Part shown: positions 1 through 64,000 of the stretch, piece after piece
Layout: the number at the start of each line of letters is the position of its first letter
Position numbering within the stretch: position 1 is the first letter of the stretch
DNA from: Salinimicrobium sp.
GTDB taxonomy: Archaea; Thermoplasmatota; Poseidoniia; Poseidoniales; Poseidoniaceae
Reading direction: 5' to 3'
Length of the DNA stretch: 64,000 bases
Assembly: GCA_964228865.1 (NCBI GenBank)
Contig: CAXRAI010000015.1
Coordinates: 17,936 to 81,935 of the forward strand
Notes under the pieces: model-generated
Database searches by the model: none
Told to the model about the DNA's origin: nothing
Seen by the model: the letters and a program-made list of their open reading frames with translations, nothing else
Position numbers and translations under genes: made by a program

Positions 1-711
1 GATGCCACGGCCCCACGCTTTCGCGAATTCAAGCGCCGCTTCCGGCGAACGGATCGCATGTTCGATGGACATCTTGGTGTAACGCGTGATGTCTTCCATG
101 ACGTCCTGTCCCAAATCACGACGGACCACGTTGCCTCCAAGAGGCATGGGCCATCCTCCCGTACGTTCATTCCACCACACACCCAGGTCGATGATGACGT
201 TCAAGTCGTGGTCTTTGTAGGTCAATTGACCCTCGTGGATGATGAGGCCTGAACGGTATTTGCCATCAAGGACACCCGGCATGATTTCATCAAACGGAAC
301 CACGACGATCGGGACGTCACCCCACGCGAGACGAAGGCCAAGGTATGCACTTGTTTTGAGGCCCGGCACGGCGATAGGTGCAGCACGAGCGTCCGCTTCC
401 GTGACCCCTGGTTTCGCGATGATCATTGGGCCGTACCCCTCCCCCATGGAGGCGCCACAGTTCATCAGCGCGTAGCGGTCTGCGATGTCAGGAAAAGCAT
501 GGATCGAGACCGCAGACACCTCAAGTTCACTGTTCATGGCGCGATGGTTGAGGGTCTCAATGTCTTGCAGCTCATGCACGAAAACGTAACCGGGGGTGGG
601 GAATGCACCGGTGGTGAGCGCGTGAAACATGAACGCGTCGTCGGGGTCGGGAGAATGACCGATGCGGACAATCTTTTCGCCATCCTCGTTCGTAGGTAGG
701 TCCGCGCCCAT
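1..711 (-). CDS. mqnD: 1,4-dihydroxy-6-naphthoate synthase MqnD (futalosine pathway); C-terminus cut by the window edge
   Basis: This ORF is open at the window edge, so it is absent from the ORF track. My minus-strand translation from the ATG at 711-709 gives MGADLPTNEDGEKIVRIGHSPDPDDAFMFHALTTGAFPTPGYVFVHELQDIETLNHRAMNSELEVSAVSIHAF. The SPDPDDAFMF and DIETLN strings are as I remember them from MqnD. The gene lies 37 nt downstream of mqnA. Confidence 0.8.
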   Translation of the reverse strand, partial: MGADLPTNEDGEKIVRIGHSPDPDDAFMFHALTTGAFPTPGYVFVHELQDIETLNHRAMNSELEVSAVSIHAFPDIADRYALMNCGASMGEGYGPMIIAKPGVTEADARAAPIAVPGLKTSAYLGLRLAWGDVPIVVVPFDEIMPGVLDGKYRSGLIIHEGQLTYKDHDLNVIIDLGVWWNERTGGWPMPLGGNVVRRDLGQDVMEDITRYTKMSIEHAIRSPEAALEFAKAWGRGI

Positions 712-748
712 GGGGAGCGCTCCAACCCGCCCTTCAAGAAGGCACCTC

Positions 749-1561
749 TCACGCCAACGGCGCGACGGTCTCCCATGCCCATTGCGGGCGTTCGACAAGA
801 CCGCAAGCACACTCAAGGAAGGCGTTCAATCCCCGATGATCCTCGGGAGCAAGACGGTTGAACACCTCTCCAAAATATCGGTCAAGCCGTTCCATCGACA
901 ACCCAGTGTGCTGGTGAGCTCGTTCCAAAACGGCACGGCGTGCACGGGGATCTGTCTCAAAGGACACCAGACGGTTCAGCAAGGCCTCATGCGCTGCCCG
1001 TACCAACGCGTCCGGAGTGTCGGCACGCGCAACAAAGACGCCGAACACCATCGGGTGGCCGGTCCGCTCAACCCAAGCCTGACTGAGGTCCATCTGCACC
1101 AGATGTGGATGGAGTGAAGCACCGTCAAGGGCACGGTCACCAATGACCAATGCACCGTCGGCCACCTCGAGCATCGCGTCGAGATCAGGACCCATCTGAA
1201 TGTACTCCACGTCGAGATCGTGTTCGTTGACCAGCCAACGCAACAAGGCGACAGAAGACGCAGAATCCGTTGGAACAGCGATGGATGTCATGTCCTCAAA
1301 GGGTCGATGACCGAACAAAAGAACGCTCCCAACCTCGCCTGCTGAACTGATGCCAACATCAGGAACAAGCACCAATTCCTCATGATGCCGGGCATAGTCA
1401 GCAGCGGGAATGGGTGCGAGGACACAATCGCGACGCAGCACGTGACCGGTCAACCATGACGGGGGAGCAGCGAGGACGGACCAGGAAGGATCCAACCCAG
1501 TGAAGAGCGGATCGCAGTTGATGAAGGCCACTCGGCCAATGGTCCGGGTCCAAGTCGTCAT
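749..1561 (-). CDS. mqnA: chorismate dehydratase MqnA (futalosine pathway)
   Basis: 270-aa ORF. IGRVAFINCDPLFTGL, VPTDSASSVALLRWL and ALVIGDRAL fit the MqnA/MqnD binding-protein-fold family. The gene is flanked by a radical-SAM Mqn enzyme (9 nt upstream) and mqnD. Confidence 0.75.
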   Translation of the reverse strand: MTTWTRTIGRVAFINCDPLFTGLDPSWSVLAAPPSWLTGHVLRRDCVLAPIPAADYARHHEELVLVPDVGISSAGEVGSVLLFGHRPFEDMTSIAVPTDSASSVALLRWLVNEHDLDVEYIQMGPDLDAMLEVADGALVIGDRALDGASLHPHLVQMDLSQAWVERTGHPMVFGVFVARADTPDALVRAAHEALLNRLVSFETDPRARRAVLERAHQHTGLSMERLDRYFGEVFNRLAPEDHRGLNAFLECACGLVERPQWAWETVAPLA

Positions 1562-1570
1562 AGGAACACC

Positions 1571-2782
1571 TCACTCACTGGCCATTTTCAAGCCCCGGCG
1601 CTTCGGAAGCGGAGGAGCCACGTACCTCGTAAAGGAGGTGTAATCCGAATTGCGTTCCCACGCCTCGGCTCCCGCATCGTGAATCAGGCGAGCCATTCGT
1701 CGTCGATCCGCATCCAAGGGGGCCGTTGAGCCAGCGAGATGCATGATGGATTCCTTGTGAACCGTTCCGTCGATGTCGTCTGCTCCAAACCTGAGGGCGA
1801 GTTCACCAAGGCCATCTCCAACGTTCATTCGGTAGGCCTTGATGTGAGGGATGGTGTCCAACATCAGCCTTGAAACCGCAATCGTCCGAAGAACCTCGGC
1901 ACCTGTGGCCAACTGAGCTTCAGGAAGACGGGTGTCGTCAGGAAGGAAGGGGTAGGGCACAAAGCACTGGAACCCGCCAGTTGCATCGGCCACCTCTCGA
2001 AGGCGGAGCATGTGCACCACACGTTGCTCGAGGCTTTCGACGGTGCCAAAAAGCATCGTGCAATTGCTGACATGGCCAAGTTCGTGCACCGTTGCATGGA
2101 TGTCCAGGTATTCTTGGCTGCTTTCTTTCCCGTTGCAGATCACGGCCCGTACATCATCATCAAGGATCTCGGCACCGCCTCCTGGAAGTTGATCGAGGCC
2201 AGCCTCAAACAAGCGCTGCAAGGTCTCTCGAACTGAGAGCTTGGATTGTTCTGCCAAATGCTTGACCTCAACGGCGGTCAGCGCCTTGATGGAAACGTGA
2301 GGAAAGGCGGCTTTCGCGGCCGAGAACATGGATTCGTAGGTGGTGACGTCCCAATCTGGATGCAGGCCACCCACAGAATGGACTTCTGTGACGTGGTCGG
2401 CGTAGCGTGCCAGATCTTCGACGTACGCCTCTGTGCTGAACGCGTAGGCGTCGTCCTGCCGCTTGGAACGACGAAAAGCGCAGAAACGGCAAGCGAGGGC
2501 ACACACGTTTGTCGGGTTGATGTGGACGTTGTGGTTGAAGAAGGCCTTCTTCCCGAAGCGTGCTTCTTTGGCAAGATGAGCAAGGCGACCAAGCTCCGCC
2601 AAATCGTCATGGGCGTACATCAGAAGCCCATGCTCCAATTCGAGCCGACCTCCAGACGCCAACACCTCAACAACGGGTGAGAGCCCTGCGCTCCACGTCT
2701 CTTCGGCGATGGAATCACGAAGGCGTTGGTTCCAATCTTGGTTTGCCCCAGCAGAGCGGTGCTCAGCCCGGACGGCCGCCAT
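1571..2782 (-). CDS. radical SAM menaquinone biosynthesis enzyme, MqnC/MqnE family
   Basis: 403 aa. NPTNVCALACRFCAF carries the CxxxCxxC radical-SAM cluster motif. Length and operon context with mqnA/mqnD fit aminofutalosine synthase (MqnE) or cyclic dehypoxanthinyl futalosine synthase (MqnC). I cannot separate the two by eye. Confidence 0.75.
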   Translation of the reverse strand: MAAVRAEHRSAGANQDWNQRLRDSIAEETWSAGLSPVVEVLASGGRLELEHGLLMYAHDDLAELGRLAHLAKEARFGKKAFFNHNVHINPTNVCALACRFCAFRRSKRQDDAYAFSTEAYVEDLARYADHVTEVHSVGGLHPDWDVTTYESMFSAAKAAFPHVSIKALTAVEVKHLAEQSKLSVRETLQRLFEAGLDQLPGGGAEILDDDVRAVICNGKESSQEYLDIHATVHELGHVSNCTMLFGTVESLEQRVVHMLRLREVADATGGFQCFVPYPFLPDDTRLPEAQLATGAEVLRTIAVSRLMLDTIPHIKAYRMNVGDGLGELALRFGADDIDGTVHKESIMHLAGSTAPLDADRRRMARLIHDAGAEAWERNSDYTSFTRYVAPPLPKRRGLKMASE

Positions 2783-2819
2783 GCGAATTTCTCAGGCCCG
2801 GAACCTTTCAAGGTGGTGT

Positions 2820-5729
2820 TTACGCCGTGTCGTTTTTGATGAGGGCCAGTCGGATGATTTTCCTGAATTCATCCATCACCAAAACCGTCGAGGCGACGAG
2901 GACGACAACCAACCAGTCCTGGGATTCGAGGGTCGTCGTCTTCAGCAAATCACCCACGACCACGTCCCCAAAGGGCAGACCGATGTTGGCTCCTTGAACG
3001 AAGATGAGCAGGAGGCTCATCGAAATCATGGTTGCGAAATTTATCGCTCGATTCGAGAACAAACCCAGATCGAAGACAATGGAACGTTCTCCCGACCTGC
3101 AATTGACGACGTTGAACAGTTGGTAGACGATGAAGACGGAAAACGCCATCGTGCGCGATTGTCGCAATTCCTGTTCCCATGCCTCGTACAGTGCTCCGCT
3201 TCCGGCTTCTTCTTGCTCAAGGCAGGTCGCCACGTCAAAATCAGCACCCATGCCTTGACAAGGTCCTGTGATGACCTCCCCGCCCGCCAAACCAAACACG
3301 ATCATGGTCCCCGTGACCATGACCGCGCCGAGGAACAAAATCAACGAAATGTCCTGAGCGTTTGGCAGGGGTTCGCCAACTGGCCGGGGCGGGCGATCCA
3401 TGACTTCACCATGACGCTTCTCCATGCCCAAAGCAACCGCTGGTGGGCCGTCCATGAGGATGTTGATCACCAAGATCTGTGTTGCCGTGAGCGGCAATTC
3501 CCAACCCAACACCAAGGTGCTCACAAAGAGAAGAAGCACGGCGGCAACGTTGGTTGAAATCTGATAGCGTACGAAATTCCGAATGTTGGAGTAGATCTTA
3601 CGGCCTTCTTCCACCGCTTGAACGATGTTTGCGAAGTTGTCGTCTTGGAGGATCATGTCTGCGGCGTCTTTGGCCACGTCGGTACCTGCAATGCCCATGG
3701 CCACGCCGATGTTGGCTTGTGCAAGGGCTGGTGCGTCGTTGACGCCATCGCCCGTCATGGCAACAACGTGCCCCTTCTCTTGCAGAGCGGTCACAATGCG
3801 CATCTTGTCCATGGGGGTCACACGGGAGTAAATGCTGGCACCTTCAACGCGGTGCCGAAGATCTTCATCTTCCATGTCACGGAGTTCACGCCCGCTGATG
3901 GACGCTCCGTCGTCGCAACCCAAATCGCTGGCGATGGCTTCTGCCGTGGCTTGCTGATCGCCCGTGATCATCTTCACATCAATGCCCGCCTTGTGGCAAC
4001 GTGCAATGGCATCGGCCACTTCCGCACGAGGTGGGTCAATGATGCCCACCGAACCAAGCAAAATCAAATCATGTTCCAAGGATGTTTCAGGATCGAGTTC
4101 GACGTCATCCTCGAGTTTCCGGGCCGCGAAGGTGATCACCCGCATGGCACGATCGGCCAACAGACCAACACGAGCGCGGTAGTCCATCGCTTCATCCGCG
4201 TTGAAAGGCACCGAGTCGTTGCCTTCGAAACGCTGGCTGCACAACGGCAACACCGACGAGGTGGCGCCTTTGACGAAGAGCCAACGCTCACCTTCGTACT
4301 CGTGCACGGTTGACATGCGTTTCCTGACGCTGTCAAACACCTCCTCGTGAAGGCGCGGGTGGAGGGACGCGAATTTCGTCACGTCACCGTTCAGTTTCCA
4401 TCCTGCAACAGCACAGGCCGCGTCGGTTGGATCTCCGATGGCGGACCAGACACCGTCCTCTTCTTGGATGACGGCGTTGTGTGAAAGGGACAAACTCGCA
4501 GCGAGCAGCCTGAACGGCTTTTCACGTTGCATGGTGGCCATTGCATCCTCGCCGAGTTCGTTGCCGTTCACCTCAAGCGATCCTGTGGGTTTGTACCCCT
4601 CGCCGCTGACGTCGTAGGTGGACTGGAAGGTCGCGAGAGCTTTGACCGTCATTTGATTCGTGGTCAACGTCCCCGTCTTGTCTGAACAAATGACCGTGGT
4701 GGAACCGAGTGTTTCAACCGCCTTCATTTGACGAATGATGGCACGATGCTTCGCCATATTCCGCATGCCCAAGGAAAGCGTGATCACAAGAATGATCGGC
4801 AATCCTTCTGGAACAATGGCCACGAAGATGGCGATGGCGACGATGAATTGGTCAACGACAACGCCGAACAAGTCGCTTTGTCCGTCGATGATGGCCTTGC
4901 CCAACTCAACGCTGACGATCACCACAGCAACAAGAAGGGCGATGAATCCCAAGAAACGGCCAAGCGATTCGAGTTTGTGCTCCAGGGGTGTCTTTGGGGG
5001 TTCTGCCTCTTGGATGTCTGCGGCAATTTGACCCAATTGGGTGTTCATGCCAATGCCCACGACCATGCCTTGGCCGCGGCCCGTCGCGACCGTTGTGCCC
5101 ATGTAGGCCATGTTGTCGCGCTCGGCGAGCAACAAATCCTCGGCCAAGGCGTCGGCTCCCTTTTTGCGCGGTATGGATTCACCGGTAAGTGCCGATTCAT
5201 CCACCGTAAACTGCATGACGGACATCAGACGGACGTCGGCAGGAATCTTCTGCCCTTCCTCAAGCCGAACCAGGTCTCCCGGCAACAACATGTCCGCAGG
5301 GATTTCGATGTCCCGGCCCTCGCGTATCACCACACATTGGCTCACAGCGCTGGATTTGAGGCGCTCCACGGCCTCTTCGGCCTTGCCTTCCTGCCAGTAG
5401 CCAAAGGCCGCATTCGCGGTCAGAACGATGAAGATGAAAATCGCATCACCGGGTTGATCCGGATGGATGGCCAACGCAATCAGCGCGGCACCAATCAGGA
5501 GGAAATTCAAGGGGTCATTGTACTGATTGAGAAAACGGAGCCACGCAGGATCCCTCGTTTTGGACGTCAACCGGTTGAACCCATGCCGCTCCCGGAGTTG
5601 AAACACCTGGGCGTCGGTTAACCCCTCTTTTCCAGACTCAAGCTGTTCTGAAACCCGCTCCGTGTTTAGGGCATGCCATGGAATGCCATCTCCCCTTTGG
5701 GGAAGGTCGGAAGGACCCATGTTTTCCAC
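2820..5729 (-). CDS. cation-transporting P-type ATPase (type II-like, Ca2+/Na+/K+ class)
   Basis: 969 aa. Motifs seen: TGES actuator (LTGESIP), DKTGTLT phosphorylation site, MITGDQ, and TGDGVNDAPAL hinge. About 10 predicted TM segments. Ion specificity cannot be decided from the sequence. Confidence 0.9.
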   Translation of the reverse strand: MENMGPSDLPQRGDGIPWHALNTERVSEQLESGKEGLTDAQVFQLRERHGFNRLTSKTRDPAWLRFLNQYNDPLNFLLIGAALIALAIHPDQPGDAIFIFIVLTANAAFGYWQEGKAEEAVERLKSSAVSQCVVIREGRDIEIPADMLLPGDLVRLEEGQKIPADVRLMSVMQFTVDESALTGESIPRKKGADALAEDLLLAERDNMAYMGTTVATGRGQGMVVGIGMNTQLGQIAADIQEAEPPKTPLEHKLESLGRFLGFIALLVAVVIVSVELGKAIIDGQSDLFGVVVDQFIVAIAIFVAIVPEGLPIILVITLSLGMRNMAKHRAIIRQMKAVETLGSTTVICSDKTGTLTTNQMTVKALATFQSTYDVSGEGYKPTGSLEVNGNELGEDAMATMQREKPFRLLAASLSLSHNAVIQEEDGVWSAIGDPTDAACAVAGWKLNGDVTKFASLHPRLHEEVFDSVRKRMSTVHEYEGERWLFVKGATSSVLPLCSQRFEGNDSVPFNADEAMDYRARVGLLADRAMRVITFAARKLEDDVELDPETSLEHDLILLGSVGIIDPPRAEVADAIARCHKAGIDVKMITGDQQATAEAIASDLGCDDGASISGRELRDMEDEDLRHRVEGASIYSRVTPMDKMRIVTALQEKGHVVAMTGDGVNDAPALAQANIGVAMGIAGTDVAKDAADMILQDDNFANIVQAVEEGRKIYSNIRNFVRYQISTNVAAVLLLFVSTLVLGWELPLTATQILVINILMDGPPAVALGMEKRHGEVMDRPPRPVGEPLPNAQDISLILFLGAVMVTGTMIVFGLAGGEVITGPCQGMGADFDVATCLEQEEAGSGALYEAWEQELRQSRTMAFSVFIVYQLFNVVNCRSGERSIVFDLGLFSNRAINFATMISMSLLLIFVQGANIGLPFGDVVVGDLLKTTTLESQDWLVVVLVASTVLVMDEFRKIIRLALIKNDTA

Positions 5730-5747
5730 CGACGAAATGCCAAACCA

Positions 5748-7865
5748 ATGAAGATGATGGTTCTGAAGTCACGCCGATGCTTTGACGGTGGACGGACGAT
5801 TGGCCGGGACGTGAGCGCGACGGAGGACCCATTCATTTCCCCTGACGTCACCATCCCAGAGCTCACGGTACGGGCCGTCGGGGTTGGTATCGTCCTCGGT
5901 GTGCTGATGACCGCTGCCAACGCATACCTTGGCCTTTATGCGGGCATGACGGTTTCTGCGAGCATACCTGCGGCCGTCATGTCGATGATCATTCTACGGT
6001 TGATGTTCAATGACGTGACGATCCTCGAAAACAACAGCGTCCAAACGATGGCGAGCGCTGGTGAAAGCCTTGCTGCAGGGGTGATTTTTACGGTGCCTGC
6101 CTTCCTTGTGGTCGGGCTGTGGACCGACATCGATTGGGGCATCACGTTGGCCATTGCCCTGCTCGGCGGTTGGCTCGGAACGATGTTTACCATCGCGCTG
6201 CGCAGGTTGTTCATCGTCGAGGAAGCGCTGCCTTACCCTGAAGGCGTCGCGTGCAGGGAAGTCCTTGTCGCGGGAGAAGAGGGAGGGGATGGCATGATTG
6301 CCATCCTTTACGCGCTTGCCATCGGGGCGCTGTACGGTTTTGTGGTCAAAGTCATGGCAGCGGTGCACCACGCCGTGGAAGGCGCCTTTCACTTCCTGGG
6401 TACGCGCCTGTACGCGGGCGCTGACTTGTCGGTGGCTTTGTTCTCGGTCGGTTTCATCGTTGGACTTCGCATCGCTTCGTTCATTTTCCTTGGCGGTGTG
6501 ATCGGATTTGGTATCTTGACGCCCGTTTACGGCTTCATCCATGGATGGCCGGAGGGCGACCTCGCAGCTGGCTTTACGTCGATCTTCTTGACTCAAATCC
6601 GCTACATTGGCGTGGGAGCGATGGTGGTCGGTGGGGTGCACACCCTTTGGACCATGAGGAGAACGATCGTCGAAGGACTCTCGGGGGCGTTCAAAGCCTC
6701 GGACGGGGAAGCCGAACGCTTGCTCAGAACAGAACAAGACATCCCGCTTCGGTACGTGGCCATGGTGGTCGCAGGCCTCGTGGTCCTGACCTTCCTCTTC
6801 TATTGGAGAACCACAGGTTCACTCGTGCTGGCGCTCGCAGGGGCACTGTTCTTGGCCCTCGTGGCCTTTTTCTTCAGTGCCGTGGCCGGCTACATCGCGG
6901 GTGTTGTTGGATCGTCGAATTCACCGGTCTCAGGAATGACGATTGCCACCTTGTTGTTCACCGTCTTGCTGGTGTGGGTCGTCGGTGACCTCATCCTCAA
7001 TTTGGCGACAGAAGAACTCATTCTTGCCACCCTGCTTATTGCAGCGGTGGTCGCATCGTCTAGCGCGATTGCGGGCGACGTGATGCAGGACCTGAAAACC
7101 GGGAACATGGTTGGAGCCACGCCATGGCGTCAACAAACCGCAGAGGTGGTTGGCGTGACTGTGGGTGCGCTTGTTATCGGCCCAGTGTTGAGCCTCCTCC
7201 ACAACGCCTTCCGCATCTCGGCGACGGCGTGCCTCAACGACCCATTGCCCGGCGACCCGACCTGCTCTCGTGCCTTGTTCGCACCCCAAGCAGAACTGAT
7301 TGGAGCCATCGCCCAAGGTGCCTTTGGGGGTTCCATCAACATCCAGATGGTGTTGCTTGGTGTGTTGTTTGCCGTGGCCCTCATTCGCCTGAAAATGCCA
7401 GTGATGTCGGTGGCGATTGGGCTGTACCTTCCGCTCAAACTCTCGGTGCCCATCATGCTTGGTGGATTGATTGCCGCCACCATGGGTGCCGTCATCGTCA
7501 AGCGTATCGACGGCGAGGTGTCCGAAAAGCCCTCCAAGGAAGCCAAAGAAGCGGTGGACACCATGCAAGCGCGTGGCGTCCTCATTGGAGCAGGTTACAT
7601 CGCAGGTGAATCACTGCTCGGGGTCCTGTTGGCAGTGCTGATCGTCTTGGACGTTGATTTGTCCGCCATGCTGGGCATCACAGCCCTCGGTGATGTGGCT
7701 TCACTGCTCTTCTTCCTGTGGTTTGTTGCGGTCTTCATCGCCCTGGTGGCGCAAACCATGCCAAAGGGCATCACGCCGAGTATGGTCGTGGCGGTGGTCA
7801 TCAGTGCCGTCCAGCGTGCCTTCCAGAAGATGATTCCAAGCGCTTTGCAGCGCTCCGATGCCTGA
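5748..7865 (+). CDS. OPT-family oligopeptide/metal-chelate transporter
   Basis: The track ORF is 5673..7865. I moved the start to the internal ATG at 5748 (MKMMVLKS) to remove the overlap with the divergent ATPase start. ELTVRAVGVGIVLGVLMTAANAYLGLYAGMTVSASIPAAVMSM is a typical OPT N-terminus. The protein is polytopic throughout. Confidence 0.8.
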   Translation: MKMMVLKSRRCFDGGRTIGRDVSATEDPFISPDVTIPELTVRAVGVGIVLGVLMTAANAYLGLYAGMTVSASIPAAVMSMIILRLMFNDVTILENNSVQTMASAGESLAAGVIFTVPAFLVVGLWTDIDWGITLAIALLGGWLGTMFTIALRRLFIVEEALPYPEGVACREVLVAGEEGGDGMIAILYALAIGALYGFVVKVMAAVHHAVEGAFHFLGTRLYAGADLSVALFSVGFIVGLRIASFIFLGGVIGFGILTPVYGFIHGWPEGDLAAGFTSIFLTQIRYIGVGAMVVGGVHTLWTMRRTIVEGLSGAFKASDGEAERLLRTEQDIPLRYVAMVVAGLVVLTFLFYWRTTGSLVLALAGALFLALVAFFFSAVAGYIAGVVGSSNSPVSGMTIATLLFTVLLVWVVGDLILNLATEELILATLLIAAVVASSSAIAGDVMQDLKTGNMVGATPWRQQTAEVVGVTVGALVIGPVLSLLHNAFRISATACLNDPLPGDPTCSRALFAPQAELIGAIAQGAFGGSINIQMVLLGVLFAVALIRLKMPVMSVAIGLYLPLKLSVPIMLGGLIAATMGAVIVKRIDGEVSEKPSKEAKEAVDTMQARGVLIGAGYIAGESLLGVLLAVLIVLDVDLSAMLGITALGDVASLLFFLWFVAVFIALVAQTMPKGITPSMVVAVVISAVQRAFQKMIPSALQRSDA

Positions 7866-8739
7866 GGTCCAATGTGAAAGGATGAAAGGCCCACCTCAGA
7901 GCATCGCGGCGATGACCGCCGACATTGACCATCTCGAGGAGCAAGCCCGGCGCTGCCGCGTCGAGATCGTGAAGATGGTCCATCGAGCCCAAGCAGGTCA
8001 CCCCGGTGGGTCCCTCTCAGAAATTGACCTCCTCGTCGCGCTCTACGGAGCCATCCTCAACGTACGCCCCGATGACCCGGATTGGTCGGACCGAGACAGG
8101 TTCATCCTCTCCAAAGGCCATGCATCACCTGGCATGTACGCCGTTCTGGCAGAGCACGGCTTCATCTCACACGCCGACCTCGCTTCCTACCGCGTCAAAG
8201 GCGGCGTGTGCCAAGGCCACGTGGACATGAAGTGGTGCCCTGGTGTTGACTTTTCAGCAGGTTCACTCGGCATGGGACTCTCGTTCGGCCTTGGTTGCGC
8301 ATTGGCCGCTCGCTTGGACGGCTCCAACCGACAAGCATGGGTCATGCTTGGTGACGGTGAAGTCCAGGAAGGCAGCGTCTGGGAGGCGGCGATGGCTGCG
8401 AAGCATCACAACGTGGGCAACCTCAAGGCGATCGTCGATGTCAACCGCATCCAGAACGATGACTTCTGCGTTGAGCAGATGGAAGTGCATGACCTTGAAG
8501 CCATGTGGGCTTCATTCGGCTGGCAAGTGTTCAGCGTCGACGGTCACGACATGAGCGCCGTCGTTGGCGCATTGATGGCCGTGTCCGCGCACGCAGATGG
8601 TCCAGCAGTTCTCTTGGCACAGACCGTCAAGGGCAAGGGCGTCTCCTACATGGAGGACAACCCGTCCTTCCATGGTGCGGCCCCGAACGACGATCAATTT
8701 GCCCAAGCGATGGCGGAGCTCGGGGAGGTGGCCGCATGA
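7858..8739 (+). CDS. transketolase, N-terminal (thiamine-diphosphate-binding) subunit
   Basis: 293-aa ORF. HRAQAGHPGGSLS, SKGHASPGMYA and GDGEVQEGSVWEA are transketolase PP-domain motifs. The split-gene arrangement is typical of archaea. The true start may be the internal ATG at 7882 or 7912 (MTADIDHLEE...). Confidence 0.85.
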   Translation: MPEVQCERMKGPPQSIAAMTADIDHLEEQARRCRVEIVKMVHRAQAGHPGGSLSEIDLLVALYGAILNVRPDDPDWSDRDRFILSKGHASPGMYAVLAEHGFISHADLASYRVKGGVCQGHVDMKWCPGVDFSAGSLGMGLSFGLGCALAARLDGSNRQAWVMLGDGEVQEGSVWEAAMAAKHHNVGNLKAIVDVNRIQNDDFCVEQMEVHDLEAMWASFGWQVFSVDGHDMSAVVGALMAVSAHADGPAVLLAQTVKGKGVSYMEDNPSFHGAAPNDDQFAQAMAELGEVAA

Positions 8740-9671
8740 CGCGAATGGCCGCGACGCGAGACGGTTACGGTGCCGCCTTGATGGAGCTTGCAGGGAACGA
8801 CAAGGTGGTCGTTCTCGAAGCCGACTTGGGCAAGTCCACCAAATCTCAACTCTTCCGCAAGGCCCACCCCGAGCGGACCATCTCGTGCGGGATTGGCGAG
8901 CAGAACATGCTGCTGACCGCAGCCGGCATGGCGTCCTCTGGCTACGTGCCCTTTGCCAGCACCTTCGCCATCTTCACCGAACGTGCCTTTGAGCAGATGC
9001 GAAACGGTGTGGCCCGACCAAACCTTGCGGTCCACCTCTGCGGTTCCCATGGCGGAACGCACACGGGCACAGACGGCTCTTCGGCACAATCCATTGAGGA
9101 CCTGGCCATCTACAGGACCCTGCCAAACGTAACCGTCATCCACCCCGCGGACGACGTGTCGACCAAACTCCTCACGAAGCAACTCGTCGAACACGGTCAA
9201 CCGTCGTACACGCGCACGGCCCGGAACAAGACACCTGTGCTCTACGACGGACGCGAGGACGAGGTCCAGATCGGCCGAGGCATCGTCCACGGGGACGGAA
9301 GCGACGTCACCATCGTGGCCTGCGGCGTGATGGTGTCGCGGTCGCTCGAAGCAGCCGAACTCCTCCGCGCGGACGGGATTGAAGCGACCGTGGTGGACAT
9401 GCACACGCTGAAGCCCCTCGACACCGAACTGCTCGACCGGCTCGCAGCAAGCACCGGATGCATGGTGACCGCAGAGGACCACTCGATCATCGGTGGTTTG
9501 GGCGGAGCCGTGGCCGAGCACCTCATCTCAACGCGACCGGTTCCTTTGGAGCGGGTTGGTGTTCAGGACCGCTTCGGTGAATCGGCGCAAGCCGAGGAAA
9601 TGCTGGAGATGATGGGCCTGACCGCACCTGACGTTGCGGCCGCCGCTCACCGCGCCATCGGCCGAAAGTGA
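8736..9671 (+). CDS. transketolase, C-terminal (pyrimidine-binding) subunit
   Basis: The start ATG at 8736 overlaps the upstream stop (ATGA). MTRMAATRDGYGAALMELAGNDKVVVLEADLGKST...GIGEQNML is a typical TktC. The track ORF 8505.. carries a spurious Arg-rich N-terminal extension. Confidence 0.85.
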   Translation: MTRMAATRDGYGAALMELAGNDKVVVLEADLGKSTKSQLFRKAHPERTISCGIGEQNMLLTAAGMASSGYVPFASTFAIFTERAFEQMRNGVARPNLAVHLCGSHGGTHTGTDGSSAQSIEDLAIYRTLPNVTVIHPADDVSTKLLTKQLVEHGQPSYTRTARNKTPVLYDGREDEVQIGRGIVHGDGSDVTIVACGVMVSRSLEAAELLRADGIEATVVDMHTLKPLDTELLDRLAASTGCMVTAEDHSIIGGLGGAVAEHLISTRPVPLERVGVQDRFGESAQAEEMLEMMGLTAPDVAAAAHRAIGRK

Positions 9672-9713
9672 GACCCCCCAAGATTCAAGGAACGTCCTCA
9701 GCGCCTTCACCGC

Positions 9714-10373
9714 ATGGAGTTCTTCCTGGACACGGCCGACGTTGACGAGATTCGAGAGATTGCCGCGTGGGGCATCCTTGACGGTGTGACCACCAACCCT
9801 TCGCTCATCAAAAAGAGCGGTCGGGACTTTCGAGAAGTCGTCCGCGAAATCGCGGGCATTTGCTCTGGACCGATTTCAGCGGAAGTCACCGCAATGGACA
9901 CCGCCGGAATGGTCGAGCAGGGCCGGGCGCTGAAGGCGGAGCTTCCAGAAAACGTCATCATCAAGATTCCATGCACGCCGGAAGGGCTTGCCGCGACAAA
10001 AATCCTCACCGAAGACGGGATCAAGACGAACGTAACCCTGATCTTCTCAGCATCCCAAGCGCTGATGGCCGCCAAAGCGGGCGCAACCTACGTCTCGCCC
10101 TTCATCGGCAGGATCGACGACACGGGTCACGACGGGATGGAACTCATCGCTGAGATCATGAACACGTGGGCAAACTACGACCTGGACACCAAGGTCCTCG
10201 CAGCCTCTGTGCGCCACCCGACCCACGTGCTCCAATGCATCCAACTTGGAGCCCATACGGCCACCATGCCTGCCAAGACCTTCCGCCAACTGATGAGTCA
10301 CCCCCTGACCGACCGAGGTTTGGAAGGCTTCATGCGCGACTGGGCTGAAGTTGAAGCCAAAGGCAACGCGTGA
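9714..10373 (+). CDS. tal: transaldolase (short Fsa/TalC-type)
   Basis: 219 aa. [32 protein letters not shown] and [10 protein letters not shown] (Schiff-base Lys region) are seen. It follows the transketolase genes. Confidence 0.9.
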
Positions 10374-10999
10374 TGAAGCGTGGGAGCCTTCATCAAGGAG
10401 GCATCCGACGCGAGGCCGGTGACCGCATGAGCCTGCCGGACGACCAACTCCGCCGTCTGCTCGACGGGGAGATCGACGCCGGTGAGTTGGCCGGAGACCG
10501 GGTCATGGCCAGCATCGCCGACCGGGTGTTCGGCGTCAAGGTCGACCCTGCCGTCCGTCCCGTCAAGCCTCGCGACGCGGCCGCCATGGGACAAGAACCC
10601 GGGGCGCCAGCGCCCGCCCAGCCTCAGATGTTGGTGGAAATCATTCCCGGTGGTGGAGCTCCGCTTCCAACCATGGAGGCACCACCAATTGGGGGCGCCC
10701 TTCCTGCTCTGGAGAAGCCGGCGGCCATCAAGCGCCGACGAAAAGGTCTGGTCTTCGTTGGGCTGCTTGGCCTTGCTGCCGCCCTGGTGAACGTTTTCGT
10801 CGGGATGGGCGAATTTATTCCAACCTGCGACCCGAGTGTTCACGTCACCTGTGGTCAATCGCTGAAGCTGAACTGGCTTGATGCGTACAAGACCGCAGAA
10901 CACATCGCTTGGGGCCCCACCGGGGTGTGGGGCATTCCGGACATGGTCGCCACTGGCGCGAGTGCGCTGCTCATGCTCTTCGGTCTCAAGAAGCGCTGA
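10370..10999 (+). CDS. hypothetical membrane protein (Pro/Ala-rich linker, two C-terminal TM segments)
   Basis: The start (GTG 10370 / ATG 10373) overlaps the tal stop. Hydrophobic stretches [20 protein letters not shown] and [15 protein letters not shown] are present. I recognise no family. The competing antisense ORF 10298..11245 is Arg/Gly-rich and looks spurious. Confidence 0.45.
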
Positions 11000-11038
11000 A
11001 GCCGTCATCTTGATGGCTCCAAGCGCAGGCCACACATC

Positions 11039-12556
11039 ATGGGCAAGAAGGTCGCCAAGGCCAACCGAGGGATTCCATCCAAGGCTGAGGCCTTTACGGA
11101 ATGGTACCCCTTCATCGTTGAAGCGGCTGAGTTGGTCGACAAGCGCTACCCAATCAAGGGCATGGACGTCTGGCGCCCGTACGGCTGGAAGACCATGCGG
11201 CTCATCGACAATTTGACCCATGCGGAAATGGAGCGAACGGACCACGACGAGGTCAACTTCCCGCTCCTGATTCCAGAAGTGCTCCTCGAGAAAGAAAACG
11301 CCCTTGTGGCACGACTAAAGCGCGCTCGAGAAGAAGGCGTTGATCCCGACGAATTGCGCGATGAGGAAGAAGAAGCCGGTTTCAAGAAGGAAGTCTACTG
11401 GGTCAAGCACGCTGGAGAAAACGAGCTTGACGTCCCCATGTTCCTGCGCCCAACCTCTGAAACGGCCATGTACACCATGTTCCCCTTGTGGATTCGATCC
11501 CACGCGGACTTGCCGTTGAAGGTCTACCAGATGGTCAACACCTTCCGTTACGAGACCAAGCAAACGCGTTCCTTCATCCGTGTGCGTGAAATCCACTTCT
11601 TCGAAGCGCACACGGCCCACATTGACGAGGACGACGCCTCGCGACAAATCGAACAAGATTTGGAAATCGTCGATCGACTCATGCACCACCTTTGCCTTCC
11701 GGTGTTGAAGGCCAAGCGACCGGTGTGGGACACCTTCCCTGGCGCGTGGTACACCATCGGCATCGATGCCATCATGCCGAACGGTCGCACGCTGCAGGTG
11801 GCCTCCTGCCACCACTACCGTGACCAATGGGCGAAGGCCTTCGACATCACCTACGAAACCAAAGACGCCGCACAAGCCCACGTGCATCAGACCACCTACG
11901 GGATGTCCGAGCGGCTTCTGGGCGCCGTGGTCGGCATGCATGGCGACGATTCAGGATTGATCATGCCCCCCGCCATTGCACCGCTCCAGGTGGTCATCTG
12001 TCCCTTGGTGCGCAAGAACGCCACCGTGGACACGGTGGCGGTGGCTCACGATGTGGCCGACCGCCTGCGAAACGCGGGCTTCCGTGTCAAGGTCGACGAC
12101 CGTGACCTCCACCCCGGTCAGAAGTACTACGATTGGGAGATCAAGGGCGTCCCGCTCCGGCTCGAAGTTGGGCCACGCGACGTGGAACAGGGCAGCGTCT
12201 TCGCTGCACGCCGCACGGGCGGCAAGGCGCCGATTCCAATGGACGAACTCGAAAGCGGTGTTCGTTCGACCCTTGACGACATCGCAGAAGAGTTGCGCAC
12301 CCGCGCCCACGCCCACGTGGACGACGTCGTGAAACCGCTCCCCGCGTGGGGCGAGAACGGACTTGAATCGCCTGTTGAGGAAGGCCGCATCTATGAGTTG
12401 GCCTTCAACGGCAGCGATGCCGATGCAGAGCGCCTTGAGCGAGCCACGGGTATGGGCTTCCTCGGCGACGCCACGGAGCCCTATGCCGACCCACGTCCAT
12501 GCCATGCCACGGGTGAGCCCACCACGCGCCGGGTCCTGATGTCACGGTCCTACTGA
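11039..12556 (+). CDS. proS: prolyl-tRNA synthetase (archaeal/eukaryal type)
   Basis: 505 aa. FTEWYPFIVEAAELVDKRYPIKGMDVWRPYGW, FLRPTSETAMY, and NTFRYETKQTRSFIRVREIHFFEAHT (class II motif 2 region) are seen. Confidence 0.9.
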   Translation: MGKKVAKANRGIPSKAEAFTEWYPFIVEAAELVDKRYPIKGMDVWRPYGWKTMRLIDNLTHAEMERTDHDEVNFPLLIPEVLLEKENALVARLKRAREEGVDPDELRDEEEEAGFKKEVYWVKHAGENELDVPMFLRPTSETAMYTMFPLWIRSHADLPLKVYQMVNTFRYETKQTRSFIRVREIHFFEAHTAHIDEDDASRQIEQDLEIVDRLMHHLCLPVLKAKRPVWDTFPGAWYTIGIDAIMPNGRTLQVASCHHYRDQWAKAFDITYETKDAAQAHVHQTTYGMSERLLGAVVGMHGDDSGLIMPPAIAPLQVVICPLVRKNATVDTVAVAHDVADRLRNAGFRVKVDDRDLHPGQKYYDWEIKGVPLRLEVGPRDVEQGSVFAARRTGGKAPIPMDELESGVRSTLDDIAEELRTRAHAHVDDVVKPLPAWGENGLESPVEEGRIYELAFNGSDADAERLERATGMGFLGDATEPYADPRPCHATGEPTTRRVLMSRSY

Positions 12557-12672
12557 GCAACACCCCACAAGATCTGGATGTCCGTTAACATCCTTTGAAG
12601 CCGGTCCAGTGGATTGTGTGGCAATGACGTTGTAGGCTTTGATGAACACCACAGGCCAAAGGATATACGCGG

Positions 12673-14799
12673 ATGTTGAACGTTGGAAGACCGATGACAA
12701 CAACCGCTCGACCACAAATCGCAGCCATTGTTCTCATTGGGCTGCTCGTCGGAAGCCTTGGCATCATCACCCTCAACACGGATGAAAAAGAGGTGGATGA
12801 ACCGGTTGACGACGTGAACGATGAGGTCCATGACCACAGCAGCCATGACCATGGTGCACCCATTGTGGTCGCCTTGTTGCAGGAAAACGATGACGGAAAT
12901 TGGAGCATCCTTGGTGGCGTGGCCCACGCCTACCCAGACTTGGTACGGGTCACCGTGACCGCCACAACAACCACTGGCACGGAGACCGTGGCCGTGCTCG
13001 AATCCGCGGACATCGACGAAGGGGGCGCATGGAGCGTCGAACTGTCGTCGAACCTGTCGGACGGCAACGCTTGGGACAGTCTGCACATCATCGCAACGGA
13101 CGTCGGGGCCAACACCACCTCTGAGCCGCTCGTTCTGACGCGAACAACGAGCGACAACAACGAGGAAGAAACCCCAGGATCAACACCTCGTTCAGAACAA
13201 TGTTTGGACAGCCATGCCAACCTCGCCATGCACACCCACCCGTTCATGGAACTGGTCGTCAACGGCACAGCAATCTCCATTCCATCCAACCTCGGCATCG
13301 ACACCTCGGCATGTCCGAACGCCATGCACCTCTTGCACACGCACGACACAAGCGGAAAGTTGCACGTCGAGGGATATGACGCCTTCACGCCAACGGCTGA
13401 GCTCTTCTTTGCGGTCTGGAACCTGTCGTATCCTGACTCCACAACGCTTGACCCGCTGTTCCTCGACGCACAAAACGTCAGCATCACCGTCGACGGAGCC
13501 ACCTACACAGGTCCGTGGTCAGCGCTGGACCTGTTGGACGGTGAAACCACCAGGATCGTCCATGACGCGACCCGCCCAGACACCGACGGAGACGGCGTCC
13601 CCGATGATCTCGACGCGTGTGAAGGTCATGACGACAACATCGATGAAGACGAAGACGGAACCGCAGACGGTTGCGACGATGAAATTCGAAGGCAATACGA
13701 CGCAAGCGACCTCGCTGAATTTTGGATGGACGTCTTCCTCTGCCAGCACGGTTCTGGTACGGGCATCGACGACCTGAACACGACAGAAAACGATGGCCAC
13801 ATCTGTGAAGTGACCGTCACCGTGGTCGGCGACAACGTGAGTTTGTCGATGAACGGACTGCCCAACCATGACCTCGAATCAGGACCTGGTTGTTGTGCCG
13901 CTGCTCAAGACTACACCATCCTTGTTCCACGATCACCTGTGAACGACACGATGGGCGGCCACGATGCCACGAACTGTCCAGAAGCCAACGGTGCATTCGC
14001 TTGTGCCCCAGACCGTGGAGAAATCGCCTTCGCTCTGAACGGCGTTCCCATCTACGGTCCTGAGGACGGCCCCGGCGGAGACGCTGTGGCCTCTCACCAT
14101 GGCGTTTACGAAGAAGACCGGCAAGAAATCTGGTTGGGACTTTGCCACGCCCACAGCGGCCCAGGTGGGACCTACCATTACCATGCAGACGGAAATTGCA
14201 TGCATTGGCACCCAGATGAAGGTGAAACGTGGTTGGATTACGAATGGCCCGGGAACACCTCGACGAACACCTCATCGGGAGTGATCGGCATAGCGTTCGA
14301 CGGTTACCCGATTTACGGCGCATACGGCGACGCTGGAAACGGCACGATTGAGGAGATGATGTCCTCCTATCGCCTCAAAGCCGGCGAGACAGGGTACAAC
14401 GGTATTGACGACTACGAGTACGTCGAAGGTTTGGGTCACTTGGACGTATGCAACGGTCATTTTGGACCAACACCAGACTTCCCAAACGGCATCTACCACT
14501 ACCACTCCACCATGGTCAACGGTGAGGGTGACATGGGGTTCCCATACTTCCTCATCTGCTACCGCGGCGTGGTTGACGAGGCCCTGCTTGGTGGGGGTGG
14601 AAACGGTGATGACGCGTGCGCTGGTCACGGCGAGACTTGGGGGCCAGGCATTGGTCCACCACCAGAAGGATGTGACCAAGGGCCACCGCCAGGTGGTCAA
14701 TCCACGGACCCCGTGTTGGTGCCCACCCTGCGCTTCGACGTGAGCATCCTGCTGATCATCGCTGTGTTGGCCGGAGCAGCATGGCGGTTGCGCCGCTGA
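12673..14799 (+). CDS. secreted/anchored YHYH-domain protein with TSP3-like Ca-binding repeat and C-terminal TM anchor
   Basis: 708 aa. There is an N-terminal TM/signal anchor (IAAIVLIGLLVGSLGII). A His-rich block reads HTHPFMELVVNG...HLLHTHDTSGKLHVEG, followed by DTDGDGVPDDLDACEGHDDNIDEDEDGTADGCDD. Two YHYH motifs are present (GGTYHYHADGNC, NGIYHYHSTM). The extreme C-terminus is a Pro/Gly linker + VSILLIIAVLAGAAW + RLRR. Confidence 0.75.
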   Translation: MLNVGRPMTTTARPQIAAIVLIGLLVGSLGIITLNTDEKEVDEPVDDVNDEVHDHSSHDHGAPIVVALLQENDDGNWSILGGVAHAYPDLVRVTVTATTTTGTETVAVLESADIDEGGAWSVELSSNLSDGNAWDSLHIIATDVGANTTSEPLVLTRTTSDNNEEETPGSTPRSEQCLDSHANLAMHTHPFMELVVNGTAISIPSNLGIDTSACPNAMHLLHTHDTSGKLHVEGYDAFTPTAELFFAVWNLSYPDSTTLDPLFLDAQNVSITVDGATYTGPWSALDLLDGETTRIVHDATRPDTDGDGVPDDLDACEGHDDNIDEDEDGTADGCDDEIRRQYDASDLAEFWMDVFLCQHGSGTGIDDLNTTENDGHICEVTVTVVGDNVSLSMNGLPNHDLESGPGCCAAAQDYTILVPRSPVNDTMGGHDATNCPEANGAFACAPDRGEIAFALNGVPIYGPEDGPGGDAVASHHGVYEEDRQEIWLGLCHAHSGPGGTYHYHADGNCMHWHPDEGETWLDYEWPGNTSTNTSSGVIGIAFDGYPIYGAYGDAGNGTIEEMMSSYRLKAGETGYNGIDDYEYVEGLGHLDVCNGHFGPTPDFPNGIYHYHSTMVNGEGDMGFPYFLICYRGVVDEALLGGGGNGDDACAGHGETWGPGIGPPPEGCDQGPPPGGQSTDPVLVPTLRFDVSILLIIAVLAGAAWRLRR

Positions 14800-14808
14800 G
14801 GACTTGCG

Positions 14809-14822
14809 CATGTTCGAACATG
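14809..14822. repeat. perfect 14-bp palindrome catgttcgaacatg in a convergent intergenic gap
   Basis: Read directly from the sequence; the reverse complement is identical. It lies 10 nt after the stop of the YHYH gene and 54 nt beyond the 3-prime end of srp54. It could be a terminator hairpin or a dimeric protein-binding site. Confidence 0.6.
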
Positions 14823-14875
14823 GTGAGCACCTTCGCCATACGGACGGCTAGGCGAAAGCGACGTTCGGGCCACGC

Positions 14876-16246
14876 TTAGAAGGGGAGTGAATCCCCGTCG
14901 AGGTCCATTTCGCCCTCCTTCATCATCTTCCGCATCTGCTTGTTGAGGCGACGGTTTCCTCCCATGCCCTTCATCATCTTCCGCGAGCGGTTCCATTGCC
15001 CGATCAGTTCACGGACGTCTTTTTCCTTCACGCCCGAACCTTTTGCAATGCGACGAACGCGCTCAACCTTGATCTTCGCAGGCTCGTTCTTCTCCCACGT
15101 GGTCATGCTGTCCATGATGACACGGTAGCGATCAAGGTTGGCCTGCATGGCTTCTTTTTGCGATTTGGAGGCTTGGGCCATCCCACCGAGCATGCCTCCC
15201 GGAAGGAAGGACATCAGCTTGTCAATCGTGCCCACTTTGGACATCATTTCCATTTGCTTGTACATGTCGTTCAGGGTAAATCGGCCTGACATCAACCGCT
15301 GTGTGAGCCGCATGGCTTCCTCTTCATCGAGGTCCTCAGGAGCCAGGTCGATGAGGCCCTGAATGTCACCCATACCGAGCAATCGGGAGATGAAGCGGTC
15401 GGATTCGAAGCGTTCGAGGTCCTTGACCTGCTCACCCACACCAATGTGGACGATGGGCGCCCCCGTGGCAGCGACGGCCGACAGCGCACCACCACCTCGT
15501 GCGGTACCGTCGAGTTTGGTGATGACGATCCCCGTCACGCCAGCCAGGTCGTGGAAGGAAGCGGCGACGGGGCCCGCGGCCTGTCCGACCTGTGCGTCGA
15601 TGACCAACCACCGTTCTTCGGCTTGCGCCAAGGCCGCGATTTCGTCAAGTTCAACCACCAATTCCTGATCGAGCTCGTGACGACCTGCGGTGTCGATGAT
15701 GACGAAATCCGCCGATGCCGTGGCTTCAAGCCCGTTGCGGACGATGGTGGCCGCGTCTTTGGTCTCCGGTTCTCCGTACACCTGAACCGAAGTGCCTTCG
15801 AGCAATTGGCTCAGTTGAGCATAGGCCCCGGGACGGTGAACGTCGGCCTCGATGACGGCCACGCGGACGCCGTGCTTCTTGCGGTACCACTCGGCCAACT
15901 TTGCCGTCGTGGTCGTCTTTCCTTGACCGTAGAGACCGACGAGCAGCAGGGTGTTGCCGTGCGGTCGGAATTCTGCAGACGGGCCAAGCAAGCGAACCAA
16001 TTCGGTGTACAGGATGTTCATCGCATGGGTCTGGAGGGTGATTCCGGGGCGTGGTTCCTCCTCACGCATCCTTGATTCGAGCCGTTCGACGATTTCCTTC
16101 GTCTGTCGGACGTTGAAATCCGCTTCCTGCAGAGCCCTGCGCAGGCTCTTCGTCATGTCGCGGAGCTCTTCCTCGTCCAAGCGACGCTTCGACTTCAGAA
16201 AGCCGAGGGACCGGAAAATCCCTTTCGAGAGGCCTTCCAGCGCCAT
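14876..16246 (-). CDS. srp54: signal recognition particle protein SRP54
   Basis: 456 aa. GLYGQGKTTTTAKLA (G1), DTAGRH (G3) and TKLDGTARGG (G4) are seen, plus a Met-rich C-terminal M domain (MMKGMGGNRRLNKQMRKMMKEGEM). Confidence 0.95.
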   Translation of the reverse strand: MALEGLSKGIFRSLGFLKSKRRLDEEELRDMTKSLRRALQEADFNVRQTKEIVERLESRMREEEPRPGITLQTHAMNILYTELVRLLGPSAEFRPHGNTLLLVGLYGQGKTTTTAKLAEWYRKKHGVRVAVIEADVHRPGAYAQLSQLLEGTSVQVYGEPETKDAATIVRNGLEATASADFVIIDTAGRHELDQELVVELDEIAALAQAEERWLVIDAQVGQAAGPVAASFHDLAGVTGIVITKLDGTARGGGALSAVAATGAPIVHIGVGEQVKDLERFESDRFISRLLGMGDIQGLIDLAPEDLDEEEAMRLTQRLMSGRFTLNDMYKQMEMMSKVGTIDKLMSFLPGGMLGGMAQASKSQKEAMQANLDRYRVIMDSMTTWEKNEPAKIKVERVRRIAKGSGVKEKDVRELIGQWNRSRKMMKGMGGNRRLNKQMRKMMKEGEMDLDGDSLPF

Positions 16247-16286
16247 GACTTCGCCTCACAGGGGGTGGGTTTCAACCTGTTGACGG

Positions 16287-17531
16287 TCAGGAAAGCGGGA
16301 CCGTGAGGTGCAGCACCTCGCCTCGGAACCGAGCAACCACCGTGCTGGCTTTGACCGCAGTGGACGTCGGCACATGCCGTTCGTGACCGTTCACGCCGAC
16401 GAGCAGCCGACCTTCCTCGCTGCGAAGACTGAGGTCCTCACGGGCGAGACCAGGGAGGTGAAGTTGGATGGTCTCCTCGTGTTCGGCTTGTTCAACCACG
16501 AGCGAACGGTGGAGTTCGTGGTGCAACGGGTCGCCCATTGGATGCGGTCCAATGCCCTCTGGCATGGGCTGAAGGTCGCCGTAAAGGACCTGAGCAAGAT
16601 CGCGAAGGCCATCAAGCCCGTGCACTTCCGTGTCCATCAACGGCACACAGACCGGCGTGAATTCTCCGAGTGCTTCCTCGAGTTCGCGAATCCTGCCCTG
16701 CTCTTCCGAGCGACGACGTGCCAAGAAGGGGTGATCGAATTCGGGCGTCACGCGGTTGACCACGCAGCCCGTGACCGGCAAACCATGGTGCTGCAGGGCT
16801 TCGTTCGCCCGGACGGTCTCGTTGACCCCCATGCGTTCAGGAATGGTGACCAAGGTGAACCTCGTCGTGGACGGGTCGGAAAGGATCCTCCGGATGTGCA
16901 ACACGCGGCGACGGAAGCGCTCCAATTCATCCTTCATGGCGTCGCTTTCCTTCCGTCCGAAGAGCATCGAGCGGAGGCCACCAGAGGCGCGCATCAAGCG
17001 GAGCAACCGGTCGGACCATGCGTCGATGAGTTCAGGCAGGGCCAAAAAGCGCAGCGTGTGACCTGTTGGGGCCGTGTCGAAGACCACCACGTCCCAGCGA
17101 AGGTCTTCGATGTGTTTGAGCAATTCATCGAACGCCAAGGCTTCATCGAGGCCCGGCAAGAGAAGGTCAGACGCTTCAACCTCGTTGCCAACGTCTGCTG
17201 CTGCTCCACCGAGATCGCCCCCTGCCATGCCCGCCAAACCAGCAAAAGGCCCTCCTTGGCCGAGGCCCTGCATCGCTTCAGACAATTTTGGCATGGCCTG
17301 AGCCACGCGAGCTTCAGGGTCCATCTCCAGACCGAAGAGTCCGGGGACGCCCTCAACGGGCGTGGGTTCCGGTCCAAGTTCAAGGCCCAACGAGTCCGAC
17401 GTTGAGTGGGCCGGATCGCTGGACACCAACAAGACCCGTAGCCCAGCGTCGGCAAGGCGGATGGCGCTCGCTGCAGAGCAGGTGGTCTTTCCAACCCCAC
17501 CTTTTCCGCCAAACAACAGCAGTCGGGCCAT
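16287..17531 (-). CDS. ArsA/Get3-family ATPase fused to a C-terminal HSP20/alpha-crystallin-like domain
   Basis: 414 aa. FGGKGGVGKTT P-loop, SSDPAHSTSD, and DTAPTGHTLRFL switch II are seen. The last ~100 aa (TIQLHLPGLAREDLSLRSEEGRLLVGVNG...VVARFRGEVLHLTVPL) look like a small-HSP beta-sandwich. Confidence 0.8.
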   Translation of the reverse strand: MARLLLFGGKGGVGKTTCSAASAIRLADAGLRVLLVSSDPAHSTSDSLGLELGPEPTPVEGVPGLFGLEMDPEARVAQAMPKLSEAMQGLGQGGPFAGLAGMAGGDLGGAAADVGNEVEASDLLLPGLDEALAFDELLKHIEDLRWDVVVFDTAPTGHTLRFLALPELIDAWSDRLLRLMRASGGLRSMLFGRKESDAMKDELERFRRRVLHIRRILSDPSTTRFTLVTIPERMGVNETVRANEALQHHGLPVTGCVVNRVTPEFDHPFLARRRSEEQGRIRELEEALGEFTPVCVPLMDTEVHGLDGLRDLAQVLYGDLQPMPEGIGPHPMGDPLHHELHRSLVVEQAEHEETIQLHLPGLAREDLSLRSEEGRLLVGVNGHERHVPTSTAVKASTVVARFRGEVLHLTVPLS

Positions 17532-17574
17532 GGCTCCGCTGAGGAACGGCGTCGTTTGAACTTCTCGACGTGGG

Positions 17575-18366
17575 ATGCTTCATCAACGAGAGGTCCTGCC
17601 TTCAAGCATGCAAGAGGCGCTGGTCTTCCAGATCGCGGCCTTGCTGGCCTTGCTTGGCATGGGATTGGCTTGGCGAGGTGTGATGACGCAATACGCGGGC
17701 TTCTATGATCTGAGCCTCGCCTGGAGCCACGTCTTGTGGGGTTTCGTCCTCGGCGCCGTGGTGGCTGCGCTCGAATTCCAGACGCTGTTCATTCCATACT
17801 ACGACGTGGTCATCGGCGGTGCGGCAGCATCTCAAGGCCCGAATCTCTTGGTCTTGCTCTGGTTCGTGTCGATGCACTCTGCGGCTGCACACCTCATCCT
17901 TCGACGCACCAAGGTGAGGGAAGCGAGTGCCCAAACCACGTCAGGGTGGGCCCTCGGCGCTGCGATGGGAGGCATGCAAGGACTGTTTTTGAGTGCCCAA
18001 CTTTTGAACGCCGAAGGGACCTTTCAAGGTGCTCACCGGTGGCTCGGAGCTGCTGCGTTCGGGCTCCTGCTTCCCCGACTCGAAGGAACCCTGACCGCGT
18101 GGCAAGGCCATTTGATGTTGCAAGGAAGGCGACTGGGGGCAGTCTTCCGCGCCGCTGTTTGGCGAATGGTCCTCCTGACCCTCGCGTACTACGCCTTTTT
18201 CCAACCGCTGGTGTGGTTGGCTGCGATGGTGATCCTGCTGTCGATGGAACCCCGTGTCAGTGGATGGGTGTGGGACGGCCTCAGTCCTCAGGCCAAGCGT
18301 GCCCTCCGTCGCGTGCGTGCGGAGCGGGCCCGCGAGGAGCGCATCCGGGAACGAGAGGAGGAGTAA
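17575..18366 (+). CDS. hypothetical polytopic membrane protein with basic/acidic C-terminal tail
   Basis: 263 aa with 6-7 hydrophobic segments. The tail reads RALRRVRAERAREERIREREEE. An alternative ATG lies at 17608 (MQEALVF). No family recognised. Confidence 0.5.
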   Translation: MLHQREVLPSSMQEALVFQIAALLALLGMGLAWRGVMTQYAGFYDLSLAWSHVLWGFVLGAVVAALEFQTLFIPYYDVVIGGAAASQGPNLLVLLWFVSMHSAAAHLILRRTKVREASAQTTSGWALGAAMGGMQGLFLSAQLLNAEGTFQGAHRWLGAAAFGLLLPRLEGTLTAWQGHLMLQGRRLGAVFRAAVWRMVLLTLAYYAFFQPLVWLAAMVILLSMEPRVSGWVWDGLSPQAKRALRRVRAERAREERIREREEE

Positions 18367-18411
18367 ATCCTCCAAGGAAGCGTTAAACGGCGTCGGTCGG
18401 CAGAAGGGAGC

Positions 18412-19947
18412 ATGGGCACCTGCCCACACTGTCGTGCGGTCACGCTGCCCGGCGATGCCGTTTGCTACACATGCGGCCGATTTCTGAAAGGTGAAGGCAA
18501 GTCGTACTCCATGCCGAACGCCCCGAAAAAGCGCGGCATCGTGGTGGACCAAAAGGGACGCACGCGGAACATCATGAAGCGACGCCGAAACCGCCAACGG
18601 TCGGTCTTCATGTTGGCGTTCGTGATCTTTGCATTTTTGTCCCCACAAGCCCGCGAAGCAGCCTTTGGAACGGTGGACAACCTCGACGAGTACCTCGCGC
18701 AATTGCTCCAAGGGCCTTTGATTTACCCTCAAGAAGCGGACTTCGGGATCCAACGTGACTATGAGGTTGAAAACAACCTCGGACGGCCAGGATTCCTGCT
18801 CGAAACCGTCCGACTGCCACTGGAACTGACCAGCGCGTACGGCATGCCAACCGCCATCGATGGTTCAACGCCAATGGTCGTGCAGGCGCCTGAATCCTTC
18901 ATCGTGACCGTCCAAGGTGAAAGTGTGAACGTTCCGTTGGACGGAAGTACGCTCGAACGGGACAACGCTTGGACTTCCATCCAAGGACACGAGGTGTGGT
19001 GGCCGAGTCAAGCGGAGGGCGATCAGGAACACTGCTCCATTGCAGCGTGCGTCAAGATCCGCCTCAACATGGGACCCGGCGACGTGGTGGCCTTCAGCAC
19101 GGTCGCGAACGTGGCCGTCAAGAGTTACACGTGGTGGGACCACGACAGCGTCAATGGTCGACTTCCAGGCGGCACGACGGGCATTAACCTCGAACGGTCA
19201 GGAAGTTTTGACGATCTCGTCAACCGCAGGGATGGCTTGCGCGTCAGCGAATTCAGCGATGACAAGTGGTACAACCTTGGCTCGTACGAGAACGGGACTT
19301 CCCGTGGCCACGCCATCGATTCCACCGCTCAAATCGTTCAAGAAACGGCCGATCTCATCGCCATGCGCCTTCCCGAAGGACGGCAAGACAACGTCTACGC
19401 CTTCGCCCGCGCCACCTTCGACTGGATGCATGAGAACGTCCCCTACGACGATGAGGCCTTGACCACGCCACGGTCCGGACCCACCTGCTTGGCCGACGGG
19501 CTGGGGGATTGCGACGAACAAACCAACGCGTTTTTGTCCATCCTGAGGACCAAAGGCATACCTGGCTGGTTTGTTTTCGGCGCCTTGGTGGATCCACTCA
19601 GCTTCACCACATGGGAATTGCACGCATGGGGCTACATCATGCTCCCTCTTGACGAAGAGTGGTGCACCGCCAACGCGATCGAGGCCAACGATTGCTTTGT
19701 GGAGGCCAGCGTCGACGTCGTGAACAACAAGTGGTTGCTTCACACCACCAACGCCTACGTGGACTGGATGGAGGAAGCAGATCCCACTGGCAACGCCATC
19801 GCCTCCGCCTACCAGAGCACCATCTTTACGAAAGCCCTCAACGGAGAAACACCCATCGAAAGGAGCATGCTGATCAGCACCGCTGAAGGCATCCAATTGA
19901 ACGGTGGTTCCTACAGCATCAACAAACTCTCTGAGGACCTGAGGTGA
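18412..19947 (+). CDS. transglutaminase-like cysteine-protease-fold protein with N-terminal zinc ribbon and TM anchor
   Basis: 511 aa. CPHC-x12-CYTC ribbon at the N-terminus, then a TM segment (VFMLAFVIFAFL). The core reads GLGDCDEQTNAFLSILRTKGIPGWF ... ELHAWGYIML, giving the Cys and His of the transglutaminase triad. Confidence 0.7.
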   Translation: MGTCPHCRAVTLPGDAVCYTCGRFLKGEGKSYSMPNAPKKRGIVVDQKGRTRNIMKRRRNRQRSVFMLAFVIFAFLSPQAREAAFGTVDNLDEYLAQLLQGPLIYPQEADFGIQRDYEVENNLGRPGFLLETVRLPLELTSAYGMPTAIDGSTPMVVQAPESFIVTVQGESVNVPLDGSTLERDNAWTSIQGHEVWWPSQAEGDQEHCSIAACVKIRLNMGPGDVVAFSTVANVAVKSYTWWDHDSVNGRLPGGTTGINLERSGSFDDLVNRRDGLRVSEFSDDKWYNLGSYENGTSRGHAIDSTAQIVQETADLIAMRLPEGRQDNVYAFARATFDWMHENVPYDDEALTTPRSGPTCLADGLGDCDEQTNAFLSILRTKGIPGWFVFGALVDPLSFTTWELHAWGYIMLPLDEEWCTANAIEANDCFVEASVDVVNNKWLLHTTNAYVDWMEEADPTGNAIASAYQSTIFTKALNGETPIERSMLISTAEGIQLNGGSYSINKLSEDLR

Positions 19948-19951
19948 TGAC

Positions 19952-21370
19952 ATGCTGGTGGTGATTGCAGGAGCGGGCCGCGTCGGTTTGGGCTTGGCTG
20001 AAGCCCTCATCAAAGAACAAAAGAACGACGTTGTTCTTCTCGACATGAATTCGAGGGCCGTCAAAAACGCACAAGCCTTCGACATGCTCGTGCTCCACGG
20101 CGACATGCTCGACCGTCAAGCCCTGATCGAAGCAGGGATCGAACGTGCTGATGTCTTCATCGCCGCCACGGACAAAGACGACAGAAACGTTCTCGCCTGT
20201 GGTTTGGCCAAACACCTGCACGAACACCGTGGAGGCCAACGTGAACATCTGCTGACCATCTGTCGCATCCGAGACGAAACCATCCTCGATGAGCAGGCCC
20301 ATGGAGGGCTCAGTGCATGGGCAGAGGTGGATCGTGCCATCGACCCCATCGATGGTGCCATCAGTCGGCTTTCATCCGGAATCCGGGCATCTTCCTTCGC
20401 AGAGGTCATTCCATTCGACCATGAGGCTTACCTTGTGGAACTCGAGATCACAGAAGACTGTCGGCTGCCACTTGACGTGCCTCTCGCAGAGGTTGAGCAA
20501 GAAGCAGGCGCTCCTGTGCCTTTGCTCATTGGTCTGAAGCGCAAAGGAACGCGAAGCATGGTTCCTTCTGGCACCACGGTGCTCCGACCCGGTGACCGAA
20601 TTGCCGTGGCCACCACCGGACTCGGTTCGTTCGACGACCTTGTCCACACCTTCGGACATGACGTCCGTGCGTTCCCGGCTCAGCCAAAGGTCGTCGTCGT
20701 CGGAGGGTCAACGCTGGGCCTCCGCATTGCAGCACACTGGCTGGACGAAGGGGCACATGTGATGATCGTCGAGGGTGATCTGCAAACGGCCAATGCCATC
20801 TCTGGCCACAGGATTGGAGGCCATCCAGAACTTGAGGTCATCCACGGCGACCACGTGTCCAGGGAAACCATGGAAGAAGTGGGCATGGGCGGCATGGACG
20901 TTGCCGTTGGGGCCTTAGATGACGACCACGCCAACATCGCTGCGATGTTGTTTGCCATGGACCTCGGCGTCCCCAACACTGGGCTCATCCTGAACGACAA
21001 CGACCTGGTTCACGTCGTGCAACGCATGGGCATCAGTTTCTCTGTGGACATCACGCGCGTGGCGGTCGACGAATTGCTCACCCTCGTTCACCGAAAGTTG
21101 GCAGGACATTACGCGGTCCTTTCTACGATTCCAAACGTGGTCGGCGTCACGCACGAAGTCACGAAGGCAGCGAAATTCTGTGGACGACGCATCCGCGAAG
21201 GAGGCTTCCCAGATTGGATGCGCATCGCCTTCATCCAGCGGAGCGATTCACACGGTCGATGGTCGTCACACGACCCCCATCCAGATGAGACCTTGATCGA
21301 ACATGACCGTTTGATCATCTTCACGTCCCCCGACCACGTCGCAGATGTGGAGAAAAAATTCCGGGTGTGA
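19952..21370 (+). CDS. trkA: Trk potassium uptake system NAD-binding subunit TrkA (two RCK modules)
   Basis: 472 aa. MLVVIAGAGRVGLGLA and a second VVVGGSTLGLRIA Rossmann motif are seen. It is followed 3 nt later by trkH. Confidence 0.85.
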   Translation: MLVVIAGAGRVGLGLAEALIKEQKNDVVLLDMNSRAVKNAQAFDMLVLHGDMLDRQALIEAGIERADVFIAATDKDDRNVLACGLAKHLHEHRGGQREHLLTICRIRDETILDEQAHGGLSAWAEVDRAIDPIDGAISRLSSGIRASSFAEVIPFDHEAYLVELEITEDCRLPLDVPLAEVEQEAGAPVPLLIGLKRKGTRSMVPSGTTVLRPGDRIAVATTGLGSFDDLVHTFGHDVRAFPAQPKVVVVGGSTLGLRIAAHWLDEGAHVMIVEGDLQTANAISGHRIGGHPELEVIHGDHVSRETMEEVGMGGMDVAVGALDDDHANIAAMLFAMDLGVPNTGLILNDNDLVHVVQRMGISFSVDITRVAVDELLTLVHRKLAGHYAVLSTIPNVVGVTHEVTKAAKFCGRRIREGGFPDWMRIAFIQRSDSHGRWSSHDPHPDETLIEHDRLIIFTSPDHVADVEKKFRV

Positions 21371-21373
21371 TGC

Positions 21374-22984
21374 ATGCGTTGGGACGTGCTCTACCTCATC
21401 CTTGGCTGGACCGTGGGCGCGCTCACGGTACCGTTGGTTCTGGTCGGCATCGCCACGGCTTTCCTTGACGACGTTGAGATGGCCCTTGTCGCCTTCCTCC
21501 CATCGACAATGCTCGCCATGGGGTCAAGTTGGTTGATGCTCCGATATGGAACGACACCGGAGACAGCCGACCGCTTACGTGACCGCGAAGCCTTTGCTAC
21601 CGTGGCTTTGGCCTACCCCGTGGTCGTGGCCTTTGGGGCCATGCCGTTCTGGTTGGGTGGCATGTTCCATGGGCCGTTCACCGAGGGCGTCACCTTCCTG
21701 ACCGCCATGGAAGGCCTGATTCACTCCGGTTTCGAAGCCATGTCTGGTTTTACCACCACGGGAACGACCATCATCGATGTCTCCACCTCACCCAACTGTT
21801 TCGTGACCACGGAAGACTGCATTGGCTCCCAATCCCGTGGCCTCCTTCTCTGGCGCTCAACCATGCAATGGCTGGGAGGCATGGGGGTCATCATGCTCAG
21901 CATGGTGGTGCTGTCTCGCGTGTTGGGGGGTGGAATGGCCCTTGCTCGCGCGGAATTGACGGGGCCATCCCTCTCTCGGCTTCGTCCGAAGCTGGCCCAA
22001 ACCGCCCAGGCGCTGTGGATCATGTACCTCGTTCTGACGGTGCTTGAGATCCTTCTGCTCATCGGATTGACGCCGATGAACACCTTCGAGGCGATCAACC
22101 ACGGATTGACGACGATGCCAAGCGGTGGCTTTTCCACCACCGACGACAGCATTGGACATTGGGATTCGGCCGCCTTGGAGTCCATCATTCTCGTCTTCAT
22201 GTTCCTGGCTGGCGTGAACTTCACGCTGCTCTACTTCATCGTCCAACGCCAACCCGGTAAAATGTGGGCGGATGAGGAATTCAAGACCTACATCGCCTAC
22301 TTGGCCGGTGCCACGGCCATCATCACGTCCGCGTTGTACCTCAAGGGTGGCGACATCGGCAGCGAACCACTGAGAAAATCCCTCTTCCAAGTGGTGGCCA
22401 TCGCCACGTCCACGGGATACGGCACGGCCGATTACATGCTTTGGCCCGTCATCGCTCAGATCGTCATTCTGATGCTCATGGTGGTCGGGGCCTCTGCGGG
22501 ATCAACGGCAGGTGGGCTCAAACTGCTCCGCATCAGCCTCGCGGTCAAAGTTGCGCGCCGTCAATTGTACCGACTGACGCATCCAAGGCGCATCCACACC
22601 GTCCGGATGAACGGTGAACAAGTCGAACAAGAGCAAGTGGAACTGATCGTGGGAATGCTGCTGGTATGGATCTTGCTTTTCGCGGGTGCGTCGCTGCTCA
22701 TGGCCCTCATCATGGCACCGATGGGTGCCGATTTGGACGTGCTTTCCGTCATTGGCGTGGTGGCCAGCGCTTTGGGCAACACAGGTCCAGCGATGGGTGA
22801 ATTTGGCCCGTCCGTCACGTGGGCGGCGATGCCCAACGGCGGCCTGATCTTGACGGCGATCCTCATGTGGTTCGGTCGTCTTGAGTTGCTGACCGCAGTG
22901 ATTTTGTTCGCTCCGTCCACGTGGCGTGAGCCCGGTGCTCGCAAGAAAGAGGCCGAAGAAGACGATCAGAACAGCGTGGTTTGA
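21374..22984 (+). CDS. trkH: Trk potassium transporter membrane subunit TrkH
   Basis: 536 aa, polytopic. Pore-loop glycine motifs are seen: SGFTTTGTT, MPSGGFST, TSTGYGTAD, LGNTGPAMG. Confidence 0.85.
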   Translation: MRWDVLYLILGWTVGALTVPLVLVGIATAFLDDVEMALVAFLPSTMLAMGSSWLMLRYGTTPETADRLRDREAFATVALAYPVVVAFGAMPFWLGGMFHGPFTEGVTFLTAMEGLIHSGFEAMSGFTTTGTTIIDVSTSPNCFVTTEDCIGSQSRGLLLWRSTMQWLGGMGVIMLSMVVLSRVLGGGMALARAELTGPSLSRLRPKLAQTAQALWIMYLVLTVLEILLLIGLTPMNTFEAINHGLTTMPSGGFSTTDDSIGHWDSAALESIILVFMFLAGVNFTLLYFIVQRQPGKMWADEEFKTYIAYLAGATAIITSALYLKGGDIGSEPLRKSLFQVVAIATSTGYGTADYMLWPVIAQIVILMLMVVGASAGSTAGGLKLLRISLAVKVARRQLYRLTHPRRIHTVRMNGEQVEQEQVELIVGMLLVWILLFAGASLLMALIMAPMGADLDVLSVIGVVASALGNTGPAMGEFGPSVTWAAMPNGGLILTAILMWFGRLELLTAVILFAPSTWREPGARKKEAEEDDQNSVV

Positions 22985-24498
22985 CCTGCAGCAGGTGTTG
23001 TGCCGGCGTCGTCGGTCTCACCGGTCTCGGTATCGTTCTCCTGCTCGGTGGCTGACGTGGGGGGTGGTGATGGGGTCGCATCGTTGTGCTGTAGACGCTC
23101 GCTGAGCACCTCATCGTAGCGAAGCATGAGGTCTTTCGCTGAGCGTCGGCTTGTCGCGAGGCCCGTCAGCGCAACGTGTTCATTCGAGCTTAAACCCAGC
23201 CCGATGGACATGTCGAGGTGTTCGTGATCACCCATGCTGCCTTCTGCGCTCAAGCCTGACGACAGGATGGGGAGAAGTTCTGCCCTCATGCCGACGACGC
23301 TTGCTCCACATGCATCGGCCAAGGCTTCTGCCACCGATGCGGTCCGGCTCGCTGTACGTCGAAGATGAGCAGGATAATTCGTGTAGATTTTTTTCTGCAC
23401 GGGATCGCTGTTGGCCACCGATGCGGCAAGACTGCTCAAGTGGAGGGACCAGTATGAGGAACGGTGTGCCGTGCTCAGGTAGCGCGATGCAGCGGCACGA
23501 TCGGCCAGGGTCAAGCTGGATGCCGCACGTTGGCGTGAGGCTGCTTGGGTGAAGACGGAACCGTTGTTCCAATGCACCCAATCCACAAGTTCAGCCGGAT
23601 CCTTGTCCAGGCTTGAGGCATGACGCACCGCATCTTCTGCCGTACGGGATTGGTAGACGGCCCCGAGCCCAGGAAACACGCCCATGGTCAAATCCCGCCC
23701 TCCGCTCTCGATTCGGCCCATGACCACCTCTGCGGTGAGCACCCGGTCAAACCCTTCACACAGCACCTGAAGGTCCCGCACCAGTGCGCGAAGATCACCA
23801 GGATTGTGTTTCACGAGAAGGTCCAGTGCCTCTCCGTCGAAGGTGACGCCCTCTTCCCGCAGCACCCGCCGAGCGATGCGCCGGATGGCGTCGTTGGAGA
23901 CACGGTCGAAATTCAAGGTCATCACATGGCGAGAAAATCGGTCGCGGGTTGACCGCCAAGATGAGCCAGAACCCCAAAGACGCATGACGTCATTGCACGC
24001 CAGCACAACGGGTTGGCTTGTTTTCTCCAACAATCGAAGCAGTTCTGCCTTGCCTCCTGAATCGCCCTTCAAGGCCTCGTTGTCGTCTTCGTCCATCAGT
24101 TGACCACGAACACGCGCATCACTCACGGCGCGGAGTCCGCCAGAGAGGTGGTCCACCTCATCCAACAAAATCAGGGTCCGCTGCGCGGGTTCATTCGGGT
24201 CATGGAACAATGAACGATGGGTTGCACCGTGGGTGGCTGCTCTTCGGATGGCTGCGGCGTTGCGGTCGTCCGAGGCATTGAGCTCGATGACGCTCCAACC
24301 CATGTCCGCTGCGACCGCGCGAACCACGGAGGTCTTGCCAACCCCAGGAGGACCAACAAGCAACACGCCTGGGCGCTTCGGCCGGCCTGTTCGCCATTCC
24401 TCGAGCCATTCACGAAGCTTGCTTCGTTGGGCATCGTTGCCTTCGAGCTGCCGTTCGGACGATGGGCGATGCCGCTCCGTCCAATCGCTCACGGGCAT
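22966..24498 (-). CDS. rfcL: replication factor C large subunit
   Basis: The track ORF reaches 24603. I start at the ATG at 24498 (MPVSDWTERHRP) so that it clears the GlyRS stop at 24536. Walker A is LLVGPPGVGKTS and Walker B is LILLDEVD. The acidic C-terminal tail ends in QTTLF, which resembles a PCNA-interaction motif. Confidence 0.85.
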   Translation of the reverse strand: MPVSDWTERHRPSSERQLEGNDAQRSKLREWLEEWRTGRPKRPGVLLVGPPGVGKTSVVRAVAADMGWSVIELNASDDRNAAAIRRAATHGATHRSLFHDPNEPAQRTLILLDEVDHLSGGLRAVSDARVRGQLMDEDDNEALKGDSGGKAELLRLLEKTSQPVVLACNDVMRLWGSGSSWRSTRDRFSRHVMTLNFDRVSNDAIRRIARRVLREEGVTFDGEALDLLVKHNPGDLRALVRDLQVLCEGFDRVLTAEVVMGRIESGGRDLTMGVFPGLGAVYQSRTAEDAVRHASSLDKDPAELVDWVHWNNGSVFTQAASRQRAASSLTLADRAAASRYLSTAHRSSYWSLHLSSLAASVANSDPVQKKIYTNYPAHLRRTASRTASVAEALADACGASVVGMRAELLPILSSGLSAEGSMGDHEHLDMSIGLGLSSNEHVALTGLATSRRSAKDLMLRYDEVLSERLQHNDATPSPPPTSATEQENDTETGETDDAGTTPAAGQTTLF

Positions 24499-24535
24499 GT
24501 CGTTCCTGCGTGTGCGACGGTGTATCAACCCGCCG

Positions 24536-26254
24536 TCAGAAACGGGCTGCAAGACGGGCAACAGCGTCATCGATGGACAAACGCGTTTGTTCCCCGCTGT
24601 CACGGTCCCGCCACGTGACGGTGCCGTCTTCCAGCGAGGTGTGATCGACGGTCAAACAGCATGGGATACCGATTTCATCGGCCCGGGCGTACCTTCTCCC
24701 GATGGAACCGCTTCCGTCGTAGGTCGCCAGAACACCCCGAATTCCACACAGCGTGCGATGAACCTCAGAGGCCAAGGTGTCCATGCCCTCCTTTTCGAAA
24801 AGGGGCAAAACGGCTGCGTCGATGGGGGCAACATCTGGATGCAAGCCCATGCGAACGTACAGGTCTTCGCCCGTCCCTGATTCTTCGTAGGCGTGGTCCA
24901 GCAAGTGCCAGATGATGCGGTCAATACCAAACGCAGGCTCGACCACATGGGGAATGAACCACTCCCCTGCGACGGTTTCCGTCCGCTGGACACGCTTGAC
25001 GTGCTCGGATTCCACGGTGACCTCCTCACCTCCCTCAAGCACGAGGGTGAGGGGGAAGGCAGCATCTGGACCGAGTGCTTCGATTTTGGTTTTGACTTGG
25101 CCTGCCAAGGCACGGAAGGCTGGACCAGCCTTGGCCCCGTCGATGGTCCATCCGTTGAGTTCCACCACCTTCGGCTCAGGATAGTTCCTCCAAGCGCGCA
25201 ACCGCTGTCCTGTGGCGCGTTCGTGGGCTTCAAGGTCGTAGCATCCACGGTGGGCAATGCCCACGCATTCAACCCAACCGTAGGAGCCGTGAAGTTCAAC
25301 GTCCCAGCAGTCGAGGGCATAATGCGCCATTTCGTCGCGCGCATGTTGACGGAAGCGGAGTTTTTCTTCATCCACGCCGAGGGACATCATCAGGTCGTGC
25401 GTGCGTGCCATGAACCATGCCACCGTTGGATGCAGAATGATGCCCTTGGCCAGTGCCTCGGGGATTGTGGCCACAAAGGGATCGCCTTCGGCCGGGACGA
25501 GGTGCACGTTGGTCGAGGCCCAGACGCCGAAATCGTGGGGCGCCTCGGCTTCTGGGTCGATGAAATACTCCAACTCAGCCATGTTGAACTCACGCAGACG
25601 AATCATGCCTTGACGGGGTGAAATTTCGTTCCTGTAACCACGGCCAAGTTGCATGGCTCCGAAAGGCAAGCGTTCACGGAAATGGCGGTAAATGGCAGGA
25701 TAGGTCGTGAACATGCCCTGCGCGGTCTCCGGCCGCAAAAAGGCTGCACGACCGGACGAACCTGCACCAATGACGGTGTCAAACATCAGGTTCTCTGCCA
25801 CGACAGGCGACCAGGACTGCTCACCGCATGCTGGACACGCCGGCTGAACGTCATTGAGCAACGCTTGGAGATCGCTCATGGACAAAGCATCAGGGTTCGG
25901 ATGATGTGGCTCGAGGAGGGTATCCGCCCTGCTCGCTTCATCGCACGCCGTGCAAACGGTCATGAAATCACTGAACTCGGCCACGTGACCGCTGGCTTCG
26001 AGCACCGAAAATGGCGTGACGGTGGGGCAGGAGATTTCGACGACATCACCTTGGCTGAGCCAATGATCCCGCCAGACGGATTGGACCTTGGACCTCAACC
26101 GTCCACCAACCGGTCCAAAATCGTAGAGCCCTTTGGCCCCGCCATGGATCTCAAACGCAGGAAGGATCACCCCGCGACGGCGCAGCATACCGGTCAGACG
26201 TTCCAACCGCTCCACGGACGCCTGCGCCTCCACCATGTTGAGTGGCTCGTTCAT
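24536..26254 (-). CDS. glyS: glycyl-tRNA synthetase (archaeal/eukaryal dimeric type)
   Basis: LRRRGVILPAFEIHGGAKGLYDFGPVGGRL, GRGYRNEISPRQGMIRLREFNMAELEYF (motif 2), and a C-terminal anticodon-binding domain are seen. The start is ambiguous (26323, 26254 or 26236); I chose 26254. Confidence 0.9.
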   Translation of the reverse strand: MNEPLNMVEAQASVERLERLTGMLRRRGVILPAFEIHGGAKGLYDFGPVGGRLRSKVQSVWRDHWLSQGDVVEISCPTVTPFSVLEASGHVAEFSDFMTVCTACDEASRADTLLEPHHPNPDALSMSDLQALLNDVQPACPACGEQSWSPVVAENLMFDTVIGAGSSGRAAFLRPETAQGMFTTYPAIYRHFRERLPFGAMQLGRGYRNEISPRQGMIRLREFNMAELEYFIDPEAEAPHDFGVWASTNVHLVPAEGDPFVATIPEALAKGIILHPTVAWFMARTHDLMMSLGVDEEKLRFRQHARDEMAHYALDCWDVELHGSYGWVECVGIAHRGCYDLEAHERATGQRLRAWRNYPEPKVVELNGWTIDGAKAGPAFRALAGQVKTKIEALGPDAAFPLTLVLEGGEEVTVESEHVKRVQRTETVAGEWFIPHVVEPAFGIDRIIWHLLDHAYEESGTGEDLYVRMGLHPDVAPIDAAVLPLFEKEGMDTLASEVHRTLCGIRGVLATYDGSGSIGRRYARADEIGIPCCLTVDHTSLEDGTVTWRDRDSGEQTRLSIDDAVARLAARF

Positions 26255-26325
26255 GAGCCCTTCAACCCCTCGGCCAAATTTGGGCTGTGGGCAGGACTCA
26301 AAAGGTCGGAGGCCGACCTCCAACC

Positions 26326-26640
26326 ATGGGACAGGCCATGGTCGGCATCACCGATTCGGCGTGCACGGGTTGTGACCTGTGCATCCCGTTTTGTCCCTTT
26401 GAAGCCCTGTTGCCTTTGGCTGAAAACCCGGGCGACAGGGCCCATCCAAAGCGGCCCGTTGTGGTCGTGGAAGCAGCCTGCGTTGGGTGTTTGTCGTGCA
26501 TCGGATCCTGTCCAACAGGAGCACTTCACGAGGTGGGTCTGCCTCCAAACAACGAGACGTCGCCTCTCCTCCACCCGCCATCCGCTCCTTCAACAACCCC
26601 TGTCCTCCGTTGGGGACGGCGTGGAATCGGCTGGCCTTGA
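26326..26640 (+). CDS. 2x[4Fe-4S] ferredoxin
   Basis: Two canonical cluster motifs, CTGCDLCIPFCP and CVGCLSCIGSCP. The start was moved to the internal ATG at 26326 (track ORF starts at 26287). Divergent from glyS. Confidence 0.7.
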   Translation: MGQAMVGITDSACTGCDLCIPFCPFEALLPLAENPGDRAHPKRPVVVVEAACVGCLSCIGSCPTGALHEVGLPPNNETSPLLHPPSAPSTTPVLRWGRRGIGWP

Positions 26641-26660
26641 GGCTGCACCGCGACGCCGGC

Positions 26661-26669
26661 TTTATATAA
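26661..26669 (+). promoter_or_regulatory. candidate archaeal TATA box (tttatataa) for the Lhr gene
   Basis: This is the only strong AT-rich TATA-like element in a 71-nt GC-rich intergenic gap. It is centred about 47 nt upstream of the ATG at 26712, which is consistent with a TSS about 25 nt downstream of the box and a short leader. Confidence 0.5.
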
Positions 26670-26711
26670 TGCAGATGGGCGAGGCCACGCCACGGGCGTC
26701 GTGAGAAAAAC

Positions 26712-29700
26712 ATGCCAGAAATCACCTATCTCGATTCCTTCGATGATACGGAGGTGTTGGCAGAGCGTTTGAGCGAGCCAGTCCGACGATGGTTCTTGGA
26801 CAAATTTCCTGACTTTACCGCGCCTCAGAAGATGGCCATACCCGCCATCATGAACGGAGAACACCTCCTTCTGTGCAGCCCGACAGGTTCAGGAAAAACA
26901 CTCACGGCCTTCTTGACGGTCATCGACGATTTGGTGCGTAAAGCACTCGACGGTTCGCTGAAAGACCAGGTGTATTGCATATACATCTCTCCGATCAAGG
27001 CCCTTGCGAACGACATCGAGCGGAACCTCTTGGGGCCACTTGAGGAAATCAAAGCCCGTTATCTGCCGGATCGTGCGAAGGAAATTCGTGTCGGCTTGCG
27101 GACCGGTGACACCTCTCAATCCGACCGCCAAAAGATGCTGCGAAAACCACCGCACATCCTCATCACGACCCCTGAGAGCATGGCCATCGCGGTTGGTTCC
27201 TCGAGGTTCCAGCCGATCGTTTCCCGCGTCAAGTGGATGATCATCGACGAACTGCACAGCTTGGTCCCCACCAAGCGTGGGGTTCACCTCAGCCTCACCT
27301 TGTCCTTCCTTGACACCCTTCTCAAAGATCCAGTGCAGAGGATTGGCATCTCGGCCACCATGGAGCCCCTGGATACGGTGGCCGAATACCTGGTGGCCAG
27401 CGATGACCGTGAATCCCGAGGTGAAAACCAACGTGTCATGGTGGCCAAAATCTCTGGGTCAAGGGAACTTGACCTGGACATCCTCATCACCCACCCGCGC
27501 TTCACCGACCGCTCCGTGGCCCAAACCTTGGAGGCCAACGTGGAAGCCATCGCGGACCTCATCTCCGCCCACACCACCACCCTCGTCTTCGCCAACACCA
27601 GAAAGATGACCGAAACGCTCGTGCAACGCCTTCGTCCCTTCTTGGGCGAACTCGTGGCCGGTCACCACGGTTCGATGGACAAAAACATCCGCCTCGAGGT
27701 GGAACGGAAGTTGAAACTCGGCCATCTGCGTGCTGTCGTGACCTCCTCATCGCTTGAAATGGGGATTGACATCGGCTCGGTCGACTTGGTCGTTCAGGTC
27801 GGATCACCGGGTGACATCGCCACGGCCTTGCAACGGATCGGGCGTGCAGGTCACCACGTTGGTGGCATTCCTCGTGCGCGCTTGCTGCCTTCGTCTGTGG
27901 ATGATTTGCTCGAACTCGCAGCCCTTCAGGCCGCCATACAAACCGGCGACATGGACCGTTTGTCCTTCCCACAGAACTGCCTTGACGTGGTGGCGCAGTT
28001 CCTCATTGGTTTGGTCATCAACGAGGAACTGGACATCGACGAGGCGTACGAAATCGTCGTGAATGCATGGAGCTACAGGAATTTTGCCTACGACGACTTC
28101 ATCGAAGTGTTGGACCTGTTGGAAGACGAGCGACGCATTTGGGTTGACTGGGAAGAGAACACCTTTGGAAAGCGTGGCTATTCTCGAATGATCTACTACA
28201 CCAACATCGGTACCATCGCCCCCGACAACTCCTACTTGGTGTTCAACGCCGAAGGTTCAATTCTCGGGAAATTGTCGTCCTCCTTCGTCGCCAGTTTGCG
28301 GACGAGTGACGTCATCCTCCTCGGCGGTTCGACGTACCGTGTCAACACCATCCAAGGCACACGGGTCAACGTCAGCAACGTCACAGGCTACCGTCCAACG
28401 GTCCCATCATGGTCCGGTGAAGCGCGCTCTCGTTCCGCAGAGTTGTCCTCATCGCTGTTGGACTTGATCGGTCGATGTGCCGTCGCCCTGCGCCGTGAGG
28501 TCGATCCACGAACGGTCCTCATGGAAGCCTACTCGCTCGGTCGTGACTCGGCCGAGATCATCGCACGCCACCTCGAGGAGCATGTCCTAACGACCTTCCA
28601 GGTGCCCGACAAAGACCGCATCTTGGTTGAGCAAATCATCGGTGGACCTCATCCCACCTACCTCATCACGACCTGCAGAGGACGCGGATTCAACACCGCG
28701 TTGGGCTACTTCATGGCCGGATTGGCAGAGCAGGCCAGCATCCCGGTCATCGAGATGTCCTTCGATGAAAACGGCCTGTTGCTGAAAACCGCCCAAGATG
28801 TGGACCCTGGCGCAATGTACGAGGCGTTCTCGGCGGGCAACCACATGGAAGTCATTGAGAGGTACATCATCGGAACCCAAATTTTCGCGAAGCGGTTCCG
28901 AGAGGTGGCTGGACGCAGCCTCATCATTCCCAAGCGGATTGGGGCCGAAGAAATCAGCCCACAGCAATTCCAACAACGTGCTGACGCCTTGCTCAACCGC
29001 CACAGGACCATGGACGGCTCCATCCTCATTCGGGAAGCCAAGAATGAGATCCTCTACGGCGACATCGACCTTGGAGGCTTGGAGCAATTCCTGACCGCGT
29101 GCCGAGAAGGGCAGGCCAGAATTGTCCACATCAGGACAACGCTGCCCAGTCGAATCGGCATGTCGCTGTACATGTCCGCCTTCGAAGACCTGATGTCCAT
29201 GCGCACCAGGGCCTTCCTGGTCAAGGACATCGACCCTGCGATCCTTGAACGCCTCCTTGGGCGTCGATCTTTGGCCACTGAGATGACCAACGAGCAGATC
29301 AGCGAGTACTACGCCAACAAGGTCCCGGTGCCAGAAAATGCCGAAACGCTGCTGGCCTTGATGGAGCACGGCGGGGGTCTCGACCGAGGCTTCGATAATC
29401 CGCTCTATAGAGAAAAACTGAGCGGCATTGACCACGAAGTCATCCGTGGTTGGGTCGAAGAATTGTGCACGGATGGCCTCATCACGAAGATCGAGGGCAC
29501 CGGCATGGAGGAACTCGACGGAAAGTGGTTCAGTTCCTACATGGGCGAAATTCACGGCACCCTCGGGTGTTTGGCAGCCAACGGTGGACGGGACGTGGAG
29601 GATTTGCTCACCCTGCACACCGCCGGCATCACCTACCGCATGGCCTCAGCATTCAACGGGACGAAGGTCGCGGCGTGGCACGACATGGAACTTGGTGACC

Positions 29701-32000
29701 CACAGGAGGCGCTTCGGGTGAAGCTCATCGAAATGCTTGGCTCGGAAGGCCCTCAAACGGCCGATCACCTCGAGGCCAGGTTGCCCTTCCCACGGACGAT
29801 GGTCGAACGTACCATCCATCAACTTGAGACTCGAAACGTCATCAGCATCGGGTTCTTCACCCAAACCGAGGAAGCCGAATTCATCCTCAAGGTCGACGAA
29901 CACCGAATCACGGGTGGTGAGGAGGAGGTGGTGGAATACCGCTCCATCCAGAACATGATCCTCGACAAATCGTTCACGATGTACGACGACGTGGATCAGG
30001 CCTTTGACAAGCACCTGCTGTTCCAGAAGCAACAGGAACTGCTCTACCGCATCAAGGATTTCAGATTCAGCGATTGGAAGGACCTCCAACTGGACCGTGA
30101 CATCGTCAATGGACGCTTGTTGCACAACCGGCAAGGCTACACCACCCGCAGAAACCTCCCCATGCTTCTCGGACTGAAACCGGAACCCTACATCGGGGCC
30201 ATGGAAGCCGATTTGCTCGACCGAATTTTGCCGGGCGAGGAACCTCAACGGTCAGAAATTGTGGCCTTGTATCCGAAAGGCGACGAACACAAGCAACTGC
30301 AGCGTGACGTCAAGAACGGCTTGGCCAACCTTGAGCGACAGCTCTTGGTCGCGAAACAATTCGAAGAAGTCCCTGGACGTCGTCGTCGCTTGTCCTTCTA
30401 CCATCGCGTTCACGAGGTCTACGATGGCCTCTCCTTCGAGGACGCCTTGTGTGAAGTCATCCACCGCATTGGACCGATCAAAGCCAACACCCTTCGATTC
30501 TACGTCAGCCGTGCCTACGAAGAATTGGTGATCGCCCTCAAATCCCTGGAGCGGGCCGGGCGCATCAGCCGCGTGACCACCCTCGTTCCGGAACCCGAAG
30601 ACTTCTACTGCGCCCCACAGGAAGTCCGCTCCTTCGGAAGAGCCCGCAGAGAAGACAGGGCGATGCGCATCCTTACGCAATCTGATCCCTACGTCTCTCG
30701 GTTCATCTGGGAAGTACGCGCGATGTTGGACCGAGGTTGGTACTTGCCCGTGTTCAAAGGGATTGACCCAGTGGGCAAGGTCCTGATGTTCAAGGTCAAC
30801 GACTACCTCGAGGTCAAGGACATTCAGATTCCAGCTGCCTACCTCGAGGAGTTTTGCGAAGCGTTCGATGTGCTGTTGCAGAACCACGCCGAACAATTGG
30901 TCGACGTGGCGGTGCTCAGCGGCATCAACGGCCAACCCATCAGCGAGGTCGACCAAGTCTGGCGCGACGCCCTCGGGAAAATTGGATTCAAACTCGCAGG
31001 GGAACGGATGATTCGAGGCGGAATCGTCGAGACGCAACCGCGGAATTTGGCCGACCGAGCCCTCTTCCACAAGCATCATCTCCACCAATCTGCGCGTCTC
31101 GAAAACGAATTCCTCGCTTTGAAGAGCATCCGCGAGGTTCGGGACGATTTCGCCCTCCGAGGTCGGGCCGAGGTCTACCGTGTGGACCTGAAGAGCATGG
31201 CCAGCGCGAACCGCCTGCACCAGGGCGTGAACCTTCGGGGCCACCAATCCTGGGCCTCCTACGAGCACTTCCAAACGCTGCTGGCCATACGTGGCATCGA
31301 GCCTGACGAGGACCTTTCCGATGTGCTGGAGTTCTTCTCCACCCACTCCGACCATGAATTGTTCAAAGAGCGCTACGCCCTCAGCCAATCTGAATTTAGA
31401 AAATTGATTCAGCCGTTGATTCGATCCGGTCATATCGTCCAAGATTTCCGAGGTGGATTCAGGACCGTGGCCATCGACCCATCCCTGGAACGGTCGGTGC
31501 TTCGCAAAGAGTACCTGCGTGCCCTTGTCGCCGAATTCCCGGTGATGACCATCAAGCAGCTGCTTTCGTTGGCTGGAAGCCACTTCAAACCGGAGGAAGT
31601 GAAGGCCATCCTGACGGAATTCGAAGAGGATGAGACCCTCATCAAGGGCTTCCTCATCGACGACCTGCACGAAGTCTGTTGGGGGCGAAAGGATCTGTTG
31701 GCAGACGCCAAGGAACTCCAACCGATGCGAGACTTTGTGCTGCCACCTTCAGACCCCATCGCGCCGTACTTTGCTGGAACGCTCAAGGAAAAGTTCGGCT
31801 TTGGAAGCGCCTATTTGGTCTTCAAGAACGGTGAACCAGCTGCAGCGTTCAAAGCCAACACGAGAAACCGCGTCATTGAGGTCACCGACTACGAAGGAAA
31901 GGAAGACGCGTGGCGGATCGTCAAGGAATTCGCATGGGAGCACCAAATGCCTCTGACCTCGGAAATCAGGATTGGCGGCCGGCGACTAAGCAGCTCCTGA
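26712..32000 (+). CDS. lhr: Lhr-family DEAH-box helicase with very long C-terminal extension (1762 aa)
   Basis: FTAPQKMAIPAIMNGEHLLLCSPTGSGKTLTAF (motifs Q/I), IIDELHSL (DExH), ATM, FANTRK and RIGRAGH (motif VI) are seen, followed by a DEAD-associated/WH region. About 850 further residues contain two similar modules: RILTQSDPYVSRF...WYLPVFKGIDPVGKVLMFKVNDYLEV and FVLPPSDPIAPYF...GSAYLVFKNGEPAAAFKANTRNRVIEV. Confidence 0.85.
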   Translation: MPEITYLDSFDDTEVLAERLSEPVRRWFLDKFPDFTAPQKMAIPAIMNGEHLLLCSPTGSGKTLTAFLTVIDDLVRKALDGSLKDQVYCIYISPIKALANDIERNLLGPLEEIKARYLPDRAKEIRVGLRTGDTSQSDRQKMLRKPPHILITTPESMAIAVGSSRFQPIVSRVKWMIIDELHSLVPTKRGVHLSLTLSFLDTLLKDPVQRIGISATMEPLDTVAEYLVASDDRESRGENQRVMVAKISGSRELDLDILITHPRFTDRSVAQTLEANVEAIADLISAHTTTLVFANTRKMTETLVQRLRPFLGELVAGHHGSMDKNIRLEVERKLKLGHLRAVVTSSSLEMGIDIGSVDLVVQVGSPGDIATALQRIGRAGHHVGGIPRARLLPSSVDDLLELAALQAAIQTGDMDRLSFPQNCLDVVAQFLIGLVINEELDIDEAYEIVVNAWSYRNFAYDDFIEVLDLLEDERRIWVDWEENTFGKRGYSRMIYYTNIGTIAPDNSYLVFNAEGSILGKLSSSFVASLRTSDVILLGGSTYRVNTIQGTRVNVSNVTGYRPTVPSWSGEARSRSAELSSSLLDLIGRCAVALRREVDPRTVLMEAYSLGRDSAEIIARHLEEHVLTTFQVPDKDRILVEQIIGGPHPTYLITTCRGRGFNTALGYFMAGLAEQASIPVIEMSFDENGLLLKTAQDVDPGAMYEAFSAGNHMEVIERYIIGTQIFAKRFREVAGRSLIIPKRIGAEEISPQQFQQRADALLNRHRTMDGSILIREAKNEILYGDIDLGGLEQFLTACREGQARIVHIRTTLPSRIGMSLYMSAFEDLMSMRTRAFLVKDIDPAILERLLGRRSLATEMTNEQISEYYANKVPVPENAETLLALMEHGGGLDRGFDNPLYREKLSGIDHEVIRGWVEELCTDGLITKIEGTGMEELDGKWFSSYMGEIHGTLGCLAANGGRDVEDLLTLHTAGITYRMASAFNGTKVAAWHDMELGDPQEALRVKLIEMLGSEGPQTADHLEARLPFPRTMVERTIHQLETRNVISIGFFTQTEEAEFILKVDEHRITGGEEEVVEYRSIQNMILDKSFTMYDDVDQAFDKHLLFQKQQELLYRIKDFRFSDWKDLQLDRDIVNGRLLHNRQGYTTRRNLPMLLGLKPEPYIGAMEADLLDRILPGEEPQRSEIVALYPKGDEHKQLQRDVKNGLANLERQLLVAKQFEEVPGRRRRLSFYHRVHEVYDGLSFEDALCEVIHRIGPIKANTLRFYVSRAYEELVIALKSLERAGRISRVTTLVPEPEDFYCAPQEVRSFGRARREDRAMRILTQSDPYVSRFIWEVRAMLDRGWYLPVFKGIDPVGKVLMFKVNDYLEVKDIQIPAAYLEEFCEAFDVLLQNHAEQLVDVAVLSGINGQPISEVDQVWRDALGKIGFKLAGERMIRGGIVETQPRNLADRALFHKHHLHQSARLENEFLALKSIREVRDDFALRGRAEVYRVDLKSMASANRLHQGVNLRGHQSWASYEHFQTLLAIRGIEPDEDLSDVLEFFSTHSDHELFKERYALSQSEFRKLIQPLIRSGHIVQDFRGGFRTVAIDPSLERSVLRKEYLRALVAEFPVMTIKQLLSLAGSHFKPEEVKAILTEFEEDETLIKGFLIDDLHEVCWGRKDLLADAKELQPMRDFVLPPSDPIAPYFAGTLKEKFGFGSAYLVFKNGEPAAAFKANTRNRVIEVTDYEGKEDAWRIVKEFAWEHQMPLTSEIRIGGRRLSSS

Positions 32001-32053
32001 TTGTCAAATCACTGCACCAACAGGTTTTGAAGACCCACGGGCATGTGTCCACC

Positions 32054-35000
32054 ATGCAAGATGCACGTCCACGTGCGCTCGCCCTTGTCGGCCTCCTTGT
32101 GTTGTCGACCACAATGGCCGTGCTCAGCCCGACCGCCGGCGCGGAATCCTCCCTCGACATTGAGGTGCTGGACACCAAAGTCAATCCCGCAAACAACCAC
32201 ACGTATCACCTGCTTTCTGCCTCATCATGGACGGAGGCGGCCCAGGCCGCTCGCGGTCTCGAAGGCTTCCTCGTCACGGTCGACGATGAGGCCGAGAACA
32301 CGTGGCTGCACGAAACGTGGGGCGACGATGGAAACGTCACGCGCCACCTGTGGACCGGTCTCAACGATGCAGCCGAAGAGGGCGTGTTCCGCTGGCACGA
32401 CGGCACGCCCTACATCCATCGGCAATGGGGCGAGGATCAACCCAGCATGACCGATGAGGAGGATTACGTCCACATCACAGGACCAAACATGGGCTCCATC
32501 GAGCCCGGCGATTGGAACGACTTGGAGAACGATCCCCAATACTTCCCGGTGTACGGGGTCGTGGAGATCGGACCAGGGGCTGATTTTGCTCTCCGCTTTG
32601 ACGGTGATGACGACCACGTCATCACCGGTGACGACACCTCGCTACGTGCGCCGTCGACGTACGGGGAACTGACCATCGAAGCACGCATTCATCCGACCGA
32701 CCTCGACGGCATCCACACCGTCGTGATGTACGGCGACCACGGATATGGCCTGTACCTTGACGATGGACGCTTGGGGTATTCCTCAGAATACAGCCTCTCC
32801 AAAAACGCGCTCAGCGATGAAAACATCACCCTCGATGAGGACGCTTGGTCGACCGTGGCCGTCGCCGTCAACGCGACCACGGGGGGCACCTTCTTCCTGA
32901 ACGGTGAGCCCATTGGCTCATTCGACGCAACACAAGCCGAAATCCCCGCGGGGGACTTTGGTTCCAACGACTGTTATGACGCAGGCCTGGCGTGCGAGAA
33001 TTTGGTGATTGGACGCCATGGAGCCGGTGCAGACCGTTACCACTTCGAAGGGATGATCGACCACGTCAGCATCAGTTCAGCGGACCTCCGCATCACGTCG
33101 GAAGGCGGAAACATCAGCTTGGACGATGCAAACAATCCGCTGTCCACGTGGACCTTCGGCGAAGGTGAGGGGGACCTGACCATGGATCATACCGACCGCG
33201 ACGGCACCATCCATGGTGCAGCGTGGGTGATGCCCGACGGTTCGATCGTGGCTCAAGCCTTGGAACTCGAAAACAGCGAAGAACTCGCCATCGAGGACAT
33301 CAGTTCCGGCGACACCCTCCTTTTCTTCGCTGAACTTCCTGAGTACACCCGCTCATTGACGGTCCAAGCCTTCGCATGGACATCAGGCGAGGGCAAGGAG
33401 GAAGGGGATGCAGAATTCAGCCTTTATCACGACGTGGACCGTGTGCCTTCAGCCTGGTCGCACATGGATGAAGTTCAGAATTGGGGCTGGGGCGGGGTGT
33501 TCGCATCCTACAGTTGGCCTGATGCAGGCGTGCATTGGTTTGCGCTCAACGCTGAAGCCGATTTGGGTGAATTCACCCTCTGGGTGGATTGGGACGTGGC
33601 AGAAGCACCTCCAACGTTGGATGACATGATTGAGCTCAAACACGGCATTCCGATCGCCGATCAGGATTTGCAAAGCCAGCGAGGCAGTGAATTCGGCGAC
33701 ACCATCCAGTACTACGTGAACGTCACAGAGCCGCTGGCTGACCTTGCCGTGGAGACCTACGGTGGGACCGGCAACGTCGAACTCGCGATTTCCTATGGTG
33801 GGCCACCAGACCCCTTCGGTCAGTGGAGCGAATGGGACGAGTGGGACATCATCGGCGCACCCGGATTTTTGGAAGAAGACGAGGTCAACGTTGACGCCTA
33901 CGAGGATTGGTCGATGGGACCGGGAACCGAGGAAGAAGTTCACCTCTACGACGTGCAGCCGGGAACATACTACGTCACGGCCTACACGTGGGGCAGAGCC
34001 CTTGACTTCAGCATCGTGGCCGACCTCACGCCCATGCCAAGCAACGGACAAGCATCCGACGCGATTCCGCTCACGGAAGGCGTACCCTACGGCCCATTTT
34101 CGGGTTACGATGGTCTCAGTCAGTACTTCTCCATCGAAGTCCCCCAAGGGACGGAGCGGTTGGAGGTGAGGCTGGATGACGGTGTGGGCGAGGCCGACCT
34201 CCACCTTGCCTATGCATCCACGCCAACCGAAACGGTCTACGACCACCGAAGCACCACACCGGGTTCCTACGACATCGTGGCGTTCAATGACCCAACACCG
34301 GGCACGTGGATGATCCTCGTGCACACCGACCGTGTGTTCAGCGGTACCACCATCCTTGCAGAGTTTGACGATCGATACGTCTGGGATTGGGACGGGGAGC
34401 CGATTCAATTGCTGAATGGAGAAGCCATCGTCGGCATCGAAGCCGAGGAAGGCACGGTGTTGGAATTCTTCGGGCTTCTCGAAGAGCCCGCCTCTCCGCT
34501 CGAGGTCTCCACCTGGGGTGCAGCCGGAGCGATTGAACTCGACGGCGAGGCCGAACCCTACGATTGGGACCTGCTCTTCGAAGAGGGCCCCCGTGGCCGC
34601 CAATGGGACGAACCGAGTTGGATTGAAGGCGATGGCGTGAGTTGGTTCTGGTACGTTGACGTTGCCGCGAACGGACGCTTTGACGTGACGGTTGAGGTCC
34701 TCGAAGACGTCAGTGGCTTTGGCATCATGGCCGTTTGGGTTGATGCCGATCTTCCCCCCGTCGACGACGACGATGACGACGTGGACAACGACGAACCCTT
34801 CGAACCCGAAGGATGTCAGGAACGCACGGTTGCATGGTTTACCGACCTCGACGCAAACGGTGACGGCATCGTCAGCATCGATGAGCACCGGCCACACCCT
34901 GACACGGGAACACCCGGCGAAGACCTCGACGTGAATCAGGACGACCGGCTCCAAATGGCTGAACTCGAAGCCGATTTGTGCCAATGCGGTGAAGAATTCC

Positions 35001-35608
35001 TGTACATCTGGGAGCAGGCCGATGAATGGGACGCAATTTCAGTGGACGATTTGGAAGGCGTGACCTACCTCAATGAGGTTGATTTCGAATCCATCGATCG
35101 TGACGGCGACGGTGACATCGACGACCGCGAGGCTGAGCGACACACGCTGGCCTGCTCGACGACCTATGACCCGCTCGACCTCGACGGTGACGGCGTACCC
35201 AACGAGGAGGATGCATTCCCAGAAGACCCCGACGAGACCGAGGATTCTGATGGCGACGGCGTGGGCGACAACGCAGACCTCGTGTCCGGTGTCAACGACA
35301 GCGTGGTGACCTACGGTGCTGCGGCCGCTGTGCTTCTCCTGATCATCGTCCTGCTTCTGACCATGCTCCGGCGTGGACCCGGTGGCGCTCAAGCGGTCGA
35401 CCCGTGGGCAGAAGTTGGTGATGAAAAGCGAATGCCGGACCTCTTCGAACCAGCGACCATGGCCGAAGGTCTCGATGCATCCTTTGTGACGCCTTCTGCT
35501 TCATCCCTCGATGATACGACAGAACCACCACTGAACGTACCCGGCATGACGGACCTTCCACCCCCGCTCAACGATGCTTTGCCGAGTGAGCCGCTTGAGT
35601 GGCGTTGA
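32054..35608 (+). CDS. large type-I surface protein: C-type lectin + LamG-like + PPC-like + EF-hand/TSP3 Ca-binding repeats
   Basis: The start is set at the ATG at 32054 (MQDARPRALALVGLLVLSTTMAVLSPTAGAES, a signal peptide); the track ORF starts at 31910 inside lhr. CLECT-like: WTEAAQAARGLEGFLVTVDDEAENTWL...LWTGLNDAAEEGVFRWHDGTP...DWNDLEND. LamG-like: ALRFDGDDDHV...LTIEARI. PPC-like: DTIQYYVNV...GNVELAI and SQYFSIEVPQGTERLEVRL...GEADLHLAY. Ca-binding repeats: DLDANGDGIVSIDE, DRDGDGDIDD, DLDGDGVPNEEDAFPEDPDETEDSDGDGVGDNAD. A TM segment (AAAVLLLIIVLLLTML) is followed by a tail of about 80 aa. Confidence 0.8.
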   Translation: MQDARPRALALVGLLVLSTTMAVLSPTAGAESSLDIEVLDTKVNPANNHTYHLLSASSWTEAAQAARGLEGFLVTVDDEAENTWLHETWGDDGNVTRHLWTGLNDAAEEGVFRWHDGTPYIHRQWGEDQPSMTDEEDYVHITGPNMGSIEPGDWNDLENDPQYFPVYGVVEIGPGADFALRFDGDDDHVITGDDTSLRAPSTYGELTIEARIHPTDLDGIHTVVMYGDHGYGLYLDDGRLGYSSEYSLSKNALSDENITLDEDAWSTVAVAVNATTGGTFFLNGEPIGSFDATQAEIPAGDFGSNDCYDAGLACENLVIGRHGAGADRYHFEGMIDHVSISSADLRITSEGGNISLDDANNPLSTWTFGEGEGDLTMDHTDRDGTIHGAAWVMPDGSIVAQALELENSEELAIEDISSGDTLLFFAELPEYTRSLTVQAFAWTSGEGKEEGDAEFSLYHDVDRVPSAWSHMDEVQNWGWGGVFASYSWPDAGVHWFALNAEADLGEFTLWVDWDVAEAPPTLDDMIELKHGIPIADQDLQSQRGSEFGDTIQYYVNVTEPLADLAVETYGGTGNVELAISYGGPPDPFGQWSEWDEWDIIGAPGFLEEDEVNVDAYEDWSMGPGTEEEVHLYDVQPGTYYVTAYTWGRALDFSIVADLTPMPSNGQASDAIPLTEGVPYGPFSGYDGLSQYFSIEVPQGTERLEVRLDDGVGEADLHLAYASTPTETVYDHRSTTPGSYDIVAFNDPTPGTWMILVHTDRVFSGTTILAEFDDRYVWDWDGEPIQLLNGEAIVGIEAEEGTVLEFFGLLEEPASPLEVSTWGAAGAIELDGEAEPYDWDLLFEEGPRGRQWDEPSWIEGDGVSWFWYVDVAANGRFDVTVEVLEDVSGFGIMAVWVDADLPPVDDDDDDVDNDEPFEPEGCQERTVAWFTDLDANGDGIVSIDEHRPHPDTGTPGEDLDVNQDDRLQMAELEADLCQCGEEFLYIWEQADEWDAISVDDLEGVTYLNEVDFESIDRDGDGDIDDREAERHTLACSTTYDPLDLDGDGVPNEEDAFPEDPDETEDSDGDGVGDNADLVSGVNDSVVTYGAAAAVLLLIIVLLLTMLRRGPGGAQAVDPWAEVGDEKRMPDLFEPATMAEGLDASFVTPSASSLDDTTEPPLNVPGMTDLPPPLNDALPSEPLEWR

Positions 35609-35629
35609 GCGCAACAAGCCCTTCCGCCG

Positions 35630-36544
35630 TCACGTGCCTTTCGGTTTGATGGCCAGTTGGATTGGACGCATAAGCCGCAACACGTGCGCGTGAAGCTCTG
35701 GCAGCAACCGAAACATCACGAGGGCCAACCCGTACATCGCCAAAAGCGCGACGATGCGTGCAGCGTACGTGTGGGCAAACTCGAACATGCGCACCCCAAA
35801 CACGTCCACGGTGCCATGAATGGCGTGCAACCAGACGATACCGGCGTTCCGGAAAATATTGAGGACGTGAATCAGCGGGAGCGTCAGGAGCAGGGCTCGA
35901 GCACGACGCTTCCATGGCATGTCCAGAACTGCGATGGCGCCAACAAAGACGATCATCGATTGCAAGGCCGTGCAGGCGAGAACGATGTTCACACCCACAG
36001 AGGAACCGTCGGACCAAATCAAGTCCGTTTGGATGGGGTATTCGCCGAAGGGTTGGCTCCAAAACCAAACGTTGCCCTCCCATTCTTGCCAAAGCACCTG
36101 GCCTTCGGGTGTGCTGACGTAGGTTTCGCCAACATGGACATCGCCAGCTCCCGTGAAGCGCAACATCAAGGCGGTTTGGGAAGCGACCGCCACAATCGCC
36201 AAGCGGCTGAGCCAAGGCACGTGATAGGTCGCCAAATATGGAAGTCCTGCAAGGGCCACGGCCCCTTTCAGCCAACGCAACGCAGAGGCATCACGCAGAT
36301 CGACCACCTTCCATTCCCACCAAGCAAGACCGAGTGAAGCGGGCAACGCTGCACTCAGCATCACCGTCAGTACGGGATCGCGTTCCTGCCAGTAACCGTC
36401 GGCCATCAGGAAGAAGCCAAGCCCAACCAAAGGCCAGGCAAGCAGGCTGACACGGTGCATGCCCGGACGTTTGGACAACGAGAGTCCCAAGAGAAGCATG
36501 CCCGAGGCGAGCAAGCCGATGGACTCGACCGAGGCTCCCGCCAT
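35630..36544 (-). CDS. archaeosortase/exosortase-family membrane protein (candidate)
   Basis: Polytopic. After a long extracytoplasmic loop comes VNIVLACTALQSMIVF (compare exosortase CSGxRS), then LIHVLNIFRNAGIVWL (conserved NxxR), then FEFAHTYAARIV (conserved His). The start is set to the ATG at 36544 (MAGASVESIG); the track ORF extends to 36664 and would overlap the divergent phosphatase gene. Confidence 0.55.
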   Translation of the reverse strand: MAGASVESIGLLASGMLLLGLSLSKRPGMHRVSLLAWPLVGLGFFLMADGYWQERDPVLTVMLSAALPASLGLAWWEWKVVDLRDASALRWLKGAVALAGLPYLATYHVPWLSRLAIVAVASQTALMLRFTGAGDVHVGETYVSTPEGQVLWQEWEGNVWFWSQPFGEYPIQTDLIWSDGSSVGVNIVLACTALQSMIVFVGAIAVLDMPWKRRARALLLTLPLIHVLNIFRNAGIVWLHAIHGTVDVFGVRMFEFAHTYAARIVALLAMYGLALVMFRLLPELHAHVLRLMRPIQLAIKPKGT

Positions 36545-36643
36545 GGTCCCGACCTGCCTGCGTCCATCTTCAACCCTCCTCGTTGACCTGACCTTGGCAA
36601 GTGCAGAGGCCAACCTCAAGGGCTTGGGTGGAAAAGGTGTGAC

Positions 36644-37255
36644 ATGGAGGGGCCAACGGTGCATGCCGCCCGTCCATTCGTCGGTGGACGCGCGGACGCT
36701 CCGATCGCGTTTCTTGACCGTGACGGTGTTCTCAATCTAAGCCTCGACGGGTACGTCAACCACCCAGAGCAACTCCAACTCATTCCTGGTACAGCGGCCG
36801 CCATGCGGCACCTCCGGGACGCAGGATTCCTCCTCTGTGTCGTGACCAACCAATCCGCCATCGGAAGGGGGCTGTGGAACGATGAACGATTGCACCGCAT
36901 CCACGACCGATTCGACATGATGTTGTTGGACGCTGGCGCGCAACCTGACCTCATTGTGGCTTGCCCCCATGTGCCGTGGGCAGGGTGTGGATGCCGGAAA
37001 CCAAAATCAGGCATGCTGAGCCTCGGGGCGTCGCTGCTCCGCTCACAGAACGGATTCGGTGTGCTCCGACAGCGGATGGACAACGTGACCGCCACATCGA
37101 TTCCGGGTGATGTGATGGTCGGAGACCGACGGACCGACGTTCTTGCAGGCATGAACTTCGGTGCACGCTCATTCAGAACCGTTCGCGACGTCGGTCTGGA
37201 ACCTTGGCTCACTCGACTGATCGACCCTGAGGATCAAGGCACCGAGGTGACGTGA
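36644..37255 (+). CDS. HAD-IIIA phosphatase, GmhB / histidinol-phosphatase-like
   Basis: 203 aa. IAFLDRDGVLN (DxD nucleophile), VVTNQSAIGRG, CPHVPWAGCGCRKPKSGML (Zn-binding insert plus the conserved Lys) and MVGDRRTDVLAG are seen. Confidence 0.75.
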   Translation: MEGPTVHAARPFVGGRADAPIAFLDRDGVLNLSLDGYVNHPEQLQLIPGTAAAMRHLRDAGFLLCVVTNQSAIGRGLWNDERLHRIHDRFDMMLLDAGAQPDLIVACPHVPWAGCGCRKPKSGMLSLGASLLRSQNGFGVLRQRMDNVTATSIPGDVMVGDRRTDVLAGMNFGARSFRTVRDVGLEPWLTRLIDPEDQGTEVT

Positions 37256-38442
37256 TGGGATGGCTCGGTTTGGACGACACCGACCACTTGGGTGGCGGTT
37301 GCACCACGTGGACCATGCACCAGATGTTGGTGTCCTTGCCGGTTGAGGTGCGCCAGGTCGGAGACCCATGCCTCGTTCGCTTGTACCCCATGGCCAGCGC
37401 GAGAACACGAGGCAACGCTGCTTTGGCCGTTGAACTTGATGTCGGGCTCCCCCCATCGACATGGCATGCTTGGCTCACAGCATACTGGAAGGAACACCTC
37501 GCCCCGTTGGTGGGTCAGGTGACCGTTTCCACCCATGCAGAACGGGAACAAGTGCCCAGCGATCCAGGCCTTGTGTGGTTCGATGAAAAGCCGCCCCCAG
37601 AATTCTATAGAAAAGCCGTCAAGGAGGAAGTTTCGGCCTCGGACGCACCACCTCCAACCTGGTCAGCAGGTGGCAGGGGCATCATCGGCGCAACCGCGGC
37701 GGTGTGTTGGACGCAACGTGTGACCACGTGGGAAGGCATCGCTTGGCGGCAAGGTTCCACGGGCGACCGACAATTGGACGCTCACGTGTTGGAGCGCCTC
37801 GACCATGATCCGCGCCTGGTGGCATGCCGAGATCCTCGGAAAGGACGCGGATTGCTGGCTCCACGAGGCCATTCCCCGGTGCTGTTCGGCCTACGCGGTA
37901 CAGATCGAGCCGCCGTGGAGCGTGGGGTTCGAAGCTTGACGGATGCCGAAGGCACAGAGGCCGTGGCTGCAAGCCGTGTGTTTCAGACCAACCAAGGCAG
38001 CGGTGATCACCTTGAGGAGCCTGTGGAAGCCGTGGTGGAACGCGTCAGCGTTTTGCGAGGAGGTCATGTCGCGTTGACCACCTCCCACGGGACGTGGTTG
38101 GCCTTCGCTCCTTCCGTTCATGTGTGTCGTTTCGCCGCCCAACTCGTCCCTGGTGACACCGTTCGAGGCCTCGGCCTTCACAGCACTGCTCCTGGGCGTG
38201 AAGGCCTGCACCTCGAAGCATTGGAGCATCTCGATGGCCCCATGAGGAACCGTCAACGGCCCATGTGCCCGGCCTGTGGGGTTCGGCTCAAATCGGCCGG
38301 AAAGGAGCAAGGGCTCCGCTGCCCGTCGTGTTCCCATCGCGAACCCGACCGATGGGAGGGCACACCCGTCGTTCGGAGCGGCTGGGTTCAACCACCTTTG
38401 GATCGACGCCGGCATCTGGCACCCGACCTACGCGCTGTTTAG
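37252..38442 (+). CDS. tiaS: tRNA(Ile2) 2-agmatinylcytidine synthetase TiaS
   Basis: 396 aa. The N-terminus WLGLDDTDHLGGGCTTW matches the TiaS IGIDDTDSxxGMCTTY signature. There is a C-terminal zinc ribbon, CPACGVRLKSAGKEQGLRCPSC. The start (GTG 37252 / ATG 37255) overlaps the upstream stop. Confidence 0.8.
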   Translation: MMGWLGLDDTDHLGGGCTTWTMHQMLVSLPVEVRQVGDPCLVRLYPMASARTRGNAALAVELDVGLPPSTWHAWLTAYWKEHLAPLVGQVTVSTHAEREQVPSDPGLVWFDEKPPPEFYRKAVKEEVSASDAPPPTWSAGGRGIIGATAAVCWTQRVTTWEGIAWRQGSTGDRQLDAHVLERLDHDPRLVACRDPRKGRGLLAPRGHSPVLFGLRGTDRAAVERGVRSLTDAEGTEAVAASRVFQTNQGSGDHLEEPVEAVVERVSVLRGGHVALTTSHGTWLAFAPSVHVCRFAAQLVPGDTVRGLGLHSTAPGREGLHLEALEHLDGPMRNRQRPMCPACGVRLKSAGKEQGLRCPSCSHREPDRWEGTPVVRSGWVQPPLDRRRHLAPDLRAV

Positions 38443-38509
38443 ACCAACCGTGTGGTGGACGGTTCCAATCACCGGTATCTTCCTAACGTGGCCGCTCCAA
38501 TTCATCACC

Positions 38510-38749
38510 ATGGCGGACGAAACCGGCGTCGACATCGTGACCGTTCTAGCTGGCCTGGTGTTCCTCGGCTTGGTCGCATTTGTGGTTTGGAAAGCACGTC
38601 AGAATCGAGCGGAAGCCTTGGCGAAGACCGGCCCAAAGGTGGCAGGTGAAGATCCATTGGAAGGCGGTGCTCGACGTCCAGAGGCCTTCGATGAACCAAC
38701 AGAAGAAGACCTTGAGATGATGGGCGAACTGCTCGATGAACTCGAGTGA
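38510..38749 (+). CDS. small hypothetical membrane protein (N-terminal TM, acidic C-terminus)
   Basis: Internal ATG of track ORF 38276..38749, chosen because the upstream part overlaps tiaS. Sequence: MADETGVDIVTVLAGLVFLGLVAFVVWKARQNRAE...EEDLEMMGELLDELE. Its composition matches the other proteins in this window. Confidence 0.4.
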   Translation: MADETGVDIVTVLAGLVFLGLVAFVVWKARQNRAEALAKTGPKVAGEDPLEGGARRPEAFDEPTEEDLEMMGELLDELE

Positions 38750-39331
38750 TCAGACGGATTCAACGCCCTCATCCACCACACGCAGGCGTTCGGCGCCTTC
38801 AGGACCTTCCAACCGTCGTGCTCCGCTTGAACCGTGCGTCATGCGCCATGACGCAAAACCTGCTGCGAGCAAGCGATCTTCAGATCGAACCCGAAATCCA
38901 TCTTCCGCATCCATGTCCGTGCCAAGTTTGGCCGTCACGAACAAGAAAATGTCACCAAGCCCGGAGGCCAAGTCGCTCATGGCGTCAAAGGATGCGGGTG
39001 GAATGCGCCCGGTGGTTGGAGCCCAATCGTCCATCACCACAAGGCCAACTCCGGGAAGGGATGTTGCTGCCTTCAGCAAGGATTTCGTGACCAAATCCAT
39101 GCGCCCGACCAAATTCATCGCGTGGAACCGTGAGGCCACGGCTGGAGGTAGTCCGCCGATGACCTGTGCAAAGCGTGCGGGGTCCGGCATCTCTGGTGCC
39201 GCCCAAAGCACCCGCTTCCCGTCCTCGAGGGCGAGACGGGCCATGTGGAGGCCAAGGCTTGTTGCTCCTGCTCCGGATTCACTTGCAAGGTGGACCTTGG
39301 AAGCCTTGAACGACGGACGCCAGGATGCCAT
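38750..39331 (-). CDS. hypothetical RecA/KaiC-superfamily-like protein with degenerate Walker A
   Basis: 193 aa. HLASESGAGATSLGLHMARLALEDGKRVLWAAPE resembles the KaiC/RadB-type P-loop region, but the GK[ST] lysine is replaced (GAGATS). GLVVMDDW resembles Walker B. The overlapping plus-strand ORF 38736..39347 is Ser/Arg/Pro-rich and looks spurious. Confidence 0.45.
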   Translation of the reverse strand: MASWRPSFKASKVHLASESGAGATSLGLHMARLALEDGKRVLWAAPEMPDPARFAQVIGGLPPAVASRFHAMNLVGRMDLVTKSLLKAATSLPGVGLVVMDDWAPTTGRIPPASFDAMSDLASGLGDIFLFVTAKLGTDMDAEDGFRVRSEDRLLAAGFASWRMTHGSSGARRLEGPEGAERLRVVDEGVESV

Positions 39332-39408
39332 GGTGGGTGTCCGTTGACGAAGGAGAAAGACGCTTCCGGTGTCGGAACGCTCTTGATGTGCCGGCCAAAG
39401 ACCACCTC

Positions 39409-39621
39409 ATGGCCGAGGACGCCACCAAGGAACGCATCCCGCGTCGCCCTGCTCCCGAATTCACTGAAGTCGGTTCATTTGGTGAGGCCCTGAAGACGCA
39501 CGGCCTCATCGGTACCGCTGTGAACGACAAGAATCAGTACGGCCCGGTGGGGATGATGGTGCTCTTGTTCATCGTGGCGGCCATCACCTCCCTCGGACTT
39601 CTGCTGATTCGCTCGTCTTGA
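39409..39621 (+). CDS. small hypothetical tail-anchored membrane protein
   Basis: Internal ATG of track ORF 39325..39621. Sequence: MAEDATKERIPRRPAPEFTEVGSFGEALKTHGL...GPVGMMVLLFIVAAITSLGLLLIRSS. It has a single TM at the extreme C-terminus. Confidence 0.35.
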   Translation: MAEDATKERIPRRPAPEFTEVGSFGEALKTHGLIGTAVNDKNQYGPVGMMVLLFIVAAITSLGLLLIRSS

Positions 39622-40097
39622 AGCGCAAGGGCTATCCTCCTCTCGACCCGCTTTGGGTCATGGACCAAGGACATCCTCCTGCGACGATGGCCTTCACCGA
39701 CCGACGTTGGACGATCATGGCCGCGCTGTTGGGATCCAACACCGCCGTGATGCTGGTTCATGGGCTTCAGCAGGAAATGAACCCGAGCGTCACGCGCGAG
39801 TTTGCCTTGACCCTCATCGCTGTCACGTTGCCCTTCCAAGCGGTGTACTTCATGATCCACACCTATGCCGATTCCTTCGCGACCAACCTGGCCCCTGCTG
39901 AACGCAGAACGCTGGAGCGCTTGTCCACCGTCTGCCAAATCATCGCGTATGCTTCGTTGTTGGGCTTGGCCATCCTTTGGAGCAACGTGTCCCCCTTCGT
40001 GGGTGGTGGCTTCCTGCTTGCGTCGTTTTGCGCGCTGCTGATGGTTCGACTGGCCATGCGGGAAGCACGGTCCTCCGAAGCCGCGCGTTCCTCGTGA
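39618..40097 (+). CDS. hypothetical membrane protein (4 TM)
   Basis: 159 aa. The TTG at 39618 overlaps the upstream stop (TTGA); alternative ATGs lie at 39660 and 39687. Four hydrophobic segments. No family recognised. Confidence 0.45.
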   Translation: MKRKGYPPLDPLWVMDQGHPPATMAFTDRRWTIMAALLGSNTAVMLVHGLQQEMNPSVTREFALTLIAVTLPFQAVYFMIHTYADSFATNLAPAERRTLERLSTVCQIIAYASLLGLAILWSNVSPFVGGGFLLASFCALLMVRLAMREARSSEAARSS

Positions 40098-40143
40098 ACG
40101 TCGGCCTGCGAAGGTTGATGGGGCGGCCACAACGCCCACGAGC

Positions 40144-41493
40144 ATGGCCTTCTGTCCGTTGGATTACCGGTACGGGTCGCAAGACTTCAAGCAAATTTGG
40201 TCCGAAGACGGTCGTCATGAACGCCAACTTGAGGTCGAACGTGCCTTGGTGTGGGCGCACCAACAGATGGGCCGAGTGACGGCCGAAGACTACGCGGTCA
40301 TTGCTGAGATCGCTGTCCCCGAGGTTGTTACGAAGCAACGGGTCAGTGAAATCGAGGCCGAGACGCGACACGACATCATGGCCTTGACCAAAGCGATGGC
40401 TGAAGCCGCAGGCGACGCGGGATGGTGCGTTCACCTGGGCGCCACGTCCAACGACATCGTGGACACGGCCGTCGGATTGCAGTTGCGTGACAGCCTTGTC
40501 CTTCTACGCAAGGGCCTGTGCGACCTCATGGCGGTGTGCGCGGACGTTGCCGAGCGTGAGCGGGACACGGTCATGCTTGGACGCACGCACGGACAAGCTG
40601 CCGTTCCGATCACCTTCGGGTTGAAGGCCGCCGTGTGGTTGGACGAACTTCGTCGTCACCTCATTCGCCTTGACGAAGCAAGCCCTCGGATTGCCGTCGG
40701 AAAATTCCTCGGAGCCGTTGGCACAGGCGCTGCGCAAGGGGAGGGGGCCCGTGAATTGCAACGCTTGATCCTTGAGCACCTCGGTCTTGGCGTTCCACTC
40801 GCCACCACACAGGTCGTTGGTCGCGACCGCTACATCGAGTACGTCCATTGGATGGGCAACACCGCCACGACATGTCAGAAGGTGTTGACAGAAATCCGCA
40901 ACCTGCAGCGGTCGGAAATCTCAGAAGCCGGCGAGGGATTCGACGTCAAGAAGCAAGTGGGCTCCTCAACCATGGCCCACAAGAAGAACCCCATCACCAG
41001 CGAAAACGCCAGCGGCTTGGCCCGCATCGTGCGGTCCTTCATCGCACCGAGCCACGAGAACGCCATCCTTTGGCACGAGCGTGACTTGGCCAACTCCAGC
41101 GCCGAGCGCTTCACGCTCTCTCACGCCTCCGCCTTGTGCGAAGACGTGCTGGCCAAGACCGCCAAGGTGCTTCGCGGCATGTGGGTTGATGCCGCCCGCT
41201 GCCTGAAAAACATCGAAGATCAACGTGGTCTGGTCATGGCCGAGAAGGTGATGATCGAGCTGACTTCACACGGCATCGGCCGTGACGAAGCCCACGAAAT
41301 CCTACGCACGGCATCCTTCACGGCCGTTGAGACCGGAGAGCATCTGATGGACATCTGCATGCGAACCCCTGAGATCACAGCCGTCTTCAGCGTTGAAGAC
41401 CTGGAAGCCATGTTCAACCCAGCCAACCACATCGGCGTCTCGGGCGAATTGGTCGACGAAGCGGTCGCTCTGGCCCGCGCGGCCATCGCATGA
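40144..41493 (+). CDS. purB: adenylosuccinate lyase
   Basis: 449 aa. CPLDYRYGSQDFKQIWSE, LGATSNDIVDTA, and GSSTMAHKKNPITSEN (fumarate-lyase signature) are seen. Confidence 0.92.
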   Translation: MAFCPLDYRYGSQDFKQIWSEDGRHERQLEVERALVWAHQQMGRVTAEDYAVIAEIAVPEVVTKQRVSEIEAETRHDIMALTKAMAEAAGDAGWCVHLGATSNDIVDTAVGLQLRDSLVLLRKGLCDLMAVCADVAERERDTVMLGRTHGQAAVPITFGLKAAVWLDELRRHLIRLDEASPRIAVGKFLGAVGTGAAQGEGARELQRLILEHLGLGVPLATTQVVGRDRYIEYVHWMGNTATTCQKVLTEIRNLQRSEISEAGEGFDVKKQVGSSTMAHKKNPITSENASGLARIVRSFIAPSHENAILWHERDLANSSAERFTLSHASALCEDVLAKTAKVLRGMWVDAARCLKNIEDQRGLVMAEKVMIELTSHGIGRDEAHEILRTASFTAVETGEHLMDICMRTPEITAVFSVEDLEAMFNPANHIGVSGELVDEAVALARAAIA

Positions 41494-42138
41494 TCAGGAC
41501 ATCTCAAGGTGGCCGCGGCGACCGTCCCACACGGCTGTCCACGTCACGTCCAATCCGTCAGGGAACATTGGGGCACGCACCACCAGCGTCTCGTACTCGC
41601 CACCTTCGCCGTCGACGTTGAACCGGTGCACCTTGGCCAAGGCCTCCAATTCGTCCAAAGCCTCGTTGTCCAGCACACGTCCCAACCACGACGCGTCAAG
41701 CCCCTCGGCCGAAACCGAAGTGATGAGGACATCAAAACCATGCTCGGCCAATCCACGAAGGTGCTCCATCGGTTGTTGATGCCACAGTGGGGTCCACGAA
41801 CGCAGTCCCAAGGATTCACCCAATCGCTCCAACCTGTTGCGCTGGTAGTCGGAGCGCAATGCTCCACTCACAAAACCGTCCAAACGGTGTGCGGTGAGCA
41901 TGGCAGCGAGGGCCTCGAAGTCCGGGCCTTCCGCTCCGTCGATCACGCGGTGGTCCCACGCCACACCTGCGGCGGTGGCCTGCCGTTCCGTGATCCGCGT
42001 GTTGGGAACCTGGAACATGGGGGAGTCTCCCTCAACCACAAGGGTGACGATCACGCACACGTCCCATCCTCTGCACGTGGCCCACCACCACGCTGCGGAG
42101 GAGTCTTTCCCGCCGGACGAGAGGACCGCAACGCGCAT
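41494..42138 (-). CDS. N-type ATP pyrophosphatase, diphthine-ammonia ligase (Dph6/MJ0570-like)
   Basis: The start is set at the ATG at 42138 (MRVAVLSSGGKDSS, PP-loop). GALRSDYQRNRLERL, WTPLW and GEGGEYETLVVRAPMF are seen. Convergent with purB, with zero spacing. Confidence 0.75.
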   Translation of the reverse strand: MRVAVLSSGGKDSSAAWWWATCRGWDVCVIVTLVVEGDSPMFQVPNTRITERQATAAGVAWDHRVIDGAEGPDFEALAAMLTAHRLDGFVSGALRSDYQRNRLERLGESLGLRSWTPLWHQQPMEHLRGLAEHGFDVLITSVSAEGLDASWLGRVLDNEALDELEALAKVHRFNVDGEGGEYETLVVRAPMFPDGLDVTWTAVWDGRRGHLEMS

Positions 42139-42248
42139 GTTCCTGCGGAGTGGAAGGCCTTCATCAGCCTGACCTTGAGAAAGAGGGTTCAAATGGGGTG
42201 GACCCGCGCTTCAACCGTAGGCGGCGGGTCCGTCTTGGAGGCAACATC

Positions 42249-42971
42249 ATGCAACCCAGCGGACGAGGTTACGACCACGGCATTACCACCTTCAGCCCAG
42301 ACGGCCGACTGTTCCAAGTCGAATACGCCAGGGAGTCGGTCAAGCGCGGCACCACCACCGCTGGACTGAAGTTCCGCGACGGCGTGGTGCTGGTCTGCGA
42401 CAAGCGCATCATCTCACGCCTCATCATCCCCGAATCCATCGAGAAGGTGTTCAAGGTTGACGAGCACGTTGGTGTCGCCACCTCTGGTTTGGTGGCCGAC
42501 GCACGCCAACTCGTGGGCCGTGCTCGCGTGGAAGCCCAGATCAACCGAATCACCTACGCAGACACCATCCCCGTGGACGTCTTGGTGAAGAAAATCTGTG
42601 ACTTCAAGCAGTCCTTCACCCAGTACGGTGGCTCCCGGCCCTTCGGCACCGCCTTGCTCATCGGTGGAGTCGACGATGAAGGGATTCACCTCTACGAAAC
42701 GGATCCCTCCGGCGCATACCAGAGCTACCATGCTGGCGCCATCGGAAGTGGGCGCAACACCGTGATTGAATTCTTTGAGCAGAAGTGGAAGGAGGGATTG
42801 ACCCTCAACGCTGCCATGAAGCTCGGCCTCGAAGCCCTTCAGCACGCCAACGACAGCAACCTGAACAGGGAAGCCGTCGAGGTGGCCACGATCACCGCTG
42901 AGGGCTACAACGTGCTTGACCGTGCAGCCGTCAACAAGCAGATCGACCGGCTCAAGCCCATCGACGAGTGA
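42249..42971 (+). CDS. psmA: proteasome alpha subunit
   Basis: The start is at the ATG at 42249. MQPSGRGYDHGITTFSPDGRLFQVEYARESVKRGTT is the canonical alpha-subunit N-terminus. Confidence 0.95.
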   Translation: MQPSGRGYDHGITTFSPDGRLFQVEYARESVKRGTTTAGLKFRDGVVLVCDKRIISRLIIPESIEKVFKVDEHVGVATSGLVADARQLVGRARVEAQINRITYADTIPVDVLVKKICDFKQSFTQYGGSRPFGTALLIGGVDDEGIHLYETDPSGAYQSYHAGAIGSGRNTVIEFFEQKWKEGLTLNAAMKLGLEALQHANDSNLNREAVEVATITAEGYNVLDRAAVNKQIDRLKPIDE

Positions 42972-42984
42972 ACGGTGACCGTGC

Positions 42985-43677
42985 ATGGTCTCCCTTGACG
43001 ACGCGGTTGTGGCGCGTTGGGAGCACGGCGGAAAGCGCTACGAAGTTCTTCTCGACCCTGACTTGGTCGAGTCTTTTCGTGAAGACCCTGATGCCGTGAA
43101 TCTTGACGACTTGATGGCCGTCGAAGACGTGTTTCACGACGCCCGCCAAGGCGAGCGCCCTGCAGTGGACGACCTCATCGCGACCTTTGGTTCGGAAGAC
43201 GTCGGTGCGGCAACGCGAACCATCCTCGAACGCGGCAGCATCCAGTTGACCACCGCGCAACGAAAGGCACGCGTCGATGCCATGCGCCAACGCATCCTCC
43301 ACCAAATCCACAGCCAGGCGGTGGACCCTCGGACCAAGTCACCACATCCGCGGGCGCGTTTGGAACTCGCGCTTGAAGAAAGCCGATTCTCTGTGGATCC
43401 TTTCAAGCGGCTTGAAGCCCAAGTCAAGGACGCCATCAACGTCCTCAAACCATTGATTCCACTCTCGTTTGAACGCATCAAGTTGGCCTTCAAGGTCAGC
43501 GGTTCGGCCTACGGTCGTGCTCACCAAGTCCTTCGCCCAGACCTGAAGCGAGAAGAATGGTTGGCCAACGGCGCATGGGTCGGCATCGTGGAGGTCCCGG
43601 CCGCGCGCAAAGCGGACCTCATTGAAGACATCATGCGCTTGGACAAAGACGCAGAAGTCAGGGAACTGCCCTCGTGA
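42985..43677 (+). CDS. SBDS/Sdo1-family ribosome maturation protein
   Basis: 230 aa. VSLDDAVVARWEHGGKRYEVLLDPDLV...VFHDARQGERP...GSIQLTTAQRK are seen. The conserved archaeal neighbourhood next to psmA supports the call. Confidence 0.88.
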   Translation: MVSLDDAVVARWEHGGKRYEVLLDPDLVESFREDPDAVNLDDLMAVEDVFHDARQGERPAVDDLIATFGSEDVGAATRTILERGSIQLTTAQRKARVDAMRQRILHQIHSQAVDPRTKSPHPRARLELALEESRFSVDPFKRLEAQVKDAINVLKPLIPLSFERIKLAFKVSGSAYGRAHQVLRPDLKREEWLANGAWVGIVEVPAARKADLIEDIMRLDKDAEVRELPS

Positions 43678-43725
43678 TTGGGGGCTCATCCATCGACCAA
43701 AGGTCGATGCTCACGTTCAGTGGAC

Positions 43726-44793
43726 TCAGCGGGTCGCGAGGGTGAGGTTCTTCCACATGTCCTCGGGGACTTCCATGGACAAGCGCAGGCCACCCATGGC
43801 GCCCAAGCGAACAGGGTCATCGACCACGTGGACGTTGACGTCACCCATGTCGGACAGGCGGCGCTCAATCATCGCACCAAGACCGCGAATACCAGAGCCG
43901 CCACCGGCGAGCACCATGTTGCGACGGAATTCATCATGGAATTCGGGGTTGGAACCGGCGATGAGTTTCTTGACGTTTTCAACGATGGGATCAACGATGG
44001 ACTCGCAAGCGCGCTGCACACAATCGGTGATGTCGAGGGTCATGGCCTTGCCTTCGATGGAGAAATCCACCATGATGGGATCTTCGGGCGGTGAGGTGGA
44101 CACGAAGGAGTGCTGCTCCTTCCAACGGCGGGCCATGTCCTTGGTGACTTGGGCCCCGTTGTACTTTCCTTGAACTTCCTTGATGATCTGGCCGTCGACA
44201 TAATCGCCGGCGTAGCCGGTGTGCATCTGGTCTCCGGGGCCAGGGATGGTTCCGTAAACGCGGCACAGGTCGGTCGTTCCTGCACCAATGTCGATGACCA
44301 GGGTGTGCTCGAGCATGTCGAGCGCGTAGGCCACAGCGAAGGGTTCGGAGATGATCATGGCGGCGTTCACGGAGCCTGCAGCTGCGTCGAAGATGGCCGT
44401 CTTGTCGACGTGGCTTGCTTCGGCCGGGGCACCGATCACGGCGACCACGCGGTCGTAATCTTCAGGGTCGGACAAGCCGATGAGGTGGGTGATGAAATGG
44501 GCGATGTATTGCCGGTCTTCGGGGGTGTCCTTGATCACACCGAGTTCCAAAGGTCGGTAGAGGTTCAATGCGAGGCGGTTCTTGAGGGCCTCCTCACCGA
44601 ACAGCACGTCACGCTTCAGGAAGTTGCGAGCGACCGGATCCTTGGGGGTCCCGATGACGGTCAACTCTTCCACTTCGTGGGATGCAGAGGACACCATCAC
44701 GGAACGGAAGGTTCCGAGGTCGATTCCAATGTAAAGCGTCTCTTTGGCCATGGGCCCACGAGCGTGGTTTCGCTTATGAACCATCCCTTGCAT
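43726..44793 (-). CDS. actin-fold filament protein, MamK-like subfamily
   Basis: 355 aa (341 aa if it starts at the ATG at 44751). LYIGIDLGTFRS (phosphate 1), AVIGAPAEAS, MIISEPFAVAYAL, LVIDIGAGTTDLCRVYGTIPGPGDQ (phosphate 2) and MVLAGGGSGIRGLG (adenosine) are seen. The strings resemble MamK as I remember it (SEPFMVGYGL, IVDIGAGTTDICALKGTVPGPEDQ) more than MreB. Confidence 0.8.
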   Translation of the reverse strand: MQGMVHKRNHARGPMAKETLYIGIDLGTFRSVMVSSASHEVEELTVIGTPKDPVARNFLKRDVLFGEEALKNRLALNLYRPLELGVIKDTPEDRQYIAHFITHLIGLSDPEDYDRVVAVIGAPAEASHVDKTAIFDAAAGSVNAAMIISEPFAVAYALDMLEHTLVIDIGAGTTDLCRVYGTIPGPGDQMHTGYAGDYVDGQIIKEVQGKYNGAQVTKDMARRWKEQHSFVSTSPPEDPIMVDFSIEGKAMTLDITDCVQRACESIVDPIVENVKKLIAGSNPEFHDEFRRNMVLAGGGSGIRGLGAMIERRLSDMGDVNVHVVDDPVRLGAMGGLRLSMEVPEDMWKNLTLATR

Positions 44794-44802
44794 GATTTGG
44801 TG

Positions 44803-45855
44803 TCAGCACCACGCCTCGCAGGTGTGACAATACCAAGCCGCGTGCTCTGGGTAGAGTTCGGCCATCCCCGAACAGCCCGTGCATTCTTTCTGCGCTTGGT
44901 CGCCAAACATTTGCATGACGATGGAGACGTGATGATGGTCGTCAATTCCGAGTTGTTGACGCATGGCCCAGAGCAGTTGATCCTCGGATGGAGAAATGAT
45001 GCCGTCTTCAAGCACCAGTTCGACCACGCTCTTGTAGTCGTCAATCACCTGAATCTCGCGGTGGTCGAGGCGGATGCCGCCCTTCTCGGCGACGATGTCC
45101 TGGCCACCCGGGTCGTCGGCATAGACCACCAAAGCGCTTGCTTGGAGGCTTTCCTCCCTCAATTCGAGATGAATGCTGCTGCCCTCGAGGTTCGCGTACA
45201 CCAACCGCGAATGGCGGTTGATGGTGTTCGTGATGGACCGTGCCGTGTCCTCCTTGGTGCGACCGCGCTTCCAGCCCGTTGGACTGGATTCGTTGTAGGC
45301 GTAGAACTCGGTGCCGTACCCGGGATATTCCAAGCGGAGTTCTTCACCTCCATCGAAATCGTTGGTGAGGATGTGGAAGGCTGCGACATGGGTGGACACA
45401 AGGTTGTCGTCATCGTCGAAACTGATCATCAGTGGCTTTCGCTCCTCAGCCGCCGCATTGAAGTGACCCTGCATGCCACTCATCCACTTGTCCTCGAGGC
45501 GCTTCAGACTGGCTTCCTGTTCACCTGAAAGTCCCTTGTCGATCCCCAACATGTCACGAAGTTCACCGGATTGGACCTCTTGCTTGAATTGCTCAACCAA
45601 GCCAGCGTTGTAGTGGTGGTCGTCACGGGTAGGACCAGCCTGCTGAACGACATGGTTCGGGTCGGCCCATTCGTAGTTGCACTTTGAACACGAAAGGTAT
45701 CCGGTCATGGTCGAAGGCTGCGCGTCTCCACCGCAACGTGGGCAATCGCCCTCTTCGTTCACGGCCAGGTTGTCTGCTGCTTCACGGCGCCCGCGGCGGG
45801 GATTGAATCCAGCCATGGCCTGAGAGGAGCCGAGACCGGACTTCAAGGTGTTCAT
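44803..45855 (-). CDS. hypothetical protein with CxxC-x14-CxxC zinc ribbons at both termini
   Basis: 350 aa. CPRCGGDAQPSTMTGYLSCSKC lies near the N-terminus and CTGCSGMAELYPEHAAWYCHTC at the C-terminus. The ~250-aa acidic middle region is unrecognised. Its ATG overlaps the upstream stop (ATGA at 45852-45855), and the ORF ends 9 nt before the actin-like ORF. Confidence 0.65.
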   Translation of the reverse strand: MNTLKSGLGSSQAMAGFNPRRGRREAADNLAVNEEGDCPRCGGDAQPSTMTGYLSCSKCNYEWADPNHVVQQAGPTRDDHHYNAGLVEQFKQEVQSGELRDMLGIDKGLSGEQEASLKRLEDKWMSGMQGHFNAAAEERKPLMISFDDDDNLVSTHVAAFHILTNDFDGGEELRLEYPGYGTEFYAYNESSPTGWKRGRTKEDTARSITNTINRHSRLVYANLEGSSIHLELREESLQASALVVYADDPGGQDIVAEKGGIRLDHREIQVIDDYKSVVELVLEDGIISPSEDQLLWAMRQQLGIDDHHHVSIVMQMFGDQAQKECTGCSGMAELYPEHAAWYCHTCEAWC

Positions 45856-46676
45856 GCTCTCGCAACGATGGCTTTGCGCCCATAGCGAAGCGTCCCGTCC
45901 TGTGCGTAGACCCGGCGGACAACGAGTCGAACCTCATCGCCGATGTCCACGGCACTTGGGTGTCCATCAGCATGAAGAAAAACGCCACACGGCCCCTCAT
46001 CGAAGGCGAGGATCATCGAGGTGAGACCTCCGAGGACCGGAGCCCTGATGGCAAACTCCGAAGGGCAACCCGCGGCGATGAGCCGGGTCCACGACACCAC
46101 GTGGGCCGTCAAGGGCAAGAAACCACCGTCCTGAGGCAGCCCGCCATCCTCGAGGGATCCGCGAGGTGGCCAGACATGCCCCGCCTGGGCCTTCATCCCT
46201 AGGCGGGCTTCCATGCCGAGCGCATGCACTTGACCCGAAACATAGGCCCCCTGGGAGACGTTTTCATCGGTCATCTCCATGGCCCACGCTTGTTCCATGG
46301 CGACGTGAACATCAGGCTCCACAGCAAGGCGAAGCTCAGCCGCAACTTCGACCGCATCGAGGTTGAGGGGGATGTCGCGAGGCGCCACGGCCGCTCCACA
46401 CTGGAAACGGTGAACAACGTACGGACCTCCTTCCTGGACGCTGAGCCAAGGGAGACTTGCAGAAACAACCCTCGCTTCATCTTCAGTCATGGAGAGGTGA
46501 ACCGATGCGTGGTGACCACGCCGATTCCACGCCTCGAGGGCATCGATGACCGTGGTGAGGTCATCCGCGTCCGGGGCGTGAACGCGCTCGCCGTTGACGT
46601 GGAATCGGGAAGCGACCACCACCGTCTTGTCGCTGCGGTTCAGAGCGATGCCCGCCTCAGCCGTGTCGAGCATCAT
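45852..46676 (-). CDS. DUF35-like OB-fold protein (thiolase/HMG-CoA-synthase scaffold family) with extra N-terminal domain
   Basis: The start ATG at 46676 overlaps the thiolase stop (ATGA). The C-terminal ~90 aa (LTAHVVSWTRLIAAG...GLTSMILAFDEGPCGVFLHADG...IGDEVRLVVRRVYAQDGTLRYGRKA) look like the acyl-CoA-associated OB fold. The usual CxxC...CxxC rubredoxin-like ribbon is absent. The ~170-aa N-terminal region is unrecognised. Confidence 0.55.
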   Translation of the reverse strand: MMLDTAEAGIALNRSDKTVVVASRFHVNGERVHAPDADDLTTVIDALEAWNRRGHHASVHLSMTEDEARVVSASLPWLSVQEGGPYVVHRFQCGAAVAPRDIPLNLDAVEVAAELRLAVEPDVHVAMEQAWAMEMTDENVSQGAYVSGQVHALGMEARLGMKAQAGHVWPPRGSLEDGGLPQDGGFLPLTAHVVSWTRLIAAGCPSEFAIRAPVLGGLTSMILAFDEGPCGVFLHADGHPSAVDIGDEVRLVVRRVYAQDGTLRYGRKAIVARA

Positions 46677-47842
46677 TCCAGGGACCTCCCAAACACGTGC
46701 ACGGCACACGTCGCACCCGAACCCCCAACGTTGTGCGTCAGGCCAAGTTCAGCGTCTCGAACTTGGCGAGGTCCTGCTTCACCTCGCAGCTGCTTGAACA
46801 CCTCAACCGCTTGTCCGGCCCCGGTCGCCCCCAATGGGTGACCCTTGGCTTTGAGTCCGCCGGACCCGTTGACCGTGGTACGGCCTTCGTTCCGCCGTCC
46901 TTCCCCATTGCGTGCGAACACGCCACCTTGACCTGTCTCGGCCAATCCAAGGTCTTCCGTGGCCAGCAACTCCGCCACTGTGAAGCAATCATGCACCTCG
47001 GCCACGTCGAGGTCGGTGGCTGAACATCCCGACTGCGCATAGGCCTGAGACGCTGCTGAACGTGTGGCTGCAAGGGTGGTCAGGCTTGGCCGGTCGTGCA
47101 GCGCGAGATGGTCAGAGGCTGCCCCGCTGCCTCGCATCCACACCGGTGCATCGGTGATTTTTCGTGCGATGTCCCCTGAGGCCAACACGACGCAAGCGGC
47201 CCCATCGGAGGTCGGACAGCAATCGTAGAGGGTCAGAGGATCTGCGATGACCATGCCGCTTGCAGCCTTTTCGAAGGAGACGTCCTTGCGCAGATGAGCA
47301 TCGGGATTTTCGAGCGCGTGGGCGTGGTTCTTGACGCTGATGTGAACGAGGTCGTCATGCGTTGAACCAAATTCGTGCATGTGCCGTCGAGCCATCAAAG
47401 CGTACGTGCCAGGGAAGGTCAAACCCGCCAAGCGTTCCCATTCGGTGTCTCCAGAAACGCCGAGCCAGAAGCGTTTGCGCTCAGGCGTGAGATCGTTCAT
47501 CTTCTCAACACCACCAACCACGACCACGTCCGCGCGTCCGCTGGCGATCGCCGCCCAGCCGTCGCGCAACGCGAAACCAGAGGACGCACATGCGTTCTCG
47601 ATGCGACGGGCGGGAACCCTTGCCATGCCTGCGTGCTCAGCGAGGTAAGCCGCCGTGTTCCCGAGTTGGCCTCCTCCAAAGGCGGTGGAACCGATGAAGA
47701 CCTCATCCACCGAAGAGGGCGCGAGGTCGCCATCGATTGAGGCAAAACACGAACGCACCGCGTCGGCCCACATGTCCTTCATCGCGGCAGGATGGGTGCC
47801 GTAGGGCGTTTGCCCCGCGCCGACCATGGCGACGTCGACCAT
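46673..47842 (-). CDS. acetyl-CoA acetyltransferase (archaeal thiolase)
   Basis: 389 aa. VAMVGAGQTPYG, RIENACASSGFAL (nucleophilic Cys), GGLKAKGHPLGATG and THNVGGSG are seen. Confidence 0.88.
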   Translation of the reverse strand: MVDVAMVGAGQTPYGTHPAAMKDMWADAVRSCFASIDGDLAPSSVDEVFIGSTAFGGGQLGNTAAYLAEHAGMARVPARRIENACASSGFALRDGWAAIASGRADVVVVGGVEKMNDLTPERKRFWLGVSGDTEWERLAGLTFPGTYALMARRHMHEFGSTHDDLVHISVKNHAHALENPDAHLRKDVSFEKAASGMVIADPLTLYDCCPTSDGAACVVLASGDIARKITDAPVWMRGSGAASDHLALHDRPSLTTLAATRSAASQAYAQSGCSATDLDVAEVHDCFTVAELLATEDLGLAETGQGGVFARNGEGRRNEGRTTVNGSGGLKAKGHPLGATGAGQAVEVFKQLRGEAGPRQVRDAELGLTHNVGGSGATCAVHVFGRSLE

Positions 47843-47925
47843 GCATCTCCATCCACCCCCGGCACTTGACCATCACGGTGGCCGAGGCCGATGATGCTAT
47901 GAACCACGCGCGGGGGCGGGAAATC

Positions 47926-48609
47926 ATGCTGCGCCAGTGTCGAGAGCACGGTCACTTTTCTGGAACGAATTGTCCAGTGTGCAATGAAGAAGGGAAATTC
48001 ATCATGTCAGATCGCGAAGCCAACGCCCTTGGGCGGATTTTGGCGTTGGTGCTTCGTCACGCACCTGAGAAGTTCAACGTCGACATGGACATCAACGGCT
48101 GGGTCGAGACCCGCGAATTGTCCAAGTCGATCGCCGACAGCCGACGTCACCTCCATTGGGTCCGAGCATGGCACTTCGAGGCCATCGCGAACGCCGATGA
48201 AAAAGGCCGCTGGCAGGTGGAAAACGAGATGATTCGTGCCACGTACGGCCATTCCATCGAAATCGAACTCGATCTGCCCACGGACGACATTCCTGAGGCC
48301 CTCTACTGGCCTTGCGAGGCCACTGAGGTCGAATCCCTCCTGAAATTCGGCATCCTCTCTGGGGACCGCAAGCACATCCACCTCTCGCTTACCATCGCCA
48401 ACGCATTGGAAGCCGGTCACGTCCGCATTGGACGCCCATCGATCATCGAAGTGGACACCATCCGAGCCATCGCGGACGGTCACACGATTTACCGCGCGGG
48501 AACCACCGTGTTCCTGACCGACGAAGTGCCTCCTGCGGCCCTCTATCCGGTCGGCGAGGACGATCCGATTGTTCAGGAAACCTTCGCCCGCTGGGACGAA
48601 GAAGAGTGA
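47926..48609 (+). CDS. kptA: RNA 2-prime-phosphotransferase Tpt1/KptA with N-terminal zinc ribbon
   Basis: Internal ATG of track ORF 47737..48609; the upstream part overlaps the thiolase gene. MLRQCREHGHFSGTNCPVCNEEG is followed by LGRILALVLRHAPEKFNVDMDINGWV, RATYGHSI and HIHLSLT. ATG 47899 is an alternative start. Confidence 0.8.
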   Translation: MLRQCREHGHFSGTNCPVCNEEGKFIMSDREANALGRILALVLRHAPEKFNVDMDINGWVETRELSKSIADSRRHLHWVRAWHFEAIANADEKGRWQVENEMIRATYGHSIEIELDLPTDDIPEALYWPCEATEVESLLKFGILSGDRKHIHLSLTIANALEAGHVRIGRPSIIEVDTIRAIADGHTIYRAGTTVFLTDEVPPAALYPVGEDDPIVQETFARWDEEE

Positions 48610-48966
48610 TCATCGCGCGCCGCAGGCTGGGCAGAAGTCCAGCTCCGGATCGAGCATGGCGCCACAGTTCTCGCAGATCCCAGCAGCCAAGGTCGACATG
48701 GTCTCTCGGACCTCAGATTCAACGGTACGTTGCTGGGGGCGCACGACCGCGGTCGGGTCCAAGCCCAAACGAACGCGCTCGCCGTGGGCAGCAACGAAGC
48801 GCATGGCTTCTTGCAAGGCCGCCTGAAGCTGCCGGCGGCGTTGTTCACGCTCAACGGCATCCACAATCGTCTCCGTGGACTCCAGTTCTGCCTGTAGGTG
48901 ACGCATGAACACGTCAACGGTTGCCTCGTCGCCCATGGGTGGACTGTGGGTGCGGCCCGTCTTCAA
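48610..48966 (-). CDS. small hypothetical coiled-coil protein with C-terminal zinc ribbon
   Basis: 118 aa. A helical, Glu/Arg/Gln-rich N-terminus is followed by CENCGAMLDPELDFCPACG. Its 3-prime end abuts the kptA stop. An alternative start lies at 48936. Confidence 0.45.
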   Translation of the reverse strand: MKTGRTHSPPMGDEATVDVFMRHLQAELESTETIVDAVEREQRRRQLQAALQEAMRFVAAHGERVRLGLDPTAVVRPQQRTVESEVRETMSTLAAGICENCGAMLDPELDFCPACGAR

Positions 48967-49010
48967 TCCTCGCGAGGCACCCTCATGAAGCGAAGGGCCG
49001 TGGACCCACC

Positions 49011-49826
49011 ATGGGCCCAGCCGTCGTGGTGAAGCTTGGCGGTGGTCTCATCACCGAAAAGTCGACGCTGACGACCGTTCATCATGAACGCTTGAACCGT
49101 TTGGCACAAGAGATCGCCGTCGCCGTTCAGAGCGGCATCCAGGTCCTCGTCGTTCATGGCGCAGGCTCGTTTGGCCATCTTCGCGCAAAGGCATGGGCGC
49201 TTGCAGAGGGGCGGTCAAAGGCGCAGGGAAACGACGGATGTTCCAACCAAGAAGAGGCCGTAGAGCGTGTGCGTGAAGACATGATGACCCTTGCCGGCCA
49301 TGTTACCCAAGCCCTGCACAACGCAGGTTTGGCCACCAGCACCCACCCACCTCACCGTTGGGTCAACGGGTTGGGGACCAACTTCTCCGGAGACGTGAAG
49401 CCGCTTCAACCCGGGCACATCGTTCCGGTCACCTGGGGTGACGTTGTCCCAGTGGAGGGACCGGCTGAATTTGGCATCCTCTCAGGGGATGACCTCGTCC
49501 ACCGTTGCGCCGTTGAGTTGTCCGGAATCACGAGGGTTGTCTTCGCCATGGGAGGTGCCGATGGCGTGTTGAGAAAACCTCCACATCAGGCCATGGAGGA
49601 GGATTTGATCGAAGAGTGGTCCGACGATGCCGAATTTGTGGGGCTGCACGCGGCGGAGATGGACGTGACCGGTGGCATCGGCCTCAAGGTGCAACGCGCC
49701 AGAAGCATCGCCCAACATGGCATCGAGACCCTGTTCGTGAACGGCGAGGTCGAGGGCCGTCTTCGAGACGCTCTTTTGGGCCATCCTGTACGTGGAACAC
49801 GTTTCCCACCCGCGCAGAAGGGATGA
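49011..49826 (+). CDS. isopentenyl phosphate kinase (amino-acid-kinase fold)
   Basis: The start is set at the ATG at 49011. MGPAVVVKLGGGLITEK, VLVVHGAGSFGH, and GDDL...DVTGG are seen. It is followed 26 nt later by the IDI-GGPPS gene. Confidence 0.8.
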   Translation: MGPAVVVKLGGGLITEKSTLTTVHHERLNRLAQEIAVAVQSGIQVLVVHGAGSFGHLRAKAWALAEGRSKAQGNDGCSNQEEAVERVREDMMTLAGHVTQALHNAGLATSTHPPHRWVNGLGTNFSGDVKPLQPGHIVPVTWGDVVPVEGPAEFGILSGDDLVHRCAVELSGITRVVFAMGGADGVLRKPPHQAMEEDLIEEWSDDAEFVGLHAAEMDVTGGIGLKVQRARSIAQHGIETLFVNGEVEGRLRDALLGHPVRGTRFPPAQKG

Positions 49827-49852
49827 AGTGTTGAACGCGACACCGGAGCACC

Positions 49853-51580
49853 ATGGCTTCCGCCATGAGGACCGATGTCGCTGAAGCCGACGCTGAAGTT
49901 CTCGATGGGCTCGACGCCAAGCAGGTGGACATGATGGCCGAGGCCGTCATCCTCGTCGATGAGCAGGACCGCCCCATGGGTCGTGCTTCCAAAGTCAATG
50001 CACACCGCGGTGCTGGTGCATTTCACAGGGCGTTCTCCGTGATGCTGTTCGACCAAGACAACCGTTTGTTGCTCCAACGGCGTGCCGACGACAAGATCAC
50101 CTTCCCAGGCATTTGGGCAAACACATGCTGCTCACATCCACTCGATGTACCCGAGGAACGGGAAGAGCTCGAGGGGCTTGGCGTTCGACGAGCAGCCGTT
50201 CGGAAACTCGACCAAGAATTGGGCATTGACTCCGTGAGCATTGACGATTTGACCCACGTTGGCCGCTTTCGCTACCAAGCCCGTCAGGACGAGACATGGA
50301 TTGAACGTGAAGTCGATCACCTGCTGGTGGGTCGTGTGGCGAACCTCAGCATCAATCCGAACCCCAACGAGGTCGCCGAAACCCGGTGGGTCAGCCAGAA
50401 CGAATTGGAAGCGATGTTGATCGAGGAAGACCCTGAACACCCCATCGCTCCGTGGTTCCGCTGCATTGCAGCACGGTTGATGACCGATGCATGGTGGACG
50501 GCCCAAACCAAAGAAGACTTCCAGAGCCTTCAGGACACGGAGATCCACGACCTTGGTGACGTCAGCCACATGCTTCCCAATGCCGTTGGGGCCGACTTGC
50601 GCACCTCGGTCCTCGAAGTGCTGCCGCTCATCGAATCCCGCATTGCCGCCCGTCTGACCGCCTCCCGGCATCCACGCTTGGGCCAAGCGATGATGCACCT
50701 CATCGAAGGCGGTGGGAAGCGCATGCGTGCGTCCTTGCCTTGGCTTGTGGCCAAAGCGATCGGTGACACACACAGCGGTTTGCTCGACGTGGGTGCTGCC
50801 ATCGAAATCATCCACAATTTTACGCTCGTGCACGACGACATCATGGACGACGATCCTGTCCGTCGTGGACGCCCGGCCGTTCACGTTGCATACGACGTCC
50901 CCACCGCGATCAACGCGGGCGACGCCATGCTGGCCATCGCGTTCGAGCACCTCTGCGATGCACCTGATTTTGACATGGCTTTGTTGCCAGACATCGTCGA
51001 ACGCATCGCATGGATGGTGCGACGTGTATCAGAAGGACAGCAACTCGACATTGAATTCGAGCACGAGAGCGACGTGACGGAACCACGCTACCTCGAGATG
51101 ATCGAGGGAAAGACTGCGGTCATGTTCCAAGTGTGTGCAGAACTTGGCGCCCTGCTTTCGGGGGCAGACGAGGACACCATCGCATGCATGCGGGATTGGG
51201 GCCTCAACGTTGGCCTGTGTTTCCAATTGATGGACGATCTCATCGACGTCGTGTCCGATACGGCCACGCTCGGGAAACCTGCAGGTTCAGACGTTGCTCA
51301 AGGAAAGCGGACCCTGATGGTCATTCACGCCCTCGAACAACCGGATGGCCCAGCCAAGGACGCATTGCTCCGGGCGTTGGGCAAGGGAGAAGCAGCCACA
51401 GCAAAGGACATCGATGCGGCCCACAAAGGCCTGGAATCGTCGGGTTCGATTGACTATGGGCGCCAACGTGCAACTTCGTACCACGCCGCTGCACATGCCT
51501 GCCTGGATCGGCTTCCCCCAAGCCCAGGCGTCCGGGCCCTTCGGGAGTTCACCGATCTCCAACTGGCTCGGCTTTCTTGA
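49853..51580 (+). CDS. fusion protein: type-1 isopentenyl-diphosphate isomerase (Nudix fold) + geranylgeranyl diphosphate synthase
   Basis: 575-aa single ORF. N-terminal half: HRAFSVMLFDQDNRLLLQRRADDKITFPGIWANTCCSHP...GVRRAAVRKLDQELGI...EVDH...NEVAETRWV. C-terminal half: GGKRMRASL, FTLVHDDIMDDDPVRRGRP (FARM, with Phe at position -5) and FQLMDDLIDV (SARM). Confidence 0.85.
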   Translation: MASAMRTDVAEADAEVLDGLDAKQVDMMAEAVILVDEQDRPMGRASKVNAHRGAGAFHRAFSVMLFDQDNRLLLQRRADDKITFPGIWANTCCSHPLDVPEEREELEGLGVRRAAVRKLDQELGIDSVSIDDLTHVGRFRYQARQDETWIEREVDHLLVGRVANLSINPNPNEVAETRWVSQNELEAMLIEEDPEHPIAPWFRCIAARLMTDAWWTAQTKEDFQSLQDTEIHDLGDVSHMLPNAVGADLRTSVLEVLPLIESRIAARLTASRHPRLGQAMMHLIEGGGKRMRASLPWLVAKAIGDTHSGLLDVGAAIEIIHNFTLVHDDIMDDDPVRRGRPAVHVAYDVPTAINAGDAMLAIAFEHLCDAPDFDMALLPDIVERIAWMVRRVSEGQQLDIEFEHESDVTEPRYLEMIEGKTAVMFQVCAELGALLSGADEDTIACMRDWGLNVGLCFQLMDDLIDVVSDTATLGKPAGSDVAQGKRTLMVIHALEQPDGPAKDALLRALGKGEAATAKDIDAAHKGLESSGSIDYGRQRATSYHAAAHACLDRLPPSPGVRALREFTDLQLARLS

Positions 51581-52049
51581 GGACGACCGCGTCGCCCGGG
51601 CGAAGTTCACCCTCAACCAAGACTTCGGCGTACCAACGGGTTCGTTCAGGATGCTTGCGTGCGTCGATGGAACGGAAGGAGCCGGAGGTAAACGCTGCTG
51701 CAATGGTGCGGCATGGCGGCGCAGGGGCGGTCAAACGAGCATGCACAGTTCCGAGTTCAAGAAGGTCCCCGGCCTCCAGCACAGCGAACGGTAAGCCTTG
51801 CAGAAGCACGTTCTCGCCAACGTCCCCAGGCCGCACGGGGTGGCCTTCATCACGCAGCTCGTGGAGCACTTCACGGCTCCAAATGCAGAGCGCGCGCGTT
51901 GGACCGCCGTGGTGCTTGAGGTCGCGTTGACGGTCGCCCACGCACCCATTCACGGTCACGTGAAGACTGGGCACTGCAGGCTTTGGCACGCCACCCTCGG
52001 GAGCCGCGTGAAGCGAGACGATGCTCGCTTCTGGCATCATGGGTATCAC
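51549..52049 (-). CDS. MOSC-domain protein
   Basis: 166 aa. VGDRQRDLKHHGGPTRALCIWS, VRPGDVGENVLLQGL, PCRTI and LRPGDAVV are seen. The GTG at 52049 overlaps the EF-2 stop (GTGA), with ATG alternatives at 52040/52037. The 3-prime end overlaps the convergent IDI-GGPPS gene by 32 nt. Confidence 0.75.
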   Translation of the reverse strand: MIPMMPEASIVSLHAAPEGGVPKPAVPSLHVTVNGCVGDRQRDLKHHGGPTRALCIWSREVLHELRDEGHPVRPGDVGENVLLQGLPFAVLEAGDLLELGTVHARLTAPAPPCRTIAAAFTSGSFRSIDARKHPERTRWYAEVLVEGELRPGDAVVLKKAEPVGDR

Positions 52050-54262
52050 TCGGCGTAGTACGCTTCACCGTAGGGCTCAGGCTTGAGGCCCTTGCGCGTA
52101 CGGATGTCGCCGACGACCTTGTCGAAGAGGTGCTCAGGGAGCTTCTCGAAGCCGAGGTTCTCGGTGTTCCACACGGCACGGCCCTGAGAAGCCGCACGGA
52201 TGTCATTGGAGAAACCGAAGGTTTCGGCAATGGGCAAGACACCGACCACGGTGGTCACTTCACCCTCGCTGGGCATGTCTTCGATGATGCCACGGCGGTT
52301 GGTGACCTCACGGGTGACCTGGCCGAGCCAATCGTTGGGGACCGACACGAAGGCCTTCTGCATGGGCTCCATGATGACGGTACGGCCGCGGAGCATGGCG
52401 CCCTTGATGCCGTTTCGGACGGCGGGGATGGTCTGAGCAGGACCGCGGTGGATGGCGTCCTCGTGGAGCTTGGCGTCCACGACACGGACCATCATGCCGG
52501 TCACGGGTTCTTCCGCAACGGGGCCCTTCTTGCACACTTCGTTGAAAGCCTCGATGATGAGTTCACGGGTCTCGTGAAGGCCCTGGATACCCTTGGTGTC
52601 GTTGACCAACACGTTGGTGCCGTTGATGGCGTAGATCTTGCGCATCAGGTCCTTGTCCATGCCAAACTCAGCGAACTTGTCGCCCGTGGCCTTGGAGTCC
52701 TTGTCACGCACGGTGCCGTCACCAAAGTGACCGTCGCGGAGCGCTTCAACGACCTCGGCAGAGAGCGGTTCAACCTCGATGAAGAAGCGGTTGTGGCGGT
52801 TGGGGGACTTGCCTTCGAAGGCGCTGCCCTTGTTGTTGGACTCGAGGCCCTCACGGTAGACCACGATGGGTGGGCTGACCTGGACCTTGATGTTCTGTTC
52901 TTCCTCAATGCGGTAGACGGTGATCTCGAGGTGGAGCTCACCCATGCCGGCGAGCAGTGCTTCACCGGTCTCTTGGTTGGTGGTCACCTGAAGCGAAGCG
53001 TCGGCTTTGGCCAAGGAGCGCAGCGCGTCGATGAACTTGGGGAGGTCCTTCATGGACTTCGGCTCAACGGCCACGGTGACCACGGGGTCGGAGTAGTGAC
53101 GGATGGCTTCGAAGGGGGTGAAGTCCTTGTCGCGGGACAGGGTCACACCGGCCGCGGCGGACTTGATGCCCGTGATGGCGGCGATGTTGCCGGCGACGAC
53201 CTTGGGGACGGTGATGCGGTCTGCACCGACCATCATGGCGACCTGCTGGACGCGCTCGGGCTTGGCGGCGCCGATGGCGTAGACGGACTCACCCTGGTTG
53301 ATGGCGCCGGAGTAGATGCGGCCAACGGCCACTTCGCCGGCGTGAGGGTCCATCCAAATCTTGGTGATCATCATGGCGAGTTCAGCGTCGGGGTCACATG
53401 CGACCATGGCCTTGCCGATGGCGGAATCAGCGTCACCGTTCCAGATGTTGGGGATACGGTAGGGCTGGGCCTGGACAGGGCTGGGCAATTCAGCGACCGC
53501 CATGTCGAGCAGCACCTCGTGAACAGGAGCCTTCTGAGCGAGCGTCTTCTGGTCCTCGTTGTTGCAGTATTCGAAGATCTCCTTGAACGAGATGCCGGAC
53601 TTCTGCATGTAAGGGACGGTGATGCCCCAGTTGTGGTATGCGGAACCAAACGCCACAGTACCGGCCGCGACGTCCACCTGCCAGGACTTCCTGAACTCCT
53701 CAGGAGCGAACTGGCGAATGAGCTTGTTGACCTTCTTGATGGTCTCTTGGAAGCGGGCCATCATGTCTTCAGGCGTCACCTGCAACTCGTTGATGAGGCG
53801 GTCGACCTTGTTGATGAACAGCACCGGCTTGACCTTCTCCTTGAGCGCTTGGCGAACCACGGTCTCGGTCTGAGGCATCGGGCCTTCGACAGCGCACGCG
53901 AGGATGAAACAGCCGTCAACAGCACGCATGGCACGGGTCACGTCACCGCCGAAGTCAACGTGACCTGGGGTGTCGATGAGGTTGATCAGGAAATCCGTGC
54001 TCTCATAGGTGTGCACCATCGAAGCGCTCGCAGCGTTGATGGTAATGCCACGAGCGGACTCCTGCTCGTCGAAGTCGAGCACGCGAGCCGCACCGGCAAG
54101 GTCGGAGGACATCATGCCGGCACCGGCGATGAGGTTGTCCGAGAGCGTGGTCTTTCCGTGGTCGATGTGAGCGGCGATGCAGAGGTTGCGAATCTGAGGG
54201 AGATCGTGCATGACCTCTGTGGCCTTCTTGATGTTGTCTTCCTTACGTCCCATAGCGACCAC
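52046..54262 (-). CDS. fusA: translation elongation factor aEF-2
   Basis: 738 aa. AHIDHGKTTLSD (G1), DTPGHVDF (G3) and NKVDR (G4) are seen, plus EDAIHRGPAQ containing the diphthamide-target His. Confidence 0.97.
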   Translation of the reverse strand: MVAMGRKEDNIKKATEVMHDLPQIRNLCIAAHIDHGKTTLSDNLIAGAGMMSSDLAGAARVLDFDEQESARGITINAASASMVHTYESTDFLINLIDTPGHVDFGGDVTRAMRAVDGCFILACAVEGPMPQTETVVRQALKEKVKPVLFINKVDRLINELQVTPEDMMARFQETIKKVNKLIRQFAPEEFRKSWQVDVAAGTVAFGSAYHNWGITVPYMQKSGISFKEIFEYCNNEDQKTLAQKAPVHEVLLDMAVAELPSPVQAQPYRIPNIWNGDADSAIGKAMVACDPDAELAMMITKIWMDPHAGEVAVGRIYSGAINQGESVYAIGAAKPERVQQVAMMVGADRITVPKVVAGNIAAITGIKSAAAGVTLSRDKDFTPFEAIRHYSDPVVTVAVEPKSMKDLPKFIDALRSLAKADASLQVTTNQETGEALLAGMGELHLEITVYRIEEEQNIKVQVSPPIVVYREGLESNNKGSAFEGKSPNRHNRFFIEVEPLSAEVVEALRDGHFGDGTVRDKDSKATGDKFAEFGMDKDLMRKIYAINGTNVLVNDTKGIQGLHETRELIIEAFNEVCKKGPVAEEPVTGMMVRVVDAKLHEDAIHRGPAQTIPAVRNGIKGAMLRGRTVIMEPMQKAFVSVPNDWLGQVTREVTNRRGIIEDMPSEGEVTTVVGVLPIAETFGFSNDIRAASQGRAVWNTENLGFEKLPEHLFDKVVGDIRTRKGLKPEPYGEAYYAE

Positions 54263-54364
54263 CTTGCGGTGATTTGGCCCACCTGAACCGGGTTCTTAAG
54301 TGCCGCGTTGAGGACATGCCGAAAAGGCATCGCTGGAAGCGAAAGATGGCGTCCCAAAACGGCC

Positions 54365-54706
54365 TCAATCCCGGACGGATGCTTGTGCCAACAAGACGTG
54401 ATACGCGAACGCCACGAGCGACAATGTCACGAGCACGAACAGAGGAACACGGAGGCTCCCCGTCTCCGGATTCGAGAGACCAGAGACGGACAGGAACACG
54501 CCGTTCAGCACCACGAAAGCGAACGCGTTGGCGATGCCAACGCCCTTGGCGCCTCCTGGCGAGGCGAGGATCATCCAGGCGGCGATGACCAGCATGACGC
54601 TGGCCGAAATCCGAAGGGATTCGACCTGGCCAGAAGCAACGTGGATGAAGACGTCCAGCGCTTGGATGAACAGCAGGATCCCGAAGGAGCGGTGCAGCGG
54701 CCGCAA
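54365..54706 (-). CDS. small hypothetical membrane protein (4 TM) between rps7 and fusA
   Basis: 113 aa. It starts 4 nt after the S7 stop. Hydrophobic segments: FGILLFIQALDVFIHV, VMLVIAAWMILA, IANAFAFVVLNGVFLSV, LFVLVTLSLVAFAYHVLL. No family recognised. Confidence 0.5.
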   Translation of the reverse strand: MRPLHRSFGILLFIQALDVFIHVASGQVESLRISASVMLVIAAWMILASPGGAKGVGIANAFAFVVLNGVFLSVSGLSNPETGSLRVPLFVLVTLSLVAFAYHVLLAQASVRD

Positions 54707-54710
54707 AGGC

Positions 54711-55319
54711 TCACCGAGCCGAGGCAGCGATGCGCTCGACTTCTTCCTTCTTGGCGACAGCGAACGCCGTCACGTCACCCGTGCTGGCCTTCGTCAACTC
54801 GTTGACGATGCACTGCTTGAGGGTGCGCTTGGACTTGCGTGTGCCCGATGCAGCGCCTGCAGCAAGGTTGCGCAAGGCGATGTCGAGGCGACGGGAAGGC
54901 GAGGCGTCCACGGCCTTGGGCTGGGAAACGGCACCGAACTTGATCCGGGTGATTTCCTCCATGGGCGCCGCGTAGCAAATGGCGTCCACGAAGAGTTGGA
55001 GCGGGTTGTCGCCAGAGCGCTCGGCCATGGTGTCGAGGGCTTCCTCGAAGGCCTTCATGGCGCCCTGCTTCTTCCCGGTGTACTTTCCAGTGCGCATGAG
55101 CTTGTTGACGTAGCGCTCAACCACGCTGAGCTTGGACTTGCCGAACCACGCGTTGGCGTGGCGGCCACCTGTATGGGGAACGCCCACGGTGGTGAGGTTG
55201 ACGTAGGGCGCGAGACCGGGGTCTCGGCAGGTCACTTCGCTTGCATCCCACTTGCCAAACACCTTGGTGCCGATACCGGCGATGGGGCGGACTTCTTCCT
55301 CAACGATTTCTTCGCTCAT
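54711..55319 (-). CDS. rps7: 30S ribosomal protein uS7
   Basis: 202 aa. FGKWD, HTGGRHANAWFGKSKLSVVERYVNKLMRTG and AVSQPKAVDASPSRRLDIALRN are seen. Confidence 0.95.
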   Translation of the reverse strand: MSEEIVEEEVRPIAGIGTKVFGKWDASEVTCRDPGLAPYVNLTTVGVPHTGGRHANAWFGKSKLSVVERYVNKLMRTGKYTGKKQGAMKAFEEALDTMAERSGDNPLQLFVDAICYAAPMEEITRIKFGAVSQPKAVDASPSRRLDIALRNLAAGAASGTRKSKRTLKQCIVNELTKASTGDVTAFAVAKKEEVERIAASAR

Positions 55320-55328
55320 GGAACCACC

Positions 55329-55757
55329 TCAGCGGACTGGCTTCTCCTTTCGGCCTCGGACCATCTCGTCAAGCGAAACGCCGTTGACTTGGATGACCTT
55401 GTAGCGGACACCAGGAATGTCACCGTACGAACGACCCATGCGTCCACCGATACCTTCGACCATGACCTCGTCGTGCTCGTCGATGAAGTTGATGGCGCCG
55501 TCGCCGGGGGCGAACGCGGTGAGCTTGTTGCCGTTCTTGATGAGGGAGATCTTGACCGCCTTGCGGATGCCGCTGTTGGGCTGCTTGGCTTCGATGCCGA
55601 CCTTCTCGACCACGATGCCCTTGGCCTGGGTCGACCCACCGAGCGGGTCGTGACGCTCGCGCGTCTTCAGCATCCGCTTCTTGTAGCGGCGGTCGGACCA
55701 CCGAAACTTCTGGCGATCCTTGGCCATCTTTGAGCCTGCAAAGAGTCCCCGACCCAC
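55329..55757 (-). CDS. rps12: 30S ribosomal protein uS12
   Basis: 142 aa. [32 protein letters not shown] and [18 protein letters not shown] are seen. Confidence 0.95.
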
Positions 55758-55796
55758 ATCATCACCTCATCGAAGCACGTCGCCCACCGTCGCCCC

Positions 55797-55807
55797 CTAT
55801 ATGAAAG
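55797..55807 (-). promoter_or_regulatory. candidate TATA-like element (minus strand ctttcatatag) upstream of rps12
   Basis: This is the only AT-rich patch in the 117-nt divergent gap between rps12 and the UbiD-like gene. It is centred about 43 nt upstream of the rps12 ATG. The match to the archaeal TATA consensus is weak. Confidence 0.3.
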
Positions 55808-55874
55808 CCACGATGCGGTTGACGGGCCTGCAATCCTCCGTGACGTTGAAGCCTTACCGCCTTGACGAGGGTCC

Positions 55875-57152
55875 ATGGCGTTCAGGGACCACCTCGGTGC
55901 GGCCACGACGGTAACCGAACCCGTCAGCCTTGTGCACGGCCTCTGGAAGTGGTCCTACGACCACGGGGGAGCCATGGCGGTCTTCGAGTCGCTCGAAGAA
56001 GCGCCCGGGCACCGTGCAGCGGTGAACATGCTCACGCGAGACCGCCTTTGTGCGGCCATTGGCATCGAACCGGGCGCCTACATCGACACCTTGGGCTGGG
56101 CCATGGCCAACCCGCAGGATCCCGTCATGGTCCCAGAGGAAGAGGCCGAAGTGTTCCAAGTCCGTCGAGAATCGCCTTCACTCAGCACCTTGCCCATCCC
56201 ACATCACTGGCCTGAAGATGCAGGACGATACATGTCGGCCTCCGTGATCGTGGCCGATGACGGTGAGCGACGCAACATCAGTTTCCACCGTCAATTGTTG
56301 AGGGACGACGAACACCTCGTTGTGCGACTTGTGCCCCGCCATCTGCGCACCATGGTCGACGAAGCGCGTGCAGAAGGCCGTGATGTCAACATCGCCATCG
56401 TCAATGCCCCTGACCCGGTGGTGCTGCTCGCTGCGGCATCCACCTTCGCAGAATTCCTCGACGAGATGACCGTCGCGGCAGCACTCCATGAGCGCCTCTA
56501 CGGTCGTCCGCTCCGCACCACGGTCGCCCCAAATGGCGTCGTGATTCCCGCTGATGCGGAGTATGTCATGTGGGGGCGCATCACGCAAGATGACGATTCC
56601 GAAGGCCCGTACGTGGACATCACCGGGACGGTGGATGACGTTCGTCAGCAACCTGTGATCCACGTGGAAGGGGTGTGCCACCGTGAACGCCCAATCTTCC
56701 ATGCTCTCATCCCCGGTGAAGCCGAACACAAGACCCTGATGGGCCTGCCCCGAGCGCCCACGATCAAGGCCGCCGTCAGTCAAGTGGTGACCTGCCTTGA
56801 CGTCCACATGTCAGACGGCGGGTGTGGATGGCTGGCCAGCGTGGTGAAGATCCGTCGTGAACACGAAGACGACCCTGCCAAGGCGATTGAGGCGGCCTTC
56901 CGAGGCCATCCCTCGATGAAATCCGTGACCGTGGTGGATGAGGACATCGACATCACCGACCCGACCTCCGTGGAATGGGCCATGATGACCCGTTGGCAAC
57001 CGGACCGAGACACCGTCATCCTGCGCGACCAGCGAGGCTCGTCCCTCGACCCGTCGCGATACGACGACGGAAGGACCTCCAAGGTCGGCTTTGATGCAAC
57101 CATTCCCTGGGGCGCCGATCGAAGCGCCTTTGCCACCGTACAACGACCCTGA
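55875..57152 (+). CDS. UbiD-family (prenylated-FMN-dependent) decarboxylase
   Basis: 425 aa. NMLTRDRLCAAIG, HWPEDAGRYMSASVIVA, NISFHRQLL and GPYVDITG are UbiD-like strings. The substrate is not decidable from the sequence (see findings). Confidence 0.7.
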   Translation: MAFRDHLGAATTVTEPVSLVHGLWKWSYDHGGAMAVFESLEEAPGHRAAVNMLTRDRLCAAIGIEPGAYIDTLGWAMANPQDPVMVPEEEAEVFQVRRESPSLSTLPIPHHWPEDAGRYMSASVIVADDGERRNISFHRQLLRDDEHLVVRLVPRHLRTMVDEARAEGRDVNIAIVNAPDPVVLLAAASTFAEFLDEMTVAAALHERLYGRPLRTTVAPNGVVIPADAEYVMWGRITQDDDSEGPYVDITGTVDDVRQQPVIHVEGVCHRERPIFHALIPGEAEHKTLMGLPRAPTIKAAVSQVVTCLDVHMSDGGCGWLASVVKIRREHEDDPAKAIEAAFRGHPSMKSVTVVDEDIDITDPTSVEWAMMTRWQPDRDTVILRDQRGSSLDPSRYDDGRTSKVGFDATIPWGADRSAFATVQRP

Positions 57153-57161
57153 GGTGCCGGC

Positions 57162-58175
57162 ATGGCGGAGGACCTTGAGGACCGCCTGCAACATCCACGT
57201 CGGCATCTTGGTGACCGCCATCTCGCACAAGCACGCAAATTCCTGAAGCTGGCCGACCGCGACCCAGAGCGTGCGGCTGGAAACCTTGACTGGGCGGAGC
57301 AACACGCTCGACAAGCCCTGCTCTATGATTTCACGCAGGGTGATGCGTGGAGGTTGCTCGTCGAGTTGAAAGGCCGTGTTGACGATGAGGCAGGGGTGCA
57401 TGCCGTCCTCGAGGATTTGTTCACGGTGCTGGGACGAGATCCAGAACGGGCCGGTCAACTCCGGGGGGTGGCGTTGCTGCCGATCGCAGGAGAGTTGCTG
57501 GAAGCAGCGATGCTTCAGGACCCGTTGGACGCGGACGCGTGGTGGTCGCGTTTGATTGAACGCGACGATTCCGACACCGCGTTGTCCGAATTTGCCAACC
57601 GTTGCCGCACCCTCGATTTTACCGACGCGAGGGCGTCTGTGATTTTTGCACGGCGCCTGATTCGCCTCCGGACCAAAGACGAAGACCTCTTCGTCGACCT
57701 CTCGTCCCACCTTTTGGCGCACCGACCTCAAAATCACGAATTGTGGTTGGACCTCGGCCGGCTCCATGAACGGCGTGAACGCTTTGATGAAGCGTGGTTG
57801 TGCTACGATCACGTCCAAACGTTGCGCCCCCACATGGACGCTCGAGACCGCTTCCAAGCACGCTTGAACGCTGGGTTGGACGGTAAAGCACAACAACCGT
57901 GGTCACCTCCTGACGTGGACACCAGGCAACGCTTCCTTTCGGCCATGATGGACCTGCGCACCCGCATCGCACCGGTCCTTGAAGCACCGATCGATGTGCA
58001 ACACGAGGTGGAAGAAGACGCCCAAGATCCTCAGATGCTGAAGATTGAATCCCTACTCGATCAAGGAGAGCATGCGGAGGCCTTCTTCCTCGCACGCCGA
58101 GCGTTGGCCAGCGGCGAGGCATGGGCGTCTGACCTATTGGAACGGGCCCGCTCGGGCATGGGGGAATCGATCTGA
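57162..58175 (+). CDS. hypothetical TPR-like helical repeat protein
   Basis: 337 aa, all-helical composition. At least one clear TPR unit (HELWLDLGRLHERRERFDEAWLCYDHVQTLRP). It starts 9 nt after the UbiD-like gene. The antisense ORF 56811..57896 looks spurious. Confidence 0.5.
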   Translation: MAEDLEDRLQHPRRHLGDRHLAQARKFLKLADRDPERAAGNLDWAEQHARQALLYDFTQGDAWRLLVELKGRVDDEAGVHAVLEDLFTVLGRDPERAGQLRGVALLPIAGELLEAAMLQDPLDADAWWSRLIERDDSDTALSEFANRCRTLDFTDARASVIFARRLIRLRTKDEDLFVDLSSHLLAHRPQNHELWLDLGRLHERRERFDEAWLCYDHVQTLRPHMDARDRFQARLNAGLDGKAQQPWSPPDVDTRQRFLSAMMDLRTRIAPVLEAPIDVQHEVEEDAQDPQMLKIESLLDQGEHAEAFFLARRALASGEAWASDLLERARSGMGESI

Positions 58176-58225
58176 CACGTTTCGTCCTTGCATGGGCCAT
58201 CGAGGAAGGTGACCCAATCCTCCCT

Positions 58226-58576
58226 TTGGGGGAGGGCGGGCGTTTGTTGCTGGTCCGTCACCCTGAGAGAGGATGGGAATTTCCCGGAGGACGCGTGGAG
58301 GACGGAGAGAGTCCCGAGGAGGCCATGCACCGCGAACTGCTCGAGGAAACCGGTCGTCGTGGCACGGTGCTTGCCTGGAACACCAGTTACTACGAGGAAG
58401 GTTGGGTTGCCCTGATGCGCCTCGACCACACGGAGGAAGACGTCGATGACGTCCATGTCGCTGAAACCCGATGGTGGGACGTGGTTCCTCCAATGGAGGC
58501 TTGGAACCCCGGGGAATTCTCAGACCTCGGTCAGTGGGTCAAGCGCGTGCATGGTGAGTTGGGCCATGCGTTGTGA
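58226..58576 (+). CDS. Nudix hydrolase
   Basis: Nudix box GGRVEDGESPEEAMHRELLEETG (Gx5Ex7REUxEExGU). The track start is TTG at 58226, but the frame is open back to 58133, so the N-terminus may be longer (no ATG is available upstream). Confidence 0.7.
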   Translation: MGEGGRLLLVRHPERGWEFPGGRVEDGESPEEAMHRELLEETGRRGTVLAWNTSYYEEGWVALMRLDHTEEDVDDVHVAETRWWDVVPPMEAWNPGEFSDLGQWVKRVHGELGHAL

Positions 58577-59578
58577 CCAGGCCTCGGTCTGTTCAACGTC
58601 CACGTGCTGCATGACCGCACAGAGCATGGGGTCCTCGACACCGTCGTAGGCGCCCATGAGGTGCTTCACGAGGTCTAGGCGTTCGTAACGCGCCGCCAAG
58701 AGGGCCACGGCACGCAGATCTGGGCGTTCCTGGCCGTCGATTCGCTCACCGCATGCAGAGGTGCACCAGGCGAGCACTTGTTCGGCCTCCGAACGCAGCA
58801 CATTGGGCTCGGGGACTTCATCCCCAATGTTCCTTGGGCCTGCGGCCTCAACTTGTTCGGCCATCGGTTGAGCGTCGTCAGAAAGATGAAGTTCAGCCAT
58901 GTCCACAAATGTGGTCCCGGCCTCAATCGCGAGCATGCGCTGATTGGCGAGGATGGCGTACGTATGGGCAATCCACAGCAGACGAAGGGCCTCAAACATC
59001 TGCCCAAGGTCACCGTAAATTCGACCTGCAGACAAACGTGAGATCGCGATGGATTCGTTGGCATGGCCCGCGCTCCGCGACATTTCCCCGTAGACCTGGA
59101 GGGCCATCACCTGCTCCCCCAATGCAAGGTGGAACGCCGCCTTGTTGAGGATGGTCAAATCATGATCCCTCGAGGCTTTCGCCACCGACTTGAGGCGCGT
59201 TTCCGCCCACGTGAGGTCATCACGTGCCCCGTCGTGGTCGCCCTGTTCGAACCGAAACAGACCACGTTCCATGCGGACGCGACCTTCCAGCGCCAAGTCA
59301 CGGGTGTCCTGGGACGAACACACGGCCAAGGCCGCTTCAATGACCGCCTCATCCAACGTTCCTCGAGCCGCACGGATGCGAACCATCTCGAGCACCGCCA
59401 TTTGGGCGGGGGTCAAGGAGACCGTCCACTCGTCCACCCGATCAAGGGCGCCCATGAACACGGCCGCTTCACACAGGTGGAGCCAATCCTTCACTCCTGC
59501 CTCCTCCATCCAAGCCTGGACTTGGTCGAGATCGGCACCGTCTCGAGCTCGATTGACGACGTCTTCTGGTCCACGCAT
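58520..59578 (-). CDS. hypothetical helical (TPR-like) protein, last gene of the exosome-superoperon transcription unit
   Basis: 352 aa. Its ATG overlaps the DHH gene stop by 1 nt (TGATG at 59576-59580). Helical repeat composition. No family recognised. Its 3-prime end overlaps the convergent Nudix gene by 57 nt. Confidence 0.5.
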   Translation of the reverse strand: MRGPEDVVNRARDGADLDQVQAWMEEAGVKDWLHLCEAAVFMGALDRVDEWTVSLTPAQMAVLEMVRIRAARGTLDEAVIEAALAVCSSQDTRDLALEGRVRMERGLFRFEQGDHDGARDDLTWAETRLKSVAKASRDHDLTILNKAAFHLALGEQVMALQVYGEMSRSAGHANESIAISRLSAGRIYGDLGQMFEALRLLWIAHTYAILANQRMLAIEAGTTFVDMAELHLSDDAQPMAEQVEAAGPRNIGDEVPEPNVLRSEAEQVLAWCTSACGERIDGQERPDLRAVALLAARYERLDLVKHLMGAYDGVEDPMLCAVMQHVDVEQTEAWSQRMAQLTMHALDPLTEV

Positions 59579-60579
59579 CAGGGGTTCACCTCCTTCCTCG
59601 GGGTCGCGGCCACCGCTGCGAGGGCCGCGGTTTCCGCAGCGACGCGATCAAGAGCCGACGTCCAGCCTGCTGCTCCGTCGTGGCCTCCCCCTTCACCACC
59701 GTGAACGGTGGCCAGTTCTTCGAGGAGACGCCCAAGGTGCAAACCTTGGCGACACGCCGTGGCCCGGGCTCGACCGGTCACGCGGGTTTTCCCGTCACGA
59801 TGGCGAACCACAAAGCACACGTCAGCTCCCGTTCCCAGCAGCAATGAGGCGAGGCGACCCTCAAGGGTTCCCGCCCGCGTCGTCACCAAACGCCACGGTC
59901 CTGCGTCCGTGGTCGTTGCACGCTGCAGACCCTTCAGCAAAGCGCCATGATCGCTGGATGTCAAATCGGCGTCCGCTTCGATGCGGTCCACCAGGCCACG
60001 GTAGTCGAGGGCATCGTCCTCGAGCAAGGTCAAGGCCGAGCGGAAGGACGAGGCTTCTGCGTGCTTGAAGCGCCCGGTGTCGGTGATGAGCCCTGCCATC
60101 AAGAGGCGGCGGACCGGGGAAGTCAATGCTTCTGGGTGGTGGCGGGCCAAGTAAGCGGTCACGATTTCTGTGGTGGCGGATACAGGCCATCGAAGGCTCA
60201 AGTCCCGTTCACCGAGGGCCCAGCCGTCTGTGGCGTGATGGTCCAAGACGCAGATCGGAATGCCCTCTGGAAGGTCGACGTCAAGCTGACTCGGAGCAGC
60301 AGCATCCACGACAACAAGACCACCGAGTGCGGATGGCCATGCCGTCGGACGACCAAGGCGGCGGAAAGGCGCCTGCTCCTCCTCGACCATTCGCTTGGCC
60401 AAGCGTCCCAAATGGCGTCCACATGCCATGGCTTGAGGCAATGCTGCGGCCAAACCAACCGCGGAAGCCACCGTGTCCATGTCGCCGTTTGCACCGCACA
60501 CCACGGGCACCGCGCCACGGGAAGCAGCGTCGGCCAACCAGGCATGAAGCCGATCCAAATCGGCTTCGAAGCCCGTCAC
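59578..60579 (-). CDS. DHH/DHHA1-family phosphoesterase (NrnA-like nanoRNase / pAp phosphatase type)
   Basis: 333 aa. VVCGANGDMDTVAS (DHH motifs I/II region), VLDHHAT (DHH) and GGEGGGHDGAAG (DHHA1 GGGH) are seen. The GTG start overlaps the prefoldin stop (GTGA). Confidence 0.7.
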   Translation of the reverse strand: MTGFEADLDRLHAWLADAASRGAVPVVCGANGDMDTVASAVGLAAALPQAMACGRHLGRLAKRMVEEEQAPFRRLGRPTAWPSALGGLVVVDAAAPSQLDVDLPEGIPICVLDHHATDGWALGERDLSLRWPVSATTEIVTAYLARHHPEALTSPVRRLLMAGLITDTGRFKHAEASSFRSALTLLEDDALDYRGLVDRIEADADLTSSDHGALLKGLQRATTTDAGPWRLVTTRAGTLEGRLASLLLGTGADVCFVVRHRDGKTRVTGRARATACRQGLHLGRLLEELATVHGGEGGGHDGAAGWTSALDRVAAETAALAAVAATPRKEVNP

Positions 60580-60917
60580 GCAGATCCCTCGAGGTCCTTG
60601 CGCATCGTTTCGTAGGCTTCGATGAGGCGCGCTTCATGCTCCGTCAGGCGCTTGAGGTGTTCTTGGAGTCGGGCGTGGCTGGTCTTGAGGTCCTCGAGAA
60701 GGGCGGCACGGTCCCCAACTTCGATCAGCACTCCGCCAAGGTGGCGGTGCAGGGCAAGCCCTTCCGGTTGAGCCTCAACCGCCGCGATGGTGCCTTCGAG
60801 TTCCGCCACCTGATTGCGGACGGTGGCCACCTGCTGGCGGGCCGCTTGGACTTCACCAACGACAACTTGCAGACGCTCGAGTTCGCTCATGGACCACACG
60901 GAGGGGAGGTCCCTCAA
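60576..60917 (-). CDS. pfdB: prefoldin beta subunit
   Basis: A coiled coil - beta hairpin - coiled coil pattern: QVVVGEVQAARQQVATVRNQVAELEGT...LGGVLIEVGDRAALLEDLKTSHARLQEHLKRL. The start is either TTG 60917 (overlapping the Pcc1 stop) or ATG 60890. The position in the superoperon is conserved. Confidence 0.75.
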   Translation of the reverse strand: MRDLPSVWSMSELERLQVVVGEVQAARQQVATVRNQVAELEGTIAAVEAQPEGLALHRHLGGVLIEVGDRAALLEDLKTSHARLQEHLKRLTEHEARLIEAYETMRKDLEGSA

Positions 60918-61150
60918 GAACGCGGTGGTTGTGAAACGACTTCATCGGCCGCGATGAGGGAGCGAAGCGCGGTGTTCATCACCGCACGAAGATCACTGAT
61001 TCGCCCCTCTTCAAAGCTCCAAGAGAGCGTTGTTCCGTTGATGTGGACGTCGTGTTCGGTGCTCAAACACGCCACGAGAGCCCGATGCATGGCTGGCGCT
61101 TCGGCGGTAACGGTGAGCGAAGCGGCGCAGGGCGCCGACACGCAGATCAC
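60914..61150 (-). CDS. pcc1: KEOPS complex subunit Pcc1
   Basis: 78 aa. ISDLRAVMNTALRSLIAADEVV resembles the Pcc1 C-terminal helix (xxALRGTVNSYLRWIKAAIDVI in Pyrococcus, from memory). The GTG start overlaps the L37ae stop. It sits in the conserved position between L37ae and prefoldin beta. Confidence 0.65.
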   Translation of the reverse strand: MICVSAPCAASLTVTAEAPAMHRALVACLSTEHDVHINGTTLSWSFEEGRISDLRAVMNTALRSLIAADEVVSQPPRS

Positions 61151-61506
61151 TCCTCTTCGTCGAACTCGCCGTCGGCGAGGCGGCGCTCGAAGTCGAGCGC
61201 GGCCTGTTGGGCGATGTAGGCCATGTCAGCCGTGGTCGCGCCGTCGGCGTTGCGACGAACGATACGGGCGTTGGTGTCGGAAGCACGGGTGAAGGGCTCC
61301 CACACGCCACCGGCGAAGGTGTAGCCGCACTTGCTGCAGTGCCAGATGCCGGCCGCCTTGCGACGAACCTTGCGGTATTGGCAGGTGGGGCAGGTGTACT
61401 TGGCCGACTTCTTGGCCAGAGCAACGCCCGCGTTGCGTCGAACGCTCACACCGTAGCGGGCGCCGAAGCGACCGGTTCGTCCGGCTTTTTGGGTGCGCTT
61501 GGCCAA
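61147..61506 (-). CDS. rpl37ae: 50S ribosomal protein eL43 (L37Ae) with acidic C-terminal extension
   Basis: MAKRTQKAGRTGRFGARYG...CPTCQYRKVRRKAAGIWHCSKCGYTFAGG is canonical L37Ae. About 30 extra residues end in ADGEFDEEE. Confidence 0.9.
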   Translation of the reverse strand: MAKRTQKAGRTGRFGARYGVSVRRNAGVALAKKSAKYTCPTCQYRKVRRKAAGIWHCSKCGYTFAGGVWEPFTRASDTNARIVRRNADGATTADMAYIAQQAALDFERRLADGEFDEEE

Positions 61507-62295
61507 TCAGTTCCCCTCCATGCTGCTGACGAGTTCTCGGAGTTCACCACAGTGCGTTCGGGCGACCTCAAGGATCTCGGCGAATTCCGCGGGCGTGAAG
61601 GCTCCTTTTAGCCCCTTCTGCAGGGAGTGGAGGTGCTCTTCGTCACCGAGGGTGATGTGGATCCGCTCCTCGCCACCGGTCTCTTCGTCTTCGCTGGGGT
61701 CGTAGACGAACCGTCCACCGACGCGCTGGAAGGAGGCCATGACGGGCGTGCCCTTGACCGTAAGGACGTGGTCTTCACCGACGTCGAAACGCTCTGCGGG
61801 CACGACGGCGGTGCGGAGCGCAGCAATGGCCGCAAGGCCACAGGCGTCGAAGATGTTGCCACCGTCGGAAAGCACGTGGATGTCGATCATCACGCCCCAG
61901 ACCTTCTCGCCGGGGACGATGCACAAGGCTTCCATGTCGATGCATCCGGACTCACGGATGCCGCGGTCCACCACACGACCAAGTTCGATGGATTGTGGGC
62001 TGGGGGGGCCAGGCTCGTACTTGCGGTGAGCCACGGGGCGCAATTCAGCACCGCACATCAGGGAACCTTGGGTGGGTCGGTCGGGCCACGGGGTGCGCAG
62101 CTCGAACTTGACACCGGCGTAGACCACCGTGTCGCCCCACGTCACCTTGGCGGAGCCTTCGGCGTTGTAGAGGATGTCCACTTCGAGCTGAACGTCGCGG
62201 CGGTCCCAACGACCACGGCCGTCGATGCGCTGGTCGGATTCGGCCAGGCGCTCGAGTTCTTGACGGAGCAAACTGGGAACGGGAGCAGCCATCAC
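61507..62295 (-). CDS. rrp42: exosome complex subunit Rrp42 (RNase PH-like, non-catalytic)
   Basis: 262 aa. QRIDGRGRWDRRDVQLEVDILYNAEGSAKVTWGDTVVYAGVK is seen. Its start overlaps the rrp41 stop by 4 nt. Confidence 0.88.
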   Translation of the reverse strand: MMAAPVPSLLRQELERLAESDQRIDGRGRWDRRDVQLEVDILYNAEGSAKVTWGDTVVYAGVKFELRTPWPDRPTQGSLMCGAELRPVAHRKYEPGPPSPQSIELGRVVDRGIRESGCIDMEALCIVPGEKVWGVMIDIHVLSDGGNIFDACGLAAIAALRTAVVPAERFDVGEDHVLTVKGTPVMASFQRVGGRFVYDPSEDEETGGEERIHITLGDEEHLHSLQKGLKGAFTPAEFAEILEVARTHCGELRELVSSMEGN

Positions 62296-63023
62296 GCCTC
62301 ACCTCCGTCGTAGCGGGCCTTCAGAGCGGCGACCATGATCTCATGGATTTCAGCCGCGGCCTTGTAGTTGTACTCGGTCGCGAGGTTGTACTCCTCAATG
62401 GACAGGTCGCCGTCCATCTGGAGGAAGACGAGTTCACCCGTGTTGGGGCAGATGCCCATCGGAAGGTCGGCCTGACCGTAGTTGTCCTCGGCCTTGTCGA
62501 GGTCGAGCACGACGGTGTCCTGGATCTTGCCGGAGGCGATGCCGACGACCATGTCGCGCATCGGGATACCGGCGTCGGCCAAGGCCACAGAGGCAGCCGT
62601 GATGCCGACGCATCGGGTTCCTGCTTCGGCCGCGAGGATCTCAATCTCGACGCGAATCTTGGAGCGGGGGTAGCGCTCGAGAAGCACAACGGATTCGAGG
62701 GCTTCAGCGGTGACCTTGGAAATCTCGCGGGAGCGGCGGTTGAAGCCGGGGCGGATGCGGTCCGAGGTGGAGAAAGGTGCCATGTTGTAGCGCACGTCGA
62801 GCACAGCGCGGTCTTGGCGCTGAATCTTGCGGGGGTGCGCCTCCATCGGGCCATAGACCGCGACCACGGCCACGTTGAGGCCGTGCTTCACCCATGCCGA
62901 GCCTTGGGCTGCGGGCAGGATGCCGGCCTTGATCTCGACCGGGCGCATTTCATCGACGGTGCGGCCGTCAAGGCGCGTACCGTCGTCGTTCAGGAGTTTG
63001 ACATCACCGTATCCACCCATCAT
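62292..63023 (-). CDS. rrp41: exosome complex exonuclease Rrp41 (RNase PH)
   Basis: 243 aa. TRLDGRTVDEMRPVEIKAGILPAAQGSAWVKHGLNVAVVAVYGP, FNRRSREISK and ILAAEAGTRCVGITAASVALADAGIPM are seen. Confidence 0.9.
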   Translation of the reverse strand: MMGGYGDVKLLNDDGTRLDGRTVDEMRPVEIKAGILPAAQGSAWVKHGLNVAVVAVYGPMEAHPRKIQRQDRAVLDVRYNMAPFSTSDRIRPGFNRRSREISKVTAEALESVVLLERYPRSKIRVEIEILAAEAGTRCVGITAASVALADAGIPMRDMVVGIASGKIQDTVVLDLDKAEDNYGQADLPMGICPNTGELVFLQMDGDLSIEEYNLATEYNYKAAAEIHEIMVAALKARYDGGEA

Positions 63024-63715
63024 GCATCACCTTGGCTTGGAGCGTTTGCCGCATGCGCATCGAGGATGGCCTCGAAGCGGTCCGAGCGTCCTGCGGCAGC
63101 GACCGCTCGGAGGAGTGCGCGCAACCAGTCGATGCCGGATGCGTCGCCGTCAGCCCACAGCCGACCGTTGTCGGCGAGGACAAGGCGGCAGTCGCTGAGA
63201 TCGCGAAGCCGCTTGAGGAGGGCCGCGCCTTCGGCGCGGAGGGTGTCGATGTGCTGCACATCAATGTCGAGCACGGCACCTTCCGCCAGGCGGCGGAGGC
63301 CGATGCCCTTCATCGTGGCCACGACGTTCTGGACCTCGTCGACTTCCTGCACACGCATGAGCAAGCTGTCGTTGATGTCCGCGTGGTCGCGGGTGCCCCC
63401 AAACTCGACCTTCCAAGGCGCGAGCGACATGGGGAGGAGGGCTTGGAACGGTCCGTTGATGTCGAGGAACCACAGGTTGCTGCGTGCCTCGATGACCGTG
63501 CCGATCACCAAATCGCCCGAGCGGGGCATGTAGCAGCTGGCCACGGGGTCGACCGACACGGTACCGTGACGCTCACGGACGTGGCCAACTCGGGTGGCAA
63601 TGATTTCGTCGCCCTGAATGAGGGCTCCAGTTCCGACTCGACGCCCGGACGCCGGCCCGATGGCCGAACCCGGGGTCACCAGGCGCAGCTCGGCGCCGTT
63701 TTGACCTTGGGACAT
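63020..63715 (-). CDS. rrp4: exosome complex RNA-binding subunit Rrp4 (S1 + KH)
   Basis: 231 aa. LVTPGSAI, YMPRSGDLVIGTVIEARSNLWFLDINGPFQALLP (S1 domain) and GRLWADG (KH region) are seen. It is the first recognisable gene of the exosome unit. Confidence 0.85.
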   Translation of the reverse strand: MSQGQNGAELRLVTPGSAIGPASGRRVGTGALIQGDEIIATRVGHVRERHGTVSVDPVASCYMPRSGDLVIGTVIEARSNLWFLDINGPFQALLPMSLAPWKVEFGGTRDHADINDSLLMRVQEVDEVQNVVATMKGIGLRRLAEGAVLDIDVQHIDTLRAEGAALLKRLRDLSDCRLVLADNGRLWADGDASGIDWLRALLRAVAAAGRSDRFEAILDAHAANAPSQGDA

Positions 63716-63771
63716 TGTTCTCTCCTGACCCGGCCACCCGCGACCCCATCATAAACCCAACACATGGGTCT

Positions 63772-63987
63772 TCAGGCTTCTTCGTCGTGTCGTGCAACCA
63801 TGTCGGCGCTGACCAAAGCCCCGTCACAATGCGGACATCGGTCCTCTCCTGAGAGCGCCTCAGGTCGAATGGCGAGCACCGCAAGACAATGTGGACAAGC
63901 GGCAAGCATCTCACCGGGCTCAAGGCTCGCTTCAAGATCGACTGGCTTCTCCGCATAGGCTGCTTGGTAGGTCGGGAGAAGATGCAC
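63772..63987 (-). CDS. small zinc-ribbon protein (CPHC-x17-CPHC), possibly 5-prime truncated by the window edge
   Basis: The track ORF starts with GTG at 63987, but the frame stays open to position 64000, so this may be the C-terminus of a longer protein. Composition is acidic, like the rest of this proteome. It lies 56 nt upstream of rrp4. Confidence 0.35.
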   Translation of the reverse strand: MHLLPTYQAAYAEKPVDLEASLEPGEMLAACPHCLAVLAIRPEALSGEDRCPHCDGALVSADMVARHDEEA

Positions 63988-64000
63988 ACGAACCCGGCGC

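Follow-up and report, generated by a model that had tools for sequence, protein, structure and literature searches.

The characterised prokaryotic actins closest to the protein described here are MamK and BeeR, both of which polymerise with ATP (PMC5597319, PMC11929497). MamK of Magnetospirillum magneticum AMB-1 (PDB entries 5LJV, 5LJW and 5JYG; NCBIfam model NF040964) assembles into two-stranded, parallel, non-staggered helical filaments (PMC5597319). BeeR (PDB 8R2N; NF053558), which forms three-stranded tubes and occurs in Verrucomicrobiota, represents a published family of MamK-like actins outside magnetotactic bacteria, and a disordered N-terminal extension of 30–50 amino acids is given by its authors as the family hallmark (PMC11929497). 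Among archaeal actins, salactin from the haloarchaeal/Methanotecta lineage (PF25229; NF053533) has MamK as its closest actin subfamily according to its authors (PMC10746226). In several systems, including ParM/ParR, AlfA/AlfB, crenactin/arcadins and MamK/MamJ, the actin is found beside a small lineage-specific accessory gene. Such accessory proteins couple the filament to cargo or control its dynamics, as exemplified by MamJ and McaA/B for MamK, and by ParR, AlfB and the arcadins elsewhere (PMC13170167).

The window analysed here, a 64-kb stretch of DNA in its whole length, comes from Candidatus Poseidoniaceae (Marine Group II archaea, MGII) and carries on its minus strand, on which all features described below also lie, an open reading frame of 355 amino acids (43726–44793). 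These archaea rank with the most numerous archaeal plankton worldwide and have never been cultured. A preliminary description had presented the 355-residue product as an actin homologue with intact nucleotide-binding motifs. The motifs are all present (GIDLGT, SEPFAVAYAL, VIDIGAGTTDLCRVYGTIPGPGDQ and LAGGGSGIRGL), but the protein starts at Met15 (position 44751) and is 341 residues long, since in most of 80 related loci the 14 codons preceding the ‘MAKE/MAED’ start are interrupted by in-frame stops and since homologues in databases mostly have 341 residues. The gene, referred to here as paralogue A (341 codons and stop; 43726–44751), encodes a MamK-like actin-fold ATPase that finds MamK as its top match in PDB, NCBIfam and Foldseek searches.

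Polymerising ATPases of the actin/ASKHA class share an actin fold with five conserved nucleotide-binding motifs (phosphate 1, connect 1, phosphate 2, adenosine and connect 2), and by its motifs and predicted fold the window actin belongs to this class. Near-invariant in 38 MGII sequences are the phosphate-1 motif GIDLGT (residues 9–14; 44710–44727), in which G9, D11, L12, G13 and T14 are invariant, the SEPF motif (44338–44349), the phosphate-2 motif DIGAGTTD (residues 154–161; 44269–44292) and the adenosine-binding motif LAGGGSGIRGL (residues 281–291; 43879–43911). In MamK, E143 is presumably the catalytic glutamate, and we take E143 and D161 together to be the catalytic and dynamics residues. 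Both have aligned equivalents in the window actin, namely E136 of the SEPF motif, in a column that is E in 71 of 89 family members, and D154 of the phosphate-2 motif, in a column that is D in all 89. The MamK strings on which the preliminary description had relied are correct, the PDB chains reading vvSEPFMVGYGL and iVDIGAGTTDICALKGTVPGPEDQ.

MamK is the closest characterised relative of the window actin by sequence, profile and predicted fold. A phmmer search of the PDB returns it with an E-value of ~4e-74 and 38% identity over 336 residues, in an end-to-end alignment with two small gaps, and BeeR follows as the second match (E~5.5e-44, 30% identity). NCBIfam scores are 357 bits for the MamK model, 207 for BeeR, 90 for MreB and 60 for salactin, the MamK model being best by ~150 bits. 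The AlphaFold2 model of the protein (pLDDT 76, pTM 0.77), which is weak in subdomain IB (residues 33–74, pLDDT below 50), is best matched in Foldseek by MamK (TM 0.74–0.80), then by BeeR (TM 0.72) and MreB (TM about 0.7), with a probability of 1.00 for MamK, BeeR, MreB and actin structures. MamK and the window actin are also similar in length (347 and 341 residues), both are devoid of an N-terminal extension and of a membrane-binding segment, and both genes adjoin the gene of an acidic accessory protein.

Despite this resemblance, the protein is MamK-like rather than MamK proper. Its 357 bits fall under the 400-bit cutoff of NF040964, a model on which MamK-proper representatives score 472–508 bits, the Nitrospira protein 425 and the fusion P0254 410, while two other MGII proteins, P0117 and a second paralogue termed B, reach 384 and 330 bits. 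In a neighbour-joining tree the MGII actins form their own clade with 100% bootstrap support, and AMB-1 MamK, P0278 and P0313 fall in a separate clade. Within this tree paralogue B branches as the sister of the MGII paralogue-A clade (87%), followed by a bacterial clade (62%). Because the method is neighbour joining rather than maximum likelihood and the deep branches are without bootstrap support, the tree puts the MGII clade outside MamK proper and fixes no sister group. Among prokaryotic actins, we place the window actin in the MamK/BeeR-like branch and not with MreB. The proposal of a MamK-type rather than MreB-type actin therefore stands in so far as MreB, Hsp70, salactin and crenactin-type actins are all much more distant from the protein than MamK is, and is to be narrowed in that it lies below the MamK cutoff and outside the MamK-proper clade.

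Comparison with the other two MamK relatives shows substantial differences. BeeR shares with the window actin the status of a MamK-like actin in non-magnetotactic organisms, but the latter lacks the N-terminal extension, its first β-strand beginning at residue 5, scores 206.7 against the 530 bits required by NF053558 and falls in a separate clade. Salactin, like the window actin, is an archaeal actin that is not an MreB-type shape determinant; it is nonetheless distant (60 against 400 bits on NF053533; Pfam PF25229, E 9e-14), has a long charged N-terminal tail that the window actin does not have, and occurs in Methanotecta rather than in the Thermoplasmatota-lineage MGII. The sequences of the MamK-like radiation that reach E<1e-30 fall, at 50% identity, into 147 clusters, some of which have members labelled as Nitrospira, Verrucomicrobiota or ANME-2/Methanosarcinales. 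MamK-like actins are thus common outside magnetotactic bacteria, which makes an archaeal copy without mam genes less surprising. The exceptional character first ascribed to an archaeal MamK-type actin is accordingly reduced by these clusters, ANME-2 among them, and by the published BeeR family. No paper naming the family of the window actin was found.

The actin is lineage-wide in Marine Group II (Poseidoniales). Several independent metagenome-assembled genomes (MAGs) of Poseidoniaceae carry loci with 99% identity to the one in the window, the protein is 76–99% identical across both Poseidoniales families, and 174 stretches matching it are present in GTDB species-representative genomes. Together with its upstream neighbour it also occurs under the single-cell-style isolate name AH-287-P07. 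The surrounding genes are archaeal, as had been noted from the sequence: TiaS, proteasome alpha, diphthamide synthase and SBDS are encoded in the window, and Pfam confirms proteasome alpha, SBDS, Tpt1/KptA and the amino-acid-kinase-fold IPK. These genes and the near-identical loci bear out the earlier view that the contig is not obviously bacterial, and show it to be archaeal. In every locus where they are readable, the flanks of the actin are chromosomal housekeeping genes. A defence-system or phage origin was considered and rejected: a PADLOC search returned noise only, with no defence-system matches, the PHROGs matches were weak and of a generic actin or partition kind, and no viral copy was found among viral contigs.

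A single neighbour is conserved with the actin. The gene, named here ZnR350, encodes 337 residues (44803–45816, including the stop; the open reading frame extends to 45855, and homologues begin MAGF...). In 79 of 80 loci it is the gene immediately upstream of the actin, in the same orientation, whereas the outer flanks differ between loci on both sides. The gap between the two genes measures 51–158 nt in all but one case. ZnR350 has 282 homologues; among the 120 listed, identity ranges from 60 to 82% and those that are named come from Poseidoniales or ‘Euryarchaeota archaeon’ MAGs, so that among the matches listed the protein appears, by these names, to be found only in Poseidoniales. Searches with its HMM beside out-group actins found nothing.

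ZnR350 consists of a globular core framed by two zinc ribbons. The N-terminal C4 ribbon (C25, C28, C43 and C46; 45679–45744) has invariant or nearly invariant cysteines, and those of the C-terminal C4 ribbon (C312, C315, C330 and C333; 44818–44883) are invariant. In the AlphaFold2 model, the core (approximately residues 126–311; 44884–45441) comprises a β-rich domain followed by three helices, including EDGIISPSEDQLLWAMRQQLGI, with pLDDT values of about 87–94 from residue 141 onward. The N-terminal ribbon weakly resembles the ribosomal protein eL43/L37ae (phmmer E=1.6e-4 with Haloarcula marismortui L37Ae; E=4.5e-3 for the ZnR350 alignment profile), which is the label that JGI gives to the whole protein. 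However, eL43 itself has about 90 residues, the resemblance covers only residues 9–58 or so of 337, and the scores fall below the family thresholds both in NCBIfam (17.4 against 87 bits) and in Pfam (11.5 against 21.9 bits). No Pfam family matches ZnR350, a search of PDB sequences with its profile matched only the eL43 ribbon, and Foldseek found no convincing PDB match to its fold (best TM about 0.2), the flagellin and phage-tail matches having r.m.s.d. values of 7–23 Å. The central domain is novel. ZnR350 is predicted to be cytoplasmic, as no hydrophobic segment is present, and sequence searches revealed no similarity to MamJ, LimJ, MamY or McaA/B. Relative to the known actin–adaptor modules, with which it shares the pairing of an actin and a lineage-specific gene, known here from adjacency, the module is distinguished by this combination of an eL43-like ribbon, a novel β/α core and a second ribbon in an acidic protein, by the lack of centromere repeats, and by being chromosomal and universal in the order. 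Gene adjacency suggests that ZnR350 may work with the actin as an adaptor or regulator.

The actin is preceded by a conserved TTCATAAG element (44773–44780), located 22–29 nt before its ATG. Nearly all of 79 distinct upstream sequences contain TTCATAAG, TTCATAAA or TTGATAAG, even where the flanks have diverged, and the TTCATAAG at the actin is its sole occurrence in the window. The element is a candidate gene-specific TATA-like promoter or regulatory site. It seems to give the actin a conserved upstream element of its own, which leaves strict co-transcription with ZnR350 only putative.

Taking the observed identity, fold relationship, intact nucleotide-site residues, taxonomic distribution and gene linkage as a starting point, the account that we judge the most probable, though by no means assured, is that of a non-magnetosomal, ATP-dependent filament of the MamK/BeeR branch that works in MGII with the lineage-specific adaptor or regulator ZnR350, and that came from bacteria and was then duplicated. 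By analogy with MamK and BeeR, the actin would most likely bind and hydrolyse ATP and polymerise into cytoplasmic filaments, and it would do so without a membrane-targeting segment of its own. ZnR350 may serve either to link these filaments, as an adaptor, to a cellular structure or cargo, or to regulate their dynamics, as accessory factors of other actins do. A single transfer from bacteria, earlier than the diversification of Poseidoniales, is the probable source of the MGII actin, and a later duplication would have given rise to paralogue B and its pairing with a coiled-coil protein.

Paralogue B is encoded by Poseidoniales at the level of the order, is 45% identical to paralogue A, and its gene adjoins that of the coiled-coil protein, in which no similarity to the N-terminal coiled-coils of bacterial fusion proteins was detected. 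A more ambitious scheme, which we regard as conceivable and on balance rather unlikely, holds that Poseidoniales possess an actin cytoskeleton of two filaments, MamK-like and derived from bacteria, in which A with its double-zinc-ribbon adaptor and B with its coiled-coil protein would together position or segregate a still unseen intracellular structure or cargo. If true, such a system would be an archaeal counterpart of the organelle-positioning actins and would include a new actin–adaptor pair. The features that are most informative, namely ZnR350 as a conserved partner, paralogue B and the start at Met15, had all escaped the preliminary description.

Among the alternatives to a MamK/BeeR-branch filament with ZnR350 as its partner, DNA segregation of the ParMRC type fares best, and we nevertheless consider it distinctly unlikely. 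The actin would move chromosomes or plasmids, with ZnR350 acting through its zinc ribbons as a ParR-like DNA-binding adaptor. The two-gene layout of an actin and a small partner is in keeping with this idea, as are the facts that zinc ribbons are often nucleic-acid binders, that the N-terminal ribbon resembles an rRNA-binding protein, eL43, and that PHROGs contain a weak ‘partition protein’ match to the actin (E=1.8e-6). The related archaeal salactin has moreover been studied with respect to DNA segregation and shape (PMC10746226). However, ZnR350 is acidic throughout, with a pI of 4.8, a net charge of −27 and a net charge of −2.4 in the N-terminal ribbon region itself. A search of positions 43400–46900, around the module, for centromere-like iterons and inverted repeats turned up repeats at chance level only, and a ParMRC-like centromere was rejected on this ground. 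ParMRC-type partition systems, usually carried by plasmids, combine the actin with a DNA-binding adaptor and adjacent centromere repeats, a pattern that the module does not show; the flanks are chromosomal housekeeping genes, there are no plasmid or viral copies, and every ParM or Alp family is far more remote from the actin than MamK is.

More doubtful still is a non-polymerising actin-fold ATPase, chaperone-like or regulatory, that would have kept a MamK-like sequence and lost filament formation. It draws on the PEFHD motif (43933–43947), whose D273 aligns with MamK A278: A278D abolishes MamK polymerisation and is the change carried by the ‘non-polymerising’ MamK of PDB entry 5LJW, and Asp is native at this site in 105 of 120 MGII paralogue-A proteins. 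The poor modelling of subdomain IB could be read in the same way. A native Asp in place of A278 implies that the filament contacts cannot be identical to those of MamK. On the other hand, 33 of the 89 proteins compared across the wider family have D or E at the equivalent position, P0254 and P0259, which pass the MamK model, among them, and since these residues are so common there, we retain the native Asp as a caveat only. The actin is very strongly conserved from end to end, with a mean column identity of 76% and ~160 invariant columns in the MGII alignment; such conservation beyond the nucleotide site is what would be expected if the surfaces are under selection. Both relatives of solved structure, MamK and BeeR, are polymers.

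Source annotations at NCBI and JGI name the protein MreB or ‘rod shape-determining protein’, which would make it a component of antiparallel filaments on the membrane that direct the synthesis of the envelope and set the shape of the cell. We hold this to be very improbable. The fold is similar, and Pfam MreB_Mbl is the top Pfam match (90.7 bits, cutoff 27); it is the match to this generic model that accounts for the database name. The curated MreB models, in contrast, score far under threshold (PRK13927, 90.4 against 293 bits; TIGR00904, 80.6 against 365.75 bits), and the match to MreB in the PDB, with an E-value of 1e-14 (3e-14 for Thermotoga maritima MreB) and 29% identity, is far weaker than that to MamK; on these scores and E-values an MreB identity was rejected. 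Neither the gene context nor a membrane-binding element of MreB was seen: no MreC, MreD, RodA or PBP-type genes occur in the window, and hydropathy analysis of the actin indicates no membrane segment (maximum 19-residue Kyte–Doolittle mean of 1.27). We also know of no peptidoglycan elongasome in archaea. A general shape or scaffold role for the actin, through a mechanism other than that of MreB, is possible.

Barely credible is a cryptic magnetosome-like organelle, or another mineral or vesicle organelle, that a true functional MamK would align in MGII cells. MamK is the best-scoring characterised family, and the acidic partner loosely recalls the acidic MamJ, whose role has been reviewed (PMC13170167). 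As the preliminary description had remarked, however, magnetosome-type genes are missing from the window: among ~45 predicted proteins, Pfam identifies no CDF transporter (MamB/M), LemA (MamQ), trypsin/PDZ protease (MamE/O) or TPR protein (MamA), and a magnetosome context was rejected on this basis. Nor do the 80 loci share any such gene beside the actin, ZnR350 being the sole conserved neighbour, so nothing resembling a mamAB-type operon surrounds it. The actin itself is archaeal, scores below the MamK cutoff and lies outside the MamK-proper clade, the sequence of ZnR350 matches no known family, and MamK-like genes occur in many non-magnetotactic lineages. The module is unrelated to magnetosomes or magnetism. 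Finally, an artefact, whether from mis-binning of a bacterial contig with archaeal ones or from horizontal insertion in very recent times, for which one could invoke the bacterial affiliation of the nearest non-MGII clade and a related 2.3-kb contig (L054) filed under a Rhodobiaceae MAG, which is probably itself the mis-binned one, is effectively refuted, as the actin sits inside 64 kb of archaeal genes, has the same GC content as the rest of the window and hence is not a recent insertion, and recurs in this arrangement in dozens of independently assembled Poseidoniales MAGs with contigs of up to 1.5 Mb.

The results given above reveal none of the outcomes by which the preliminary description was to fail: neither a placement within MreB or Hsp70-like clades, nor a mis-binned contig, nor an already named archaeal actin family. 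ZnR350 as upstream partner, the second MamK-like paralogue B and the conserved TTCATAAG element are new here, no paper describing them having been found. Likewise, a literature search returned no relevant paper joining MamK or MreB with Poseidoniales or Marine Group II, although a mention in an archaeal-actin review or in work on MamK is possible. To our knowledge, archaea have no FtsA. The ‘FtsA’ from MGII/III euryarchaeota listed in a deep-sea metaproteome (10.1101/310524) may therefore be one of these MGII actins, which would provide a hint of expression.

These results bear on both the family and the organism. MamK-like actins form a broad radiation and are no speciality of magnetosomes; they appear to have entered archaea at least twice, in MGII and in ANME-2, each time with different lineage-specific neighbours. 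The analysis also corrects a mis-annotation, as thousands of entries name the actin ‘MreB’ and some name ZnR350 ‘ribosomal protein L37AE’. The cell biology of MGII is almost unknown, and the actin with ZnR350 and paralogue B with its coiled-coil protein give it a concrete, testable handle, all the more so as the actin and ZnR350 are small soluble proteins that can be expressed. The conservation of an actin together with a zinc-binding partner suggests that Marine Group II archaea possess an as yet unstudied internal cytoskeleton.

Among solved structures, MamK is the closest relative of the window actin (E=4e-74), ahead of BeeR, the tubular MamK-like actin of Verrucomicrobiota (E=5.5e-44), T. 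maritima MreB (E=3e-14) and eukaryotic actins (E ~1e-3). Aligned pairwise, the window actin is 38% identical to MamK across 336 aa, with values of 30% for BeeR and 29% for MreB. The NCBIfam MamK model gives 357 bits against a curated cutoff of 400, compared with 207 against 530 for BeeR, 90 and 81 against 293 and 366 for the two MreB models and 60 against 400 for salactin. The AlphaFold2 prediction based on 38 MGII (Marine Group II) sequences (pLDDT 76, pTM 0.77, with subdomain IB weak) also has MamK as its best Foldseek match (TM 0.74–0.80), followed by BeeR (0.72) and MreBs (about 0.63–0.75). In Pfam, the generic MreB_Mbl model is the only one on offer, which explains why NCBI and JGI name such proteins 'rod shape-determining protein MreB'.

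The gene lies within a 355-aa ORF (window 43726–44793, minus strand) that contains all motif strings quoted in the preliminary description; the MamK strings given there are likewise accurate, as seen in the alignment to the PDB MamK chains. Since in-frame stops occur upstream of the 'MAKE/MAED' codons in most of the 80 related loci and a length of 341 aa predominates among database homologues, the start is assigned to Met15 (window 44751), giving a 341-aa product. The nucleotide-binding motifs are nearly invariant, E136 and D154 aligning with MamK E143 and D161; the actin-type nucleotide site is intact and the protein is under strong purifying selection along its whole length. An antisense ORF of 472 aa (window 44110–45528, plus strand) overlaps both the actin gene and its upstream neighbour, ZnR350, and a length-based gene caller would choose it over the two. 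Spurious antisense ORFs are common in DNA of ~60% GC, and this one is almost certainly spurious.

When 1.84 billion cluster representatives are searched exhaustively, 1,191 relatives reach E<=1e-3, of which 147 also reach E<=1e-30. In a bootstrapped neighbour-joining tree of 89 actin domains, the MGII sequences form one clade (100% support), with P0249, a second Poseidoniales paralogue, as sister (87%) and a group of long fusion proteins as the next clade (62%). AMB-1 MamK groups with its close representatives in one separate clade and BeeR groups with its relatives in another, the backbone of the tree being unsupported. Calibration of the NCBIfam MamK model gives 472–508 bits for MamK-proper representatives, 425 for a cluster with a Nitrospira-labelled member, 410 for one fusion, 357–384 for the MGII paralogue represented in the window (paralogue A), 371 for an ANME-2 representative and 330 for P0249. 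Tree and calibration together place the window actin as MamK-like, on the margin of the family, and not as a magnetosome MamK. The proposed MamK-type identity therefore holds in that MamK, ahead of MreB, is the closest solved relative, but not in the stricter sense, the protein scoring below the NCBIfam cutoff and falling outside the magnetosome MamK clade. Members labelled Nitrospira, Verrucomicrobiota and ANME-2/Methanosarcinales occur among the MamK-like clusters, and actins of this kind are common outside magnetotactic bacteria, as likewise published for the BeeR family (PMC11929497).

The host is a Marine Group II (MGIIa) archaeon, as judged from related Poseidoniales loci, archaeal gene content and uniform GC. 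With one genome per GTDB species scanned, 174 stretches encode a relative of the actin. The best 80 of these loci show 87–99% identity, and 79 of the 80 are titled as Candidatus Poseidoniales, Poseidoniaceae, Poseidonia, Thalassarchaeaceae, Thermoplasmatota or generic 'Methanobacteriota/Euryarchaeota archaeon' MAGs. Five independent MAGs carry the locus at 99% identity, flanked by the same genes as in the window; one related record carries a single-cell-style isolate name (AH-287-P07), and the contigs reach 1.5 Mb. The window itself encodes proteasome alpha, SBDS, diphthamide synthase, Tpt1/KptA, an IPK-type kinase, TiaS, SRP54 and Lhr helicase, at a GC of 0.56–0.64. The possibility of a bacterial mis-bin is thereby set aside, in agreement with the preliminary description. 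Equally borne out is its statement that magnetosome genes are lacking: a Pfam scan of the ~45 predicted window proteins detects no MamB/M (CDF), MamQ (LemA), MamE/O (trypsin, PDZ) or MamA (TPR) domains. One 2,277-bp contig (CALDQY010000264.1) encoding an MGII actin at 91% identity belongs to a MAG labelled 'uncultured Rhodobiaceae bacterium' and is probably a mis-binned archaeal contig within a public bacterial MAG. Elsewhere in the window, a 118-aa ORF between the KptA and IPK genes (48610–48966, minus strand) has a C-terminal DUF7575/zinc-ribbon domain (E=8e-7) and keeps its position in 64 of the 80 loci at only ~40% identity.

Not noted in the preliminary description are a partner gene, an upstream element, a second paralogue and the bacterial nature of the nearest out-group. 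The partner, ZnR350 (window 44803–45816, minus strand, 337 aa), is tightly linked to the actin gene: a homologue directly precedes it on the same strand in 79 of the 80 loci, the exception being a contig that starts at the actin gene, and the gap is 51–158 nt in all but one locus. The flanks are far less constant, the downstream one being common to only 8 close relatives and an upstream thiolase–ORF285 pair occurring in only ~55 of the 80. ORF285 (window 45852–46709, minus strand, 285 aa) overlaps the end of the thiolase gene (46673–47842) and abuts ZnR350; it matches neither Pfam nor NCBIfam and is weakly conserved (about 31–66% identity), and as it is missing together with the thiolase from ~25 loci, it seems tied to the latter and not to the actin module. 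The sequence TTCATAAG (window 44773–44780, minus strand), 22–29 nt upstream of the actin ATG, occurs once in the 64-kb window and is kept in nearly all 80 loci, even amid diverged surrounding sequence. Its probable role is that of a TATA-like promoter or regulatory site specific to this gene, in which case the actin could be transcribed independently of ZnR350.

ZnR350 has 282 homologues; the 120 listed are all 60–82% identical, and those with names come from Poseidoniales or 'Euryarchaeota archaeon' MAGs. The protein matches no Pfam family and contains two invariant C4 zinc ribbons. Its N-terminal ~50 residues (ribbon at window 45679–45744) weakly resemble ribosomal protein eL43/L37ae (E=1.6e-4), hence the JGI label 'ribosomal protein L37AE/L43A' on several orthologues, a mis-annotation for a 337-aa protein; this sequence likeness suggests that the ribbon may have arisen by duplication of that of eL43. 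The core (about residues 140–337) is confidently modelled (pLDDT about 90), and a structural search with it returned no convincing match. ZnR350 is acidic (pI 4.8, net charge -27), with no hydrophobic segment detected.

The second paralogue, B (334–336 aa), is 45% identical to A, widespread and highly conserved (83–100% identity). It is found at loci L082–L084, L088–L091 and L093–L102, among genes labelled Thalassarchaeaceae, Poseidoniaceae or Poseidoniales, and is absent from the window and from the 80 paralogue-A loci. Its surroundings have a fixed order: S8 peptidase, actin B, coiled-coil protein, PcrB, ABC transporter and rhodopsin (in L082, actin B at 8001–9008 and the coiled-coil gene at 9101–10381). 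The coiled-coil protein (about 425 aa) has an acidic tail and is called 'chromosome segregation ATPase' in some JGI entries.

Other branches have neighbours with no homology to ZnR350 or to one another. The nearest out-group to the MGII actins is bacterial (P0244–P0260; loci L085/L086, gene 10001–12364 in L085, and L081, 4864–8562), and consists of proteins of 523–1,232 aa in which a conserved coiled coil at the N terminus and a MamK-like domain at the C terminus are joined by a long low-complexity linker, on contigs carrying UvrC, D-Ala-D-Ala ligase, peptidase M23 and Por secretion tail. In L081, the genes after the fusion are a second actin-like gene, three Roadblock/LC7 genes, of which one has a PatA_N domain, and that of an Arf/Ras-type small GTPase. 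A MamK-like gene, with a different, large neighbour, is also present in a second archaeal lineage, ANME-2/Methanosarcinales: in L087, actin P0261 (6001–7077, 43% identical to the window protein) directly precedes a 1,940-aa ORF without Pfam match (7103–12925). In L092, actin P0251 (1890–2936, 46% identical) lies within a chemotaxis operon, CheA/CheW, CheC and CheD being encoded upstream of it and a CheC/CheX gene lying downstream. What recurs is the pairing of a MamK-like actin with an accessory protein specific to the lineage, often coiled-coil or acidic.

MamK and BeeR, the two solved members of the branch, polymerize with ATP (PMC11929497, PMC5597319), and the window actin would likewise form ATP-dependent cytoplasmic filaments. 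At the position of MamK A278, 105 of 120 paralogue-A sequences natively carry Asp, and the MamK of the 'non-polymerising' crystal form 5LJW bears the A278D change; filament contacts can therefore not be identical to those of MamK. With Asp or Glu at this site in 33 of the 89 family members, some of which pass the MamK model, the residue is no argument against polymerization as such. On the model of MamJ, McaA/B, ParR, AlfB and the arcadins (for a list of actin accessory factors, see PMC13170167), ZnR350 would be an adaptor or regulator of these filaments, which may position or segregate a cellular component or determine cell shape. The main rival, a ParMRC-like DNA segregation role for actin and ZnR350, is disfavoured by the acidity of ZnR350 and the absence of centromere-like repeats.

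Archaea are not known to have FtsA. An 'FtsA' from MGII/III euryarchaeota listed in a deep-sea metaproteome (bioRxiv 10.1101/310524) may therefore be one of these MamK-like actins, at most a hint of expression. A literature search returned no relevant paper linking MamK, MreB or actin with Poseidoniales/Marine Group II, a passing mention in a 2024 archaeal-actin review or the 2016 MamK structure paper being possible. The MGII actins make up a distinct clade that is new within a known kind, and the ZnR350 partner and two-paralogue arrangement are new. Given how widespread MamK-like actins are outside magnetotactic bacteria, and with no mechanism here that lacks precedent, the finding is less exceptional than the preliminary description had it; it matters in that the host group is ecologically dominant and has never been cultured, and in that the predictions are directly testable.

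Follow-up and report, generated by a model that had tools for sequence, protein, structure and literature searches.

A filament-forming actin homologue encoded beside an accessory gene is a known arrangement. MamJ serves as a link between cargo and the MamK filament, whose dynamics it affects, and small adaptors of the ParR type tie cargo to theirs by means of a short peptide that binds the actin cleft. The peptides of ParR and arcadin-2 bind the cleft between subdomains IA and IIA, on ParM and on crenactin respectively, and in the case of arcadin-2 it is the C-terminal peptide that makes the contact. Binding of arcadin-2 to crenactin is among the findings reported for this pair (PMC5173319). 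Salactin, an archaeal actin from Haloarchaea whose closest family is MamK, influences DNA partitioning; synteny around it is poor, and it is without a conserved partner (PMC10746226).

The locus considered here lies in a window of 64,000 nt (the whole stretch of DNA that was analysed; contig CAXRAI010000015.1, positions 17,936-81,935, assembly GCA_964228865.1) and holds a gene for a MamK-family actin together with a putative accessory gene, whose family and domain combination are new. The product of the latter carries a four-cysteine zinc ribbon close to each end and is referred to as the two-ribbon protein. The pair belongs to the Poseidoniales, which are among the most abundant planktonic archaea; to our knowledge none of them has been cultured, and their cell biology is essentially unknown. 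Full-text searches of the literature returned no description of the pair, of a MamK-like actin from Marine Group II or of a partner for it. The significance of the locus is that every Poseidoniales locus examined has a MamK-family actin that evolves extremely slowly, and that this actin is invariably accompanied by a partner of novel architecture, specific to the lineage. The two proteins form a defined system that can be produced and assayed apart from the organism. They extend the MamK family to a non-magnetotactic role in archaea and bring a further candidate to the accessory proteins of archaeal actins, a short list that so far comprises arcadins, Asgard profilins and gelsolins.

The gene pair and its boundaries

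A preliminary description of this DNA placed the two-ribbon protein in an open reading frame of 350 codons, and the longest frame is indeed found at 44803-45855 on the minus strand. Alignment of homologues puts the conserved start at M14 (MAGF; window position 45816). In nearly all homologues the initial methionine precedes the first ribbon by 19-23 residues and opens the sequence MAGFG, MAEWG or MGIRKG, and the 13-codon extension upstream of M14 contains in-frame stops in the close relatives L004 and L007 (89-95% identical). For these reasons M14 is taken to be the real start, giving a protein of 337 aa (Table 1). It follows that the ATGA shared with the upstream gene, which had been put forward as an overlapping start, is not a coupling signal. 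The 9-nt gap that had been described between this frame and that of the actin falls away in the same manner, since the conserved actin start (MAKETLY) lies at 44751 and leaves a spacer of 51 nt in the source clade and of 93-149 nt in other clades. Both the 350-codon boundaries and the 9-nt gap are artefacts of taking the longest open reading frame.

Table 1. Features of the actin gene, the spacer and the two-ribbon gene, in window positions. Residue ranges refer to the corrected 337-aa protein; 13 is added to obtain the 350-aa numbering.
Feature	Position	Strand	Residues	Remarks
MamK-family actin-like ATPase gene	43726..44751	-		341 aa + stop; conserved start MAKETLYIGIDLGT at 44751
Intergenic spacer	44752..44802	-		51 nt; conserved TATA-like box TTCATAAG (44773-44780), GGGATGG ahead of box
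Two-ribbon protein, corrected coding sequence	44803..45816	-		337 aa + stop; starts MAGFNPRRGRRE
C-terminal zinc ribbon CTGC-x14-CHTC	44806..44889	-	310-337	type C..C...WYC..C; Cys invariant
TerB-like helical hairpin EDGIISPSEDQLLWAMRQQLGI...	44890..45051	-	256-309	TerB and ENT matches below threshold
Central alpha/beta domain	45052..45393	-	142-255	found only among homologues of this protein
Most conserved segment GMQGHFNAAAEERKPLMISFDDDDNLVS	45394..45477	-	114-141	pLDDT <50
Helical region	45478..45618	-	67-113	80-126 in 350-aa numbering
Variable linker			53-66	
N-terminal zinc ribbon CPRC-x14-CSKC	45679..45744	-	25-52	basic tail GRREA ahead; Cys invariant
Short tail			1-24	basic patch RRGRRE
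Non-coding leader within the 350-aa frame	45817..45855	-		promoter-like box CTTGAAG at 45841-45847, 31 nt upstream of real ATG

The gene that follows on the same strand is, as had been recognised, MamK-like. Its product scores 357 bits against the NCBIfam MamK model NF040964 over positions 1-331 of 335, which is below the curated cut-off of 400, and MamK is by far the closest of the models compared (BeeR, 207 bits; MreB, 90 bits; salactin, 60 bits). The protein aligns end to end with the MamK structures 5LJW, 5JYG and 5LJV at 249-252 bits; with 5LJW it extends over residues 2-336 at 38.7% identity, DLGT, SEPF, DIGAGTTD and GGGS being conserved. The motifs for phosphate binding, for catalysis and for the adenosine moiety are all intact. 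Collectively these comparisons show a full-length relative of MamK that is predicted to be ATPase-competent. No magnetosome gene context was found near the actin gene. Across the order the mean pairwise difference is 8% for the actin, 27% for the two-ribbon protein and 22% for Tpt1, and codon-level comparison gives the actin gene a dN/dS of 0.01-0.03. Constraint as tight as this would be expected of a protein that forms polymers.

Architecture of the two-ribbon protein

The two-ribbon protein is acidic (pI 4.75) and soluble by prediction, with no hydrophobic segment long enough to span a membrane. Both four-cysteine ribbons are present as first reported, CPRC-x14-CSKC at the N-terminus (C38/C41/C56/C59 in the 350-aa numbering) and CTGC-x14-CHTC at the C-terminus (C325/C328/C343/C346), and all eight cysteines are invariant in an alignment of 16 homologous sequences. 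Acidity and the want of an assigned family had also been remarked upon for the region between the ribbons, and rightly so: no model in Pfam or NCBIfam is matched at threshold, the matches being to generic zinc-ribbon models and, weakly, to TerB/ENT on EDGIISPSEDQLLW.

A model of the whole protein, built by AlphaFold2 on the family alignment, has a mean pLDDT of 71.9. In the helical region, helices are placed with modest confidence at residues 80-95, 98-102 and 111-126 (350-aa numbering). The segment that follows, GMQGHFNAAAEERKPLMISFDDDDNLVS, has the highest conservation of any in the protein (mean 0.90, with 16 of 28 positions invariant) and is also the least confidently folded, being predicted as unstructured in the monomer. 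Motifs that fold upon binding a partner typically combine high conservation with low pLDDT, and we infer from the model that this segment is a candidate docking motif.

The central alpha/beta domain is confidently modelled, with a pLDDT of 83-94 in the full model and a pTM of 0.77 when folded alone. Foldseek comparison of the domain and of the full model with the PDB returned no significant match, the best TM-score being about 0.5 and the best E-values 4e-3 for the domain alone and 8.8e-4 for the full model. The best of these structural matches are to flagellin, to phage tail sheath proteins and to phage nozzle proteins, in each case to outer domains, and no gelsolin, profilin or cofilin fold is among the top 50 Foldseek matches listed. 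An exhaustive profile search of 1.84 billion representatives found no relatives of the domain outside the two-ribbon family. The preliminary description had allowed that the central domain might prove to be a familiar enzyme with no bearing on filaments; no enzyme family was matched in Pfam, NCBIfam or Foldseek.

The C-terminal part of the protein has a wider distribution. A faint likeness to TerB had been perceived here, and a weak match does fall on DGIISPSEDQLLW, with 12.6-14.3 bits over profile positions 81-112 of 118, so that the gathering cut-off of TerB (PF05099; 24.4 bits over the helical bundle) is not reached. The hairpin EDG-I-I-S-x-x-E...L...R..L.I corresponds to the last part of the TerB profile and is in this respect like the TerB/DjlA N-terminal domain. 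It is unlike that domain in that only about 35 residues match, which amounts to one hairpin of the TerB bundle, and in that the ter operon context is absent around the two-ribbon gene. Distant proteins that carry the same hairpin module score 19.7-29.5 bits for TerB, and the module of protein P0183, at 29.5 bits, exceeds the TerB cut-off. The hairpin recurs in other archaeal proteins, at least one carrier of the module lying on an archaeal contig. Hairpin plus ribbon is found, furthermore, at the end of Lrp/AsnC regulators, of a Ser/Thr kinase and of several membrane proteins, and the C-terminal type of ribbon is repeated four times in tandem in the Ser/Thr kinase P0177. As judged from these sequences, the C-terminal hairpin-plus-ribbon is a mobile module.

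Distribution, gene order and transcription signals

The two-ribbon protein had been regarded as an orphan, a designation that has to be abandoned. A word-indexed search returned 282 protein clusters at 60-82% identity to it, those with names being either Poseidoniales or labelled Euryarchaeota archaeon, and a relative is encoded by 294 stretches in GTDB species-representative genomes, with both Poseidoniaceae and Thalassarchaeaceae included. In an exhaustive profile search of 1.84 billion representatives at 50% identity there was one full-length member, the other matches being fragments. From the named clusters, the genome stretches and the single full-length cluster at 50% identity, the family is compact and confined to the Poseidoniales (Marine Group II archaea), being found nowhere else. 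An origin in phage or in a defence system was considered and rejected: PHROG gave no match for the protein, PADLOC gave matches at noise level only and the gene is absent from viral contigs. Codon-level comparison, in which dS is saturated, gives dN/dS values of 0.02-0.07, and the gene is therefore functional. The open reading frame is shown by this comparison of coding sequences to be a real gene, evidently under strong purifying selection, and the selection in turn suggests that it is expressed.

Gene order provides the strongest evidence for a functional tie between the two genes. The MamK-like gene lies immediately downstream of the two-ribbon gene, on the same strand, at all 80 of the retained loci from species-representative genomes. 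In the reverse test, the actin protein was used to retrieve 80 metagenome contigs, and the two-ribbon gene stands directly upstream in 61 of the 61 that have at least 1200 nt of upstream sequence; the six retrieved contigs that lack it have 140 nt or less upstream. The two genes are still adjacent in a divergent pair at 51% identity for the two-ribbon protein and 76% for the actin, and clustering of the flanking open reading frames distinguishes at least four upstream and at least five downstream arrangements around the unchanged pair. The linkage to which the preliminary description had tied its proposal is thus conserved, while the flanks vary. Around the pair lie genes of housekeeping function (thiolase, Tpt1, SBDS, proteasome alpha and others), in a setting that changes from clade to clade.

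Both genes occur in every Poseidoniales locus examined, so that the signal comes from gene order only and not from presence or absence. Mirror-tree analysis gave a raw correlation of 0.73 between the distance matrices of the two proteins, which fell to a partial r of 0.06 (permutation p about 0.13) when Tpt1 was used as a proxy for the species tree; with this control, co-evolution beyond shared phylogeny is not detectable by distance matrices.

At each of the loci examined, a box of the form GG.AT..TT[C/G]ATAAG precedes the actin ATG by 21-36 nt and may be read as the promoter of the actin gene. Most clades also have a related box (CTTGAAG, CTTCAAA or TTCATAGAAAG) ahead of the corrected two-ribbon start, at about -26 to -36, and several further genes of the window are preceded by similar boxes at about -27 to -32. 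These boxes look like the ordinary TATA-type promoter element of the genome, which would drive leaderless or short-leader transcripts. Small palindromes in the interval from the box to the actin start suggested, by eye, a conserved hairpin or operator. This was rejected, the folding energies being those of shuffled sequences (88 distinct spacers; mean z = -0.45), and the interval was found to have no conserved palindrome or structured element. Neither were centromere-like repeat arrays found in the region 43600-47000, where only short two-copy matches, attributable to chance, are present.

The spacing of the frames had led to the proposal that the two genes are translationally coupled and co-expressed, possibly with stoichiometric assembly. 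Neither translational coupling nor stoichiometric co-expression is supported, as the frames had been over-extended, both genes have conserved promoter-like boxes of their own and runs of T lie between them in many clades; in the clade with a 108-nt spacer, for example, runs of 5-7 T follow the two-ribbon stop codon. In the same genome pairs the dS of the actin gene is 0.7, about half of the 1.2-1.5 found for the two-ribbon gene, which is consistent with stronger codon bias and higher expression of the actin. Higher expression is also suggested by the conserved promoter-like box that the actin gene has to itself. Because of the separate boxes, the T-runs and the lower dS of the actin, coupling and a 1:1 ratio are disfavoured, and an arrangement with independent promoters, in which the partner would be present at lower levels than the actin, seems the better reading of the sequences.

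Possible function and comparison with known systems

The earlier suggestion of a two-gene module, consisting of a filament and its partner, is favoured by the conserved pairing and by the failure to match any enzyme, whereas the arguments first given in its support, namely orphan status, the ATGA overlap and the 9-nt gap, have not survived. On the strength of gene order and anatomy, a role for the two-ribbon protein as an accessory factor dedicated to the MamK-like filament, and present below the level of the actin, is considered somewhat probable (roughly 0.55). It would be a soluble, acidic, multidomain factor of 337 aa that serves the MamK-family actin filament of the Poseidoniales as an adaptor, regulator or nucleator, scarcer than the actin and not a 1:1 co-polymer with it. 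The two proteins would interact physically, with the ultra-conserved, unstructured EERKPLMISFDDDDN docking on the actin (the cleft that separates subdomains IA and IIA being one possible site), and the two ribbons together with the TerB-like hairpin would hold a second ligand, either nucleic acid or another protein. Each gene would be transcribed from its own promoter, with the actin in excess. Several points count against an accessory factor: the central domain, as modelled, resembles no known actin-binding fold (gelsolin, profilin or cofilin), the separate promoter-like boxes, and the T-runs of some clades, remove the argument from coupling, and there is no excess of co-evolution over shared phylogeny (partial r = 0.06).

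These same points suit a protein that takes part in the same process as the filament, or is merely co-regulated with it, and does not bind it. Such a protein would be a zinc-ribbon factor that binds nucleic acid or protein and is kept adjacent for shared regulation. A promoter-like box for each gene, no excess co-evolution and no known actin-binding fold all agree with this, as does the use of the hairpin-plus-ribbon as a promiscuous add-on in regulators, kinases and membrane proteins. However, an adjacency that has outlasted at least four upstream and at least five downstream rearrangements, as well as divergence to 51% identity, is hard to account for without tight functional coupling, and we regard this reading as rather unlikely. 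Less likely again is a role in transcription, as a regulator specific to the adjacent actin gene, with ribbons that bind the box in the spacer or the basal transcription machinery. The weak TFIIB- and TFIIS-type matches of the N-terminal ribbon would fit such a function, the box ahead of the actin is nearly invariant across the order, and in distant relatives the C-terminal module is fused to helix-turn-helix regulators of the Lrp/AsnC type. Yet the ribbon matches are generic and below threshold, and the box resembles the ordinary -30 promoter element of the genome, similar boxes preceding other genes, with no conserved palindrome or structured element between it and the start codon. Moreover, a regulator of this kind gives no function to the central domain, which is both large and conserved, or to the conserved linear motif.

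In JGI records the name 'ribosomal protein L37AE/L43A' is attached to several homologues, and it would make the protein a ribosome- or translation-associated paralogue of eL43 (L37Ae). The first 55 or so residues do align to archaeal L37Ae structures (E = 0.0024, 20 bits) and NCBIfam L37ae (NF003058) is matched at 17.4 bits, but the equivalog cut-off of that model is 87 bits, and Pfam PF01780 gives 11.5-16.1 bits against a threshold of 21.9. Models of IS1595 and TFIIB ribbons give the N-terminal ribbon scores just as good. Over its first 52 residues the protein carries a net charge of -2, whereas a ribosomal protein that binds RNA would be strongly basic, and about 280 further residues are without a ribosomal counterpart. 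No canonical eL43 gene was found in the window or the fetched loci, which span a small part of the genome. The ribosomal assignment is hardly credible in the light of these figures, and the accessory factor of the filament is the reading carried forward here.

An extension of the accessory-factor reading would make the pair a chromosomal positioning machine of the ParMRC kind, in which the ribbons bind nucleic acid (the chromosome or another large cargo) and the linear motif couples this cargo to a dynamic filament of the MamK type. We consider this unlikely. Should it be true, it would represent a new actin-based system of segregation or organisation in abundant archaea of the ocean, with an adaptor family that has no relative outside the order. 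Like ParR-ParM of ParMRC, and like Alp7R/AlfB, the locus is a two-gene module of an actin-like ATPase and a candidate adaptor. The order of the genes is the reverse of that in ParMRC, the partner gene preceding the actin gene. In further contrast to ParMRC, the actin is of the MamK and not of the ParM family, no iterated centromere-like repeats lie near the pair (43600-47000), and the pair is chromosomal, occurring in every Poseidoniales locus examined, and not plasmid-borne. The two-ribbon protein has neither a ribbon-helix-helix nor a helix-turn-helix fold (Pfam, AlphaFold2 model), and with no such fold and no centromere-like array membership of the ParR family was rejected.

The likeness to MamJ/LimJ-MamK of the Magnetospirillum magnetosome island lies in an acidic, soluble protein encoded immediately upstream of a mamK-family gene, an arrangement that holds in all loci tested (pI 4.75). 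The actin itself has a pI of 4.89, so that acidity alone is weak evidence for a likeness to MamJ. The two-ribbon protein lacks the central acidic, repetitive Glu/Pro-rich domain of MamJ, there being no tandem repeat within its gene, and its domains are non-repetitive and confidently folded; given this lack of repeats, membership of the MamJ family was rejected. It is further set apart from MamJ, by description, through its architecture of two zinc ribbons, an alpha/beta domain and a TerB-like hairpin, and it belongs to an archaeon, with no magnetosome genes near its own gene. The Poseidoniales actin also differs from salactin, scoring 357 bits on the MamK model and 60 on the salactin model, and its pairing is invariant. 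As with the arcadins and crenactin of the Thermoproteales, the locus has a lineage-specific archaeal accessory gene clustered with an actin homologue, although, by description, the actin family and the archaeal phylum are different and the arcadin cluster comprises several genes where a strict pair is found here. By analogy, the nearest functional counterparts of the pair would be MamJ-MamK, ParR-ParM and arcadin-crenactin.

Genes upstream of the actin pair

In the window, the gene for the small DUF7575 protein and the Tpt1/KptA gene are arranged divergently, and the two stay together in most related loci, even where the block that they form is inverted with respect to the actin pair (the two-ribbon gene and the MamK-like actin gene). 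Immediately upstream of the two-ribbon gene lies the gene for a 285-aa protein; it has 37 nt in common with the thiolase gene. The C-terminal half of this protein, to which conservation across clades is limited, has a weak match to OB_ChsH2_C (DUF35; E = 0.096), and the protein is probably the DUF35-type partner of an archaeal thiolase. Because its gene is absent or inverted in many related loci, it is placed outside the actin module.

The 575-aa ORF appears, on the look of its sequence, to join an IPP-isomerase-like NUDIX part to a polyprenyl synthase, and the ORF adjoining it looks by eye like an isopentenyl phosphate kinase. In the comparison locus L081, a 566-aa gene (748-2448) has both NUDIX and polyprenyl_synt matches and is adjoined by an AA_kinase-family gene.

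Features of the window in the neighbourhood of the actin pair
Feature	Position	Strand	Remark
285-aa protein gene	45852-46709	-	upstream of two-ribbon gene
Thiolase gene	46673-47842	-	
Tpt1/KptA RNA 2'-phosphotransferase gene	47737-48609	+	
Small protein gene (DUF7575)	48610-48966	-	C-terminal zinc ribbon
Isopentenyl phosphate kinase-like ORF	48921-49826		judged by eye; adjoins 575-aa ORF
NUDIX + polyprenyl synthase-like ORF, 575 aa	49853-51580	+	from sequence appearance

Thiolase, two-ribbon and MamK-like genes are also carried by two contigs filed under bacteria, L022 (CALDQY010000010.1, a 'Rhodobiaceae bacterium' MAG) and L077 (CAXQWT010000099.1, a 'Salipiger bermudensis' MAG). The block on both is the archaeal one, and both contigs almost certainly belong to Poseidoniales and were mis-binned.

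Reading frame and transcription of the pair

The longest actin ORF is in frame with the two-ribbon ORF, with one TGA and three codons between them (43726-45816, - strand). No natural fusion of the two proteins was found among the listed homologues, and among the matches listed the two-ribbon proteins span 300-371 aa and the actins 297-388 aa.

Many start codons in the window are preceded, at a distance of about 30 nt, by a box of the WTGAAG, TGATG or TCATAAG type; for the starts at 45816, 44751, 48936, 40144, 49853, 42138, 49011, 47842 and 47926 the distance is about 27-32 nt. In this genome of 60% GC, the recurrence of the box suggests a degenerate TATA-type element and transcripts that are for the most part leaderless or short-leadered. 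Four short metagenome contigs (L113, L116, L091 and L143) begin 0-22 nt from the actin start codon; should any of them be a metatranscriptome assembly, this would agree with transcription beginning a short way upstream of the actin gene.

A TerB-like hairpin with a ribbon in distant proteins

A C-terminal module in which a C..C...WYC..C ribbon comes after a TerB-like hairpin recurs among distant proteins from the profile search (P0175, P0177, P0183, P0185, P0201, P0208, P0213, P0218 and P0223). Lrp/AsnC regulators carry it, as do a Ser/Thr kinase that has four ribbons in tandem and a set of membrane proteins with the motif VIIQNIGEYIAGGKVDI.DSVVQRS in common. It appears to be an uncharacterised module.
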